From Macrostomum lignano (lineage: Eukaryota), in NCBI GenBank assembly GCA_002269645.1, contig NIVC01001957.1, forward strand, positions 62,001-126,000: DNA of 64,000 nt, given 5' to 3'. The translations under genes and the position numbers were made by a program. Below are positions 1 through 64,000 of the stretch, piece by piece; the stretch's first letter is position 1, and every line of letters begins with the position of its first letter. The notes beneath the pieces are model-generated. The model had not been told where the DNA came from, made no database searches, and saw nothing but the letters and a program-made list of their open reading frames with translations.

Positions 1-248
1 GCTCCCTGTTCAAGCAGTTCTTCTGGATTGACGATGTTTACATTACTGGAGTTTTAGCAGCCTCGACGGATGTCCCAATATCCGGGTTCTGGAGAGGTCA
101 CGGATACGCCCCTTTGGTGTCGAGTCGTGCGTCCGAAGCAATAGTTGACTACATTTTTCTAACCGCAGAGCGCAGCGACTTTATTGATGTTGTTCACCAC
201 AAACTGTGGCGTTCCGTACTGCAGCACAGTCTGGATGTGGCGTTGTAA
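1..248 (+). CDS. 3' end (partial) of a GT31 beta-1,3-galactosyltransferase paralog
   Basis: Frame from nt 3 reads SLFKQFFWIDDVYITGVLAASTDVPISGFWRGHGY...LWRSVLQHSLDVAL* (TAA 246-248). By manual alignment 56/81 aa are identical to the C-terminus of the 5436-7088 ORF. Contains the GT31 WIDDVY motif. Confidence 0.9.
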   Translation, partial: SLFKQFFWIDDVYITGVLAASTDVPISGFWRGHGYAPLVSSRASEAIVDYIFLTAERSDFIDVVHHKLWRSVLQHSLDVAL

Positions 249-631
249 AATTCTCCTGCAAGCAGCTTGCGTGCCTCACGAATAAGCACTTTGAATGTCA
301 CTATTGTTCTACGAGCTAAATGCTGTTTTGAGCACGCTTGAGTACACTATCCCTATGCCTTGACTTCGATAGACTCTCCCTCTCGTTCAAACGCACTTGA
401 TGGCAGTTGTTAAGGGCAAGCATTCTTGTTTACTAAAAAATTGCTTTCTAGACTCACCTCAATTATTCGCATTCACATGTACTGTATAGTAGCCACCAGT
501 TTTTGAGCAATGGATTTGAGCAAAATTCAAGTCAAATAGAACTTTTTTGTTTCTCCTCCGTTTTTATTTAACGATGGACTTTTTCGGTAGTTAAAACCTC
601 AAGTCTGTTAAGTTTTGCTTAATGGCGCCCA

Positions 632-1097
632 CGTCTCTTGGTAGGTGCCCCTGTCTCTTGGTAGGTGCCCCTGTCTCTTGGTGGGTGGCCCTGTCTCTTG
701 GTAGGTGCCCCTGTCTCTTGGAGGGCGCCCCTGTCTCTTGGTGGGTGGCCCTGTCTCTTGGAGGGCGCCCCTGTCTCTTGGTGGGTGGCCCTGTCTCTTG
801 GTAGGTGCCCCTGTCTCTTGGTAGGTGCCCCTGTCTCTTGGTGGGTGGCCCTGTCTCTTGGTGAGTGCCCCTGTCTCTTGGTGAGTGCCCCTGTCTCTTG
901 GTGAGTGCCCCTGTCTCTTGGTGAGTGCCCCTGTCTCTTGGTAGGTGCCCCTGTCTCTTGGTGAGTGCCCCTGTCTCTTGGTGAGTGCCCCTGTCTCTTG
1001 GTGAGTGCCCCTGTCTCTTGGTGAGTGCCCCTGTCTCTTGGTGAGTGCCCCTGTCTCTTGGTGAGTGCCCCTGTCTCTTGGTGGACGCCCCTGTCTG
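632..1097. repeat. 20-bp minisatellite (CCCTGTCTCTTGGTGAGTGC), ~23 copies
   Basis: Directly visible tandem array; it explains the repetitive ORFs at 591-1151. Confidence 0.95.
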
Positions 1098-1791
1098 GTG
1101 CGCGCCACTACCCCTACGTCCTAGATGGGTGGATGCCAGACTAAACTTCATTATAAAACTTTCAAATTGAGTTTTTCATTCGCACTTGTTACAAAATTTC
1201 ATTTTTAAATAAATCACAATATGGCTAAGCATGCAGATTCAACATGAGATGCTAATTAGCCAAGTTAAATGCAATTATGGCAGGCTAGAGAGTGCTGCCA
1301 TGTACAATAGATGTACAATAGACATCAGCCGGAACATACATGTATTTGTAAAAAGCATTTTTATTATAATTGGCATTATAAATACACTAATTTTAAACCA
1401 AACTACGCTGTCTATATGGTCAAAAGGAAAATGCTTGGGAAGCTGCATAATTGCATGCTTTAACTGAAAGCTGCGAAATTGGCATTTTATTTTTAATATC
1501 AGTACTCTACGAATGTGCGAGATTTCCAAATGCCATTGTCTGTGCCTTAACCTCATTAACATGCACCGACCTTTTGTGTTCATATTGTTTTTTATTCATT
1601 CTAATCGGGCGGCTCTCAGCTGTCTGACGTTATAGCGTCGTAGAAGAGATTTTACGTCAACAAACCAGAGAAAGCCACAGACAACAAAAATCAATTTGGT
1701 TTTAACTGCGGACAGTTATAAGTACCAGGTAAAGGAAGCCTAAAGTAAAAAATGTAAGCAGTGTCTCCTAGGCTAGAGTAAGTCTAAAGAA

Positions 1792-2277
1792 GTGGCGGTC
1801 GAGGCGCTGTCGTTAGGCGATTGGGTGACGGGCAATGCACAGGCGATGCTTCAGATGCTGACTGACGGGCGCCTAGTCAGACTGGATCAGCATTGTCGAT
1901 TGGATGTGGCGGAGCTCAGAGACTATCTCAGGTACACCGCACTCATTGGCGAGTTGTTAGACCTGGGCTTCGACAAGAGCCGTGTCATGAGATTTGATGA
2001 CGAGTGCCGGCTCAGCCAAGCGTCAGATGGCAAGTGGTAGTCGCACAGCTCGGACCTGAGTCTGGTTGCGGCGTACCTCATGGCTCCCCAGAAGCAGCAA
2101 TCGGGGGGTGGTGCCCAGAAGCGCAGTCAACTGGTTTGCTTCGACTACAACAGGATACGCGGGTGCGAACGCAAGAGCTGTCGGTTCCTGCATCGCTGCC
2201 GAAGATGCGGCCTGGCGCACTCTGAGGCAGCCTTCCACCGCGATGAATCGAGCGGTGAGGAGAAACCGCAACACTGA
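1792..2277 (+). pseudogene. gag-like ORF of the YR retroelement, one in-frame TAG
   Basis: ORFs 1792-2040 and 2080-2277 are in the same frame, separated by TAG at 2038-2040. The C-terminal motif CFDYNRIRGCERKSCRFLHRCRRCGLAH resembles Ngaro-type gag zinc fingers. Confidence 0.7.
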
Positions 2278-2328
2278 CTCGATCGTAGCGCAAATTTTAT
2301 TCCTCCTGTTTTATCCTCTGATCTCAAT

Positions 2329-4097
2329 ATGACCGAGTGGCAGGCGGAGTTGTCCAAGCTGGATCTCCCGCCCGGTCGGATGGCTTTTATCCTTGATGGC
2401 GTTGCTAGTGGCTTTCGCATCACCAATCGTCAGATGTGTGGCAACGAGCTGGTTGAGGTGGCAAACTACCCATCGGTTTTTAAGCACCAAGACAGGGTCG
2501 TGCGTCAGATTGCTAATGAGCTTCGTCTCGGTCGTTATCGTCTCTGTGCTGCTGGTGACAAACCCCGCATAGTCAGTGCCCTTGGTGCGCTGCCGAAGTC
2601 CAACGGTGGCGTTCGATTAATCCATAACTGCAGCCGGCCGCAAGGGAAGTCTGTCAATTTCGCTTACGAAATCGAGCAGAGACTGCGTTTCACCTGTGTC
2701 CAGAACTTCGCTAAGAGGCTTAAGAAGAATTACTTTATGTGCAAGGTCGATCTCAGCGAAGCCTATCGTTCATGTGGGATCCATCCTGACGACCAAAAGT
2801 TTACCGGTTTGAAGTTTCGGCTAGGTAGCGATGCTTGCGACACCTACATGGTGGACACGCGCCTGCCATTTGGTGCGGCTGCTTTCGTTACGGCTTTCTA
2901 TCATCTCAGCGAGGCGGTCAAGTTGATGATGGTGCACCGCGGCTTCGTCAATACTGAGGCCTATCTCGACGATTTTGCCTTTTGCGGTTCGCAAAACGAG
3001 TTCGAGGCCTTCTTTAATGTGTTGACGTCGCTGATGACCAGACTGGGCTTCACCGTGAATTGGACGAAGTGTAAGCGGCCTTCGCAAAGGATGACGTTTC
3101 TCGGTGTGGAGCTCGACACCGTCAAGGGCCTGAAGCGGCTTTCAGACGAAAAGGTGGAGAAAATTTTAGAGCAACTGGACGATGCTGCTGCCACGGATCG
3201 CATCAGCAAGCAAAGTTTACAGCAGATCATCGGCAGGCTGGTGTGGGCTTCGCAGGTGATCGAATGCGGTCGGCCTTTTCTTCAGGACCTGATTTCGCGC
3301 TCTAACAATTTGGCCGTCGGTCAGCAAGATGAGGTGGATGCGGCCCTGCGTAGTCAGCTGCGCTGGTGGAAGTGTGCTCTGCTAGCTCAAAGGTGGAAGA
3401 CACTCTGGTTCAATGGCGATTTCGATGCCGCGATCGAGTCGGACGCCTGCCTGGTGGGCGGCGCAGCCGTGCTGCGGTTGCCGGGGGCGTGAGTGACTGG
3501 CGCTACGTTAATTGGGACCTCGACGCGGATGCTGTCTTTCGGAATCTGCCTATCAATTACAAGGAGGCTGTGATGCCTCTGATGGCGTTGCTGTCGTGGC
3601 GGGACCTCCTGCACAACTGTCGGCTGTGCATCTACTGCGATAATATGGCAGCGTGCTGTATTATCAACAATGGGGTCTCCAAGTGCCCTCTGGTGATGAG
3701 GCTGTTGCAGACGGTGGCGCTGCTTTGCATTCGTCAGAACATTCAGCTGCGTACTTACCATGTGCCAGGGCCGTTTCAAATTTTTGCTGACGCCGCGTCT
3801 CAGCTGCACGAGGGCAGTCAGTTGTTGAATTTTTTGCTGCGCTATTATGGTTCATTGATGCGTCTCGCTAATTGCTCGCTTGCCTGGCACACGCTTTCTG
3901 CTGCCACATTCGCTTTTCTCTGTTTTCAGGTCGCCAGACTGCGCCAGACCACCTCAGCCACCGAGCCCGTGAGCTACTCGGTTCCTCCTACGCGGCCCGC
4001 TCGAAAAGCGCCATCAGTTCACACGTGCGGTCCTGGCGCGCGTACTGCTCAGCCAAGGGACTCGACCCCGCCGCGTGTACTGTGTCCGCGCTGCTAA
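2329..4097 (+). pseudogene. Reverse transcriptase + RNase H (DIRS1-type), one frameshift
   Basis: RT motifs KVDLSEAYR, RLPFG, YLDD, FLGVELDT. RNase H acidic residues SDAC / NYKE / CDN / ADAAS are split by a frameshift near the G-run at ~3482-3490. Confidence 0.88.
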
Positions 4098-4387
4098 ACT
4101 ACCTGGCTGGCCTCACGCACACGCGCCTGCGAGCCTACAGTAGCATTCGCGGTCACGTCAGCTCGCTTTCACTGTGGTTTCGGCTTAACGGCGCTCAGGA
4201 CCTGACAAAGCATACCCTCACCCAGCATCTGCTGCGGGGCTGCAAGCGAGCGCTAGGGCTTCAGGTTAACCAGAAGCTACCGATGTCTCCGTCGGTGCTG
4301 CAAAAGCTTTGGTCTCTGGTGGACAAGGGTGTTGCCACTGCTGCGGCCTCTCTGTGTTTTTCTTCCGCTCTGAGTGCTCATTTTTGA
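3872..4387 (+). pseudogene. Tyrosine recombinase N-terminal (core-binding) domain; catalytic domain eroded
   Basis: SKSAISSHVRSWRAYC...LLNYLAGL...SSIRGHVSSLS...LLRGCKR...KLPMSPSVL is the typical DIRS/Ngaro YR N-terminus. Only fragments (FFFRSE, FAFAAG-like) remain downstream, in other frames. Confidence 0.75.
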
Positions 4388-4569
4388 CGGTGGTCTTCCC
4401 GCTGGTTTGTTTTTTTGCTCAATGCTTAACTGCTGCTCTTAGCCCCCGTTGTGTTTGGCTTTGGAGGCCTGCTTCGTTTCTGTGCCAAGTTCGCGTTTTT
4501 ATGCCTTTGCTGCTGGAAGCACTAATGGCGCAAAGAGGACTATACATTATAGTAAAATGGGTAAAAATA

Positions 4570-4921
4570 AAGGTGCTTTTGCCATAGACAGCAACGGCGG
4601 GTGTGAAATGAAGTCAGTCGGTGGAAACGAAGGTGTTTTGCCATAGACAGTGACGGGGTGTGAAATGAAGTCGGTCAGTGGCAAGGAGTTCTATAAGTAG
4701 CAATCTGGAGTGGAAGCCAGTTTTACCTCATGAGGCCACACCAATTTTAAAAAAAGGAGCCAGCACTGAATGTCTATGGCTCTGTCTGACTCTGTCTACG
4801 CTAGTCTGGCCTCGAGGTAGAGCTGAAAAACTTGTTTCCACTCCAGGTTGCTAATTATAGAACTCCTTGGTCAGTGGAAATGAAGGTGTTTTGCCTTAGA
4901 CAGTGACAGTGGGTGTGAAAG
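4570..4921. repeat. ~60-bp tandem repeat, 3 copies, second copy interrupted by a MITE
   Basis: AAGGTG(C)TTTTGCCATAGACAG...GGTGTGAAA recurs at ~4570, ~4630 and ~4883. Confidence 0.75.
4682..4869. mobile_element. 188-bp MITE with ~39-bp TIRs and 8-bp TSD (hAT-like)
   Basis: CAAGGAGTTCTATAAGTAGCAATCTGGAGTGGAA... is the inverse of ...TTCCACTCCAGGTTGCTAATTATAGAACTCCTTG. A perfect TSD GTCAGTGG lies at 4674-4681 and 4870-4877. Confidence 0.82.
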
Positions 4922-5435
4922 CAGGTAAAAATAAGAGCAGAAGTTCGATTTTTTGCTTACTTCACTTAAAGGCTGCTACGAGCTACTTCAGTCTCTGCTA
5001 TCGCAAACTATTATTCTGAAAGCTCTGGAAAATCAAATGATTTTCCGAAAAACATGAATTGACTGTCTTCAAGCACAAGCCGTAATTAATAAAAATAATC
5101 TCAAAGATAAGACATTTTCTGTCATCATATAAAGGCCAATACTCTCTTTCTTTCTTTAGGTATGAAGAGTTTGAAAAGGTTCTCAAACTCTTCATACCTC
5201 TTGAGAGTGAGAAGACAAACTATGTCACTAGTGGACAACAGTTAGTGAACTCGAGAGGTTTGCACGGTGAACAGAACCCAGCGATTGGCGTGGAGAAACT
5301 CTGTCTGAGAACAATATACAGCAGAGACTAAATTTCTTGCTCACAAGGCGAACCAACATTAATGCCGAGCATAAGGTAGAAAAGCTGTATAAAAAGAGGT
5401 GTAGAAAAAGATTTTCAGTGAGCCGTAGAGCCCAA

Positions 5436-7088
5436 ATGAAGCTTATAAAGAGTGTGTCAGCTATATCTCGGTTCACTATGCTCAACAGTCTGCAGCGATG
5501 TGCAGCTTTACTGCTCCATCTAAGCCTTCGACATTGGAACTTACTTCTTCTGTTAATGATTTCCCTGACCCTGTCGGCGCAGCTGTCATTTGGAAGCAAA
5601 TTATTTCTTGGCCGGCCTAGAAAACAATTCAGCGCTCCAGTCATTGAGACAGAACCATCGTTAAACAAAGGTAAATCATTAAAGAGCATTTCAGCAGGAC
5701 CAAAGCCTGAACTCAGTGGTACCACTAACAAGCCACCGACAAGATTTGATAATTTAAAACCCAAGCCGCCACTAAAAACTACTGGCGAGATGGCAAAAGA
5801 TTTGTTTAAAGAAGCAAGCGCCGATTCCCAACACATAGGTTACTTTTTGGCTGATAGAAAACATTTCATCCTTGAAGATCCATTCGAAGGCCCAGTTGCC
5901 CATGTGAAGTCTCAAAAAGGAAGCAGTAACAATCACAAACAAGTAAAAAATCTCCAAAAAGGTTCATTCATTGATCAGAAAGATCACAAAGAAACTACAA
6001 TATACGAAGGCGTCAATCCAACAAAAGAAACAGAAGCTCAAAAACCGCAGCAAAACAAAACGATTGAGCCACAAACTCTCATGGAGCGAATCGAGCGAGC
6101 GAGCGACTCGCGCCTGTACTCCAAGCTGCTGACTAAACTCAAGTCGCTGGGTTCGGCGGTCACTCAGCAGCAGCTGCAGAGCGCAGCCGGCAAGTGTGGA
6201 GGCCTCCAGAGTCCGGCACTTCGTTACGTGCAAACCTACGACTTTGTGCACATGGCGGATCACCTGTGCACCGCGGGCGACCTGCTGGCGTTGGTGGCGG
6301 TTCACAGCAACGCGAAGAACCTCGGCCGTCGAGCGACCATCCGCAGAACGTGGGGATCGCTCAGGTACGTCGGACGGTACCGCATCGAGGTGGCCTTCTT
6401 TCTCGGCCGGCCAGCGTCGGGAGACTCGGACGAGTCCGGAGCGACCGGAGCACAGCTCGAGGCTCTGCTCGATGCGGAGAGCGACCGGTTCGGCGACATC
6501 GTGCAGCTGAACTACACCGAGAACTACAGGAACATGAGCATCAAGCACCTGGCTGTGTACGAGTGGGTCCTGCGACACTGCCAGTCGGCCAAGTATCTCG
6601 TCAAGGTCGACGACGACACGTTCACGGACGTTGCACACTTGGCGACCTTCCTGAGCCAGGGTGCTCCATCCGGTTTCTACTGCTCCGCCACCCGAGGCGC
6701 CAAGCCGCAGAGATCTCCGTGGCCTTACATGTCAAAATGGTTGGTAAGTTACGACGAGTTTCCCGGCAGTTTCTACCCAACCTACTGCGAGGGCTTCGGC
6801 TACATTCTCAACGCCAAGCACGTCGCCAGCATCTACCTGTGCTCTCTGTTCAAGCAGTTCTTCTGGATTGACGATGTTTACGTGGCCGGAGTTTTAGCAG
6901 CCTCGCTAGACATTCCAATCGTGGGGTTCTGGAGAGGCCACGGATATACAACAATAGTACCCAGCCTTGCTTCTGAGGGCATTGTCAATTACATTTTTCT
7001 GACAGCTTTCGACAGCGCATTTTTCGATTCTCTGTGGGTAAAACTTTGGCAGGCTGTGCTGAAGTACAGTCTGGACGTAAATTTGTAA
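5436..7088 (+). CDS. GT31 family beta-1,3-galactosyltransferase-like, intronless type II membrane protein
   Basis: N-terminal hydrophobic anchor and low-complexity stem, then the GT31 motifs RATIRRTWG, FGDIVQLNYTENYRNMSIK, KVDDDTF, YPTYCEG and WIDDVYVAG. First ATGs at 5436 and 5478. Confidence 0.93.
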   Translation: MKLIKSVSAISRFTMLNSLQRCAALLLHLSLRHWNLLLLLMISLTLSAQLSFGSKLFLGRPRKQFSAPVIETEPSLNKGKSLKSISAGPKPELSGTTNKPPTRFDNLKPKPPLKTTGEMAKDLFKEASADSQHIGYFLADRKHFILEDPFEGPVAHVKSQKGSSNNHKQVKNLQKGSFIDQKDHKETTIYEGVNPTKETEAQKPQQNKTIEPQTLMERIERASDSRLYSKLLTKLKSLGSAVTQQQLQSAAGKCGGLQSPALRYVQTYDFVHMADHLCTAGDLLALVAVHSNAKNLGRRATIRRTWGSLRYVGRYRIEVAFFLGRPASGDSDESGATGAQLEALLDAESDRFGDIVQLNYTENYRNMSIKHLAVYEWVLRHCQSAKYLVKVDDDTFTDVAHLATFLSQGAPSGFYCSATRGAKPQRSPWPYMSKWLVSYDEFPGSFYPTYCEGFGYILNAKHVASIYLCSLFKQFFWIDDVYVAGVLAASLDIPIVGFWRGHGYTTIVPSLASEGIVNYIFLTAFDSAFFDSLWVKLWQAVLKYSLDVNL

Positions 7089-7345
7089 TTTGATTCGTAT
7101 TTGATTTGAATTTGCATTATAAATGTATTCTAAAACTCCTTCGAATCTTTAAACCATTTGTCAAACTTTACGACTCTTTTTGAAGTTCGATTGCAATAAG
7201 AGCTGGATTTTGTAAAACTTTTCAAACTGATCTATCTGATCAAATTTTAAAACAGCAGCGTCTCTTAAGCCACCGAAGCCAAGAGACCATCAATAAACGC
7301 AGACAACACCTTAAAATTACGTATTACATGTACACTTGTAAATGA

Positions 7346-7560
7346 GCAAGACACTTAATTCTGCTTTGCTTCAGTTCACCCAGCTGTAAATTGGGTGCCA
7401 GCATTAGCTGGGGTAATTGAGGGTGTGTGTGGCGACCCCCCAGTCCTTAGACTGAACAGCCGTACGCAGCCTTCAGATGCGCCGCGCAATTATAGCTGCG
7501 GCTGAGCTGTCAGTTGCACATCTGGCCCTATGGGCAGGTGTAATCAATTATTTATTTACA
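7346..7560 (+). mobile_element. SINE copy (5'-truncated), CORE-like central domain
   Basis: GAGCAAGACACTTAA...CACCCAGCTGTAAATTGGG...GGCGACCCCCCAGTCCTTAGACTGAACAGCC is shared with the copies at 10.3, 43.1 and 49.1 kb. AT-rich tail. Confidence 0.8.
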
Positions 7561-7838
7561 TGTACAATTCAGCCAAAGTCGATGTTCAGTAAGTGCCAAT
7601 AGAAACCTAACATGCAGGCGTACAGAAGACCATGCTCACTCGCTTCCAGCGGCTCATCTGCCTCGCTGCTCTGGTGCCTCACGTAGAGAAGGATATCCGG
7701 CGGCGTCATTTCCAGCTGATGAGAGCGTCGGGACCGAGGCCCTGTATTAGAGGACCCAGCCTGTTCACCACTTATGCGGTTGTGCTGACTTCTACCGGCC
7801 TATATAGGCACGGCCACGCCCAAACCCGTCGATACGTG

Positions 7839-8078
7839 GACGCACCCTCATCTGACGCACCCTCATCTGACGCACCCTCATCTGACGCACCCTCATCTGA
7901 CGCACCCTCATCTGACGCACCCTCATCTGACGCACCCTCATCTGACGCACCCTCATCTGACGCACCCTCATCTGACGCACCCTCATCTGACGCACCCTCA
8001 TCTGACGCACCCTCATCTGACGCACCCTCATCTGACGCACCCTCATCTGACGCACCCTCATCTGACGCACCCTCATCT
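7839..8078. repeat. 15-bp minisatellite GACGCACCCTCATCT x16 (perfect)
   Basis: Directly visible. Confidence 0.97.
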
Positions 8079-8666
8079 GACGACCGTTTGATCTTAATTT
8101 TCTGGGTTTCGTCTTTTTTTGCTGTTGTTGTGGTTGTTATTTTCGTCACTTTCGACAATTAGCTTAATTAGCTTTTCCAGTATATAATATTACTCATGCA
8201 TTATAAAAGCGAATATAATAAGGGACTGAGCATCTGTTTACGTAAGACTATCTTGCACGGTGGGCCTATAGCTGCAGTTGCTATCATCAGGCATTGTTTG
8301 ATCAACGTTGAGTCAACATTTGACAAGCTCACCATTGCAGTGTCTAAGCAAGGCATTTCATACATAGTCAGAGTCAAATAGATAGTCCAAATTCTTTTGT
8401 TTACTCATGCCTCGGCAGTTCATAAATTTCATATTTCGCAAGCAGATGCTTGTTGGCAGATTAAGCTGACGGAAATTCGTCGCGTATGCATGCATGCAAT
8501 TTAGATCGCAGAATTTACTAAGTTTTAGCAGCCATTTTATTGTACTTTCTAAGGCCAAAATGGCTGACAGAATTGATAAGTTTTCGGAAAGTGACGTCAT
8601 TTTGAAGATTAGAGGCATCTAGAAGTAATATATTGTTTTAAGTAGCACATGACGAAAACAATTGTT

Positions 8667-10757
8667 TCAGAGACGCCTGCAGATGAAAACTCGACCAGAC
8701 AGACCGTTGTGATAATTATCCATTCGATCGCAGCGCTCGATTTTCCAAATTCCCTCCTGTTGCATGCGCTCCATCTCGGGTTGAAGGTCTCGCAGGTAGT
8801 CGGTCTCCAGGTAGGCCTCTCGCATTGCCATGCAGAACAGACCGTTGGGTTTGAGCGTGCCAGCCAGGACTCGCAGTTGACCAGGGCCCAGATGACCCGG
8901 AACAAATGAACCGGATGTCACTATGGCATCGTAGGCACCTGAAATTCGTTCGGATTCTGCTTGGTAAAATAAAAGTTCACAGAAAGGCTGTAACGCAACG
9001 GCTACAACATGCCCACTCCATACGCACAGGGTTGTCAGGCATGTACACGATCCCTGTGCCTTGGGGATTGGCCTTCATGGGTGCAGATCGCACAACAGTC
9101 CCCCCGATCCAATCAAACTTCCTGCACAAGCCCCAAATGAATATCGTTTACTGCTGATCTTCTCTGCCCCTGCTTGGTTTGCTCTGTTATTTCATGGTGC
9201 GTTTAGAGGACACAAACAACAAAAACCTACAGGCTCACCTTTCTCTACTTTAGTAAGCGGCCCGGTGCCAATCACCTCCTGGAAGATGCAGCTGTAGATG
9301 CCTTTCTGCCTGGCTTTTTCCAGCATGCCCGCACTGCCGTCCAAGGCGTCGATATTGTCGAAGCCGCGCTTCTTCAGCTTAACGATGGTCGTTTGATATC
9401 AGTTTGAGATCAGTTTGAGATCAGTTTGAGATCAGTTTAAGATCAGTTTGAGATCAGTTTGAGATCAGTTTGAGATTAGTTTGAGATCAGTTTGAGATCA
9501 GTTTGAGATCAGTTTAAGATCAGTTTGAGATCAGTTTGAGATCAGTTTGATATCAGTTTGAGATCAGTTTGAGATCAGTTTGAGATCAGTTTGAGATCAG
9601 TTTAAGATCAGTTTGAGATTAGTTTGAAATCAGTTTGAGATCAGTTTGAGTTCAATTTAAAATCAGAAATATAACCGGGATGAATTGGTGAATTGATAGA
9701 TATCACAAAAGACCTAAGAATACAACGGTTTGTTATCTTCTTCACTTCATTTACTTCAGCTCACACGGCTGACGTACAAATGTAACGAAAATATGTTCAA
9801 GCCGTGGGATCATAAAGTTTGGCCTAATTACAAGATACATACAAGAGAAACACAAATACGAGATTTTACTGTTCAGGGTTATTATAGCTGAAATGCCCAA
9901 GAGATTCAAACTTTTGCAGATGGAATGCCTTATATTAGTTCTATCAGCAGGATATTCACAGAACTCCTACCGCAGCTCCGCCAAGTCCGGTGCCAGCGCA
10001 GACGTCGAGAATTCGACAGGTTTTGTCGGGCAGCACTGACGCGGCAATGTCGGCAATGCGCTCCGGATGTTCATATCCGCTGGTCATGTTTAGAAAATTC
10101 TGTTTGCAGTAAAAATATAGATTTATTTTATCAATTATGCTCTTGCCAGAATACAATTTAGAGACATATCTGCAATATATATTATAACCAAACTAAATTT
10201 CTTTCATATTGTGCCAAAGTGTTTTCACAGGTAATTTGATGTCGCACACAAATCAAGTGATAGGAGTGGTCAGAGCGTTGGACTCACGATTGAAAAGTCG
10301 GGGGTTCGATTCTCGAACAGCTCGGAACATTTTATGTCATTTAGCAAGACACTTAGCTCTGCATTGCGGTAAAATTGGCACCAGCATTAGCTGGGACTGG
10401 GGTAATTGAGGGTGCGTTTGGCGACCCCCCCCCCCCCAGTCCTTGGACTGAACAGCCATATGCAGCCTTCATGTTAGGTCAGGTGTAATAAAAATAATTA
10501 TTTATTATCGTTATTAATTTCACTAGATTTATCCCAATTCCGAGCGCTCGAGATAGAGGAAACTTTCGGACTTTCAGGACCTGCAAAGTGTCCTTTTAAG
10601 CGGCATTTGCTGTCTTCAGTGTGCTTACCTTCTCGTACTCATCAGACCAGTCGCTGTAGAGCTCCGATGTCTTCTGGCCACCGTAGTGCATGTTGGTGAA
10701 CTGACTGAGAAATTTTTCCGACTCAGCATCGGCTTCAAGATGGCTGATTGTTGTCAT
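8667..10757 (-). CDS. Class I SAM-dependent methyltransferase (METTL27/WBSCR27-like), 4 exons, ~222 aa
   Basis: Exons 10757-10629, 10099-9971, 9377-9239 and 8938-8667 splice in frame with GT-AG. Motifs YSDWSDEY, ILDVCAGTGLGG, IDALDGSAGML, YDAIVTSGSFVPGH, LKPNG. Confidence 0.88.
9396..9650. repeat. 11-bp minisatellite CAGTTTGAGAT, ~23 copies, in methyltransferase intron 2
   Basis: Array ends about 20 nt from the exon 3 acceptor (minus strand). Confidence 0.95.
10255..10505 (+). mobile_element. tRNA-derived SINE copy (in methyltransferase intron 1, antisense)
   Basis: Pol III A-box-like TAGGAGTGGTCAG and B-box GGTTCGATTC, then the shared CORE-like and 3' domains. Confidence 0.8.
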
Positions 10758-11670
10758 TGCTTGAGAAAATTAAAAGCTATAGTAGAAATGAAGAGCTCCA
10801 ACAATCTATTTACTTACTAAGGTTCTCGCTTGTTCTGTTGCTTGAGCTCTATAGCAGCAGGTTTCAAATAAATTCGTGACTATATATATTGTATTATCGT
10901 TGTAATTCTATTTTTAATGACATTCACGTGTCTCATTCTGACCTCTGACACGTGCGTGAGCGTGCGTGTGCGTGAGCTCTCTGCTGGGTCTGACCATACC
11001 ACTAGCTTCTTTAAACGTGTAACTCTCTCTTAACCTATCCACACGATGACATTGTCAAGCAAATTCGCTGCATTGAAGCTCGCAACACACGAGATTAATT
11101 AAAGCTCACAGTTCGGACCCTACAACTAGGTAATACTTTGAATGGGGGTAGAGCTCTTATCAAGCTTCTGAGCAGCTAGTACCCCAGTTCCAACAAGCAA
11201 TGCCCCACAGAGTTTTCAATTGCGTTTGTATTCTTTGTTCTTTCAAACTGTTGTTAGCAAATGTGGGTTCCAACCTTCTCCGATCTTTTAAGATGCGAGT
11301 GCAGGTATAGTCAGTTTTATTCTGCGAAATTCTGCGAGTTTTATTCTGTTAGAAATTTTATTCTGCGAAATAAATCGACCGCTACTTTTTAAGGCGGTCA
11401 AGAAATTAAAGAGTTGCTCTGGGAATGTAAAATTTGCATGAGAGTCCTAAATATTTTTTTGTTTTCAACCTAGCTTAAATGTACTCATTTGTCATTTTCC
11501 TGTTCTTTGGTGGAGTTTACATATGTATATCATCTATTTTTAACCCCATGATTCAAAGCGACCGAAAATTTCAATGAATTATGAGCTAACCACCTAGTCT
11601 TTGTATGCGTTTATGAATAAAGACTGACTTCAAGGGGGTAAACGGCAGAGTAGATCGTATTTGTGACTGG

Positions 11671-12455
11671 TAGGCCGTCGCCACCGGGGGCACAGCGGAG
11701 ACACCCCCCCCCCCAGTAAAAGCTCTGGGGGGGACTGGCTGGGGGGGGGAGATGCCAATGCTTTGTCCTCTACCCCACCTTGTGAGTCGTGGTAATCAAT
11801 AATTTTTCTTCAGGACGCCAAAATATAGCGACTTCGGCGCTAAAATGAGTGCCTGCGGCGCTAAAATGAGTGCCTGCGATGCTAAAATGAGTGCCTGCGG
11901 CGCTAAAATGAGTGCCTGCGGTGCTAAAATGAGTGCCTGCGGTGCTAAAATGAGTGCCTGCGATGCCAAAATGAGTGCCTGTGGCGCCAAAAGGAGTGCC
12001 TGCGGCGCTAAAATGAGTGCCTGCGATGCCAAAAGGAGTGCCTGCGGTGCTAAAATGAGTGCCTGCGGTGCTAAAATGAGTGCCTGTGGCGCTAAAATGA
12101 GTGCCTGCGGCGCTAAAATGAGTGCCTGCGATGCCAAAATGAGTGCCTGCGGCGCCAAAAGGAGTGCCTGCGGTGCTAAAATGAGTGCCTGCGGTGCTAA
12201 AATAAGTGCCTGTGGCGCTAAAATGAGTGCCTGCGGCGCTAAAATGAGTGCCTGCGATGCCAAAATGAGTGCCTGCGGCGCCAAAAGGAGTGCCTGCGGC
12301 GCTAAAATGAGTGCCTGCGGCGCCAAAATGAGTGCCTGCGGCGCCAAAAGGAGTGCCTGCGGCGCCAAAATGAGTGTCAAAATTTAGTCTTGTACATGTA
12401 CATGTTGAATTCTTGGCTTTGTCCCCCCACCATAAAATCCATGGCGACGCCCCTG
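11671..12455. mobile_element. Non-autonomous hAT-like element carrying an internal minisatellite
   Basis: Imperfect TIRs TAGGCCGTCGCCA / TGGCGACGCCCCTG. Flanking 8-bp TSD GTGACTGG (11663-11670) / GTGACTAG (12456-12463), 7 of 8 matching. Confidence 0.65.
11835..12376. repeat. 21-bp minisatellite (GCTAAAATGAGTGCCTGCGGC), ~26 copies
   Basis: Directly visible; it yields the spurious MSACGAK and LILAPQA ORFs. Confidence 0.95.
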
Positions 12456-13730
12456 GTGACTAGTGTTCGTTTCAGATCGCATCACAGACAGATGAAACAG
12501 AAGTTTTTGAGGTTTAAAACTTTATATTTTTATTTACAAAGTTACCAGACAGTTGAAAGCCGACTGCTGATGTGGGAGCGACCATCGACCGAGCATTCTG
12601 ACCTCTGATGTACAGTGGAAGCTCTGTACTGTGTACGGCTCTTCCGTGTAGAACGCACGATATTAAAGTTAGCTACCAACAGGGTTTGAAATCACTCTAT
12701 ATATACTGTTAGGAGTCCTCATTTAATCTTAAATCACGAATTAGCTGATGTGTTGCTTAACAATAAATATTTTAGCAGTGACATTAAACTTACAATGTAT
12801 AACAAGTTGATAATTTAATTCTCAATCTCAAACTACTTAATTTATCCAGATTGGGAGTAATTATTGTCCACAGAGGACTAAGTACTCTTCGATTTCGGCT
12901 TGAAGCTTATAGTAGAAACAAAATAATGACTTCTTTGGTGCTTCGCATCATTACTTACCTGTTGTTGCTTTAAAATTCACTTTAGCCGTTGAACTTGAGA
13001 CCAATAACCAGTTCAGTCAAATCTTACTAATCAGTACGGTAACCATTGGTTCCTAGTTACAACTACTTTTGGGACACCCCTTGTGTATTAATAATTTTAA
13101 AGGAATCACGTTATAATTACCAAAAGTTAATACACTCAGCAACAGGTTGCCCACTGATTTCGTGATGGAAACTCTAACGTATGCTGCTCAGTGTACGGTT
13201 GTACGTTTGTTTTGGAACAGGCAAGCTTTCACAAGTATTCAAGGTGATCAAATCAGAGTTTATTATTTTCTATAGCAACAGCAGTTTTTTCGTCTTCTTT
13301 CTGAGTTTCTGTTCAAATTCGTAATTCATAATACAATGGGTAGGCTAATTGCTTGTTATAGCTGATTTACAAAAAAATATTAGACACCAAGTTGTAGGAT
13401 AGTTTTCGTTCCTAATTACACCGTTCGTTTGGTATGAGTCATGCATCCGTGTAGATCAAAATTGACCTGTACAGTGCAATGTGATACGTTTGTAGTTGGC
13501 TATAAAGTGTTGAGAATTCCTACAGGGGGTAGGATTTACGTCGAAAAGCTGTGCATTAATTATGAGTACGTGCTCATTCTTCTTGTTGGTGTGGTCCGAC
13601 CTATGCTATTAGAGAACGCTTTGAGGGTGTGTACAAATTCAGTACGCAGCTTTGCCGCTAGAACAGGCAGTAAAGGAACATATTAAGCCCACTATTGAAT
13701 GCAGAATGCTCTGAAAAAAGGCGCGAAAGT

Positions 13731-15194
13731 ATGAAGCACGACATTTTGCATTCGATGTCCATCTGCAAGGCCATACTAAAAGCCATTCAACAGAATCAAA
13801 TTAGCCATCTGAAAAACCTTCTGCCTATGTTAAGCCCTCGGCAGCTGCAGAAGTGTCGCAATGATTTCAATAATCGCACGCCGTTACACGAAGCAGCTCT
13901 ACTAGGCAACAGTGAAGCCGTCAAGGAGCTGCTTGAACTGTTTCAACGCGATGGAATCAACAGAGCCTTCGCGTTGAACGCCCGCGACAAGGACGGAGCC
14001 ACTCCACTGTACCTTGCAGCTCTGAGAGGCCAGCTAACTCCGGCCAAACTGTTGCTGAAGTCTGGCGCAATCGTGGACTTGTCAAATCGAGATGGTCGAA
14101 CTCCGCTACACGCAGCATGCGAGAAAAACAAAGCCGATCTGGTTAGTGAACTCTTGAAGTCCGGCGGAGCTACAGTCAGTGCGGTGGATGATCGACAGTC
14201 TACCCCGCTGCACGTCGCAGCCCACTGGGGCTTCCCGGAGCCAGTGCGCATCTTACTCAAAACAGAAGACATCGACGTCAACATTCGCAATCTACTAGGA
14301 TGGGTCAGTTTTGATTGAGTTTCCATAACTTGCAGGTACCTGATACCTTATCTTAAAGTATTTTAAACATTTCAGGCACCGATTCACGCCGCAGCCCGTC
14401 GCGGTCACGAGTCGGTGGTCTCGCAACTGGCCAAGAAGTCCATTTGCACCAATTTGGACCTGCAGGATACCAAGGGCTGGTCACCGTTGCATCACGCGGC
14501 AGACAGCGGTCATGGCAACGCTGCTAAGGCGCTGATAGAAGCTGGAGCCACTGTAAATCTTCGCGATAGCGTTCAGGGAGTTACGCCGCTTCATTACGCA
14601 TCGCACCGCGGCCATTTAGGTTTTGTACGCTTGCTACTTGAGCATGGCGCCTCCCAATCTATAATGTCCAACGACGGCTGGACGCCGCTTCACGTTGCCT
14701 GTCGGCTTCGCCGACTAGACGTTGTTAAAGTCCTATTGGCCCAGACTGACGCTCCGGTGCAGGCCAAAGCTCGCCGTGGCTGGACGCCGTTGCACGCCGC
14801 GGCTTGGACTGGAGACGCCGAAATCGTGCGTTGCCTGCTGAAAGCCGGAGCGATGGTCGCTCCACCTCTGGCAGACAGCTGGACGCCGCTTCACCTGGCG
14901 GCAATGTGCGGACGCGCGGAAGCGCTCGGTATACTGCTGTCGGAAGGGGCAGATCCTTTGCAAATAGAGCATCGTCATCAGCTGACGTCTCTAGACGTAG
15001 CTGTCCTGTTTCAGCACATGGATTGCGCGCAACGACTTGTTAAACATTGCTTCGACTTTCCCAGCAGCTACATGGCACCCTTATTGAAATGTTTTCAAGA
15101 AGCAGACGATTACCCGTCAAATAACGGCGACCCAATAGGCAGAATATCTCAACCAAAGCAACGCACATCCGATTCTGGCACCAAAGTCAAGTAA
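13731..15194 (+). CDS. Ankyrin-repeat protein (about 11-12 repeats); probably the 5' half of a longer ANK-Mab-21 gene
   Basis: Exons 13731-14303 and 14376-15190/15194 splice in frame. Repeated TPLH/SPLH...G motifs. The apparent stop TAA (15192-15194) lies inside a donor-like GTAAGA starting at 15191. Confidence 0.9.
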
Positions 15195-16591
15195 GAGCAA
15201 TGTTTAGAATTGTGTATAGTAGATGTGTGACGAATACCGAAATAACAAAGCCAAGGCAAAGGCAAGAATGATTTGGGAAGTTAACGCTAAATGTGACTAT
15301 GTGAACTTCCAGCGATCGTAGGGCGGTAGCACTTAAAGCCTAAACAACTCAGGTTAATGCAATTTGAGTTCTAATGAGAATTCAATAATTAGAAGTTGAT
15401 TCCAACTTCTAACGAGCTAATTCAATGTTTATAGCTCGTATAGTTGCAAAACTTAAATGGTAAAACAAATGTCAGCCAATTTCCTACGCTACTCTTACAA
15501 ACCTTTCTTAAGCAGCGTGAGAAGATGTTAATATTACACTTTAATAGATGTCCCGAATGATTACAGAAAGTGATTAACCCAAATGGAATAACGACCGAAG
15601 TGACACCGTCACACATGTACATATCTTGATACAAGATTTCAACGCTCGTATCTTATCAAATGCGTTGACGCACTTAATTGTTTATGTGTATTTACAACTT
15701 CTTTTCTATCTAGCCACGCTGGGATAAACTACAGGAATCACTTCAATAATAAATTTTATTCTGCATCCAAAATTCTACTTTACAAAGCGGTCTTCACCTT
15801 CACAAAGCTCTGGTCGAGTCTGGATTCGTTCATGGTCGAGCCTCGCTACAAGCTGCCGTGGCCGATCACTTGCAAGGACTCATAAGTAACTACTAAGGTA
15901 TTCAAATAATGAATTGTCGAAGCGGTTGCATCTGTGCGGCAGCTTTGCTGAAGGCTGGGGCAGCTCAGTTTGTCGTCTTGGTGGTCGAGTGGACGAAGAC
16001 TCGGATATCGACATATCTGAATACGTGGACGATCGGTTGTATAATTTATCGGGAAAGTGCCAATGCAACAGTGATGTCGGTGTGAAGAGAATTAACAAAT
16101 TAGCTGCTGAAACTAGCGACGAAAGGGCTGATGAGTTGGCGGCGAACACTGAAAATGAGAATAAGACCATTCTTACGTACGAAAAGGGGCACGTTTGGTT
16201 TTCTGGCTACGGTGAGTTGCTCTATAATTTTCTGAACTAAAGTTCAGCTTGTACTTTTGAATGCTTAAACCAACATTAACAGCAAGTATATACATTATTA
16301 AAAACCTTAGAATAAATGTCAATTATCATTGCAGCGGCTCATCCGGCACGCACCCAATACGGCTGTCTGGGGCGTCCCGCCATGGACATGGCTCTGATGT
16401 ACAGCTGTTGCGCCTATCCCAAAGTAGACATTTTTGAATCGCCAGGCTACCTATCTCCCCAGCTGCTTAAACAACTCAGAGAAGCGACAGAGCTGTCCAA
16501 CGCTTGTCCACTTGTTGGCGCATCCCTACCGGATATGGAAGGCTAGCAGTTGCGGATCAGCACTAAATGGTTGGAACTGTTGTTAGTACGC

Positions 16592-19007
16592 CCCGCAATC
16601 TTATGCGGGCCTCTATCCAGCTGGGATACGTTCCCAAAAGCTGGACTGAAGCTCGAGTAGTCTTTATTCCCAAACCTGGGAAGGGTGACTACCAAAGCGT
16701 CAAGGCCTTCCGGCCAATTAGCTTAACGTCAGCAATGCTTAAGCTCACTGAGAGGCTTATTCTCTGGCGGCTGCTCTCCTGCGAGCTGACAGCGATGCCC
16801 CTCAGCAATAATCAGCACGCCTTCCGTACCGGGAGGTCGACTGACAGCGCCCTGCATGCGATTGTCGAAAAGATTGAACGGGCGGTACTGGGTGACGGTT
16901 ACGCCCTGGCTCTCTTTCTTGACATTGTTGGCGCCTTCGACAACGTTATCTTTGAAGCGTTTCAGAGGGCCCTTCAAAATCGCAAAGCTCATGCTACCCT
17001 CATACGGTGGATCATGTACATGATCTCCAACCGTACGGTCACTGCCCAACTTCTTGGGCAAACTGCCTCCACCAGAGTCTGTAAGGGTGGACCCCAAGGC
17101 GGAGTCCTCACCCCGACGCTCTGGAACCTGGTCATGGACGCTCTTCTGAGTGACTCCCGACCTGACCCCGTCTTCAAAGTCGGGTATGCTGATGACGTCA
17201 CGGCCATTGTGGCAGGACCGTCTCCCAGCACGCTCAGGGATCTGATGCAGAGCTTTATCCGCAAAGCAGAATCCTGGGCCAATGACAATGGTTTGGAACT
17301 CTCTGAGCCCAAAACCGTTGCCATTATGTTTACCAGCAGACTACGCTGGAACATACGTCCTCTGCAGCTCTACGGCAGAGATATTGCCTTCGCGCACCAG
17401 ACCAGATGTCTCGGGGTCACACTTGACCACCGGCTCAACTGGTCCTTCCACGTGAAAGCAAAAGCTAAGCGTGCCTCAGCCATCCTGGCCCAGCTCCGAC
17501 GAGCACTTGGCACTTCTTGGGGTCTATCCCCAAAGCGGCTTTGGTGGATCTATACTTCCGTAGTTAGACCTGCCATTACGTACGCCTCTGTTGTCTGGGT
17601 TAGCGCTACCCAGGTCAAAAGCCATGCAGACCTGCTCAACACGATCCAAGGCAGAGCGTGTAGGCTCATCTGCAACGCCACCAGGTCCACGCCCTTTGCT
17701 GGCATGGGGGCCTTTCTTAATCTTCCGCCTCTTGACCTCTTCATCAGGGGTGAGGCGGCTAGAACGACGCGGCGTCTAATTGATGCCGGCGTCAAATTCA
17801 TTTACATGAGAGCACCTGCTAAGCGGAACCTTGTCCCGCATAGCGATCTGTGCCTCAACTTTCTCAACGAGTGTCAGGCCAATCGCGTCTTCACCGATGG
17901 CATTGCCTCAACGCTCAACCTGAGACAGCGCTACTCCGTAGCTATCGACTCGCGCGATAACATCAATGACCATTGGAACCCTGGTGAGCTTCATTGCTAC
18001 ACCGACGGTTCTAAGCAGTCAGCCAACACCGGCTTTGGTGTTGGAATCTTTCTGAACGGGAGGGTCATCGCTACCCACGCTCAATACACTGGGGTCAACT
18101 CCAGTGTTTTCCAAAATGAAGTTCTGGCCATCAGCTCCTGCACTGCAGAGCTTCTCGCCACTGGCGTTACTGGTAAGAACATCATTTTCCATTCGGACAG
18201 CCAAGCTGCCTTGCACGCCATCAGTGGCTGCAGCACCAACTCTGCTACAGTCCTTGACTGTATCAAACTCCTCAATGTGTTGGGTTCCGCCAACAAAATT
18301 ACCCTTAAGTGGGTTCCGGGGCATGTGGGGATCCGAGGAAATGAGTTGGCTGACACCCTTGCAAAAGTTGGTGCCTCCGGCTCCTCTCTCGGCCCCGAAC
18401 CTCTTGTCCCGATTCCTGGCTGTGTCATCGACTCGCGCATCAAAGCGTGGATCAGGACTCAGCACCGCTCGACTTGGGCGAACCGCACGAACTGCAGGCA
18501 ATCCAGAGGCGCTGTCCCTCAGCCCTCTCACCAGCTCCGGAAGCTCCTCTTGCGCCTCTCGCGCAGAGACATCCGGGCTGCCACCATGACCCTCTCTGGT
18601 CACGGCTGCTTCTCCAGGCACCAGTACCTGCAGGGCAACGCCACCAACGCCACCTGTAGTTTCTGCAACTCAGGTGACGAAACCGCTGAGCATTTCGTCA
18701 GCATCTGTCCCGCCTTCACGCGGGCCAGACTCACTTACCTCGGGCCACACACATCTATTACTGAAGCGTGCAAACCCGAAAACTTTAATCAGCTCATGCG
18801 CTACCTTCGGGCCACCCGCAGGGCTGAACTCTCCTTTCCAGAGAGCACCATAGCTGCTGGCGACACTGGGGGACCTCCCTGGGCGGCGCCAACCCTCCGT
18901 CCATAGCGACGCGTCGGCCGTTCAGGGACTAGCGGAATGGGCGCCCGCGCCTTCCCGCTGTGTCCCCTCCGGGACAGCCCTGCAGCTAAGTCAAAGTAAG
19001 TCAAGAA
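16592..19007 (+). mobile_element. 5'-truncated non-LTR retrotransposon (LOA/R1-type, RT + RNase H + Zn knuckle), young
   Basis: Uninterrupted ORF to 18906 with LDIVGAFD, PQGGVLTP, YADD, YTDGSK, SDSQAAL, WVPGHVGIRGNELAD and CSFC...EHFVSIC. Perfect 13-bp TSD GTTGTTAGTACGC at 16579-16591 and 19008-19020. AAGTC-like tail. Confidence 0.95.
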
Positions 19008-20107
19008 GTTGTTAGTACGCAGCTTTACCGATGTACAGGTAAAAAATTAGAGTACATGTTCTGTCTAACAGTGCATTCTTCTAGAGTTATATTCTCTAAA
19101 TTCCTGAAAATAGGCAGTTAATCTCTGTTTTTTTATGCAGGGTCAACTGTACACAATTCTGAAGTACCTATTCAAACGGGTCATCAACAAACGTGGTGGA
19201 CAATTAAAATCATTCCACGCCAAGACTCTCGCATTTCGCATGTTGCGGGAGACATCGCCGGACCAATGGCGACCGGAACGACTTCCGGAACTGACGGCTG
19301 AGGCGTTGGACAAGCTAGCTGAGGACCTGCGACGTACTGGTCCTGGAATCGGCATGCACAGTTTCTTCTTCAACGATTCGCCACTGTACCTGAAGCGGTC
19401 GAACAATTTACCGAGCAGCGCAGATGACAAGCGACCTACTCTGAGAGCGGTTTTAGATGTCAGGAATAGCCTTGACCAAGTTCTCACTGAGTTTTTAGGT
19501 CACTTGCAGCCGCTGAGGCCCAACGCGGCACTAGATTATCATCCGTTTATGCTGCTACCTCGCAGTAAGCAGATTAAACAGATTCTCTGCTCTAAGGACT
19601 CCGCCCGACAGAAGCCGCCACAATCTAAGCCTACCGCCCAGCCGAAGTACCACGAGCTGCACGAGCGTGTTCTTCGTGCTCGCCGCGTGCGGCCTCGCCG
19701 CCCTGGCCTATATGCGATTCAATCAGCCAGGCGAGGCGCTGCAGCAACTGTCTCAGTTGCTTCTATCTGGTCATCGGCCGCTGCGTGGCATTCCTCTGCA
19801 CTACAGCAGCTTTAGCATGCACAGCGAATCGTCTGTGCAGCACTGTCTGCTAAAAAATGACTCGGCGTGGCGGTTCTGCTTTGTCCAGGTGATTAATTTC
19901 AAGCAAAATTTTAGTTGTCATTCAGTGTACCAATTATTGTTGAGAGCTTAAGTAGTCACGAATTAATCTTGAAATAGGTTTTTACATGTACGTTTAAGAG
20001 GGAAAGCTACATACTTTCAACATGCTTTATTGACATGTCATTATTGAGATTAGGCCATAAAATGTTCAAGGCTATTTTTCGAGCTAGAGCAAATGTTTCA
20101 TCTTACA

Positions 20108-20560
20108 TAGCTGCAGGGGCTACGCTCGTATGAGCAGCGGGGTGGTTGACGCCTATTCCGCCAACCCCTGCATGGTGACAACTTGAAGCTGGTGCTGTGG
20201 TGTCGCGCGGGGAGATCCGGTAGTGCCTGTGTCCGCAGTGCGTCTCAAGGACTTTAGTCGTCCTTGGTGCGTCTACCACCGAAATACCCTTACGTAGCGG
20301 ACGAGTTGGCAGAAATTCTTTGATCTGAACGCGTCGGAGAGATCCGGTTTTGGGCCGAGGTAATGGAAGGGCATTCACAGAAGAATTGGGCTCGACATTC
20401 GCAACACCGGAGAGGTGAAAAGGGCATTCCTCATTACTCACTAAGGATTTTCCCTGGAGGTAGCGATGTCTAGCGAAGCAGCAATGGCCTGGTGACCGCC
20501 ATGGTGACCGCCCTGCTGTCCCAGCGGTTCAGTCCAAGCAGGGCCTTACAGAGTGGTTCG
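20108..20560 (-). mobile_element. Degenerate 3' fragment of a related LINE (intronic)
   Basis: The minus strand matches the 22.4-23.0 kb copy (GAGGAATGCCC...CTCTCCGGTGT; TTACCTCGGCCCAAAACC..CTCTCCGACG), i.e. the Zn-knuckle/LGP region. Confidence 0.65.
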
Positions 20561-21076
20561 CTGTAGTACAGTGAGTTGATGTACTATTTAGTGTTGATGC
20601 TCAACACCATCAAAACCAATATTTCATCACAGGAAGCACCGCACGCCCTGCCGTTCCGATTTGACTTTTTGCCAACTGGCGTCATCCAGTTTCCGAGGCG
20701 TCTGCTCCGGTACGACGACTTCTACGCTGCAAACTTCGACGCTCTAGCCAAGAGTCTCTATCTTCAGCTGCTGAGCGACTGTGGTCTGTCCGAAGTGCCG
20801 GACGAAAATCAAGAGAAACGCATTCGCGGCTGGTTCACGGACATGCTGGACGCTGAGATGGACGCTAGCGAGATTGACTTGTTAATTGAGCATTGCAAGG
20901 CGCGAGAGGATCGTGAAGATCTGCTTGTCCGATTGGTTATCGAGCACAAGGATACTCTGGTGCAGTCTAGAACTGTGCACTGCAAACTGGCTGGCGTGAT
21001 AAGTACATCGGTAAGAAACCTAACGATGCATACTGTTTTTCTCAATTACATGTAGTTTCACGTGTCACATATCACC

Positions 21077-21627
21077 GCCTCTGGTGCTGGCGCCTCTGGT
21101 GCTGGCGCCTCTAATGCTGGCGCCTCTGGTGCTGGCGCCTCTGGTGCTGGCGCCTCTGGTGCTGGCGCCTCTGGTGCTGGCGCCTCTGGTGCTGGCGCCT
21201 CTGGTGCTGGCGCCTCTGGTGCTGGCGCCTCTGGTGCTGGCGCCTCTGGTGCTGGCGCCTCTGGTGCTGGCGCCTCTGGTGCTGGCGCCTCTGGTGCTGG
21301 CGCCTCTGGTGCTGGCGCCTCTGGTGCTGGCGCCTCTGGTGCTGGCGCCTCTGGTGCTGGCGCCTCTGGTGCTGGCGCCTCTGGTGCTGGCGCCTCTGGT
21401 GCTGGCGCCTCTGGTGCTGGCGCCTCTGGTGCTGGCGCCTCTGGTGCTGGCGCCTCTGGTGCTGGCGCCTCTGGTGCTGGCGCCTCTGGTGCTGGCGCCT
21501 CTGGTGCTGGCGCCTCTGGTGCTAAAGCCTCTGGTGCTAAAGCCTCTGGTGCTGGCGCCTCTGGTGCTGGCGCCTCTGGTGCTGGCGCCTCTGGTGCTGG
21601 CGCCTCTGGTGCTGGCGCCTCTGGTGC
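21077..21627. repeat. 15-bp minisatellite GCCTCTGGTGCTGGC, ~36 copies, in the last intron of the cGLR model
   Basis: Directly visible, between the donor at 21011 and the acceptor at 21658. Confidence 0.97.
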
Positions 21628-22359
21628 AATGCATTTTAGTTACATGTACATTGTACAGGGATCAGCGTTGGCGTAATATACATGTACGTAAAAGCAAGTA
21701 AAAAAATTTTCTCGCATCCATGCAGTCAAGTCTGAAGCGCAAACTTAAGTGCAAATTTCTGGAACAATTCAACCTGCAAGACGAATAAATCCTTCCGCGC
21801 TGATGCATGCACCTTGGAGATAAACTGAAATTTCTTAATTTCTATATGTACTGTATGCTTACATTTTAAGTGATGTCTATGTATTTAAGTGCGCGCTTTA
21901 AAGTACGTTCACATTTACATGTAGATATACTAGTATTAGTAAAACTATTCTGGTCGCTTATGATGGTTCCTGTGCGTACTGAATACTGTACAAGTTCCAT
22001 ATTCTTTTTATTCTCTATTTACATTCGTAAAATGTATCTGATGACGTCACGATCTGATTGTAAAGGGTAAACTCTTGTGTAATTCGTTGTTTTTTCTAAT
22101 TATTTTCAGTGTTAAAAGTCTCAATTAGTATTATTATTATACTTTTATACTGCATAAAATATATATATTCAACCAGCCCTAACCGCTGTACAAATCGTTA
22201 AGTGCGAATTGGTGTTTATCTTACGTTTATGTACATGTATGCACGTGCGTGTATTGAAATGAAAACAAAGTCCTAGGCGTCCAAAAGAAAGGATTTAAAT
22301 ACTACTCATGTACATTCTTTAAACGTAAGTTAAGTTCTCTACACTTCAAGTCACGTATA

Positions 22360-23045
22360 CAACATTCTTGCTGGCCGACCGCTTGGCCAAGACTGGCTCG
22401 ACCGGATTACTAATTGCCCTACGGCCGGTGAATTCAAGGCACCGGGAGATCAGGTGGGCTAACGCCCCCGACTGCCGGCAATCCTGTCCTCTGTCCCCTG
22501 CCATTCCCCCGCCCTTCGCAGGGCCCTTGCTTGGTCTCAACCACAGGGACATTAAGGGCGGTGACTGGCCCATGGCCCACCTCTCGGGTCATGGCTATTT
22601 TGCCCGGTATCGCCACCTCTAGGGACAAATATGTAGCGAAGAATGCCCATTCTGCCTCTCCGGTGTCGAGAATGCGGAACACTTCGTCTGTGAATGCTCG
22701 CCTTTACTCAGGACAGGTCTGCACTTACCTCGGCCCAAAACCAGACCTCTCCGACGTTAAAAATTTCAGGCTAGAGAATCTCTCTGCCTAATGGCTGCAT
22801 GAAGCTCGTCTGATCTCAAAGCTTACAGAGGGCGAGCGACCATGCATCCAACCCTTCTGCACTGGAACTACTCTCCAGGACGATCGCGGCACGTCACCTG
22901 CACCACCGGATTTACATCTCCCTGCGCGACACCGCAGCACTATGCGGTATTAATTGGTGGCAACGCGCGCCTCCGATCGCTGCATCCTGCTCGGAAACCC
23001 CCTGTTATGTAATTAATTGAGTCAATTGTCAATGTAAGTCAACAA
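22360..23045 (+). mobile_element. Degenerate 3' fragment of a LOA/R1-type LINE
   Basis: Translates, with stops and shifts, to LADRLAKTGS, LSGHGYFARYRHL, EECPFCLSGVENAEHFVCEC and YLGPKP, paralleling the 3' end of the 16.6-19.0 kb element. The tail is similar. Confidence 0.75.
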
Positions 23046-23868
23046 TTCTTAATAAAATATCGAGCTTCGAACGTACATTCTACATCTATGTCGTACATAA
23101 ATTATCTGTGCATCCGTACGTGTAAAATCAGCAGAGATGGACAATGATTAAACGCAAACACATCCTTTTGAACCCTAAAACTTTCGGACCAAGCAGATTC
23201 GACTGGAACTGAACAATAAGAAAGTAATATTATCAGTCTTAAAGCTGCTAAATAGTATTTTTATTGGATATGCTATTGAATAGTATAGATAGAATTAATA
23301 ATATCAATTTATCTTCACTTGCAATATTAGTCATTTTCTCGTTTAACGGTTTACAAGTATGCTCGTATGTGCGTTTAAACAAATCTATGCACGTCTATAG
23401 CTTTTAAAGCATGTAAATATTCTTTAAAATAAGGTAAAGTGGTCATTAAAAATTTACCAATTAAATATTTTTAGAAAAATTTAATTAAGGTATGGTCATA
23501 ATGCAAACTCAATTTTGGACTGTTTCAAGGAAAACCGAAAAAATTACAAACCAAAGTCATAAGTGGCCAAGACTTGGATAACTGACGATTTCACTATCTT
23601 CGCTAATCCTAACTCTTTGCATATTCGTATGGAGCACTAACTATACACCTTATTTATTTGTGCATGCTTTGATACTAGTATTCTAAAAGTTAAACTTAGC
23701 CTTGCAGTAAAAATCCTACCAATCCAGTCCATTCGCTTCGCAATCTATTTGATAGCCATACATAAGCGACGTATCTAACTGTGCACTTTGTGCATAGTTT
23801 AAAAGTCATCATCAGTTGGCGTCAGAAGTGATAAGTGAATTGGTTATCTAAAAGGAATGGCTGACTGT

Positions 23869-26800
23869 ATGAAAATGCAGCAGAGAGATTCCTCTAATAA
23901 TTCGATGTCTGCATACTTACTAGATCATGATGAGATTAATGGTTCCAATCAACATCAATATTCAACTATTCAAGAAACTGGAGAAGAACGTAAAAAGGAG
24001 CAAAAATCTTGCTTTGCACGGTAAGTTTTCCCGATTATTGTAAGTAAAGTAGGATTGCTTGTTTAGAAACTATTCAATAATTATAGTATTTAATATATCA
24101 ATATCAATATCTACACATTATGCATGCAGCTAAATCAAGGATTATGACATAAATCTAAAACTAAGCCACACTAGTGATCATTAATAATTCATTTAAGCCT
24201 AGTCACCTAGAATATATGGCTTGTATTGGGTTTATTTTTTAGATTATGCTAAATTGGGATCCTTTTTAATTTTTATAGCAAAATGAAGATTCTAACTTCT
24301 AATTCAGAGCCTAATAAAATATAAAAATAAAATTAAGATCTCAATTCTTTCTTAGTTGCAAGTATATAATATGCCATGCATACTAAATATTTGGCTAAAA
24401 GTTTAAATAGTTTAAAAGTTTAAATACTAAAATAACATTGTCATCAATATTGCCAGCCATACCTATATCTTTTTCAATATCTTTGACACTATGTTAAAGC
24501 TAAATGGGACAATGATGCTAATTTTGTTGAGCTAAAAGCCCATTTTTAAGTGTAGGTCTATCTTTCTTAATTGCTATAGTCTAGTTTGTTACAACATTGG
24601 ATTTGTCCTAGTTGAGTTTTTATATTTGGGCTTCTATTGCTATAAGTTTTCTTTTTATATTCTATTGCCAAGCTTAGCTAGTGAGCCAGATCCCAAAATA
24701 TGCTGAAACACTTGCCATCTATAATCTCTTCCTATTGCTAGTTATGTTATCATCTTGCCAAAAATTTTTTTCTATACTATAGACTAGACTTAGGCCTCTT
24801 GAAATTGAATAATTAGGATATATTGTTTACCAACACATATCAGAAGCTTGTGCATGATCTAAGATCAATCCCTAATGTTAAAAGTCTATAGGGCTAACTT
24901 GGCTAGCTCAATTGCCTTGCCTCTAACTAGCCCTATTGGAATAAGTGTAAAAAACCTACAAAAATGTAACATAGGATCTAAAATTATAGCTTAAAAATGC
25001 AATGTTTGCAACAGAGTTCAACATGTTAACTTTTGCATTAAATACAGGTGTAATACTAATACTAATAGTTAATCTTGCTATTTACCTAAAAATTGCACCA
25101 TGCTGCTATACCACCTGACTTGACTCTAGCCACAATATATAAAAAATTCCAAAATTGTGATAGATGGTTGGATGCCTTTTGTCCACTTATAGGGCCAGCT
25201 AGTTCAAAGTAAAAAAAAATTATATATCATTAGGCAACCAATTACCAATGTAATATGTTTTGTGTATGCTAAACCTATTTAAAAAGTACAAAATTGCATA
25301 GCTTGGTTGATGTGTTAGCTAATATTTCTCTTGTTAATGGTGACACAAAAAAAGCCAATTAAAAAGTCTGCTATTATACCATGTTGGTAATTTGGTGCAT
25401 TTTTACTTTGTTAGCCACCTTCCAAAGAGGCAACATAGCTTTTTTAGCAGTGATTACCAATATATAATGCACCCATTAAAATGCAGAGTAGCCACTTCAG
25501 ATTTGTATTGCATCATAAAGCTCTTGCCTATGATGACCCACAGAGAGGCTATCACTAATGCCTTAAAAACAACAATGGTCCACACTCTTAAATTAATGTT
25601 TTTTTGCAAATTGAATATACCTGATTGATCAGATATTTAGAATAGAAAGGTCAAAGTGTCTTATAGTAACAGAAGTAATTTATCATGTTATGTTTCTAGT
25701 TGGGTAATTATTTGTCACATTTGATTTAAATAAATGTAATGATTTATGGTTTTATTTACTTTGCATGCTCACATGAATCAATGTGCTCAATAATACAATA
25801 ACAAAACTGACAGAAACCGAATAAAGATCCCCATCTCCTATTTTTTTATTTTCACATATTCCAAAGTAATGATTCTACCATTGCCATAGTAATGGTTCAA
25901 TGTAAGGTATAATTTTTTGCCTATAGGTAATTGTAGCTAGCAAGACTGAAGTTGAGCCACACCAGTGGTATTAGTAGAAGTGGTCAATATAGTGAGGTTG
26001 AGAAACTTGTACTAGAAGGTATAAAGTATAAGCATAGCATGTTAGAGTGGGATATACGAGGGGTGTCCAAAAAGTAGTGATACTTTTAACTATAGCTCTC
26101 GTTCTATAGCTTCCTGTGATTTAAAATTTTATGAACTGATAGTGGCAAATCTCTTCTACAGACTGCTTTTTGAATTTTTAAAATTGATACCAGAGAACAA
26201 AAGTTATACCCATGAAAGTAGCAGTATATGTACCATAGAGTTATACAAATTATAGGCTGAGCTTCACGAGATCCATGCCGAGTAAGCTTCAATGAATTGT
26301 TGATTTCGGCTTGTCCAACCTGTCAGCAATCTCTCTAATGGTCATTTGGGAGTCCTCGTCAAGAAGATCCAGAATGGAGTCCGCCAGTACATCAGGTCGA
26401 TGAACGTATGGCCGCCTCGTCCGATGCTGATCTCCCAAGTCAGTCCTTCCCTCGCTGAACTGCTCCATCCATCGATAAACTGTCATTTTGCTGACCGCAG
26501 AGGATCCGTGCGCAGAGCAAAGTTTTGCGTGAATTGCTGAGGCACTATGGCCAGCGCCCCAAAGAGTGAAGATGGCACTTTGCTGAGCAACAACTGAGTG
26601 CACATCCATGTGTGTTGTCGAGTATGGGCAATGAAATCATGAACAAATCGCAAAATGCAAGCTCCTCTGTTTGCAAGTAAAGTAATGAATTTAATGCTTT
26701 ATTTTTCTGCGCATGATTCCGTCCATAGACAAATTTCAGTCAGTCACAGTGAGCATCATTTTGCAATTGGGCTGTGGTATTGCTTAAACAAGACATTTAT

Positions 26801-29800
26801 CGATGCCTTCTTAATGAATGAGTGCAGAAGTCGACTATTACAAATTTTGATATAGTTTGTGTAACTTTATGATACAGGTACTGTTACTTTCATGGGTATA
26901 AATTTTTTTCTCTGGTATCAATTTTAAAAATTCGAAAAGCAGTCTGTAGAAGAGATTTGCCGCTATCAGTTCATAAAACTTTAAATCACAGGAAGCTATA
27001 GAAAGAGAGCTACAGTTAAAAGTATCACTACTTTTTGAACACCCCTTGTAGAATGTATTTTGTGCATAATACAAGATACTGAGTATAGCATCATAGTTAA
27101 TATCCAAATGGGCAAAAGAAATATAAAAATAAACAATGGCACTCACTTTGCTTAACAGTTCATCCAAAGTCTTCAGAACAACAGTTGATATATCTTTGTC
27201 AATAAGACTGTTTTGCCTTACATTGTCCACTAACACTATCAGAATCATTGCCGCAACATTAATAGTGCAATACCAAGTAGCTGTCCAATGAGGCCTCAAT
27301 CTTCGAAGGCCACCAATACATTGTTTATCATTGTCATCATTGTCTAATGTCTCATTTACACTAGCTATTGCAATTATAGCAGACTTGCTAGATCTTCTAT
27401 TATGGTTGTAGCTAGCATACCTTTGATTGTCAACTGACAAGCTTAAGCTTGGCACTGCTAGGTATCTCTAGTATTGAATCTGGGTTTTTAAGGTTGGAAA
27501 TCCAGTTGCCAGCTGGCCCTTGGGGCTCAAAATCTAGTTGCCAATGGCTATTTTTGGTTGCTCATTGGCAACTGGCCAAATTCTTGAGGATAAATATTTC
27601 CAAGACACTAAATTTTGAGTAACATGTACATATTATATTAACAATAACAAACTAACAATTCCATCATATCACATCAATTCATATGGCGCTTTTTACACTT
27701 ACAAAAACAATTTTTGAAATTGGCAACTGGCACAGGGAAAATGAAGTTGCCAGATTGGCCTCTGATGCCTAAAATCCAGTTGCCAATGGCTTTTTTGGGT
27801 AGCCAGTGGCTACCGTATGGCCTAAAAAACCCAGTATTGAATACCAGCTTCTCACTCTGAGCAATCCCCTTAGATAGAAGTGGGGCCATAATTGAGTCTG
27901 TTTGTTGCTACTGGGCATCAGAGTTCGAGTCTCCTAGCATATTGACTAATTGTTTTTTGCCAATTTTTTGTATCTTCAACAAAGACTAAGAATCAAGACT
28001 AAGATCAAGAAAGACTAAGGAACTATTTGAGACTTGCAAGCTCTTGTTAAAAAGGATCTAAAGATCCTTGGAAAAACAATAGTGCACAGGCATGGAAAAT
28101 ATTTTGTGCTAGCTTTGCCAATTTTTAGGCACTCAGTTTTCCAATACTCCTCCATTGAATCCAAATTCCCAAAGCAAACTGTTGATAAGAATGACATATA
28201 GGAGATCTACTTGTACATGTGTGATGTATATTGTCAGGTCAAGTCCAATTCACCTTATTTATCTAGGTGAATATTCAATGACCACAATAAAGTTCAGGAG
28301 GCTGCATTGCAGTGGGCAATAATAGGTCCTGATAAAGTTTGCTTGAAAAGACAGGTTTGGTGACTCATTGGCCATTGTAATCAATTTTAAGGAGAGATTA
28401 GATTACAAACTAGTAGGCCTACCAGTTTTTACTTTCTGGATAGCCAAAGTAAATTTACCAGAATTTTTTTGTTGCTTATATTGACAATATGAAAAATTCT
28501 TTAATAATCAACTTTGTGTCTAGGAAACAATTTAAAATTCTTCTTTATATGAATATTCAAACTTTGCTATGGTGTCACAAGAAGTTTTTTAATTTCAAGA
28601 AATTGATGCTTGACATATGATAGGGAGGTGATTATATGAGGAAGTAATTTTTGCTACAATAGCATGATTTAGTGTATATAAACATGCTAACAATCCTATC
28701 TTGTTTCAGGAAAACATCAAAAAGGAGAAAGAAAGCCAGTGTCTTATGGATAATTATATTTAAAGCAGAATAGTATTACCAATTGATATGCCATGATAAC
28801 CATAATTACACAAAAAATTGACAAAGAAATCTTGCCTTAAGTAGAAGACACAAATATTTTACTTTCAACTCAACCCTGCCCCCCCCCCTTTACCCGTAAC
28901 ACGGCAGATGTTGGGAACGCTGCTGTGCCTGCTTAAATCCACCTAAGCAGTACCTGCCTAGAGTGGTATTTTTGGGCCGTCCCAGCAAAACAGTTCGATA
29001 TCCTCCGAATCGGATTCGCAATCAAAAGTACTCAGTGTTCAGCTTTGTATTCCTGGTACTGTTCGAACAGTTTAAACTGTTTTTGAATTTCTGCTTCCTA
29101 GTCATGGCATTGTCGCAGTTCGTACCGCCACTGAGGATTGGCTATCTCTATACCTACTGGGGACCGCTCGGCTTCGTGGTCTTCGTCACCATGGTCAGGG
29201 AGGCTGTTGACGATTTCCGGCGATGGAGACGCGACCGAGAATTGAATGGCACCGTTTATGAGCGGTTGGCTCGGGGCGGGTCGAAACTCGTACCTAGCAG
29301 CGTTTTACAGGTAAACCCAGTTTATTCAATTTTGGCGCCGATTTGTTATTTAATTTTTAGCGCCGATTTTTGTGTTCAAATTTGGCGCCGATGTTTTTAT
29401 TAATCTTTAGCGATTTTTTGTTTAATTGGGTGCCAATTTTTAATTAAAATTTAACGCCGATATTTTAGTTCAAATTCGGCGCCGATTTTTTAATTCATAT
29501 TTGGCGCATTCTATTGAAAATTTGGCGCCGATTTTTTTCCTTTAAATTAAGCGCCGATGGTTTTTAAAATTTAGCGCTGGTTTTTTTAATTCAAATTGGG
29601 CGCCATTTTTTAATTCAAATTTGGCGCCGATTTTCTATTCAAATTAAGCGCCATTTTTAATTCAAATTTGGCGCCGATTTTCTATTCAAATTTAGCGCCG
29701 ATTTTTTAATTTAAATTTGGCGCCGATTTTTAATTTAGATTTCGCGCCATTTTTTAAATTCAGATTTGGCGCCAGCTTTTTAAAATTCAAATTTGGTGCT

Positions 29801-32800
29801 TTTTTAATTCAAATTTGGCGCATTTTTATTGAAAATGTGGCGCCGATTTTTTTCCTTTAAATTAAGCGCCGATGGTTTTTAAAATTTAGCGCTGGTTTTT
29901 TAATTCAAATTGGGCATCAATTTTTCTATTCGAATTTGGCGCCGATTTTCTATTCAAATTTGGCGCCGATTTTTTAATTCAAATTTGGCGTCAATTTTCT
30001 ATTAAAATTTAGCGCCGACTTTTTAATTTAAATTTGGCGCCGATTTTTTATTTAGATTTAGCGCCATTTTTTAAATTCAGATTTGGTGCCAGCTTTTTTT
30101 AAATTCAAATTTGGCGCTGATCTAATTTCAATCATAGCATAAAATGGATCCGTCAACTTTGGCCATGATTTTATCCCCAGGTCGGTGACGTCATCCGAGT
30201 CAACAAGAACGAACGCGTGCCGGCAGATCTAGTCCTATTGCGCACCTCGGAAAAGCAGGGCACCTGCTATCTGCGCACGGATCAACTAGACGGTGAGACA
30301 GACTGGAAACTGCGGGTGGCGCCGCCAACAACTCAACGGTTGAGTAGCGATGAGGAGCTTCTGAGTGTGGGGGCCAGCGTCTACGCTGAACGGCCGGGTC
30401 TGGATATTCACAGCTTCATTGGCACCCTTAGCTTGTCCGGACCGGAAACGCCTGACTCTGGTTCTGCCGCTGTAGCTGGCGACCAAGTGAGTTTGTTGTT
30501 AATTATAATAATAATTACCCCCTTAACCATAACAGAATCGCCCTGACAAACTTAAAAGAATCGCCCTGTCAACCATAATAGAATCGCCCTGTCAACCATA
30601 GAAGAATCGCCCTGTCAATCATAATAGAATCGCCCTGTCAACCATAGAAGAATCGCCCTGTCAATCATAATAGAATCGCCCTGTCAACCATAGAAGAATC
30701 GCCCTGTCAATCATAAAAGAATCGCCCTGACAACCATAAAAGAATCGCCCTGACAACCATAAAAGAATCGCCCTGTCAACCATAAAAGAATCGCCCTGAC
30801 AAACATAAAAGAATCGCCCTGTCAAGCATAAAAGAATCGCCCTGTCAACCATTTAAGAATCGCCCTGACAAACATAAAAGAATCGCCCTGTCAACCATGA
30901 AAGAATCGCCCTGAAAAACTTAAAGGAATCGCCCTGAAAAACTTAAAGGAATCGCCCTGTTAACCATAAAAGAATCGCCCTGTCAACCATAAAAGAATCG
31001 CCCTGTCAGCCATAAAAGAATCGCCCTGTCAGCCATAAAAGAATCACCCTGTCAACCATAAAAGAATCGCCCTGTCAGCCATAAAAGAATCACCCTGTCA
31101 ACCATAAAAGAATCGCCCTGTCAGCCATAAAAGAATCGCCCTGTCAGCCATAAAAGAATCACCCTGTCAACCATAAAAGAATCGCCCTGTCAACCATAAA
31201 AGAATCGCCCTGTCAGCCATAAAAGAATCGCCCTGTCAATCATAAAAGAATCACCCTGTCAATCATAAAATAATCGCCCTGACAACTATAAAATAATCGC
31301 CCTGACAATTATAAAAGAATCACCCTGTCAACCATAGAAAAATCGCCCTGACAACCCTAGAAAAATCGCCCTGTCAGCCATAAAAGAATCGCCCTGTCAA
31401 CCATGAAAGAATCGCCCTGTCAACCATAAAAGAATCGCCCTGTCAGCCATAAAAGAATCACCCTGTCAACCATAAAAGAATCGCCCTGTCAACCATAAAA
31501 GAATCGCCCTGTCAACCATAAAAGAATCGCCCTGTCAACCATAAAAGAATCGCCCTGTCAACCATAAAAGAATCGCCCTGTCAACCATAAAAGAATCGCC
31601 CTGTCAACCATAAAAGAATCGCCCTTTGGAAGCCATTAAACATCTTTGTCATCAATGCTTCAAGAACGCCCCCGTCCACTGTTACTATCCAGGCATCCCT
31701 GTCAGTGGAGAACACCCTGTGGACCAACACAGTGGTGGCCTCCAACTGGGCAGTTGGTGTAGTTGTGTACACTGGCGCGGAGACTAGAGCCGCTATGAAC
31801 AGTACACCACCTAGAAGTAAATTCGGATTAGTGGATCGTGAGATTAACAACGTTACAAAGCTGCTAGTTGCTAGCGTTCTGCTGCTGTCAATGCTGATGG
31901 TTGCCCTGAAAGGTTTCGGCGGTCAATGGTACAAATACTATTGGAGATTTCTGCTGCTATTCTCCTACATTATTCCGCTCGCGTAAGTTCTGTGTTGTGC
32001 CTGCATGTCGTGGGCGTCCTAACTTATTGACACTCCATAAAATCTAAAAAGTACATAATAGTTTGTACGCAATGCAAGTACTGCGTATTAGTGTAGTATG
32101 TATGGTCAGATATTCACTGATTTATTATCGATCAATTTTATATCGATTGCAAGCTGTCTCTCTCTCTCTCCTCTCTACCCCGTCTCTCCGGTCTTTCACT
32201 CTCTGACCCCCTCACTCTGCCAATCTGTGTGTGTTCTGTGATTTCTGCTTTTTTATATACTAACAGCCCGTAACATCTGTTACCAAAACCATAGTGTTTT
32301 TAATTTAGTCAGCTAGGAACTATAATCTACTGAATTAGCTTATGTATATTAATCAGTAGTATGGCGGGGATTTTTGTTTTAAACGTCTCCAGACACAAAA
32401 TTGGCTTCTCCTGACACATGAAGTCAGCGTCTTCTGACACATCAAATTGGCTTCTCCTGACACATGAAGTTAGCGTCTCCTGACACATCAAATTAGCTTC
32501 TCCTGACACATCAAATTAGCGTCTCCTGACACATCAAATTAGCGTCTCCTGACACATGAAGTTAGCGTCTCCTGACACATCAAATTAGCGTCTCCTGACA
32601 CATCAAATTAGCGTCTCCTGACACATCAAATTAGCGTCTCCTGACACATCAAATTAGCGTCTCCTGACACATCAAATTAGTGTCTCCTGACACATCAAAT
32701 TAGCGTCTACTGACACATCAAATTAGCGTCTCCTGACACATTATTTTCTCATTGCAGTCTTCGCGTCAATCTAGACATGGCCAAGATCACCTATTCGTTT

Positions 32801-35800
32801 CTAATTATGCGAGACGATAAACTGGAAGGCAATATTGTTCGCAATACCACCATACCCGAGGAGCTGGGTCGGATTAGCTATTTATTAAGCGATAAAACTG
32901 GCACATTAACGGAAAATGAAATGGTGAGTAATCATTTCTTGGAAAGTCGAGGTAACCGGCCGGAGTAACTATCCCTGTTTCTAATAAGTAAAATGCCTCG
33001 TCATATTGGTAATCTGTTAGGTGATATCCAATAGTGCATACTTTAGCAATTCTGCCCATTCCGCTGACTCCTGAGCACATACAAGCGCCCCTTGGTGCTG
33101 GCGCCCCTTGGTGCTGGCGCCCCTTGGTGCTGGCGCCCCTTGGTGCTGGCGCCCCTTGGTGCTGGCGCCCCTTGGTGCTGGCGCCCCTTGGTGCTGGCGC
33201 CCCTTGGTGCTGGCGCCCCTTGGTGCTTTACACACACAGGGCCTTAAATTTAAATCGTTACAACCCCAATTCAAATTAAAACAGGTATTCAAGAAATTAC
33301 ACTTGGGCACCATTGCTTTCACTGACGAGCCCGACTCGCATGCCGAAGTTCGAGATCACGTTCGGGCCAGCGTAGCTGAGGGTGGCGGTTCTGGCAAGCA
33401 GTCGCAGCAGCAGCAGCAATCAACTGCTGGCTCCTCAATCACTCGCCAAGGTGCCGATCTCGCTGGCCGCACCGCTGAAGCCGTGCGAGCGATCGCTCTG
33501 TGCCACAATGTCACGCCGGTGTACGAGGATGGCGACTGCGAGACGGCCGAATCAGCTGGCGGCAGCAGCGGCGGTATCAGTCGTGGCGGATACGGGGAAC
33601 CTAGCTATCAGGTGAGCCATTCGGGTGCAATGTGCATTCAAAACTCCCTGTCTAACCCCAATGTACATTCAAAAACCCCTGTCTAACCCCAATGTACATT
33701 CAAAAACCCCTGTCTAACCCCAATGTACATTCAAAAACCCCTGTCTAACCCCAATGTACATCCAAATCCCTGTCTAAGCCTAATATACATCCAAACCCCT
33801 GTCTGAAAACCAATGTACATCCAAAGCCCCTGTCTAACCCCAATGTACATCCAAACCCCTGTCTAACCCCAATGTACATCCAAACCCCTGTCTAACCAAT
33901 GTACATCCAAATCCCCTGTCTATCCGCAATGTACATCTAAACCACTGTCTAACCCCAATGTACATCCAAACCCCCTCTTCCTAACATTAATGTACATTCA
34001 ATTCTCATGTCTATCCCCAGTCTACACCCGTTTTACACCCAAGCTCTCAGCTCCAATGTACACCCAAACTCTCAGCCCCAATGAATACCCAAACTCTCAA
34101 CCCCAATGTACACCCAAACTCTCAGCCCCAATGTACACCCAAACTCCCAGCCCCAATGTACACCCCATCTCTCAGTATAATGTACATCCAACCTCTAAGC
34201 CCCAATGTACACCCAAACTCCCAATGTACACCCAAACTCCCAGCCCCAATGTATACCTAAACTCTCAGTCCTAATGTACACCCAAGCCTTCACCCGCCAC
34301 ATTCCGCAGGCCAGCAGTCCAGACGAAGTGGCCCTAGTCTCCTGGACCGCAAGCGTTGGCCTAACATTGGCCCATCGAGACCAAAGCAGCATGCGTCTGC
34401 GAGCCGATAACGGAACTGAACTCAACTACACTGTGCTCCATCTGTTTCCATTCAGCAGCGAATCGAAACGGATGGGTATCATTGTGCGCGACGATCGCAC
34501 GGGCGAGATTGTATTCTACGCCAAAGGCGCCGATACTGTCATTGGAGCCGTGGTGCAACCTGTAGATTGGCTGGAAGAGGAGGTTGGTAACCTGGCTAGG
34601 GAGGGCTTGAGAACTCTGTTAGTCGCTAGGCGAGTGCTTCGGCCGGATTTCTACGAGGATTGGAATAGGAAGTAAGTGCTATATTGCTTTGTGGGATAAT
34701 GTTCCCTTTTGTTCTCTAGTTGTGATCAGAATCGCCTTTAGTATTTACTCGTAGCTTTATATGGAATCAGATTGCCCTTCAGTTAGTCTGTTGGGATCAG
34801 AATCCCCTATTATTCTTCGGTTGGAATCATAGTCCCCTATTATTCCTCAGTTAGGATCAGAATCCCCTGTTATTCCTCAGTTGGGATCAGAATCCCCTGT
34901 TAATCCTCAGTTGGGAGCATAATCCCCTGTTATTCCTCCGTTAATATCAGAATCCCCTGTTAATCCTCAGTTGGGAGCATAATCCCCTGTTATTCCTCAG
35001 TTAGGATCAGAATCCCCTGTTATTCCTCAGTTGGGATCAGAATCCCCTGTTATTCCTCAGTTGGGATCAGAATCCCCTGTTAATCCTCAGTTGGGAGCAT
35101 AATCCCCTGTTATTCCTCAGTTAGGATCAGAATCCCCTGTTATTCCTCAGTTGGGATCAGAATCCCCTGTTATTCCTCAGTTGGGATCAGAATCCCCTGT
35201 TAATCCTCAGTTGGGAGCAGAATCCCCTGTTATTCCTCAGTTAGGATCAGAATCCCCTGTTATTCCTCAGTTGGGATCAGAATCCCCTGTTATTCCTCAG
35301 TTGGGATCAGAATCCCCTGTTAATCCTCAGTTGGGAGCAGAATCCCCCGTTATTCCTCAGTTAGGATCAGAATCCCCTGTTAATTTTCAGTTGGGATCAG
35401 AATCCCCTATAATTCCTCATTTGGAATCAGAATCCCCTATTATTCCTCAGTTGGGATCAGAATCCCCTATAATTTCTCAGTTGGGATCAGAATCCCCTGT
35501 TATTCCTCAGTTAGGATCAGAATCCCATCATTTTCACCAGTTGGGATCATAATCCCATTATGTTCACCAGTTGGGATCAGAATCCCATCATTTTCACCAG
35601 TTGGGATCATAATCCCATTATGTTCACCAGTTGGGATCAGAATCCCATCATGTTCACCAGTTGGGATCAGAATCCCATCATGTTCACCAGTTGGGATCAG
35701 AATCCCATCATGTTCACCAGTTGGGATCAGAATCCCATCATGTTCACCAGTTGGGATCAGAATCCCATCATGTTCACCAGTTGGGATCAGAATCCCCTGT

Positions 35801-38800
35801 TATTCCTCAGGTGGGATCAGAATCCCATCATGTTCACCAGTTGGGATCAGAATCCCCTGTTATTCCTCAGGTGGGATCAGAATCCCATCATGTTCACCAG
35901 TTGGGGTCAGAATCGACAGTCCGAATGAAATTGCCCACTCCAGATACGAACAAGCCCGCCTAGCCATGGAAAACCGATCTGAACGAGTTCAACAGGTTCA
36001 ACAACTGCTAGACAATGGCCTGGAACTGTTGTGCGTCACCGGCGTTGAAGACCGTCTGCAGACGGGCGTCCGGCCTACATTGGAGACGTTGCGCAACGCC
36101 GGGGTTCGAGTCTGGATGCTCACCGGCGACAAGCTCGAGACGGCTTGCTGCATCGCTAAGAGCTCTCGACTGGTTGATAAATCATCCGGTCTGTACGTGT
36201 TTGAACCAGCGTCGGGTCGCAGCGCTGATTTGGATAAAGAGATTCGTATTATGGCTAGACGGGTTGAGGCTGGACAGGGCGTTGTCATTACTGGCCAGTA
36301 TCTGCAGGTGAGACGGGGGGTTAATGCATGAATTTTAAGAAACAGCACCTGTTCGTGAAATTTGAACAATATTAGACTTGTCAGGCTCTACAAAAAGGCT
36401 TCCTTGGGGATAATTATGAGGCTTCCACATAGGCTAATATCAAAGCTTCCGCATGGCGCCAATATCAATCAAAGCTTCCGCATGGCGCCAATATCAATCA
36501 AAGCTTCCGCATGGCGCCAATATCAATCGAAGCTTCCGCATGGCGCCAATATCAATCAAAGCTTCCGCATAGCGCCAATATTAAAGCTTCCGCATAGCGC
36601 CAATATCAAAGCTTCCACATGGCGCCAATATCAAAGCTTCCGCATAGCGCCAATATCAAAGCTTCCGCATAGCGCCAATATCAAAGCTTCCGCATAGCGC
36701 CAATATCAAAGCTTCCGCATAGCGCCAATATCAAAGCTTCCGCATAGCGCCAATATCAAAGCTTCCGCATAGCGCCAATATCAATCAAAGCTTCCGCATA
36801 GCGCCAATATCAATCAAAGCTTCCGCATAGCGCCAATATCAATCAAAGCTTCCGCATAGCGCCAATATCAATCAAAGCTTCCGCATAGCACCAATATCAA
36901 AGCTTCCGCATGGCGCCAATATCAATCAAAGCTTCCGCATAGCGCCAATATCAATCAAAGCTTCCGCATAGCGCCAATATCAATCAAAGCTTCCGCATAG
37001 CGCCAATATCAATCAAAGCTTCCGCATAGCGCCAATATCAATCAAAGCTTCCGCATAGCGCCAATATCAATCAAAGCTTCCGCATAGCGCCAATATCTAT
37101 CAAAGCTTCTGCATGGCGCCAATATCAATCAAAGCTTCTGCATGGCGTCAATATCAAAGCTTCCACATAGGCCAATATCAAAGCTTCCGCATGCCGCCAA
37201 TATCAAAGCTTCCGCATGGCGCCAATATCAATCAAAGCTTCCGCATGGCGCCAATATCAATCAAAGCTTCCGCATGGCGTCAATATCAAAGCTTCCGCAT
37301 AGCGCCAATATCAATCAAAGCTTCCGCATGGCGCCAATATCAATCAAAGCTTCCGCATGGCGCCAATATCAATCAAAGCTTCCGCATGGCGCCAATATCA
37401 ATCAAAGCTTCCGCATAGCGCCAATATCAAAGCTTCCACATAGGCCAATATCAAAGCTTCCGCATGGCGCCAATATCAATCAAAGCTTCCGCATGGCGCC
37501 AATATCAATCAAAGCTTCCGCATAGCGCCAATATCAAAGCTTCCACATAGGCCAATATCAAAGCTTCCGCATGGCGCCAATATCAATCAAAGCTTCCGCA
37601 TAGCACCAATATCAAAGCTTCCGCATGGCGCCAATATCAATCAAAGCTTCCGCATAGCACCAATATCAAAGCTTCCGCATGGCGCCAATATCAAAGCTTC
37701 CGCATAGCGCCAATATCAAAGCTTCCGCATGGCGCCAATATCAATCAAAGCTTCCGCATAGCACCAATATCAAAGCTTCCGCATGGCGCCAATATCAATC
37801 AAAGCTTCCGCATAGCACCAATATCAAAGCTTCCGCATGGCGCCAATATCAAAGCTTCCGCATAGCGCCAATATCAAAGCTTCCGCACGCCTCTGACGCC
37901 TCCAGGCAGCCGTAGAGCAAGACGAGCGCCGGTTCATCCAGCTGGCCTGCCAAGCTCCCGCCGTTGTGGTCTGCCGCTGCTCTCCAACGCAAAAAGCCGA
38001 AGTCGTCCGCCTATTGAAAGAGCACACAGGGAAACGGTGCGCCGCTGTTGGCGACGGAGGCAACGATGTCGCCATGATTCAGGCTGCCGACTGCGGACTG
38101 GGCATTGTTGGCAAGGAGGGCAAGCAGGCGTCTCTGGCTGCCGACTTTAGCATTATGAGATTTCAACACGTGGCTAGATTGCTGCTTGTGAGTTGCTGTG
38201 CCTTTTGGGGTCTCTGTTTACCTAGTCTACCTCTCCCTCCCTGTCTACCTCTCCCTCCCTGTCTACCTCTCCCTCCCTGTCTACCTCTCCCTCCCTGTCT
38301 ACCTCTCCCTCCCTGTCTACCTCTCCCTCCCTGTCTACCTCTCCCTCCCTGTCTACCTCTCCTTCCCTGTCTACCTCTCCCTCCCTGTCTACCTCTCCCT
38401 CCCTGTCTACCTCTCCCTCCCTGTCTACCTCTCCCTCCCTGTCTACCTCTCCCTCCCTGTCTACCTCTCCCTCCCTATCTACCTCTCCCTCCCTGTCTAC
38501 CTCTCCCTCCCTGTCTACCTCTCCCTCCCCGTCTACCTCTCCTCTTCCTGTGTACCTCTCCGTTCCCAATCTACCTCTTCTTTTTCTGCCTACCTCAAGT
38601 CTCCCTGTCTACCTCCCCTCTCCCTGTCTACCTCCCCTCTCCCTGTCTACCTCTCCTCTCCCTGTCTACCTCCCCTCTCCCTGTCTACCTCCCCTCTCCC
38701 TGTCTACCTCTCCTCTCCCTGTCTACGTATCCTCTTCCTGTCTACCTCTCCCTCCCTGTCTACCTCTCCCTCCCTGTCTACCTCTCCCTCTCTTTCTACC

Positions 38801-40972
38801 TCTCCCTCCCTGTCTACCTCTCCCTCCCTGTCTACCTCTCCCTCCCTGTCTACCTCTCCCTCCCTGTCTACCTCTCCCTCTCTTTCTACCTCTCCCTCCC
38901 TGTCTACCTCTCCCTCCCTGTCTACCTCTCCCTCCCTGTCTACCTCTCCCTCTCTTTCTACCTCTCCCTCCCTGTCTACCTCTCCCTCCCTGTCTACCTC
39001 TCCCTCCCTGTCTACCTCTCCCTCCCTGTCTACCTCTCCTCTCCCTGTCTACGTATCCTCTCCCTGTCTACCTCTCCTCTCCCTGTCTACGTATCCTCTC
39101 CCTGTCTACCTCTCCCTCTCTTTCTACCTCTCCCTCCCTGTCTACTTCTCCCTCCCTGTCTACCTCTCCCTCTCTTTCTACCTCTCCCTCCCTGTCTACC
39201 TCTCCCTCCCTGTCTACCTCTCCTCTCCCTTTCTACGTATCCTCTCCCTGTCTACCTCTCCTCTCCCTCTCTCCATATCCTTCTCTCCCTGGCTACCTCT
39301 CCTATTTTTGTCTACCATTTTTATCCCTTTCAACGTCTGAATCCTCAATATTGCTTTAACCCCTGTCAGGTGCACGGCCGTCAGTGCTACAAAAACACGG
39401 CCATATTGGCTCAGTTCATTGTTCACCGCGGCCTAATTATCTCCACAATGCAAGCCGTGTTCTCTGCCGTATTCTTCTACGTGGCGATCAGCCTGTTTCC
39501 CGGAATATTGATGATCGGCTACGCCACGGTGTTCACCATGTTCCCAGTGTTCTCCCTGGTGCTGGACAAGGATGTGGCCGATTCTACTGCCGAAAAATTT
39601 CCCGAATTATATCGGGATCTGTTGAAGGGACGAGAATTGTCCGCTAAAGTGTTCTTTATATGGACCGCTATATCGCTTTATCAGGTGACTATGATTATGA
39701 TTTTTTGTGTTTAAGGTGTCTCAATGAGCAAAAATACCCTTGTAGATGTCTCAATCATCAAAAATACCCCTGTTGATGTCTCAATGACCAAAATACCCTT
39801 GTAGATGCCTCAATGACCAAAAATACCCCTATTGATGTCTCAATGACCAAAATACCATTGTTGATGTCTCAATGACCAAAAATACCCTTGTTGATGTCTC
39901 AATGACCAAAACTACCCCTGTAGATGCCTCAATGAATAAAAATACCCCTGTAGGTGTCTCAATGACCAGAAATACCCCTGTAGTTGTCTCACTGACCAGA
40001 AATACCCTTGTTGATGTCTCAATGACCAAAACTACCCCTTTAGGTGTCTCACTGACCAGAAATACCCCTGTAGGTGTCTCAATGACCAAAAGTACCCCTT
40101 TAGGTGTCTCACTGACCAGAAATACCCCTGTAGGTGTCTCAATGACCAAAAGTACCCCTTTAGGTGTCTCACTGACCAGAAATACCCCTGTAGGTGTCTC
40201 AATGACCAAAAGTACCCCTTTAGGTGTCTCACTGACCAGAAATACCCCTGTAGGTGTCTCAATGACCAGAAATACCCCTTTAGGTGTCTCAATGACCAGG
40301 AATACCCCTGTAGGTGCCTCAATGACCAGAAATACCCTGTAGGTGTCTCACTGACCAGAAATACCCTGTAGGTGTCTCAATGACCAGAAATACCCCTATA
40401 GGTGTCTCACTGACCAGAAATACCCTGTAGGTGTCTCAATGACCAGAAATACCCCTGTGGGTGTCTCACTGACCAGAAATACCCCTGTAGGTGTCTAAAT
40501 GAGCAGAAATACCCCTATAGGTGTCTCAATGACCAGAAATACCCCTGTGTCTCAATGACGCAAGATACGTAATCCTATACGGTAGGCTTTGTCTAAATTG
40601 AATCATTCAAAGCGAGGTCTAAATTGAAAATTTTAGGGCGGCATCATAATGTACGGCTCCCTGTGGCTATTTGAAGGCTCATTCTTGCACGTGGTCAGCA
40701 TCGCATTCACAGCCGTAGTGCTAACGGAGCTGATCATGGTGGCTCTCACCATTCGCACCTGGTGCTGGCAGATGGTATTAGCAGAATTTTTAAGCCTTAC
40801 CTGCTACGTAACGGCAATGTTCGTACTGACCGAATACTTTGGTAAGCTGTATTTATCATGCTATTCATTTTCTTTACTGTCTACTTTTGTTGGACAATTT
40901 TCAGTAGTCTGTTTGGTATTTTGTCTTTTAAATTCTTAAAATTTTTAAAGTTCGATTCAATAGTTTGGGGCT

Positions 40973-41006
<34 letters not shown>

Positions 41007-41211
41007 TGTGTGTGTGTGTTTTATTAATATTTGCTAATTAAAAACCCATTTAACCACCCCCCCTGCTCCGCCAGACCGAGCCTTCCTGTTAACGCTGGAC
41101 TTCCTATGGAAGGTGCTGGCCATCACCAGCGTCAGCTCTATTCCGTTCTTCCTGCTGAAATTTGTCCGCTACCAGATGAGCCCGCCAATAGCTAGAAAAT
41201 TGCAGGCGTAA
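23869..41211 (+). CDS. ATP9: P4-type ATPase phospholipid flippase, class II (ATP9A/B ortholog), 12 exons, ~1102 aa
   Basis: Exons 23869-24020, 28908-29310, 30181-30486, 31693-31982, 32758-32923, 33285-33611, 34310-34671, 35944-36307, 37906-38187, 39370-39684, 40637-40841 and 41075-41211, all with consistent phases. Motifs [39 protein letters not shown]. Confidence 0.95.
26057..27048 (-). mobile_element. Internally deleted mariner/Tc1-superfamily element with ~193-bp TIRs
   Basis: TA flanks at 26055-56 and 27049-50. TIRs 26057-26249 and 26856-27048 begin C(G/A)AGGGGTGT(C/T)CAAAAAGTAGTGATAC. Confidence 0.92.
26289..26609 (-). CDS. Truncated mariner transposase, N-terminal HTH DNA-binding region only (106 aa)
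   Basis: [40 protein letters not shown]...[18 protein letters not shown] matches the mariner bipartite HTH. No DD34D domain. Confidence 0.8.
   Translation of the reverse strand: MDVHSVVAQQSAIFTLWGAGHSASAIHAKLCSAHGSSAVSKMTVYRWMEQFSEGRTDLGDQHRTRRPYVHRPDVLADSILDLLDEDSQMTIREIADRLDKPKSTIH
27480..27834. mobile_element. 355-bp MITE with 14-bp TIRs and 8-bp TSD (hAT-like)
   Basis: TIRs CTGGGTTTTTAAGG / CCTAAAAAACCCAG. Perfect TSD TATTGAAT at 27472-27479 and 27835-27842. Internal CAGTTGCCA / TGGCAACTG subterminal motifs. Confidence 0.8.
29325..30120. repeat. ~30-bp degenerate AT-rich minisatellite with GGCGCC core (ATP9 intron 2)
   Basis: TTCAAATTTGGCGCCGATTTTT variants repeated. Confidence 0.9.
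30525..31626. repeat. 23-bp minisatellite GAATCGCCCTGTCAACCATAAAA (ATP9 intron 3)
   Basis: Directly visible, ~47 copies. Confidence 0.95.
32393..32741. repeat. 23-bp minisatellite CAAATTAGCGTCTCCTGACACAT (ATP9 intron 4)
   Basis: Directly visible, ~15 copies, ending just before the acceptor. Confidence 0.95.
33085..33226. repeat. 16-bp minisatellite CTTGGTGCTGGCGCCC (ATP9 intron 5)
   Basis: Directly visible, ~9 copies. Confidence 0.95.
33628..34285. repeat. 25-31-bp compound minisatellite with CCCAATGTACA core (ATP9 intron 6)
   Basis: Two sub-arrays: CCCCTGTCTAACCCCAATGTACATCCAAA, then CCCCAATGTACACCCAAACTCTCAG. Confidence 0.9.
34760..35913. repeat. 30-bp minisatellite GTTGGGATCAGAATCCCCTGTTATTCCTCA (ATP9 intron 7)
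   Basis: Directly visible. A second unit variant (CCCATCATGTTCACCA) occupies the 3' part. Confidence 0.95.
36420..37887. repeat. 25/29-bp minisatellite AAAGCTTCCGCATAGCGCCAATATC(AATC) (ATP9 intron 8)
   Basis: Directly visible, running into the acceptor region. Confidence 0.95.
38220..39310. repeat. 18-bp pyrimidine-rich minisatellite CTCCCTCCCTGTCTACCT (ATP9 intron 9)
   Basis: Directly visible. It keeps the 37966-39714 ORF open through the intron. Confidence 0.95.
39713..40556. repeat. 30-bp minisatellite GTCTCAATGACCAGAAATACCCCTGTAGGT (ATP9 intron 10)
   Basis: Directly visible. Confidence 0.95.
40973..41018. repeat. (TG)n microsatellite (ATP9 intron 11)
   Basis: Directly visible. Confidence 0.95.
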
Positions 41212-43073
41212 AAATTTATTTATTTATTAATATATCCTATATTATTTTATTTGACATTAATATTATTACAGATCTTCGGGTTCGCTTTTTGGTGTACTTT
41301 TTTTCTATTTTTGCACAATTTTTTTTCAGAACAAATGAAAATAACTATGACAAAAAGCTCTTGAATTATCTCCATTATTTATGATTATTTTACTTTGATG
41401 CGCTTGCTTGCACACGAGGTGGCATCTCTTTGATTTATTAATTTTTTTCTTCTTTACTTACGCTGTCACAATTTTAAGTCTACTCTACACAAACATTGAA
41501 AGTATAAAACAATAATATGGATATATAAAGGTAGGAATAAAGATATTTCGAACAAACCTTAACAACACAATTTTTTAAGTTCGTCATAAAAGACCCAAAA
41601 ACCCAAAAAGTTTTTATGCTTTTCTTTTCTGAACAAATGTACCACATGTATTCACGACCGTAAGCTATTTGTTTTAATTTTCTCTATTTGTACTCGTTTC
41701 ACATGGAAAAGTCACAACTATTATAACAAACAAATTAATATTATTAAATTCGAATTTTCTTGTTATACTTTGCTGTCCATTTTTGTGGCCTATTTTTGAA
41801 ATTCTTTATATTTTATGTATATTGTGTTTATTTACATTGTAGCCTGGCACGACAAGAACCGGTCTAAGAAGTCCTTTAATGAGACAACATTTTTTCATTG
41901 GAAAATGTTACCTTATAATCATTAGGGACATTGATTGAATAAACATTCCTGAAGTTTATAATAAAACTAATATAATGATTTTAGCCAATTGATATTTATA
42001 TGTGGAGATTATATTAATGAATTGGGACTTCAGTCAGACTATGTCACAGAATTTGTGCCACAAATATTATTATATATTAACGAACATATTAGTTATCGAT
42101 CATTTCGATTTGCTATATTGACTTGTAATATTCATTTTGCTTAAACCTTTCTATCTACGCTAAACTTTTCCCAAATATTTTTCGCAGTGCAATAATTACA
42201 ATAATAATATGTCGAATTATAATGATTCTTTTTTTATTTGAGGAAATCTTCCACTTCCAGTCAAGTGTTGTGCACACAGAGTGCAATTTTTGCGGGTGGT
42301 TGTATTAAATATCTATATTGTTTTCTTTTACGGTTTCTGTCTGTGCGCTTGTATAAATTAGTCTTTAAGTATAATGCATGCATTCAGAGTGCAAATCCAA
42401 TTTGGCTTATTAACATAAATATCTATCCATGCGCTTCCTGTCCTACTTATAGTTACGCAATATTTGGTAGTAGTGCTTTAGGACATAGCAGATATTTTTT
42501 CGAGTAACTTAACTTGCAAACTTGAAACATTGTTTCCCTTCGGGTTTGTGGCACACACAACACAGAGCTATGAATTATTTTTACGATTAAGTTTAATAAC
42601 TTTTTTGAAGCTGGAAAACTATATTTCTACCACTAAAGTGAATGCGATACGATAAATCACTTACAAAACTTGAGCTATTGGAGTTTAAGTTTAACTATTG
42701 CTGTTACTACTCATTTTGCTAAAATATGTGATATTTGCGTCCTATAAAATATCCTAGATAATGTGTTACTCTTGGCAAAAAGAAATAACATGACGTACTC
42801 TGCAAGCAAGCTGCAAGAGTATGAAGCAAACAAATCATTTTTATTTTTTTCAGTTGCACTTTTTTTCTTATTGATTTTTTTAGAAATACGGATAGTTAAT
42901 TTTAGGGTAGCTACTGTATACAAGGTAAATTACAGCAAGATAAATGACTGAAAAAAATGTTTTCTATTTTACTCGATTTTATTATTTTCCTTGTTAGAGT
43001 ACTGCTGAATTGAAGTTAAAGATTGAGATTGAAATTTTCTACCATGTTAAATGTGCAGATATAGATAGGATTA

Positions 43074-43310
43074 GTCGGGGGTCGGGGGTTCGATTCCCGA
43101 TCCCACTGGGACAAGTTGTGCCATTGAGCAAGACACTTAACTCTGCATTGCTTCAACTCACCCAGCTGTAAAATGGGTGCCAGAATTAGCTGGGGTAATT
43201 GAGGGTGTGTGGCGACCCCCCAGTCCTTGGACTGAACAGCCGTACGCAGCCTTCAGATGCGCCGCTCAATACTTACGGCTGAGCTGTCGGTTGCACATCT
43301 GGCCCAATTG
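43074..43310 (+). mobile_element. tRNA-derived SINE copy
   Basis: B-box GGTTCGATTCC, CORE-like CCATTGAGCAAGACACTTAACTCTGC...CTGTAAAATGGG, and the shared 3' domain. Confidence 0.82.
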
Positions 43311-44064
43311 TGACAGGCTTCATAAAAAAGTAGCTAGCAATGCAGACAGTAGAGTTGCTTGTCTGGTTGCTTTTTTAGTTATAAAGTATGCATAACAAAA
43401 TAACTTTTTGCAGCGGAACCGGTTTCGACTGGTCGGGCCTGCTGTTGCCTTGGAGACGCCGGCAAAACTACATGTCCAACTCGATGCCAGGCAGCAACCG
43501 TGTTAAACAGATGCTATTTAGCAGTTCTTCCTGTTCTTCGTCAAGTGCTGCGCCGGTTAGATACCGTGCACTTTTATCGCGCTGTTGGCCTAGTAAAAGC
43601 AAAAGTCGTTCGGCTACAGCTGATACTAGATGTGCAGAAGACTTGGAGTCCAGGCCATTGTTGTTTGAAGAGGCTGAGTCTTCTTCCAGTATTACACAAT
43701 TGATGCAGAGACAGAGTCGCTCATTGAAGTTGGCACACTCGCAGACTTAAACGTTAATTGTCATGGCATGCGGTAACTGTCTGCATTTTTATGTCGATCA
43801 AGTTTGCGGCTGACACTTCTAATCTGGATGATTCCTATTTGAACATGTAGATGAACATTTTTTCAACTATTATCTAGTCTTAAATGCTTTCACCGAAGCT
43901 GAAACATCGCTGCAGTTATTTTTTCTTTACATTGTAAACTCCATCAATCACGAAATAAACTTCTGACGCAAATATGAAGCTTTTACTCGATTAAGCTTTT
44001 TCTTGTCTGATTTTGAGGCGTGTGTATTCTAAATGCACTTAAAAGATTCCACTTTAATTTGGAC

Positions 44065-45752
44065 ATTCGCCCCCAACCCCAGTCCCTCAGTCAAATTAGA
44101 GCCCCCCCCCCAACCCCAGTCCCTCAGTCAAATTAGAGCCCCTCAACCCCAGTCCCTCAGTCAAATTAGAGCCCCCCAACCCCAGTCCCTCAGTCAAATT
44201 AGAGCCCCCCAACCCCAGTCCCTCAGTCAAATTAGAGCCCCCCCCCCAACCCCAGTCCCTCAGTCAAATTAGAGCCCCTCAACCCCAGTCCCTCAGTCAA
44301 ATTAGAGCCCCTCAACCCCAGTCCCTCAGTCAAATTAGAGCCCCTCAACCCCAGTCCCTCAGTCAAATTAGAGCCGGCAACCCCAGTATCTCAGTCAAAT
44401 TAGAGCCGGCAACCCCAGTCTCTCAGTCAAATTAGAGCCGGCAACCCCAGTCTCTCAGTCAAATTAGAGCCCCCAACCCCAGTCTCTCAGTCAAATTAGA
44501 GCCGGCAACCCCAGTATCTCAGTCAAATTAGAGCCCCCCAACCCCAGTCTCTCAGTCAAATTAGAGCCGGCAACCCCAGTATCTCAGTCAAATTAGAGCC
44601 GGCAACCCCAGTATCTCAGTCAAATTAGAGCCGGCAACCCCAGTATCTCAGTCAAATTAGAGCCGGCAACCCCAGTCTCTCAGTCAAATTAGAGCCGGCA
44701 ACCCCAGTATCTCAGTCAAATTAGAGCCGGCAACCCCAGTATCTCAGTCAAATTAGAGCCGGCAACCCCAGTCTCTCAGTCAAATTAGAGCCCCCCAACC
44801 CCAGTCTCTCAGTCAAATTAGAGCCGGCAACCCCAGTATCTCAGTCAAATTAGAGCCGGCAACCCCAGTATCTCAGTCAAATTAGAGCCGGCAACCCCAG
44901 TATCTCAGTCAAATTAGAGCCCCCCTCCCAACCCCAGTCCCTCAGTCAAATTAGAGCCGGCAACCCCAGTATCTCAGTCAAATTAGAGCCGGCAACCCCA
45001 GTCTCTCAGTCAAATTAGAGCCCCCCTCCCAACCCCAGTCCCTCAGTCAAATTATAGCCCCCCAACCCCAGTCCCTCAGTCAAATTAGAGCCCCCCTCCC
45101 AACCCCAGTCCCTCAGTCAAATTAGAGCCGGCAACCCCAGTCCCTCAGTCAAATTAGAGCCCCCAACCCCAGTCTCTCAGTCAAATTAGAGCCGGCAACC
45201 CCAGTCCCTCAGTCAAATTAGAGCCCCCAACCCCAGTCTCTCAGTCAAATTAGAGCCGGCAACCCCAGTCACTCAGTCAAATTAGAGCCCCCCAACCCCA
45301 GTCTCTCAGTCAAATTAGAGCCGGCAACCCCAGTCCCTCAGCCAAATTAGAGCCCCCCAACCCCAGTCTCTCAGTCAAATTAGAGCCGGCAACCCCAGTC
45401 ACTCAGTCAAATTAGAGCCCCCCAACCCCAGTCTCTCAGTCAAATTAGAGCCGGCAACCCCAGTCCCTCAGTCAAATTAGAGCCCCCCAACCCCAGTCTC
45501 TCAGTCAAATTAGAGCCGGCAACCCCAGTCACTCAGTCAAATTAGAGCCCCCCAACCCCAGTCCCTCAGTCAAATTAGAGCCGGCAACCCCAGTCACTCA
45601 GTCAAATTAGAGCCCCCCAACCCCAGTCCCTCAGTCAAATTAGAGCCGGCAACCCCAGTCTCTGAGTCAAATTAGAGCCGGCAACCCCAGTCTCTCAGTC
45701 AAATTAGAGCCGGCAACCCCAGTCTCTCAGTCAAATTAGAGCCGGCAACCCC
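44065..45752. repeat. 32/33-bp minisatellite CAACCCCAGTCCCTCAGTCAAATTAGAGCC(GG/CCT), ~50 copies, upstream of COQ6
   Basis: Directly visible; ends just before an acceptor-like CTCTTATAG (45763). Confidence 0.95.
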
Positions 45753-45791
45753 TGCTCTTATAGTTAATCGCCAGAACTTCTCAACATCTTC

Positions 45792-48700
45792 ATGGCCAAC
45801 CTTTATCTGTACTCTCGAGTTCTACCACAATGGCAGGCGACAAGACGCGCCAGCGCCTTTTGTTTTCGACGCTCCTTGTCATCAACTGCAGGCCTCGATA
45901 GCGACGATGTTGACGTAGCCATAGTCGGAGGTGGCCCTGTCGGTCTGGCCATCGCTTGCAGTCTCGCCTCTGGCAGTGATGGCAACGTCGGCGCGTCGTC
46001 ATCGTCTAGAAAACTTCGCGTCCGACTACTGGAAGCCGGCAAGCTGCCCTCATCGCAGCCAGCAGCAGCAGCAGCAGCAGACGGTTCATTCAGCAATCGT
46101 GCCGTAGCATTGAGCCCGAGCACTGTTGCTCACCTGCGCCGCCTTGGCGCCTGGAACGATGCCGACCCGCGAATCGCTCCGGTTCGTGGGATGCGCGTAG
46201 TTGAAAGCGACTCCGATGCCGCATTGACATTCGACGCCGCCCAGATCAGTGGTGACGTCAGTGGCGAAGGCGCGCTGGCCTATGTGACTGAGCTGGCTCC
46301 GGTTGTGTCTCGGCTGGTTGCACAGGCGGCTAAGGCTGGTTAGTTTTGGCTTCTGTATTTCAAGTGCCAGATACAGAATTCAGCTCATGGCTGCGGGCCT
46401 GATGTGAAAGAAACTGCGAGGGAATAGAATACGAGAAAGGGGAGAGATGAGATGAGAGGAGGGATAAGAGAGCAGATAAGAGGAGAGAAGAGAACGGGAG
46501 AGGGAAGAGAGGAGAGGAGAGACGAGAGAGGAGAGGAGAGAGGGCTGAAAAGTGAGGAGAGATGGAAAGAGAAAAGGAGAGAGGGGTGAGAGGAGAAGAG
46601 AGAGGGAAATAGAAGGGGTGAGAGGAGAAGAGAGAGGGAAAGAGAAGGGGTGAGAGGAGAGGGGAGAAAGAATAGAGTAGAGAAAAGAGAAGAGAGCTGA
46701 GAAGACACAGACCCTGAGCAGGCCGGATTGCTATTGTGAAGTTTCAAAGGATCAGAGGGCCGGGGGTTTGTCAACCCCAGACTTAGCCAGATACTTTGTA
46801 GACCTACATGTACCTTGTGAGTTTCTGCACGTATGTCATAAATTCGTTGGACTCCATCTGTGGACACTTCCAGTTACATGTATATTCCAAGTTCTATGCA
46901 TCTGCTTTTCTGCCTGTGATCTTGATCTGTATGAACTTTCATCGTCTGTTAGCTACCCATTTAGTTGACTCGTGAGAACACACGCTGGTACGTAAGCAGT
47001 TATTTACACACCTGCCCTTTGCGATTTAGTGGATCAAATAAGCCAAAGACATTAATCACATAAGGGCCAGCCTCCCATATCTTCAGTTGCTAGGCCAGCC
47101 TCCCATATCCTCACTTGCTGGGCCAGCCTCCCAGATCCTCAGTTGCTGGGCCAGCCTCCCAGATCCTCAGTTGCTGGGCCAGCCTCCCAGATCCTTAGTT
47201 GCTAGGCCAGCCTCCCAGATCCTCAGTTGCTGGGCCACCAGCCTCCCAGATCCTCAGTTGCTAGGCCACCAGCCTCCCAGATCCTCAGTTGCTGGGCCAG
47301 CCTCCCAGATCCTCAGTTGCTGGGCCACCAGCCTCCCAGATCCTCAGTTGCTGGGCCACCAGCCTCCCAGATCCTCAGTTGCTGGGCCACCAGCCTCCCA
47401 GATCCTCAGTTGCTGGGCCACCAGCCTCCCAGATCCTCAGTTGCTGGGCCACCAGCCTCCCAGATCCTCAGTTGCTGGGCCACCAGCCTCCCAGATCCTC
47501 AGTTGCTGGGCCACCAGCCTCCCAGATCCTCAGTTGCTGGGCCACCAGCCTCCCAGATCCTCAGTTGCTGGGCCACCAGCCTCCCAGATCCTCAGTTGCT
47601 GGGCCACCAGCCTCCCAGACCCTCAGTTGCTGGGCCAGCCTCCCAGATCCTCAGTTGCTGGGCCAGCCTTCCAGATCCTCAGTTGCTGGGCCAGCCTCCC
47701 AGATCCTCAGTTGCTGGGCCACCAGCCTCCCAGATCCTCAGTTGCTGGGCCAGCCTCCCAGATCCTCAGTTGCTGGGCCACCAGCCTCCCAGATCCTCAG
47801 TTGCTAGGCCAGCCTCCCAGATCCTCAGTTGCTGGGCCACCAGCCTCCCAGATCCTCAGTTGCTGGGCCACCAGCCTCCCAGATCCTCAGTTGCTGGGCC
47901 ACCAGCCTCCCAGATCCTCAGTTGCTGGGCCAGCCTCCCAGATCCTCAGTTGCTGGGCCACCAGCCTCCCAGATCCTCAGTTGCTAGGCCAGCCTCCCAG
48001 ATCCTCAGTTGCTGGGCCACAGCCTCCCAGATCCTCACGAGCTCATGTGACAATAGAATATCTGAACTACAAGTCAGGTGTAATAATATCGAACTATAAA
48101 AGTACATTCAAACTCAATTTTCCCAGGAGCCCAGCTTCGCGATGGCTGCCGCTTGGAATCCATAGACGGCAACAACAGTTTTGACAGGCAGCCGTTTCTG
48201 CACCTCCGTCTAACCAATAAAAGCTCACTACGAACTCGACTGCTCATCGGCTGCGATGGTTTCAGTTCGCCTGTTCGCAAATTAGCCGGAATAGAAGCGG
48301 TGGATGTGCCTTATCCTAGGCATAAGGCTATGGTTGCAACACTGGAGGTGCGTGTCTTTACTAAAGTCGTGTAGTTGGTATGCATTGTGTGACTGTTTCT
48401 GATCGACTTATGGCTCAAGAGTGTCGTAAATTTGGTAAAGGGGATGTGAACTAAGATTCATTATGGAGCTAAAAACTAAATCGTAATTGCACCCAACTCG
48501 AGCAGATCGATGGTCCTGACGGTCTCAACGGCGAAGCTTTTCAACGCTTCCTACCCGACGGCCCCATCGCCCTGCTGCCCCTGCCTGGCCGGTTCGCCTC
48601 TCTTGTCTGGTGCTCCAAATCTGATCGAATTTCGCATCTAATCAAGGCTAGCGATCGAGAGTTTCTAGCCGATTTAAATCGTTGCCTAGCAACCGGACCG

Positions 48701-49739
48701 GCACCAGCGGCACCGTTAGTTACTGCTGTACAAGCAGATAGCAGGGCGAGTTTTCCATTGGGTTTCATGCACGCTAACAGGTACGCATCGGGTCGGATTG
48801 TTCTGGCTGGCGACGCGGCGCACCGACTGTCGCCTCTGGCTGGCCAGGGCATGAATCTGGGCATGGAGGATGCGGCTTGCCTGAGTCGATTGCTTCTAGA
48901 AGCAGCTAGCAATGGTGCAGACCCGGCCGATCCGGCCTATCTGTTGGACTATGAGACTCAAAGACAGCGTCAGGTGAGCTTATATAACTGATCTATTCCT
49001 AGGGATTAACGAGTGGGAGTGTCTGTAAAATTTCACATGTAAAACATTTGAATTGAAGTAGGAAAAATAATTATTACCGTCAGCGATAGTTTACAAGGAT
49101 GGTGGTAGCCTAGTTGTTAGAGCGTCGGACTCTCGACTGAAAGGAATTTGAGTCCTTGAGCAAAGCACTTAGCTGGGGTAATTGAGGGTGGCGACCCCCC
49201 AGTCCTTGGACTGAACAGCCGTACGCAGCCTTCAAATGCGCCGCGCAATAGCTGCGACTGAGCTGTCGGTTGCACATCTAGGGCAGGTGTAATCAATTAT
49301 TAACATTATCAATTATTAATGTTAAATAAAAGATGAGATTAGAGAGAAGAGAGCTGAGCAGAGACAAATCATGAGCGTACCGGATTGCTATTGTGAAGTT
49401 TCAAAGGACCCCATGGCCAGATAGAGAGGCTTTGCGGGCCGCATGCTTACCGACCCTCTGATCTATCCAATACCAGCTTTAAAAGCAAACAGTTTGAATG
49501 TTTTCAAGATGTGTAGAAACATAATAATTGTCGACCTCGATCACACCTGTCTTCAGGTAGTTCCAGTTGCCATTGTCAACGAAAGCCTCGGCTGGTTGTA
49601 CTCGTTGCCGCCAGATTCTTGGCTCACCGCCCCCTTAAGGTGGGCTCGAACCACCGGCTTCCGACTCACTAATACGTTTAGCCCGGCGAAAGAATTCCTC
49701 AGACGTAGTGCTACTACTGGTCGGATTGATCTGCTCTAG
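45792..49739 (+). CDS. COQ6: Ubiquinone biosynthesis FAD monooxygenase COQ6, 4 exons, ~472 aa
   Basis: Exons 45792-46338, 48127-48347, 48506-48973 and 49557-49739. Arg/Ser-rich mitochondrial-type leader, DVAIVGGGPVG, LLIGCDG, AFQRFLPDGPIALLPL, LAGDAAHRLSPLAGQGMNLG. Confidence 0.93.
46405..46705. repeat. Purine-rich (GA) low-complexity tract in COQ6 intron 1
   Basis: Almost pure A/G run. Confidence 0.9.
47060..48030. repeat. 28/31-bp minisatellite GGGCCA(CCA)GCCTCCCAGATCCTCAGTTGCT (COQ6 intron 1)
   Basis: Directly visible. Confidence 0.95.
49099..49310 (+). mobile_element. tRNA-derived SINE copy with internal deletion (COQ6 intron 3)
   Basis: A-box-like TAGCCTAGTTGTT, B-box region deleted, shared 3' domain and AT-rich tail. 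Confidence 0.8.
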
Positions 49740-51454
49740 TAGTATCTACTGCTGGAGTAATCCAGATTGATCTTATTAATATACTTAAAGCCCTGCTATC
49801 TAAGTTAGTTATAGTTGGAACTATGCATGCACTATATGCTATTATTAAACTAATAAACCGTGCATTTTGTTCGCAATTAAATTTCAATCAGTAGCATTGC
49901 TTGATTTTCGTCCTTTATATAGTTTCTGTAATAATAGTTTTAAAAAATGCAAAACCTTCCAGCAAGATGTGTTGTTACTTACAGGGCCTCACAACTCCTG
50001 CAAGTAAGGATTCCTGTTAAGTTTAACTTACGAGGGGTGTTACAAGGATTTACGATATTTGTCTATGGCGTAAGTAGTTGTTTAGGTTTAGAAGACACCA
50101 ATAGTACAGGTGTACATTATAGTCGTTAAGTTAGCGTTATAGTTTTATTCGAATGCGCGCATGAAGCTTGTGTGAACAATCTACTAGTATAATAAATTCT
50201 ACGAGTAGTCCTAAATTTACATGTAGCTAAAGAGATATATCTGAATCAAACCGGTTGTAGTGCACAGGCACTCAACTTCGACCATCGATGCTTAAGGGGG
50301 GCGTAGCGGTGGTCTGATGTGCCAGCGACCCAGGCTCGATTTCAATTGGAATCTCGGCTTGGCTCTGCTCAGTGCAATTAACGCCATTGAGGGCAACCCC
50401 CAAGGCACAGTGAAGTGTACATGCCTAACGATAAATAAAGTCAGGGCCGCTGTGCACTCCTGTGTGATTTTGTGCCTGTGTGTATGACTGCGTACGCATC
50501 CGTACGAGTTAGGGGAAAGGGCACCAATGCCGGGTGCACACAGTCTTCTGACTCTAACAACCTAAAATCCACGATCCTTGTTGGCTTAATGACGACTAAA
50601 AGTGGGACGAATACCAATTTTTGATGTTTTGGTGACTTTTTCGGCTTGAAAATACTTAAAAGGAAGGGATAGCTTGAAAGTGCTTTTCTTGAGCCGGTTA
50701 TTTGTTCTTTTAAGTAATCGAAAAAATAAACTTTTCAATTTGGTTGGAAAAATTTTCAAACAATGTTAATTGACCATTAACCCGTATAATACGATCTGGC
50801 AAAACTACTTCTTACTGATATACGACGTATTTTAACGCATCATTTGCAGTTTATTTATATTGTTCTGGCATAGAAGCATGATTTTGAAACATCGCAGTAG
50901 CCCTGCTTTCATGCCTTTTTTTGCCAGTCCTTCGCAAAGTTGTTTCGCTTCTGCTAGTGGAGTTGACGGCTTTCCGGAAGCAAGGAACGGCCGCTGAGGT
51001 TTGAAGTATGTCGGGGCATATAGCAACAACTCTCAGCTTCTTCTTCCTCAAGTTGGGTGAATTGCTTAATTATCTCTCATGACACCACAATTCAGTTCAT
51101 TTGTTTATATCGTTGTTCCGAATCGTATTTTAATGAAGCCTGGTTTTATCCTAGTATTATTGTAAATGGCCACTGGGACTTTTTATAGATATTGCACTGG
51201 ATGTTATTTGAAACAAAAACGACATGTCACAACTGTATGTGGGGCAGATATTTTATCAGCTGCTTGAACAGCTACTGTATATTAACAGCTGCATGCGGGG
51301 CTAACTCTTTCGCTGTTTAATCAAAGATAAGTCACTAAACACGAAAAATTAAGGCAGCGAATGTCTGTGGGGGCTTACCAAAGTAGATACGAAAATACGT
51401 AAATAAGTTAATTTTAACAAATTTTGATTTTAAGTATCTTTTTTTTAATTCTAA

Positions 51455-51851
51455 ATCTCACACGTGATGTTTGACATTAAGCATGTGGTGCCTGAAAAGA
51501 CACCTGTAGGTCCATGTTTGCACTAACACTTATAGCTAGCAGTGTTATAATCTTGCCATCACAAATTGAAGACCCAACCAAACCAGGTGACGAACATGGT
51601 TTGAAGTGCTCTACTTGGACGGAAACCCGATTGCACTGTAGATAGCAGCAGTTGGGCAGTTTTATTTAACAGTTGCAAACTGATAACCTTAATAAACAGT
51701 TGTTAAAATACAACTTGCAACTTGGCTTGGCCACTTTATAATGGTACCTGCCCGTCTGCACTTGATTATGTATATTTAAATACTGATCATAAAACAGTGA
51801 AAGTCCACCGAAAGTGAAAACACTTGACAGGCGTAAAGCCGAAACGTCACC
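51455..51851 (+). mobile_element. Possible highly eroded Penelope-like element end
   Basis: Remnant translations KRHL* and FEVLYLDGNPIAL*IAA..(fs)..FI*QLQTDNLNKQ resemble the GIY-YIG C-terminus at 60.7 kb. They are followed by a hammerhead-like half GGCGTAAAGCC-GAAACGTC. Confidence 0.4.
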
Positions 51852-52910
51852 TATGCAGTATTATCAACGAGTTGCCGCCACTGGAACTCTGTTAAAGTGT
51901 TTTAAGTGTCTCACAACCTTGCTATACTAGATTCTATCTCGGCCGTTACAGCAATCCGACATACCGGTATTATATAAATCGGCGTTTCTGAGAACAGGTG
52001 GACTTCTGTTCACCTGTTCTAAAATCATGATTAGCAAACCACTTAAATTGGTCAATATCTAATTAGCAGCTACCAGATAAGTTGCGGGGGTTCAGGGATG
52101 CTCTTTTTCCTGCTGCCACGCGACCCTGTGTTTATAATTTATGTTGACAAAACAGAGCACATATTCTACAACAGTTCCCTGTACCGGGCCTTGCTAGTGA
52201 GTTAGAAGCAGTCCGTCAGTGCTAAATAAACAAAAGTTCATTTGGCATTATCATACTAGTTATTTAATTCCATTAATTAATTTATTTATAATCAACGGAG
52301 TGAAAATAAATTATAGCATCAAAACAAAATAGTAGCATAAACATTTTTGACAGGTTTGTTACTGTCAAACTTCCGAACAATTAATAAAGACAATTATCAG
52401 CTAAAAGGAAGGTGTGCATAGAATGTTATAAAAAAATAGTGGGCAGTTACAATTTTACTTTCAGTGATACCGATAAGTAAGTTTTTCTCTTAATGAACTT
52501 TCGTCCGTAACATTTGAACTCGACGGATTTAACATTATCGTTTAAATCAAAGCACTACTGTTGATCGAATTGAAAAAAAAAAACGGAACTTGAAACATTT
52601 TCGTCTGATACCTTCGAACTAAAATAAATTATACTGGTATATGATAGTATAACCTGGACTCTTGTTCTGTGTAATGACAAACCTTGAACTGTTTTTACAA
52701 AAAAGTAAATAAATTTAAGTAATGCTTAGTAAGAATTATGCATTGCTAAATTTCTGCAGGTATAATATCCAGATCTATAGTGCTAAGGCTCAAGGAATCG
52801 ATTAAGTTTTACGCCTAGAACATCAAAATATTGAGGGGTCCATGAGAATTGCCCACATCATTCACTGTCTCGCTTGCTAGAACGAGATGTACTCTATCGT
52901 TCTAAGTATT

Positions 52911-54212
52911 TCACAAATACTTATGGAGCTTCCAAAATGTCTGATACGTCGCACAATAGCCAGAAGCGCTCAATGTCTGTTTATTAAGAGCGGACAGCTT
53001 TTTATAGCAAACCGAATTTAAAATTAAGTCCTGAAGTTCCTCCAGCAGTTCCATGAAACCATTGCGGAAGGTTGGACTGGCAATTGCAGACAGGATAGGC
53101 ACGCTGTCGAATATAAACGTTTGAATTAAGGAGCTACCGATGAAACTTGAAAATCTACCACTGCCTTTGGTTGGGCCATTCAGAATAGATATGAGAATGT
53201 AAAGCATAGTCAACCAGATTAGCATTGGAATCAGCAGCTGATAACAAACAATAAGCTGCCTCAGTTCAGTGAAAAGCGAACAGTTCTAATTGCTAGAGGG
53301 CAGCGATTCGATTACCACTTCATCGCTGGCCGCAGAAGTCACGATTCCAGCTTCATCATTTTCAGGCTCGTCCAAATGTCGCCTGTAGGCTACCGACTCG
53401 CCCACCGTCTGCTCAGCAGGCGCGCCTCGGCAGCAGGCGCAGCACTGCTTGCAGCCGAACACAATGAGTAGAATAAACGCCAGTAAAAACTGGACGAAAT
53501 AAAAATAAAAGTTGATGATATAGTATCGTCGGATACCGCTATTGAAATAATCAAATCGCATATAAGGATCGGACAACACATAGGCAGCGTCGTTGTTAAC
53601 ACAGTAAAGGAAGCCATGTAGCATCAAGTCCAAGCATGTTATGCCCAGGGCAATCAATGCCGCTGAGCCGTACACAATGCAAGTCCGACGAACATTGGTG
53701 AAGAGTAGAACTCTCTGAGCAGGATGCGAATACTCAACTTGGACTATAGCGGTCAGGAAGTAGAAGCTTACGAAAGCAACCAGGCTGGCTTTGTGCATCC
53801 AGTTGCAGAAATTGATGAATAGGATGAAGAGCGCTGCGTGCGGAACCGATGTTACCCACATGGAGCTTTGAACAGGCCACCACTGCGAAACTGCTTCCGC
53901 GATCGAAAAGACAAAGCCCAGTACACAGAAGAGTCTCAGCAGCAGCAGTTTAATGCGGATCTCCGGACTGCTCTGGGTTGAGGCTTTTCGGCGACACCAG
54001 ACAGCCAGTGCGGTAAAATTGGCCAGAGCAAACAGGCAGTTGATGATCATCATTGCTTGATAGATGTTGGTCCATTCGCTATTATAAATTAGCTCGTAGC
54101 CTTGAGTGGCTTCGCAGTTGTCGCTTCGCCTCGTCACGCACATCAGCGGCTTCAAGGTGTCATTTTCACTGCCGATGAGCCAAGACCACTTGGACAGTCG
54201 CGCCTGACTCAC
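52911..54212 (-). pseudogene. Orphan 7TM (rhodopsin-like/chemoreceptor-type) gene, one in-frame TAG
   Basis: ORFs 54212-53286 and 53225-52911 share a frame, separated by one TAG at 53286-53288. About 7 hydrophobic segments, an acidic loop, and C-terminal ASPTFR. Paralogous to 57457-58805. Confidence 0.65.
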
Positions 54213-57200
54213 CGAACATCTCCAGTGCGACCGGTGTTACACTTTAGACTATCCGGGGTTTTTTGTCTGGCCCGGATATCCGAACGCACTTACGATGTCC
54301 GCCCGGATACTGCCAAGCAAAAAACCTGCTTTGTTTTCTCCTTCCCGGATATCTCGAGCTGCTTTGCATTGTCCGGGCACTTTGAGATGTCTCTCCCGGA
54401 CATCCTACGGCACTGACTCTGCTATCCGGCCCGGAGATCACAAGAAGGGAAGTTGTCTCAGGACATCCGACTGTAGGTTGAAAGAGAGGGGTCAGCCTGC
54501 GGAGACAGAGGTTTGCTTTAGGACATCCGGCTACTGATATCCGGGGCTAGAGAAATAGCAAAATTTCGAAATCAATTTCCGCAAAGTAGAAAAAACTTTC
54601 TGCTTTTTTGGATTTCCTTTCTTGGAACTTCGACAAGAAATAAACTCTATATATCTTAAAAGTTACGTTAATATACTCGTAATTTGCGCAACACTTTCCT
54701 TTGTCGGCTATTAGTTCGGACACTGATCTTCATTGCACGTACGCTTGTAGTGCTAGCAATGTGACGCCAGTCCATTATCGATTTATTCTTAAACTGCACC
54801 TCATTTGCCCCTCCACTGTCTAAGGTGCAGTCAGGGCCCTTCCTGGCCTCTGAGTCAGCCCCGTTCTCTCGAAATGATGTCCTGCCCCATTCACATGCGC
54901 TTTCTCAGGTAAATAACTTGACCACCTTGTCACCCAAATATTAATTTATTCACCCCGGACAATTTAAGACCCTGGATATTTCAAAGCCCGATTTTGTTGT
55001 GCCTTGGATTATCCAGGGTAGGTTATCGCAAAGCGACAATAATTTTGCTTTGCGATGTCCCTTGGATAAATTAAGACCCCGGAGAACAGAAAGCCTAACA
55101 CCGGGGCTGAAAATAGATTTTGTGATGCTCTTTGCTCCACAGAGACAAGTTTCTGGCGTACTGCTCGGCAGAATACTCTTCAGACAGGTAGCCCTCATCC
55201 AGCATGTCAGTCACTTTGTCAATGTCGCGCACATAGTTACTTGTCGATGGACGCCTGAACATTGCTTGGCCACACAACTGGAATTTTTTCTGCGCTTCTT
55301 CAAGCAGAATTCGCGCTACTATTTTTCTTTAACTATTTTTCAATGCGCTCTGTCGTTGGGACTCACATAGGCGAGTTAATTTTAAGCGAATATTACATTT
55401 TTATGTCTTAGCAGCTTGTCCAGAGGATTGATGGTCTGTTGCAAGGGGACGAAAGTTTACTGTCTATGCTGACTATTGTCTCTGTTCACTTATTTTCTTT
55501 CAGCCAATTATAATACCCTAGCAATTGCTGGTTCTGTTCGGGCATATAGATTGACATTTTGATTACTATGAACCATAAGAAACGCTTGTATACTATTTAC
55601 AGTAGTATATGGACACAGTTGGTTATTACTAAACTAAAACTATCCTTTGGTATATAATTTAATGACATTTTACCCTTAATTAAGGAACAAGTAGAATTTA
55701 CTTTAAGTTTTTCATTATACAGTGCGAGATTTTCGTCTATAGTGTGTGTTGGATTATGCTCTTCCAGTATCGACATTGCTTTTTTGCTCTCGTACTAACA
55801 ATGATTATTTCTAGCATATTAGTAAGGCCCTACAACCCTGAGTAACTGAGTTGTGCATGGAAGTTTGGCCTAAGGTCGTCAATGCGCTAGCCAATGAAAA
55901 TCGTTATCAACGCAATGGGGACTATACTGCATGATCATTTTTATATTGCTCCCTACCCTAGCGTAAAAATGCAAAATGGCCGGGGTGGGGTTATATACAT
56001 TTACTCTCTCGGCAATGCCTTAATTCGACACCAAGTTCTCATTTATTCCCAAGGGCACCACAGGGGAGGAACCTCTGGGATGTACATTTATTGGTATTTC
56101 TGGTAGTCGACTGCATGGTCCGGCAAGTTATCAGAATTGTTTACGGGTCATAAATCACCAGTTTTCGATGTATTAGGCGTCCATTTGACATGCGTGGTCG
56201 CGGGTCTACAGGCGCCATTTTTCAGGCCTATGTTTCGGATTTTTATGTTGATTTTCTACTTGTAATCGCTAAAAATCATGAATAATTTTGCATCAAAATG
56301 AGGTAATTAATGGCGACACTTGTCACTTTTTGAAGGGTTTTCTGGGTTGGAAAGATCTCTCAGCTTTCCGGGTTTGGGTAGCAACAGGATCAGCCAATCA
56401 GAATCGACGTGTTCCCGCTATAAAAAAATCAATTTTTGCTGCCCGGAACTCAACCTCCTGGTCGGCCGTACTCAGCTGGATCTTCTATGTGAAAACTGTC
56501 CTAGAGGCTTCGTGTGTTTCTCCCCCGGATTGTGACATCTTCTCCGCATGAAAGACACCAAGTTAGAAGACGCCATATTCGGCGTCAGCTGCTAGAACTT
56601 CATCACGTGTTGTTTGTCCTTTAACTACAGCGAGTCTGGTGCTCATGGACTCGAGATTCCTTGGCAGTGCTAGTATCTGATTGGTGGGGTGAGAGGTTGA
56701 TAGTAGTACTCCTTATCTGACCCATTTTACCCGTTTTATTTGGTATTGCACTTTGCTTGCTTTTTATGTGGTCAGCTTTTTGATGCAGAAATTCGATAAT
56801 ATAATAGTGCATCTGCATACCATACACATGTACTCGTAGTCTCTTGCCTTGCAAGAACCCATTTTCCTCTCTGTCCTTGCATGGTCAGTGCGATCCCGTC
56901 CTAGCAGCAAACCTTAAATGATAAATCGTCTAAGAATTCGAGATTGACAGCTAAAAGACTGATTGGCAGGTCAGTTCAGATCGAGCCTTTCTATTGGAAA
57001 CCCAATACTAGTAGTTAGAAACCCGATTTTGAGGGAGCGTGGTTTGGTAAGCCAGATCGACGGGGTTTGTGGCGGCGGATTAGCTGGGATTAGTAACTGC
57101 TTTGCGATATCAAAGTTAACAGCATGATTCAAAAGATACTCTGTTAAAGTTGCAATCAACACTACATGTATTTTTTTGGTAGTAAGAATGCGCTTTAAGC

Positions 57201-57456
57201 TGGCATTAGTTTGATTGGTTGGTTTAATCGAAGCCATGGTTTTATTCTCTATCTACTTTCTGTTCTGTTTAGCAAAGCCAAAATTTTGTACAATCTAACT
57301 GAAAAAAATTTCCTTATTATAGCGCCGCTTTTAAAATTTTGGCCAGGCGTTCTAACCGCATTCAGTCACACCAAGTGTATAAGCCTTTTAAAAAAGCTGT
57401 CTCTTCATTTCGCCGAAGCATATTAATTCGATTCAGAAATTCAACGACACTCAAAA

Positions 57457-58805
57457 ATGGGCGAGCACGACCTAGTGGAAGAAGAAATTGACAAAGAATG
57501 GCAGGCGAGCGAGATTTCCTTGGAGACTCAGAGTCGAAATGGAAGCTCAAAATTGCATCCGCTTTGCTCCGCAAGCCAGGCTAATCTATCCGGCTATGCT
57601 TGGCTGATTGGGAGGCCTAACGGTACCATCAAACCGCTTATGTGCATTGCGCCGGTGCAATCAAATTGTACTCTTAGCAGTATTGCTAGCAATGATGATG
57701 CTACCATGAGCGTATTTCATTGGATTTTGATTGTCTTCCAGTGCTTGTTCGTCCTGGCCAATTTGATCTCTATGGCTGTATGGTTCCGACGAAAAGCGCC
57801 GATCCAATGGAACCGGGAGGTCAGAATTCAGCTGCTTCTATTGAGGCTATTCAGCGTTCTTGGCTTCGTTTTTTCGCTGTCGGTTGTTGGAGTGATCTGG
57901 TCGATTGGACATCCGCACGCGTACTGCACGCGGCTTTGCTAATCTACTTAGAGAACTTTATATTTGGCTTGGTGCCTACTTGCTTGCTATTTTTACCAGT
58001 GCTGAGTTTCATAACGGCCATATTTCTGATCGAGCATTCCCAGCCGTCGCGAACTGTGTTGTTCTTTAGCAGTTTTACTGGTGCTAAAGTTCTTATTCTG
58101 GTGACCCTGCTAGTTTGCATCGTTATAGAAAGCCCCGTTTTTCTATTGCACGGTTTCGTCTATTGTGAAAGTTCTGCAGGTGCCACTATATTACTGAATG
58201 AAATGTTTCTGAGGGTGCCATGGAAATTTTCGAAAGTCATTCGGATTACTTCCGAATCGATGTCACTTATTGCGTCAATTCTGGTCATTATCTTGCTATT
58301 TGTGTTCGCGTGTCTGCGCTATTGCAATAGTTGTCAAAGCCAGCCATTCGAGCAATCGGCCTCCGTATCGGCCGTCGCCTACAGTCGTCACGTGGATGAT
58401 TTGGACGAGGTCGGAGATGACGAACAGACAGAAAATGTTATAATTGACTCTGTACCATCGGTGCCAAATGCCATCCAGGTGGCTGACGAACTGCGGCTAA
58501 TCCTACTCTGGCACCAGATTTTATTCGCCGCAGGTTTTGTACTTGTAATGCTTATCTTTTTCGTCGTGCACGCATTCATCGCCATTCGGCACGACATATT
58601 TCTCATACTGGTTAGTGGCCTACTTCACCTGATAGGACAGTGCCTGTTCTTTAGCAGCCTTGTTATACTATCGCCGCTGATGAGCGCAACAGTGCGAGAT
58701 GACATCGTGTCAGTTCTAGTTGCGATCAAACGGCTGCTCCAGTCATTTATCTGCTGTCGCTGGGTGCCAGCAAGGCGTGGGGACGGCTTAAGTTTGCTGA
58801 AATAG
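57457..58805 (+). pseudogene. Orphan 7TM gene, paralog of 52911-54212, one frameshift
   Basis: ORF 57457-57942 (WLIG...KPLMC, TM1-2) continues in another frame (HAALL...SPLMSATVR) with a shift at ~57875-57925. Shared motifs IxLLLLRLF.VLGFVFS, HAAL, LHGF.YC, VAY.RH.D. Confidence 0.65.
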
Positions 58806-60397
58806 CTAATTGGTACAATACTACCTAATGCTATGTTCGAAACAGGTTATCACTTACCACTGAGGCAGAAAAGCGTAGAAAAGGTCTTCTACTTTTGTTT
58901 GGCAAGTTGAAACTCTAAATAATTACCAGTATACAGTTAAAGTACGCTCGTACGATTTAATTTGGCGTTGTGATTCGATTTGTTTTTGTGTTGATTTTAT
59001 TAATTCTAATTTGAAGGCTAAATTGTTTCTTGATTTGTATTGAATAATTTATCAGTAATATAACTTAATAAGTTCCAAAAGCCGTCAAGTCATTTAACCT
59101 CAATCTCAATAATTTTTCCTCAATAATTCAAACACATCTGATATACAAAATAATCTGAGAAGATATTTTCCTAAAGTTTTTGTTCAAGTTTTGCACTTTA
59201 AATGGCTTTTAGAGAGTTTTATCATATGATATATGATATGTTATATTTAATAAACTTTATCCACTATCAATGTAGAACTATTTTGTGTTGTAGAAAGCGT
59301 GAATCACTATCGATATTTTTTAACATGTCAACATGTATTTTATACTTTAACATTATCTGCGCATGGTAACAGTTGCCAACATGTAGCTAGCTATCCCATT
59401 CAGCCGCGAACAATATGGATTTGTGGTGTGTAAGAAGGCAGTAAAAATTTATGGAAGGAATAAAGCTGAACCCTTGGAATTTTTCACTTACCAGCTTGTT
59501 TAATTTGACAACAGCAGCAGAGGTAGAAACGCTAATCTAAACAAAATTGCCGATGGATTTTTAGATTAGCTACGAGGCACGCGTAGGTTTTAAACAAGTA
59601 GCTAAGATTATCGATTGTCGACTTGATGTAAATTCCTGCCAGCGAAAATGTCCACTTAATGGTGCGTGGGAACGCAAATCATGTGACGCATTATTGTTTA
59701 AGATTGCTAGTGACAGCTACATGTATAGCATTTTTTATCGCGTTTGGAAATTTCTGCGCAGAATTTAATTGTTGCCCTCGCTAATAACGGCCTATAGCTA
59801 TCTCTGCTAGCTTATTCTTACATTTTTCGTTATACGAGTTATGCGCGTGTAGTACTTTATTTAAATCTCGTACAGTCTTATGTAGACTATTGCATGCAGT
59901 TGGAACCATGTGACCGTATACCAGCTAAAATAAGGCTATTTTACAGATAGACTAAAACTCGACGCAAAAAGTAACTTTGTCGATCTACATATGTAGCTTA
60001 TTTCACGAACGCTCCTAAGTGTTGAAATGACCGGAGTGATTTTTTCAGCGAAGCTCCACTACTCCATGCAATTCGCACTCAACTTGATGCATGTGCTTAG
60101 TTTTACTGCGTGTTAACTGATATGTACGCCCGTAAAAATATTTATAAAAAGGATTTTTTATTTTTTAGTCTACGCATTACGTAACAACAGTGAGTATTTT
60201 ATTTGCCTTCGTTTTACTTCTTTAGAGCTACATTTTCATGTAGCTTTAAACAATTCGAAAGGTGGCTCTTATTAAATATGTACGTGTACGCGTATGCAAT
60301 ACTACTAAAAAATGGAGTACTAAAAATTGAGTAAAAATCGATTTGCGGTAGAGAAGCACTCTTAACAGATAATAGTAAGACAAAACTCAATATTATT

Positions 60398-60435
60398 TGC
60401 GACGCGTTTCGGCTAAAACTAGCCATCTTCAGGCA
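60398..60435 (-). ncRNA. Minimal type I hammerhead ribozyme (Penelope-associated)
   Basis: Minus strand: UGC-CUGAAGA-U-GGCUA(GUUU)UAGCC-GAAA-CGCG-UC-GCA. It has the core, a 5-bp stem II, a palindromic stem III, and a UGC/GCA stem I, and lies ~250 nt downstream of a GIY-YIG ORF. Confidence 0.8.
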
Positions 60436-60576
60436 CTATCGAACAGAATTTATTTCAACTTATTAAATACTGTGTAGACGACAAAATCAGGTATTGAAAA
60501 GATATAAAAGGACTAAAGGATCAATGTACAGTATAGCAATGTTCATAATATTTTTTTGTGGAATGACAGGACAGAG

Positions 60577-60584
<8 letters not shown>

Positions 60585-60648
<64 letters not shown>
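60585..60648. repeat. (AG)32 microsatellite
   Basis: Directly visible. Confidence 0.97.
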
Positions 60649-60654
<6 letters not shown>

Positions 60655-60681
60655 GCGTATGCGCCCCAAATGTACTCTAGC

Positions 60682-61137
60682 TTAGAACACCAACAGCCGT
60701 TCACTCGCACCTCCTCCAGATAGTTGGACATTGAGAATGGGTTTGTGTAACTTAATGTGCAGAGCTTCAAGAATGTTAAGTTTATGCTCATTTTTGCTGT
60801 TGTCTATGACCTTGAAATGAGAGGTTATGTCTGGCTCATCACAACAACCATGGCATTGCAGCAAATGTTCCTGAATCGGAGAGTTTCGTTGCCTATGTTC
60901 CTTGGCTCTCGTGAGTAGGTGTCGCTTGGTTTTACCAATGTAGGTAATGCTCTGGTCAACAGAGCAACGAAAACGATAGATGACACCTGCCTTGAGAGCA
61001 CATGGAACACGAGACTTTAAACTGCCAACGAATTGACTGACTTTATGAGTACGGAACACTACATGAATCTTAGTCTTAAAGAATTTTTGGCAAGTTTTGC
61101 GAATTTGCCTCTTAAACACAATCGAAGAGTTGCCCAA
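60682..61137 (-). mobile_element. 5'-truncated Penelope-like element: GIY-YIG endonuclease domain
   Basis: GVIYRFRC...YIGKTKRHLLTRAKEH...EHL..C..C...FKVI...N...L.ILEALHIKLHKPILN.Q. The RT is absent. Confidence 0.9.
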
Positions 61138-62396
61138 AAACTAACTAAACTAACTCACCAACTAAAATTTGTCTTAAAAATCGATTGACTACTCATCACT
61201 AGCTATACATTCCAATTCTACATGTATTTATTTAGATATTGCAATCATGGCAGATAAATAGTATTAAATTGTATTTATCAAGGACTACTTAAGTTATTTA
61301 GCAAAACTACTTTGCTCGTATTCCCTTGTTATTTAATGTACAGGTACATGTTTTATAAGTTAGTAGCACTGAAAACATGGACTGAAAACGAGACCGAAGA
61401 AAGAAATCCATCAACCGCATTTGTTATGAAACAATGGTCTAACTTAGTCAAGAATTACTCATCACACCATGCGTAACATTTCTAGTCGGCTGTCCGCCAA
61501 CCAGTCCGCCAACCAGTCAGTCGCCCAGCCTTGAATCGGTTCATAATCCGATCTCCAAGCTTTTTTATATTAGAAAAAAATCACATTTTTGCGATAGATA
61601 GAAAAGCACTGTTGTTTTAAAAACTAACAGCTAAAAATTGTTTCTACCATTAAAGTAGCTACATATTCACGTTAAAATATAAGAAAAAATGTTGAAAATG
61701 TTATAATGAGTAGATACGCGCCAAAATAAACAATCGATTTTCTAAAAATTTTTGCTGAATTCTATTCAAATCTCGCAGAGTTCAAATAATACTTTAAAAT
61801 TAGAAGTAGCTAGCCATCCTGAATTTCCGAGCTGACAACGCATAAAAACTGATCAACTATTAGTTGAAAAAAGTAATTTATATTATATATTTTATTCTAA
61901 AGCTTTGAAATTCGTGACATCTGGCAGTCAACATCAACATATAATAGGCATACGAGTATTAGGCTTTCATATTGGATGATATTTCTGATTCTGAAATCAA
62001 AATCAGTTTGTGAATTTTTATTTTTTAAGCTTATCATTTTTCAGATAAACTTGAGTGATTATAAATGTTTGTTAGAATATCTTCTCTAAACTAACCTTTG
62101 CAATTAACTCTTTTTTATAATAAATATAATATATAAGATATCTTAAGCTTAAAATGTCTCTTGAGAGATAAGCATACTATTAGTTTAAGCTATTTATTAC
62201 TTTTTAGCTGCTCATGTGATTTAGCAAGTTTGTCAATGGAACATTGTAGCCTTATAAGCATTTTAAATGTGTTCATAAGTACTTTAAGTCAAGACTCAAG
62301 AGTATAAAATATTTGAATTGTTTTTCTATATAAAACATGTATTTGAGATTTTAATAATTCCATCCTAGTTGTCTATGGAATTTATGTTAGTTCGCG

Positions 62397-64000
62397 ATGC
62401 TTTATCCAATGGCACACAATTTCCAACTTGGCTCTGAAAGTTCAGAAGCTGACCAAATCCGACTAGCAGCTGTGGGACTATCTAACTTCCTCGCAGCTCC
62501 ATCACCTTTGATTCAATGTGAAGAATTGTCCAGTGTGATTGGTCAAACAGTGCTGCTCAAGCTTGAACACACTTTACCTAGTGGATCATTCAAGATTCGT
62601 GGTGCATTTAATAAGATCAGCAGTGTGTTGAAGACTGCTGACCAGGATCAGGTAAAACTTAAAACATTTTTCTAATAACTTTAGCATTGAAAATTAAATT
62701 ACATGGACTATCTACCATGCTTCAAAATTCTGCAGATCTCAATTGAGCTAGGCCACTTCTTATGCAAATTGCATCACTAGTATACAAACTTTTTAGTTCA
62801 TATATAGCCCACTATAGCACAGTTTATACTATAAACAAGTATGTTTTTGTCTATTAAAGCTATTAAAAAAGACTTCCTTTTCATCGTAAATGGCCCAACA
62901 ATGGGGTTTGTACCCTGTGGAACAGTAGTGCAAAGCACCCTTAAGATGGATTTTACCACTGACAAAACGTAATGGAAACATCTGGCTAGAGTACACAGCC
63001 AAGAGATAAGAATTCGGCCCATCATTACTAGATTTGCACATTAGTTCTGTATGTGTATGTTTTGATCTCTACAAAATGAAATAATAACAAGCGTCACGTG
63101 GGCATTCTAATTTCTGTGAGCAGAAACCGCAGTTTGTTACCAGTAGCGCTGGCAACCACGTGCTCGCCTGCTGTCACGTGTGGCAGCAGCTGGGGGTGTC
63201 GGGCAGCGCGGTTTTCGTCCCCACCACGGTGGCCCCGGCCAAGGAGGCAAAACTCGCTCGGCTGCACGAGGCTGGCCTCATTCGGCTCAGCAAAGTCGGC
63301 CGCGAGTGCCTGGAAACCGAGCTGGCAGGTCGCGAGTTCGCTCTCCGCTGTCCCGGCTCAGTGTACGTGCCGCCCTACTCGGACTGGGAGGTCATCCGAG
63401 GTCAGGGCTCGGCCGCGTTCGAGCTGCTCCCAGACCCGACTGGGACCGGCTGGGCCGGGCAGCTGTCCGCCAACTCCGATTGGCTGGCGGCTGGTCACGT
63501 GACTCTGCTTGTGCCGACGGGTGGCGGCGGCCTATTGGCTGGCGTGGCTCTGTGCGCCAAGCTGGGCCGGAGCGGCCTGCGGACGACTGTGATTGGCTGC
63601 CAGCCCGAGGCGGACCAGGTGCTGGCCAAGTCTGTGCAGGTAGGCCTTATCTTAATTTGCTTATCAATAATTAGCAGGATTCAAATAGTAAAGGTTGTCT
63701 CAGTTCCAAACAAGTTTCTATTGGCTGAGAGCGAGTCACGTGATACAGAATTGTAGCAGATGGCACCGTGATTGTAAAACACACCATAAAGAATTCTCAG
63801 TGAGATAATTACCTGATAATTACATTTATTATCGAGGCCGGTCGACTTCTAAGCTACGACGAGGCCGGTTCGCGCGAGACGGTTGCGCAGGGTACGGCTG
63901 GCGCTGTAGAAGACGGCTCGCCGACCTTTGAAGTTTGCCGCCAGCACGTGGACCGCTGGTGCTCGGTGACGGAGCAGGAGATCGCCTGGGCCTGCCTTCG
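62397..64000 (+). CDS. PLP-dependent serine/threonine dehydratase / serine racemase-like (fold type II), partial
   Basis: Exons 62397-62651, 63124-63639 and ~63837 to beyond 64000. Motifs LKLEHTLPSGSFKIRGA (PLP lysine), SSAGNH, GQGSAAFE, VPTGGGGLLAG, GCQPE, TVAQG, VTEQEI. Confidence 0.9.

Follow-up and report, generated by a model that had tools for sequence, protein, structure and literature searches.

A probable young pseudogene from a Macrostomum lignano family of fusions between ankyrin repeats and a cGAS-like nucleotidyltransferase

Structure of the Gene and Its Sister Copy

The window analyzed here is a stretch of 64,000 nt of Macrostomum lignano DNA, and on its forward strand, at 13731-21788, lies a seven-exon gene in which ankyrin (ANK) repeats are fused to a cGAS-like nucleotidyltransferase (NTase). 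The order of domains is ~10 ankyrin repeats, a cGAS/Mab-21-type nucleotidyltransferase and a family-specific tail of ~280 aa, and all introns are of the GT..AG type. Exon 1 (13731..14303) opens with the ATG at 13731 and encodes the first ankyrin repeats in an open reading frame (ORF) that runs to a GT donor, and a 72-nt intron separates it from exon 2 (14376..15190), which holds the remaining repeats and a linker and ends in phase 2 at AA/GTAAGA. The stop codon of exon 2 overlaps this donor, as the preliminary description had pointed out, and retention of intron 2 (15191..15787, 597 nt), which connects the ANK part with the NTase part, leads to an immediate TAA. The acceptor ...ACAAAG/C opens exon 3 at 15788, and the 15190/15788 junction is in phase 2. 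Exon 3 (15788..16211), at which the relative P0001 begins, encodes the N-terminal spine helix together with the motifs G-S and D-I-D (GSFAEGWG...DSDID), with positions 5-116 of the family HMM mapping to it in two frames. In exon 4 (16335..19038), which a LINE interrupts, lie the third catalytic Asp (PAMDMA) and the beginning of the helical lobe. Exon 5 (19141..19888) encodes the Mab-21_C helical lobe (YTILKYLFK...SFHAKT), where Mab-21_C matches, and the first part of the tail, with family HMM positions 197-357 and 402-474 in different frames. The tail continues in exon 6 (20633..21010; HMM positions 466-563) and ends in exon 7 (21726..21788) with SSLKRKLKCKFLEQFNLQDE, followed by a TAA at 21786-88 that overlaps AATAAA.

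The gene end and length given in the preliminary description, a TAA at 21676 and ~1,080 aa, have to be revised to the stop at 21786-88 and an ancestral protein of ~1,121 aa, as the UniProt model A0A1I8JGB2 (P0291) is an exact match to 20609-21010 plus 21726-21785 of the window. Intron 6 contains a noncoding 15-nt minisatellite of 36.8 copies (21076..21627, no strand assigned; TRF), and because this (GAGAS)n repeat is intronic the gene ends at 21788. A coding role for (GAGAS)n was considered and rejected, since the models of both gene copies (P0290 and P0291) skip the repeat, paralogues have no such segment, and the number of perfect units differs between the copies (33 vs 38).

The sister copy, L003 (GenBank NIVC01000405.1, protein PAA83814.1), is 96.4% identical to the window copy. 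PAA83814.1, a transcriptome-based GenBank model, is spliced at the same ANK-NTase junction (...GTKVNGLRLHKAL...), the splice-site sequences, including the exon 2 donor, are identical in the two copies, and a distant paralogue (P0002, locus L001) has a phase-2 intron at the equivalent position. The GenBank annotation of the M. lignano assembly was derived from RNA-seq and transcriptome assemblies (PMC5730564), and transcription and splicing of the window copy are assumed from the sister copy. Both the phase-matched 15190/15788 junction and the fusion of ANK with a Mab-21/cGAS-like domain had been predicted from the window alone; the first is used by PAA83814.1, and the second recurs in this RNA-derived model and in dozens of ANK+NTase paralogues in M. 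lignano.

In exons 1 and 2, Pfam recognizes Ank in 10 stretches (E = 6e-76) and Ank_2 (1.2e-76), and the ANK reading frame of the window copy is unbroken across 463 codons. The tail had been called helical and TPR-like; in the model it is mostly helical, with a small beta element, at modest confidence. No TPR match was returned by Pfam for the window tail or for seven paralogue tails, the tail profile has no match in PDB or Pfam, and in a Foldseek search with the full-length model ankyrin matches dominated, so that it is uninformative on the tail.

The cGAS-Like Catalytic Domain

The joint family profile matches cGAS with E = 2.4e-26 along the entire catalytic domain, at residues 24-332 of the crystallised domain of the mouse protein, and in this alignment GS falls on GS, D70 and D72 on the E/D pair and D156 on the third Asp, in agreement with the cGAS/Mab-21 catalytic signature noted earlier. 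Searched against the PDB, the family profile matches cGAS and cGLR1 only. An AlphaFold2 model was obtained for P0001, an M. lignano protein that is 96% identical to the window core and a 90% cluster mate of PAA83814.1 (pLDDT 75, pTM 0.78), and with this model the best 50 Foldseek matches in the PDB are all cGAS or Sp-cGLR1 (E down to 4.8e-9, TM ~0.5); the Mab-21/NTase fold expected of the repaired protein is hence recovered with its near-identical relative. Of the two HMMER checks that had been proposed, the ankyrin one gives clear matches, whereas PF03281 is absent from the repaired window protein in Pfam and Mab-21_C is present only below threshold. With a Pfam cut-off of 24.1 bits for Mab-21_C, paralogues score 24.8-24.9 bits and the window gene and P0001 score 20-21 bits, which is why membership in the family is shown here by profile and structure instead.

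The cGLR motif of Li et al. (2023; PMC9980059) is h[QT]GS-X8-20-[DE]h[DE]h-X50-90-h[DE]h. The window gene and P0001 have LCGS-X20-DIDI-X81-MDM, in which G-S, the three acids and both spacings fit, the 20 residues between G-S and D-x-D being the upper limit of the published motif, while the [QT] position is occupied by Cys; across the family this position is V in 37 cases, F in 12, T in 11 and C in 3. In the window copy the motif is interrupted by a frameshift and a stop. The ancestral gene would have had an active site with all of G-S / D-x-D / D, and homology to cGLRs extends over the NTase core as well as the C-terminal helix bundle.

Disabling Lesions in the Window Copy

A copy-to-copy alignment reveals four lesions in the window copy, each absent from L003, and they are exactly the two frameshifts, one TAG and one LINE that had been listed from the window sequence. 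An 8-nt insertion, TACTAAGG (15891..15898), shifts the frame in exon 3, the first in-frame stop being the TAA at 15894-15896 (codon 499). In exon 4 there is a nonsense TAG (16544..16546) where the sister copy has AAG (Lys), followed by a 2,416-bp 5'-truncated LINE on the forward strand (16592..19007) that encodes reverse transcriptase and RNase H and whose site is empty in L003. The element is flanked by a perfect 13-bp target-site duplication, GTTGTTAGTACGC, at 16579-16591 and 19008-19020, and retains an uninterrupted ORF of 779 codons (Pfam RVT_1 4.5e-28, RNase_H 6e-11); no further copies of it were found within the window or the retrieved loci. Lastly, in exon 5, 116 nt of L003 are replaced by a 21-nt filler (19671..19691), a net change of -95 nt that shifts the frame and costs the gene ~38 conserved codons (..RHFLREL...LPDYARTTRE..). 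What was lost corresponds in alignment to LPDCARTTRECL of paralogue P0003 and is conserved in distant paralogues. The four disabling lesions are independent of one another and derived in the window copy when it is compared with its close homologue L003, the ancestral state being backed by the distant paralogues, as is expected of a pseudogene. Micro-introns that might rescue the frame at 15886-15941 or 19565-19666 were considered and rejected, since the candidates have an insufficient length or an unsuitable phase and simple indels are what the alignment with the sister copy reveals.

Damage is present in the ANK exons of the sister copy too, in the form of two 1-nt deletions and a TAG, and the reading frame of its NTase and tail is open; an orthologous copy that is intact throughout was not seen. 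Between the window and sister copies dS is 0.05-0.08 and dN/dS is 0.15-0.20 (0.20 for ANK, 0.15 for NTase plus tail), compared with an intron divergence of 5.1%. The low dN/dS supports the view that selection would have acted on the gene before its decay. The disabling is recent, given the low dS relative to the sister copy, the open 779-codon frame of the LINE and its perfect target-site duplications.

The M. lignano Family and Its Known Relatives

The family comprises 84 clusters at 50% identity (E<=1e-30), and all 15 sampled are from M. lignano. Its paralogues share 25-35% identity and have the unclassified C-terminal domain of ~280 aa in common; G-S/D/D/D is kept in 56 of 70 representatives (80%), and PAA65033.1 (903 aa) is an intact M. 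lignano paralogue. In a subset of the gene models, such as PAA59752.1, PAA80948.1 and PAA93319.1, ankyrin repeats and a caspase domain are combined with a catalytically degenerate NTase, which has lost the catalytic acids (GSDNS, GSDNT). The window and the retrieved loci contain no second member of the family that could be found.

Both ANK- and TPR-fused cGLRs are listed by Li et al. (2023; PMC9980059), and their Tables S2/S3 include M. lignano ANK-cGLRs of the same family as the window gene, among them PAA86972.1, PAA45980.1, PAA57558.1, PAA93208.1 and PAA68676.1; five M. lignano members were part of the 140-protein screen. The listed proteins share with the window gene the core GS[FY]A[ED]GW...SD[IV]D, the helix QGQ[LF]..[IL]K and the tail motifs, and have N-terminal Ank_2 matches in Table S2, and the window gene, ~30-35% identical to them, is a separate, decayed paralogue. 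The sister protein PAA83814.1 was not seen in the parts of these tables that were covered. The main text of that paper makes no mention of M. lignano, so that no member of the family figures among the 15 actives described there (PMC9980059). Since the ANK-cGLR fusion type is already catalogued, the locus represents a well-documented pseudogene rather than a novel type of receptor.

With vertebrate cGAS and coral Sp-cGLR1 (PDB 8gjy) the window gene has the bilobed NTase/helical-bundle fold in common, and G-S, [DE]x[DE] and the third Asp align at ~13-18% identity, but it differs from them in an extra loop of ~8 residues between G-S and D-x-D, in an insert after the first strand and in the additional ANK and tail domains. 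Outside Macrostomum, the closest relatives found (E 1e-14 to 1e-20) are invertebrate Mab-21 + TPR proteins of ~700 aa, for example XP_045156543.2 of Mercenaria mercenaria, which share GS.xEG...SD.D, the third Asp and Mab-21_C with the window gene. They have no ANK array, and their tails give real TPR matches in Pfam whereas the Macrostomum tail gives none. Mab21L1, MB21D2 and MiD51 have the same superfamily fold, with profile matches of 3e-15, 5e-15 and 0.6, respectively, compared with 2e-26 for cGAS.

Discussion

We propose that the locus is, with high probability, a recently pseudogenised member of a large, lineage-specific M. lignano family of ANK-cGAS-like proteins. If the window gene is spliced like its sister, its mRNA would carry a premature stop 35 codons past the ANK-NTase junction and would be a likely target of nonsense-mediated decay, and the best product still attainable would be an ankyrin-only protein of 498 aa; no functional transferase could be made. 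Such a product raises the question of whether the window copy is still alive as an ankyrin-only gene (463-498 aa) while the sister keeps the NTase half, a case of complementary degeneration (subfunctionalisation). The intact window ANK frame of 463 codons, with its dN/dS of 0.20 relative to the sister copy, speaks for this, as do the opposite pattern in L003 and the position of the stop at the exon 2 donor, by which intron retention would yield a clean ANK-only ORF. The lesions are young, however, so that the low dN/dS is largely a record of the period preceding decay and is no proof of current constraint, and the premature stop of a spliced mRNA would lie upstream of four exon junctions. In addition, the two 1-nt deletions of L003 are in C-runs and may be long-read assembly errors. 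A near-identical ANK-only protein is absent among 5.8 billion proteins, where just generic ANK proteins of 27-43% identity were returned, although this search is uninformative. We regard subfunctionalisation as improbable. Homopolymer indels in the sister copy, and the fact that M. lignano assemblies were built from long reads and are rich in repeats and redundancy (PMC5730564), could suggest that the lesions of the window copy are artefacts of assembly or haplotype collapse and that the real gene is intact, but this is hardly credible. All four lesions are of other kinds than homopolymer errors, namely an insertion of 8 nt, a substitution of A by T, a LINE of 2.4 kb between perfect 13-bp duplications and the exchange of 116 nt for 21 nt. 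In an independent assembly P0291 matches window exons 6-7 exactly and stops short of the upstream exons, which would fit a broken frame, although its end is uninformative alone since the L003 copy, intact in this region, is likewise split into separate models there.

A different question is whether the family makes a signal at all, or has the Mab-21 fold of a scaffold or pseudo-enzyme, like Mab21L1, MiD51 or shrimp Mab21, in which case 'cGLR' would be a misnomer. None of the family members has a known product, the [QT]GS position is non-canonical (Cys in the window gene, Val or Phe in most paralogues), the caspase-domain models lack the catalytic acids, and crustacean Mab21 proteins that act outside nucleic-acid sensing are described in a 2026 report (PMC12928593). 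We nevertheless consider a non-synthase family unlikely, if far from negligible, as the retention of all five active-site residues in 80% of representatives at 25-35% identity is hard to explain without catalysis, and the match to cGAS/cGLR structures is stronger by ~10 orders of magnitude than that to Mab21L1 or MB21D2, and far stronger than that to MiD51.

If the family does consist of synthases, the intact protein would be a ligand-regulated enzyme making a nucleotide second messenger, with the ankyrin array as its sensing or regulatory module. By analogy with known cGLRs it may have been an immune receptor that makes cyclic dinucleotides, as the preliminary description also suggested. Literature searches for STING in Macrostomum gave nothing relevant. 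The phylum of M. lignano is reported to have mostly lost cGLRs, yet this species carries dozens of divergent ANK-cGLR paralogues. If the caspase-joined models are real, it is tentatively possible that the family represents a lineage-specific repertoire of innate-immune receptors that has a new output module and, in some members, is coupled directly to a protease. The birth-and-death turnover seen here would be the signature of the repertoire.

Taken alone, the locus is a textbook case of a young pseudogene, and what makes it useful is that it documents birth-and-death cleanly and fully in an expanded family of cGAS-like receptors in a regenerating flatworm model, with a LINE insertion that is dated and a sister copy decaying in the complementary half. 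Since M. lignano can be made transgenic and intact paralogues are available, it is an accessible system for studying the ligands of ankyrin-fused cGLRs and the role of their unclassified tail domain, and it could reveal whether cGLR signalling exists in flatworms.

Gene Structure and the Ankyrin-Nucleotidyltransferase Fusion

The window DNA is eukaryotic and was assigned by protein searches to Macrostomum lignano, a free-living flatworm. The gene has seven exons (13731-14303, 14376-15190, 15788-16211, 16335-19038, 19141-19888, 20633-21010 and 21726-21788, plus strand), the boundaries of which were read from the sequence and then each checked by script, with GT..AG at all introns. About ten ankyrin (ANK) repeats are encoded by exons 1-2 (Pfam Ank, E=6e-76), a nucleotidyltransferase (NTase) core and helical lobe by exons 3-5, and a tail of ∼280 residues by exons 5-7, for an ancestral protein of ∼1,121 amino acids. 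Outside the ankyrin repeats, the conceptual protein matches UniProt A0A1I8GZY0 (P0001, 'Mab-21 domain-containing protein') at 96% identity, and this part shares 28-30% identity with several M. lignano proteins in which ankyrin repeats accompany the same core.

The key splice joins the donor AA|GTAAGA after 15190 to an acceptor before 15788 in phase 2. A sister copy was reached via PAA83814.1 (BOX15_Mlig026362g1), a 90%-identity cluster mate of P0001, on contig NIVC01000405.1 of GCA_002269645.1; it is collinear with window positions 12861-21874, with 96.4% identity that extends over introns and flanks, and its splice-site sequences are identical. The sister protein reads ...SGTKVNGLRLHKALVDSGF..., which is precisely the 15190-15788 junction, and because the GenBank annotation of this assembly rests on RNA-seq and transcriptome assemblies (PMC5730564), RNA evidence supports the junction in the sister. 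In the distant paralogue P0002, an intron at the corresponding site is likewise in phase 2, and all 15 strong family matches with a traceable source are M. lignano proteins, most with ANK upstream of the core. These three lines of evidence indicate that the ANK-NTase fusion is real, and both the splice and the fusion proposed in the preliminary description are borne out.

The stop codon, TAA 21786-88, overlaps AATAAA. A gene end at TAA 21676, as proposed previously, is wrong: a near-perfect minisatellite of 15-nt units (21076-21627, 36.8 copies; 33 and 38 perfect units in the two gene copies) lies within intron 6, and both UniProt A0A1I8JGB2 (P0291), an exact translation of 20609-21010 plus 21726-21785, and P0290, its counterpart from the sister copy, splice past it. 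The label 'TPR-like' for the tail is likewise unsupported, as Pfam found neither TPR nor any other match in eight tails and the tail profile had no PDB sequence match; in the full-length structure model this region is of moderate confidence only.

Intron 5 (19889-20632) contains a GC-rich block (∼20100-20560) and a 112-codon minus-strand ORF, and differs from the sister copy by several indels (59 nt, 48 nt and 12 nt). A near-perfect 21-nt minisatellite (11835-12376, 25.8 copies) flanks the gene and, like that at 21076-21627, generates spurious long ORFs on either strand. The neighbors at 2329-3492, 5337-7088, 37966-39714 and 63160-63756 comprise a LINE reverse transcriptase (RT) fragment, a galactosyltransferase ORF, a P4-ATPase (flippase) exon in a region of strongly negative GC skew (30-40 kb) and a PLP-dependent enzyme fragment, and have no relation to immunity.

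The cGAS-Like Core and Its Family

In Pfam, Mab-21_C scores 20-21 bits in the window gene, below the cut-off of 24.1 bits (24.8-24.9 bits in two paralogues), and the Pfam search gave no match to PF03281. Pfam on its own is therefore weak support for the Mab-21 assignment, but the stronger tests agree with one another. In the PDB, the chains matched by a six-member family profile are exclusively those of cGAS and cGLR1. When 1.84 billion representatives were searched exhaustively with an HMM, 84 clusters passed E<=1e-30 and 1,235 passed E<=1e-3; the weaker matches are ∼700-residue proteins, one from the clam Mercenaria, that have C-terminal TPRs and in which both Mab-21 domains of Pfam exceed the threshold. 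The joint profile of the M. lignano family and this weaker group aligns with the entire catalytic domain of cGAS (E=2.4e-26), with Mab21L1, MB21D2 and MiD51 scoring far below; it places GS on GS, D70 and D72 on the E/D pair, and D156, the previously noted 'DMA', on the third catalytic Asp, which substantiates the proposed GS...DxD...D signature. The anticipated fold was also recovered, as the AlphaFold2 model of P0001 (pLDDT 75, pTM 0.78) returned only cGAS and coral Sp-cGLR1 among its top 50 Foldseek matches. G-S/D/D/D is kept in 56 of the 70 family representatives that cover the five active-site columns. The active site departs from the cGLR motif at one position only, immediately before G-S, where the window gene has Cys and most of the family Val or Phe in place of Gln or Thr. 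The window gene has an ANK-NTase-tail architecture with a cGAS-type fold and catalytic residues conserved in the family. We propose that the ancestral protein, when intact, worked as a regulated synthase of a nucleotide signal, with the ankyrin array perhaps as its sensing or regulatory unit.

The family is a very large lineage-specific expansion (the 84 clusters are at 50% identity; 15/15 sampled are M. lignano) that splits into two subfamilies, one with GSFAEGWG and canonical ANK, and the other with GSYAEGWANSLVQVNGRTAADSDIDW and long Cys-rich helical repeats followed by 2-3 ANK repeats. The models P0156 (PAA59752.1), P0310 (PAA80948.1) and P0185 (PAA93319.1) combine a cGAS-like domain, ankyrin repeats and a C-terminal caspase (Peptidase_C14, E∼1e-25), and the NTases of P0156 and P0185 have lost catalytic acids (GSDNS, GSDNT); these could be real pseudo-enzyme/protease fusions or merged gene models. 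The P0004 model (PAA, BOX15_Mlig015951g2) ends in a hydrophobic stretch, ILRILALHFLIVVVLIVIVIFVSYLPAV, which could be a tail anchor or intron read-through.

Inactivation of the Window Copy

Alignment with the sister copy revealed four disabling lesions: an 8-nt insertion, TACTAAGG (15891-15898), that creates a TAA at 15894-96 (codon 499); AAG>TAG at 16544-46; a 2,416-bp insertion (16592-19007) for which the sister has an empty site; and 21 nt at 19671-19691 in place of 116 nt (net -95 nt). The 2,416-bp insertion, which has a perfect 13-bp duplication, GTTGTTAGTACGC, on its two sides, encodes reverse transcriptase (Pfam 4.5e-28) and RNase H (Pfam 6e-11) and begins within the RT domain, and so is 5'-truncated. 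The last lesion deletes ∼38 codons (..LPDYARTTREC..). Paralogues with no more than ∼30% identity conserve this sequence (LPDCARTTREC in P0003), which makes the window state the derived one. Independent mapping of the family HMM on three forward frames gave the same frame jumps, with profile positions 358-401 absent. The lesions are exactly the two frameshifts, TAG and LINE described previously. They are young, as dS between the copies is 0.05-0.08 (dN/dS 0.20 for ANK, 0.15 for NTase plus tail), introns diverge by 5.1% and the LINE retains a 779-codon open frame. The LINE ORF is oriented as the host exon, an ATG at 16567 in that exon opening a 779-codon chimeric ORF (16567-18906) that begins in host sequence and continues through RT and RNase H, and the element's 3' end is a short AAGTCAA-like repeat rather than poly(A).

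The window copy is unable to make the NTase enzyme. If spliced as the sister, its transcript would carry a premature stop upstream of four junctions and hence be a candidate for NMD, and its product would at best be a 498-residue ankyrin-only protein. An assembly artefact is unlikely, being at odds with the nature of the lesions. Decay of the sister lies in the opposite half (its positions 837-2295, equivalent to 13731-15190): the ANK exons have two 1-nt deletions in C-runs, opposite 14203 and 14234, and CAG>TAG in exon 2 (NLRDSV*GV), the frame is open in the NTase and tail, and the GenBank model of the sister begins past these lesions, at an internal Met. Such a pattern would fit complementary retention of ANK by the window copy and of NTase plus tail by the sister, but we give this low probability because dN/dS is uninformative for lesions this young and no ANK-only protein is on record.

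The cGLR definition of Li et al. (2023; PMC9980059) rests on motif, homology over both lobes and predicted structure. Entries 89-93 of their Table S3 are five M. lignano proteins that are clearly members of this family, and M. lignano entries in Table S2 have Ank_2 domains, so the ANK-cGLR architecture is already catalogued; M. lignano is not mentioned in the main text and is thus absent from the 15 actives analysed in depth. What the window locus adds is a decayed paralogue with a documented mechanism of loss.
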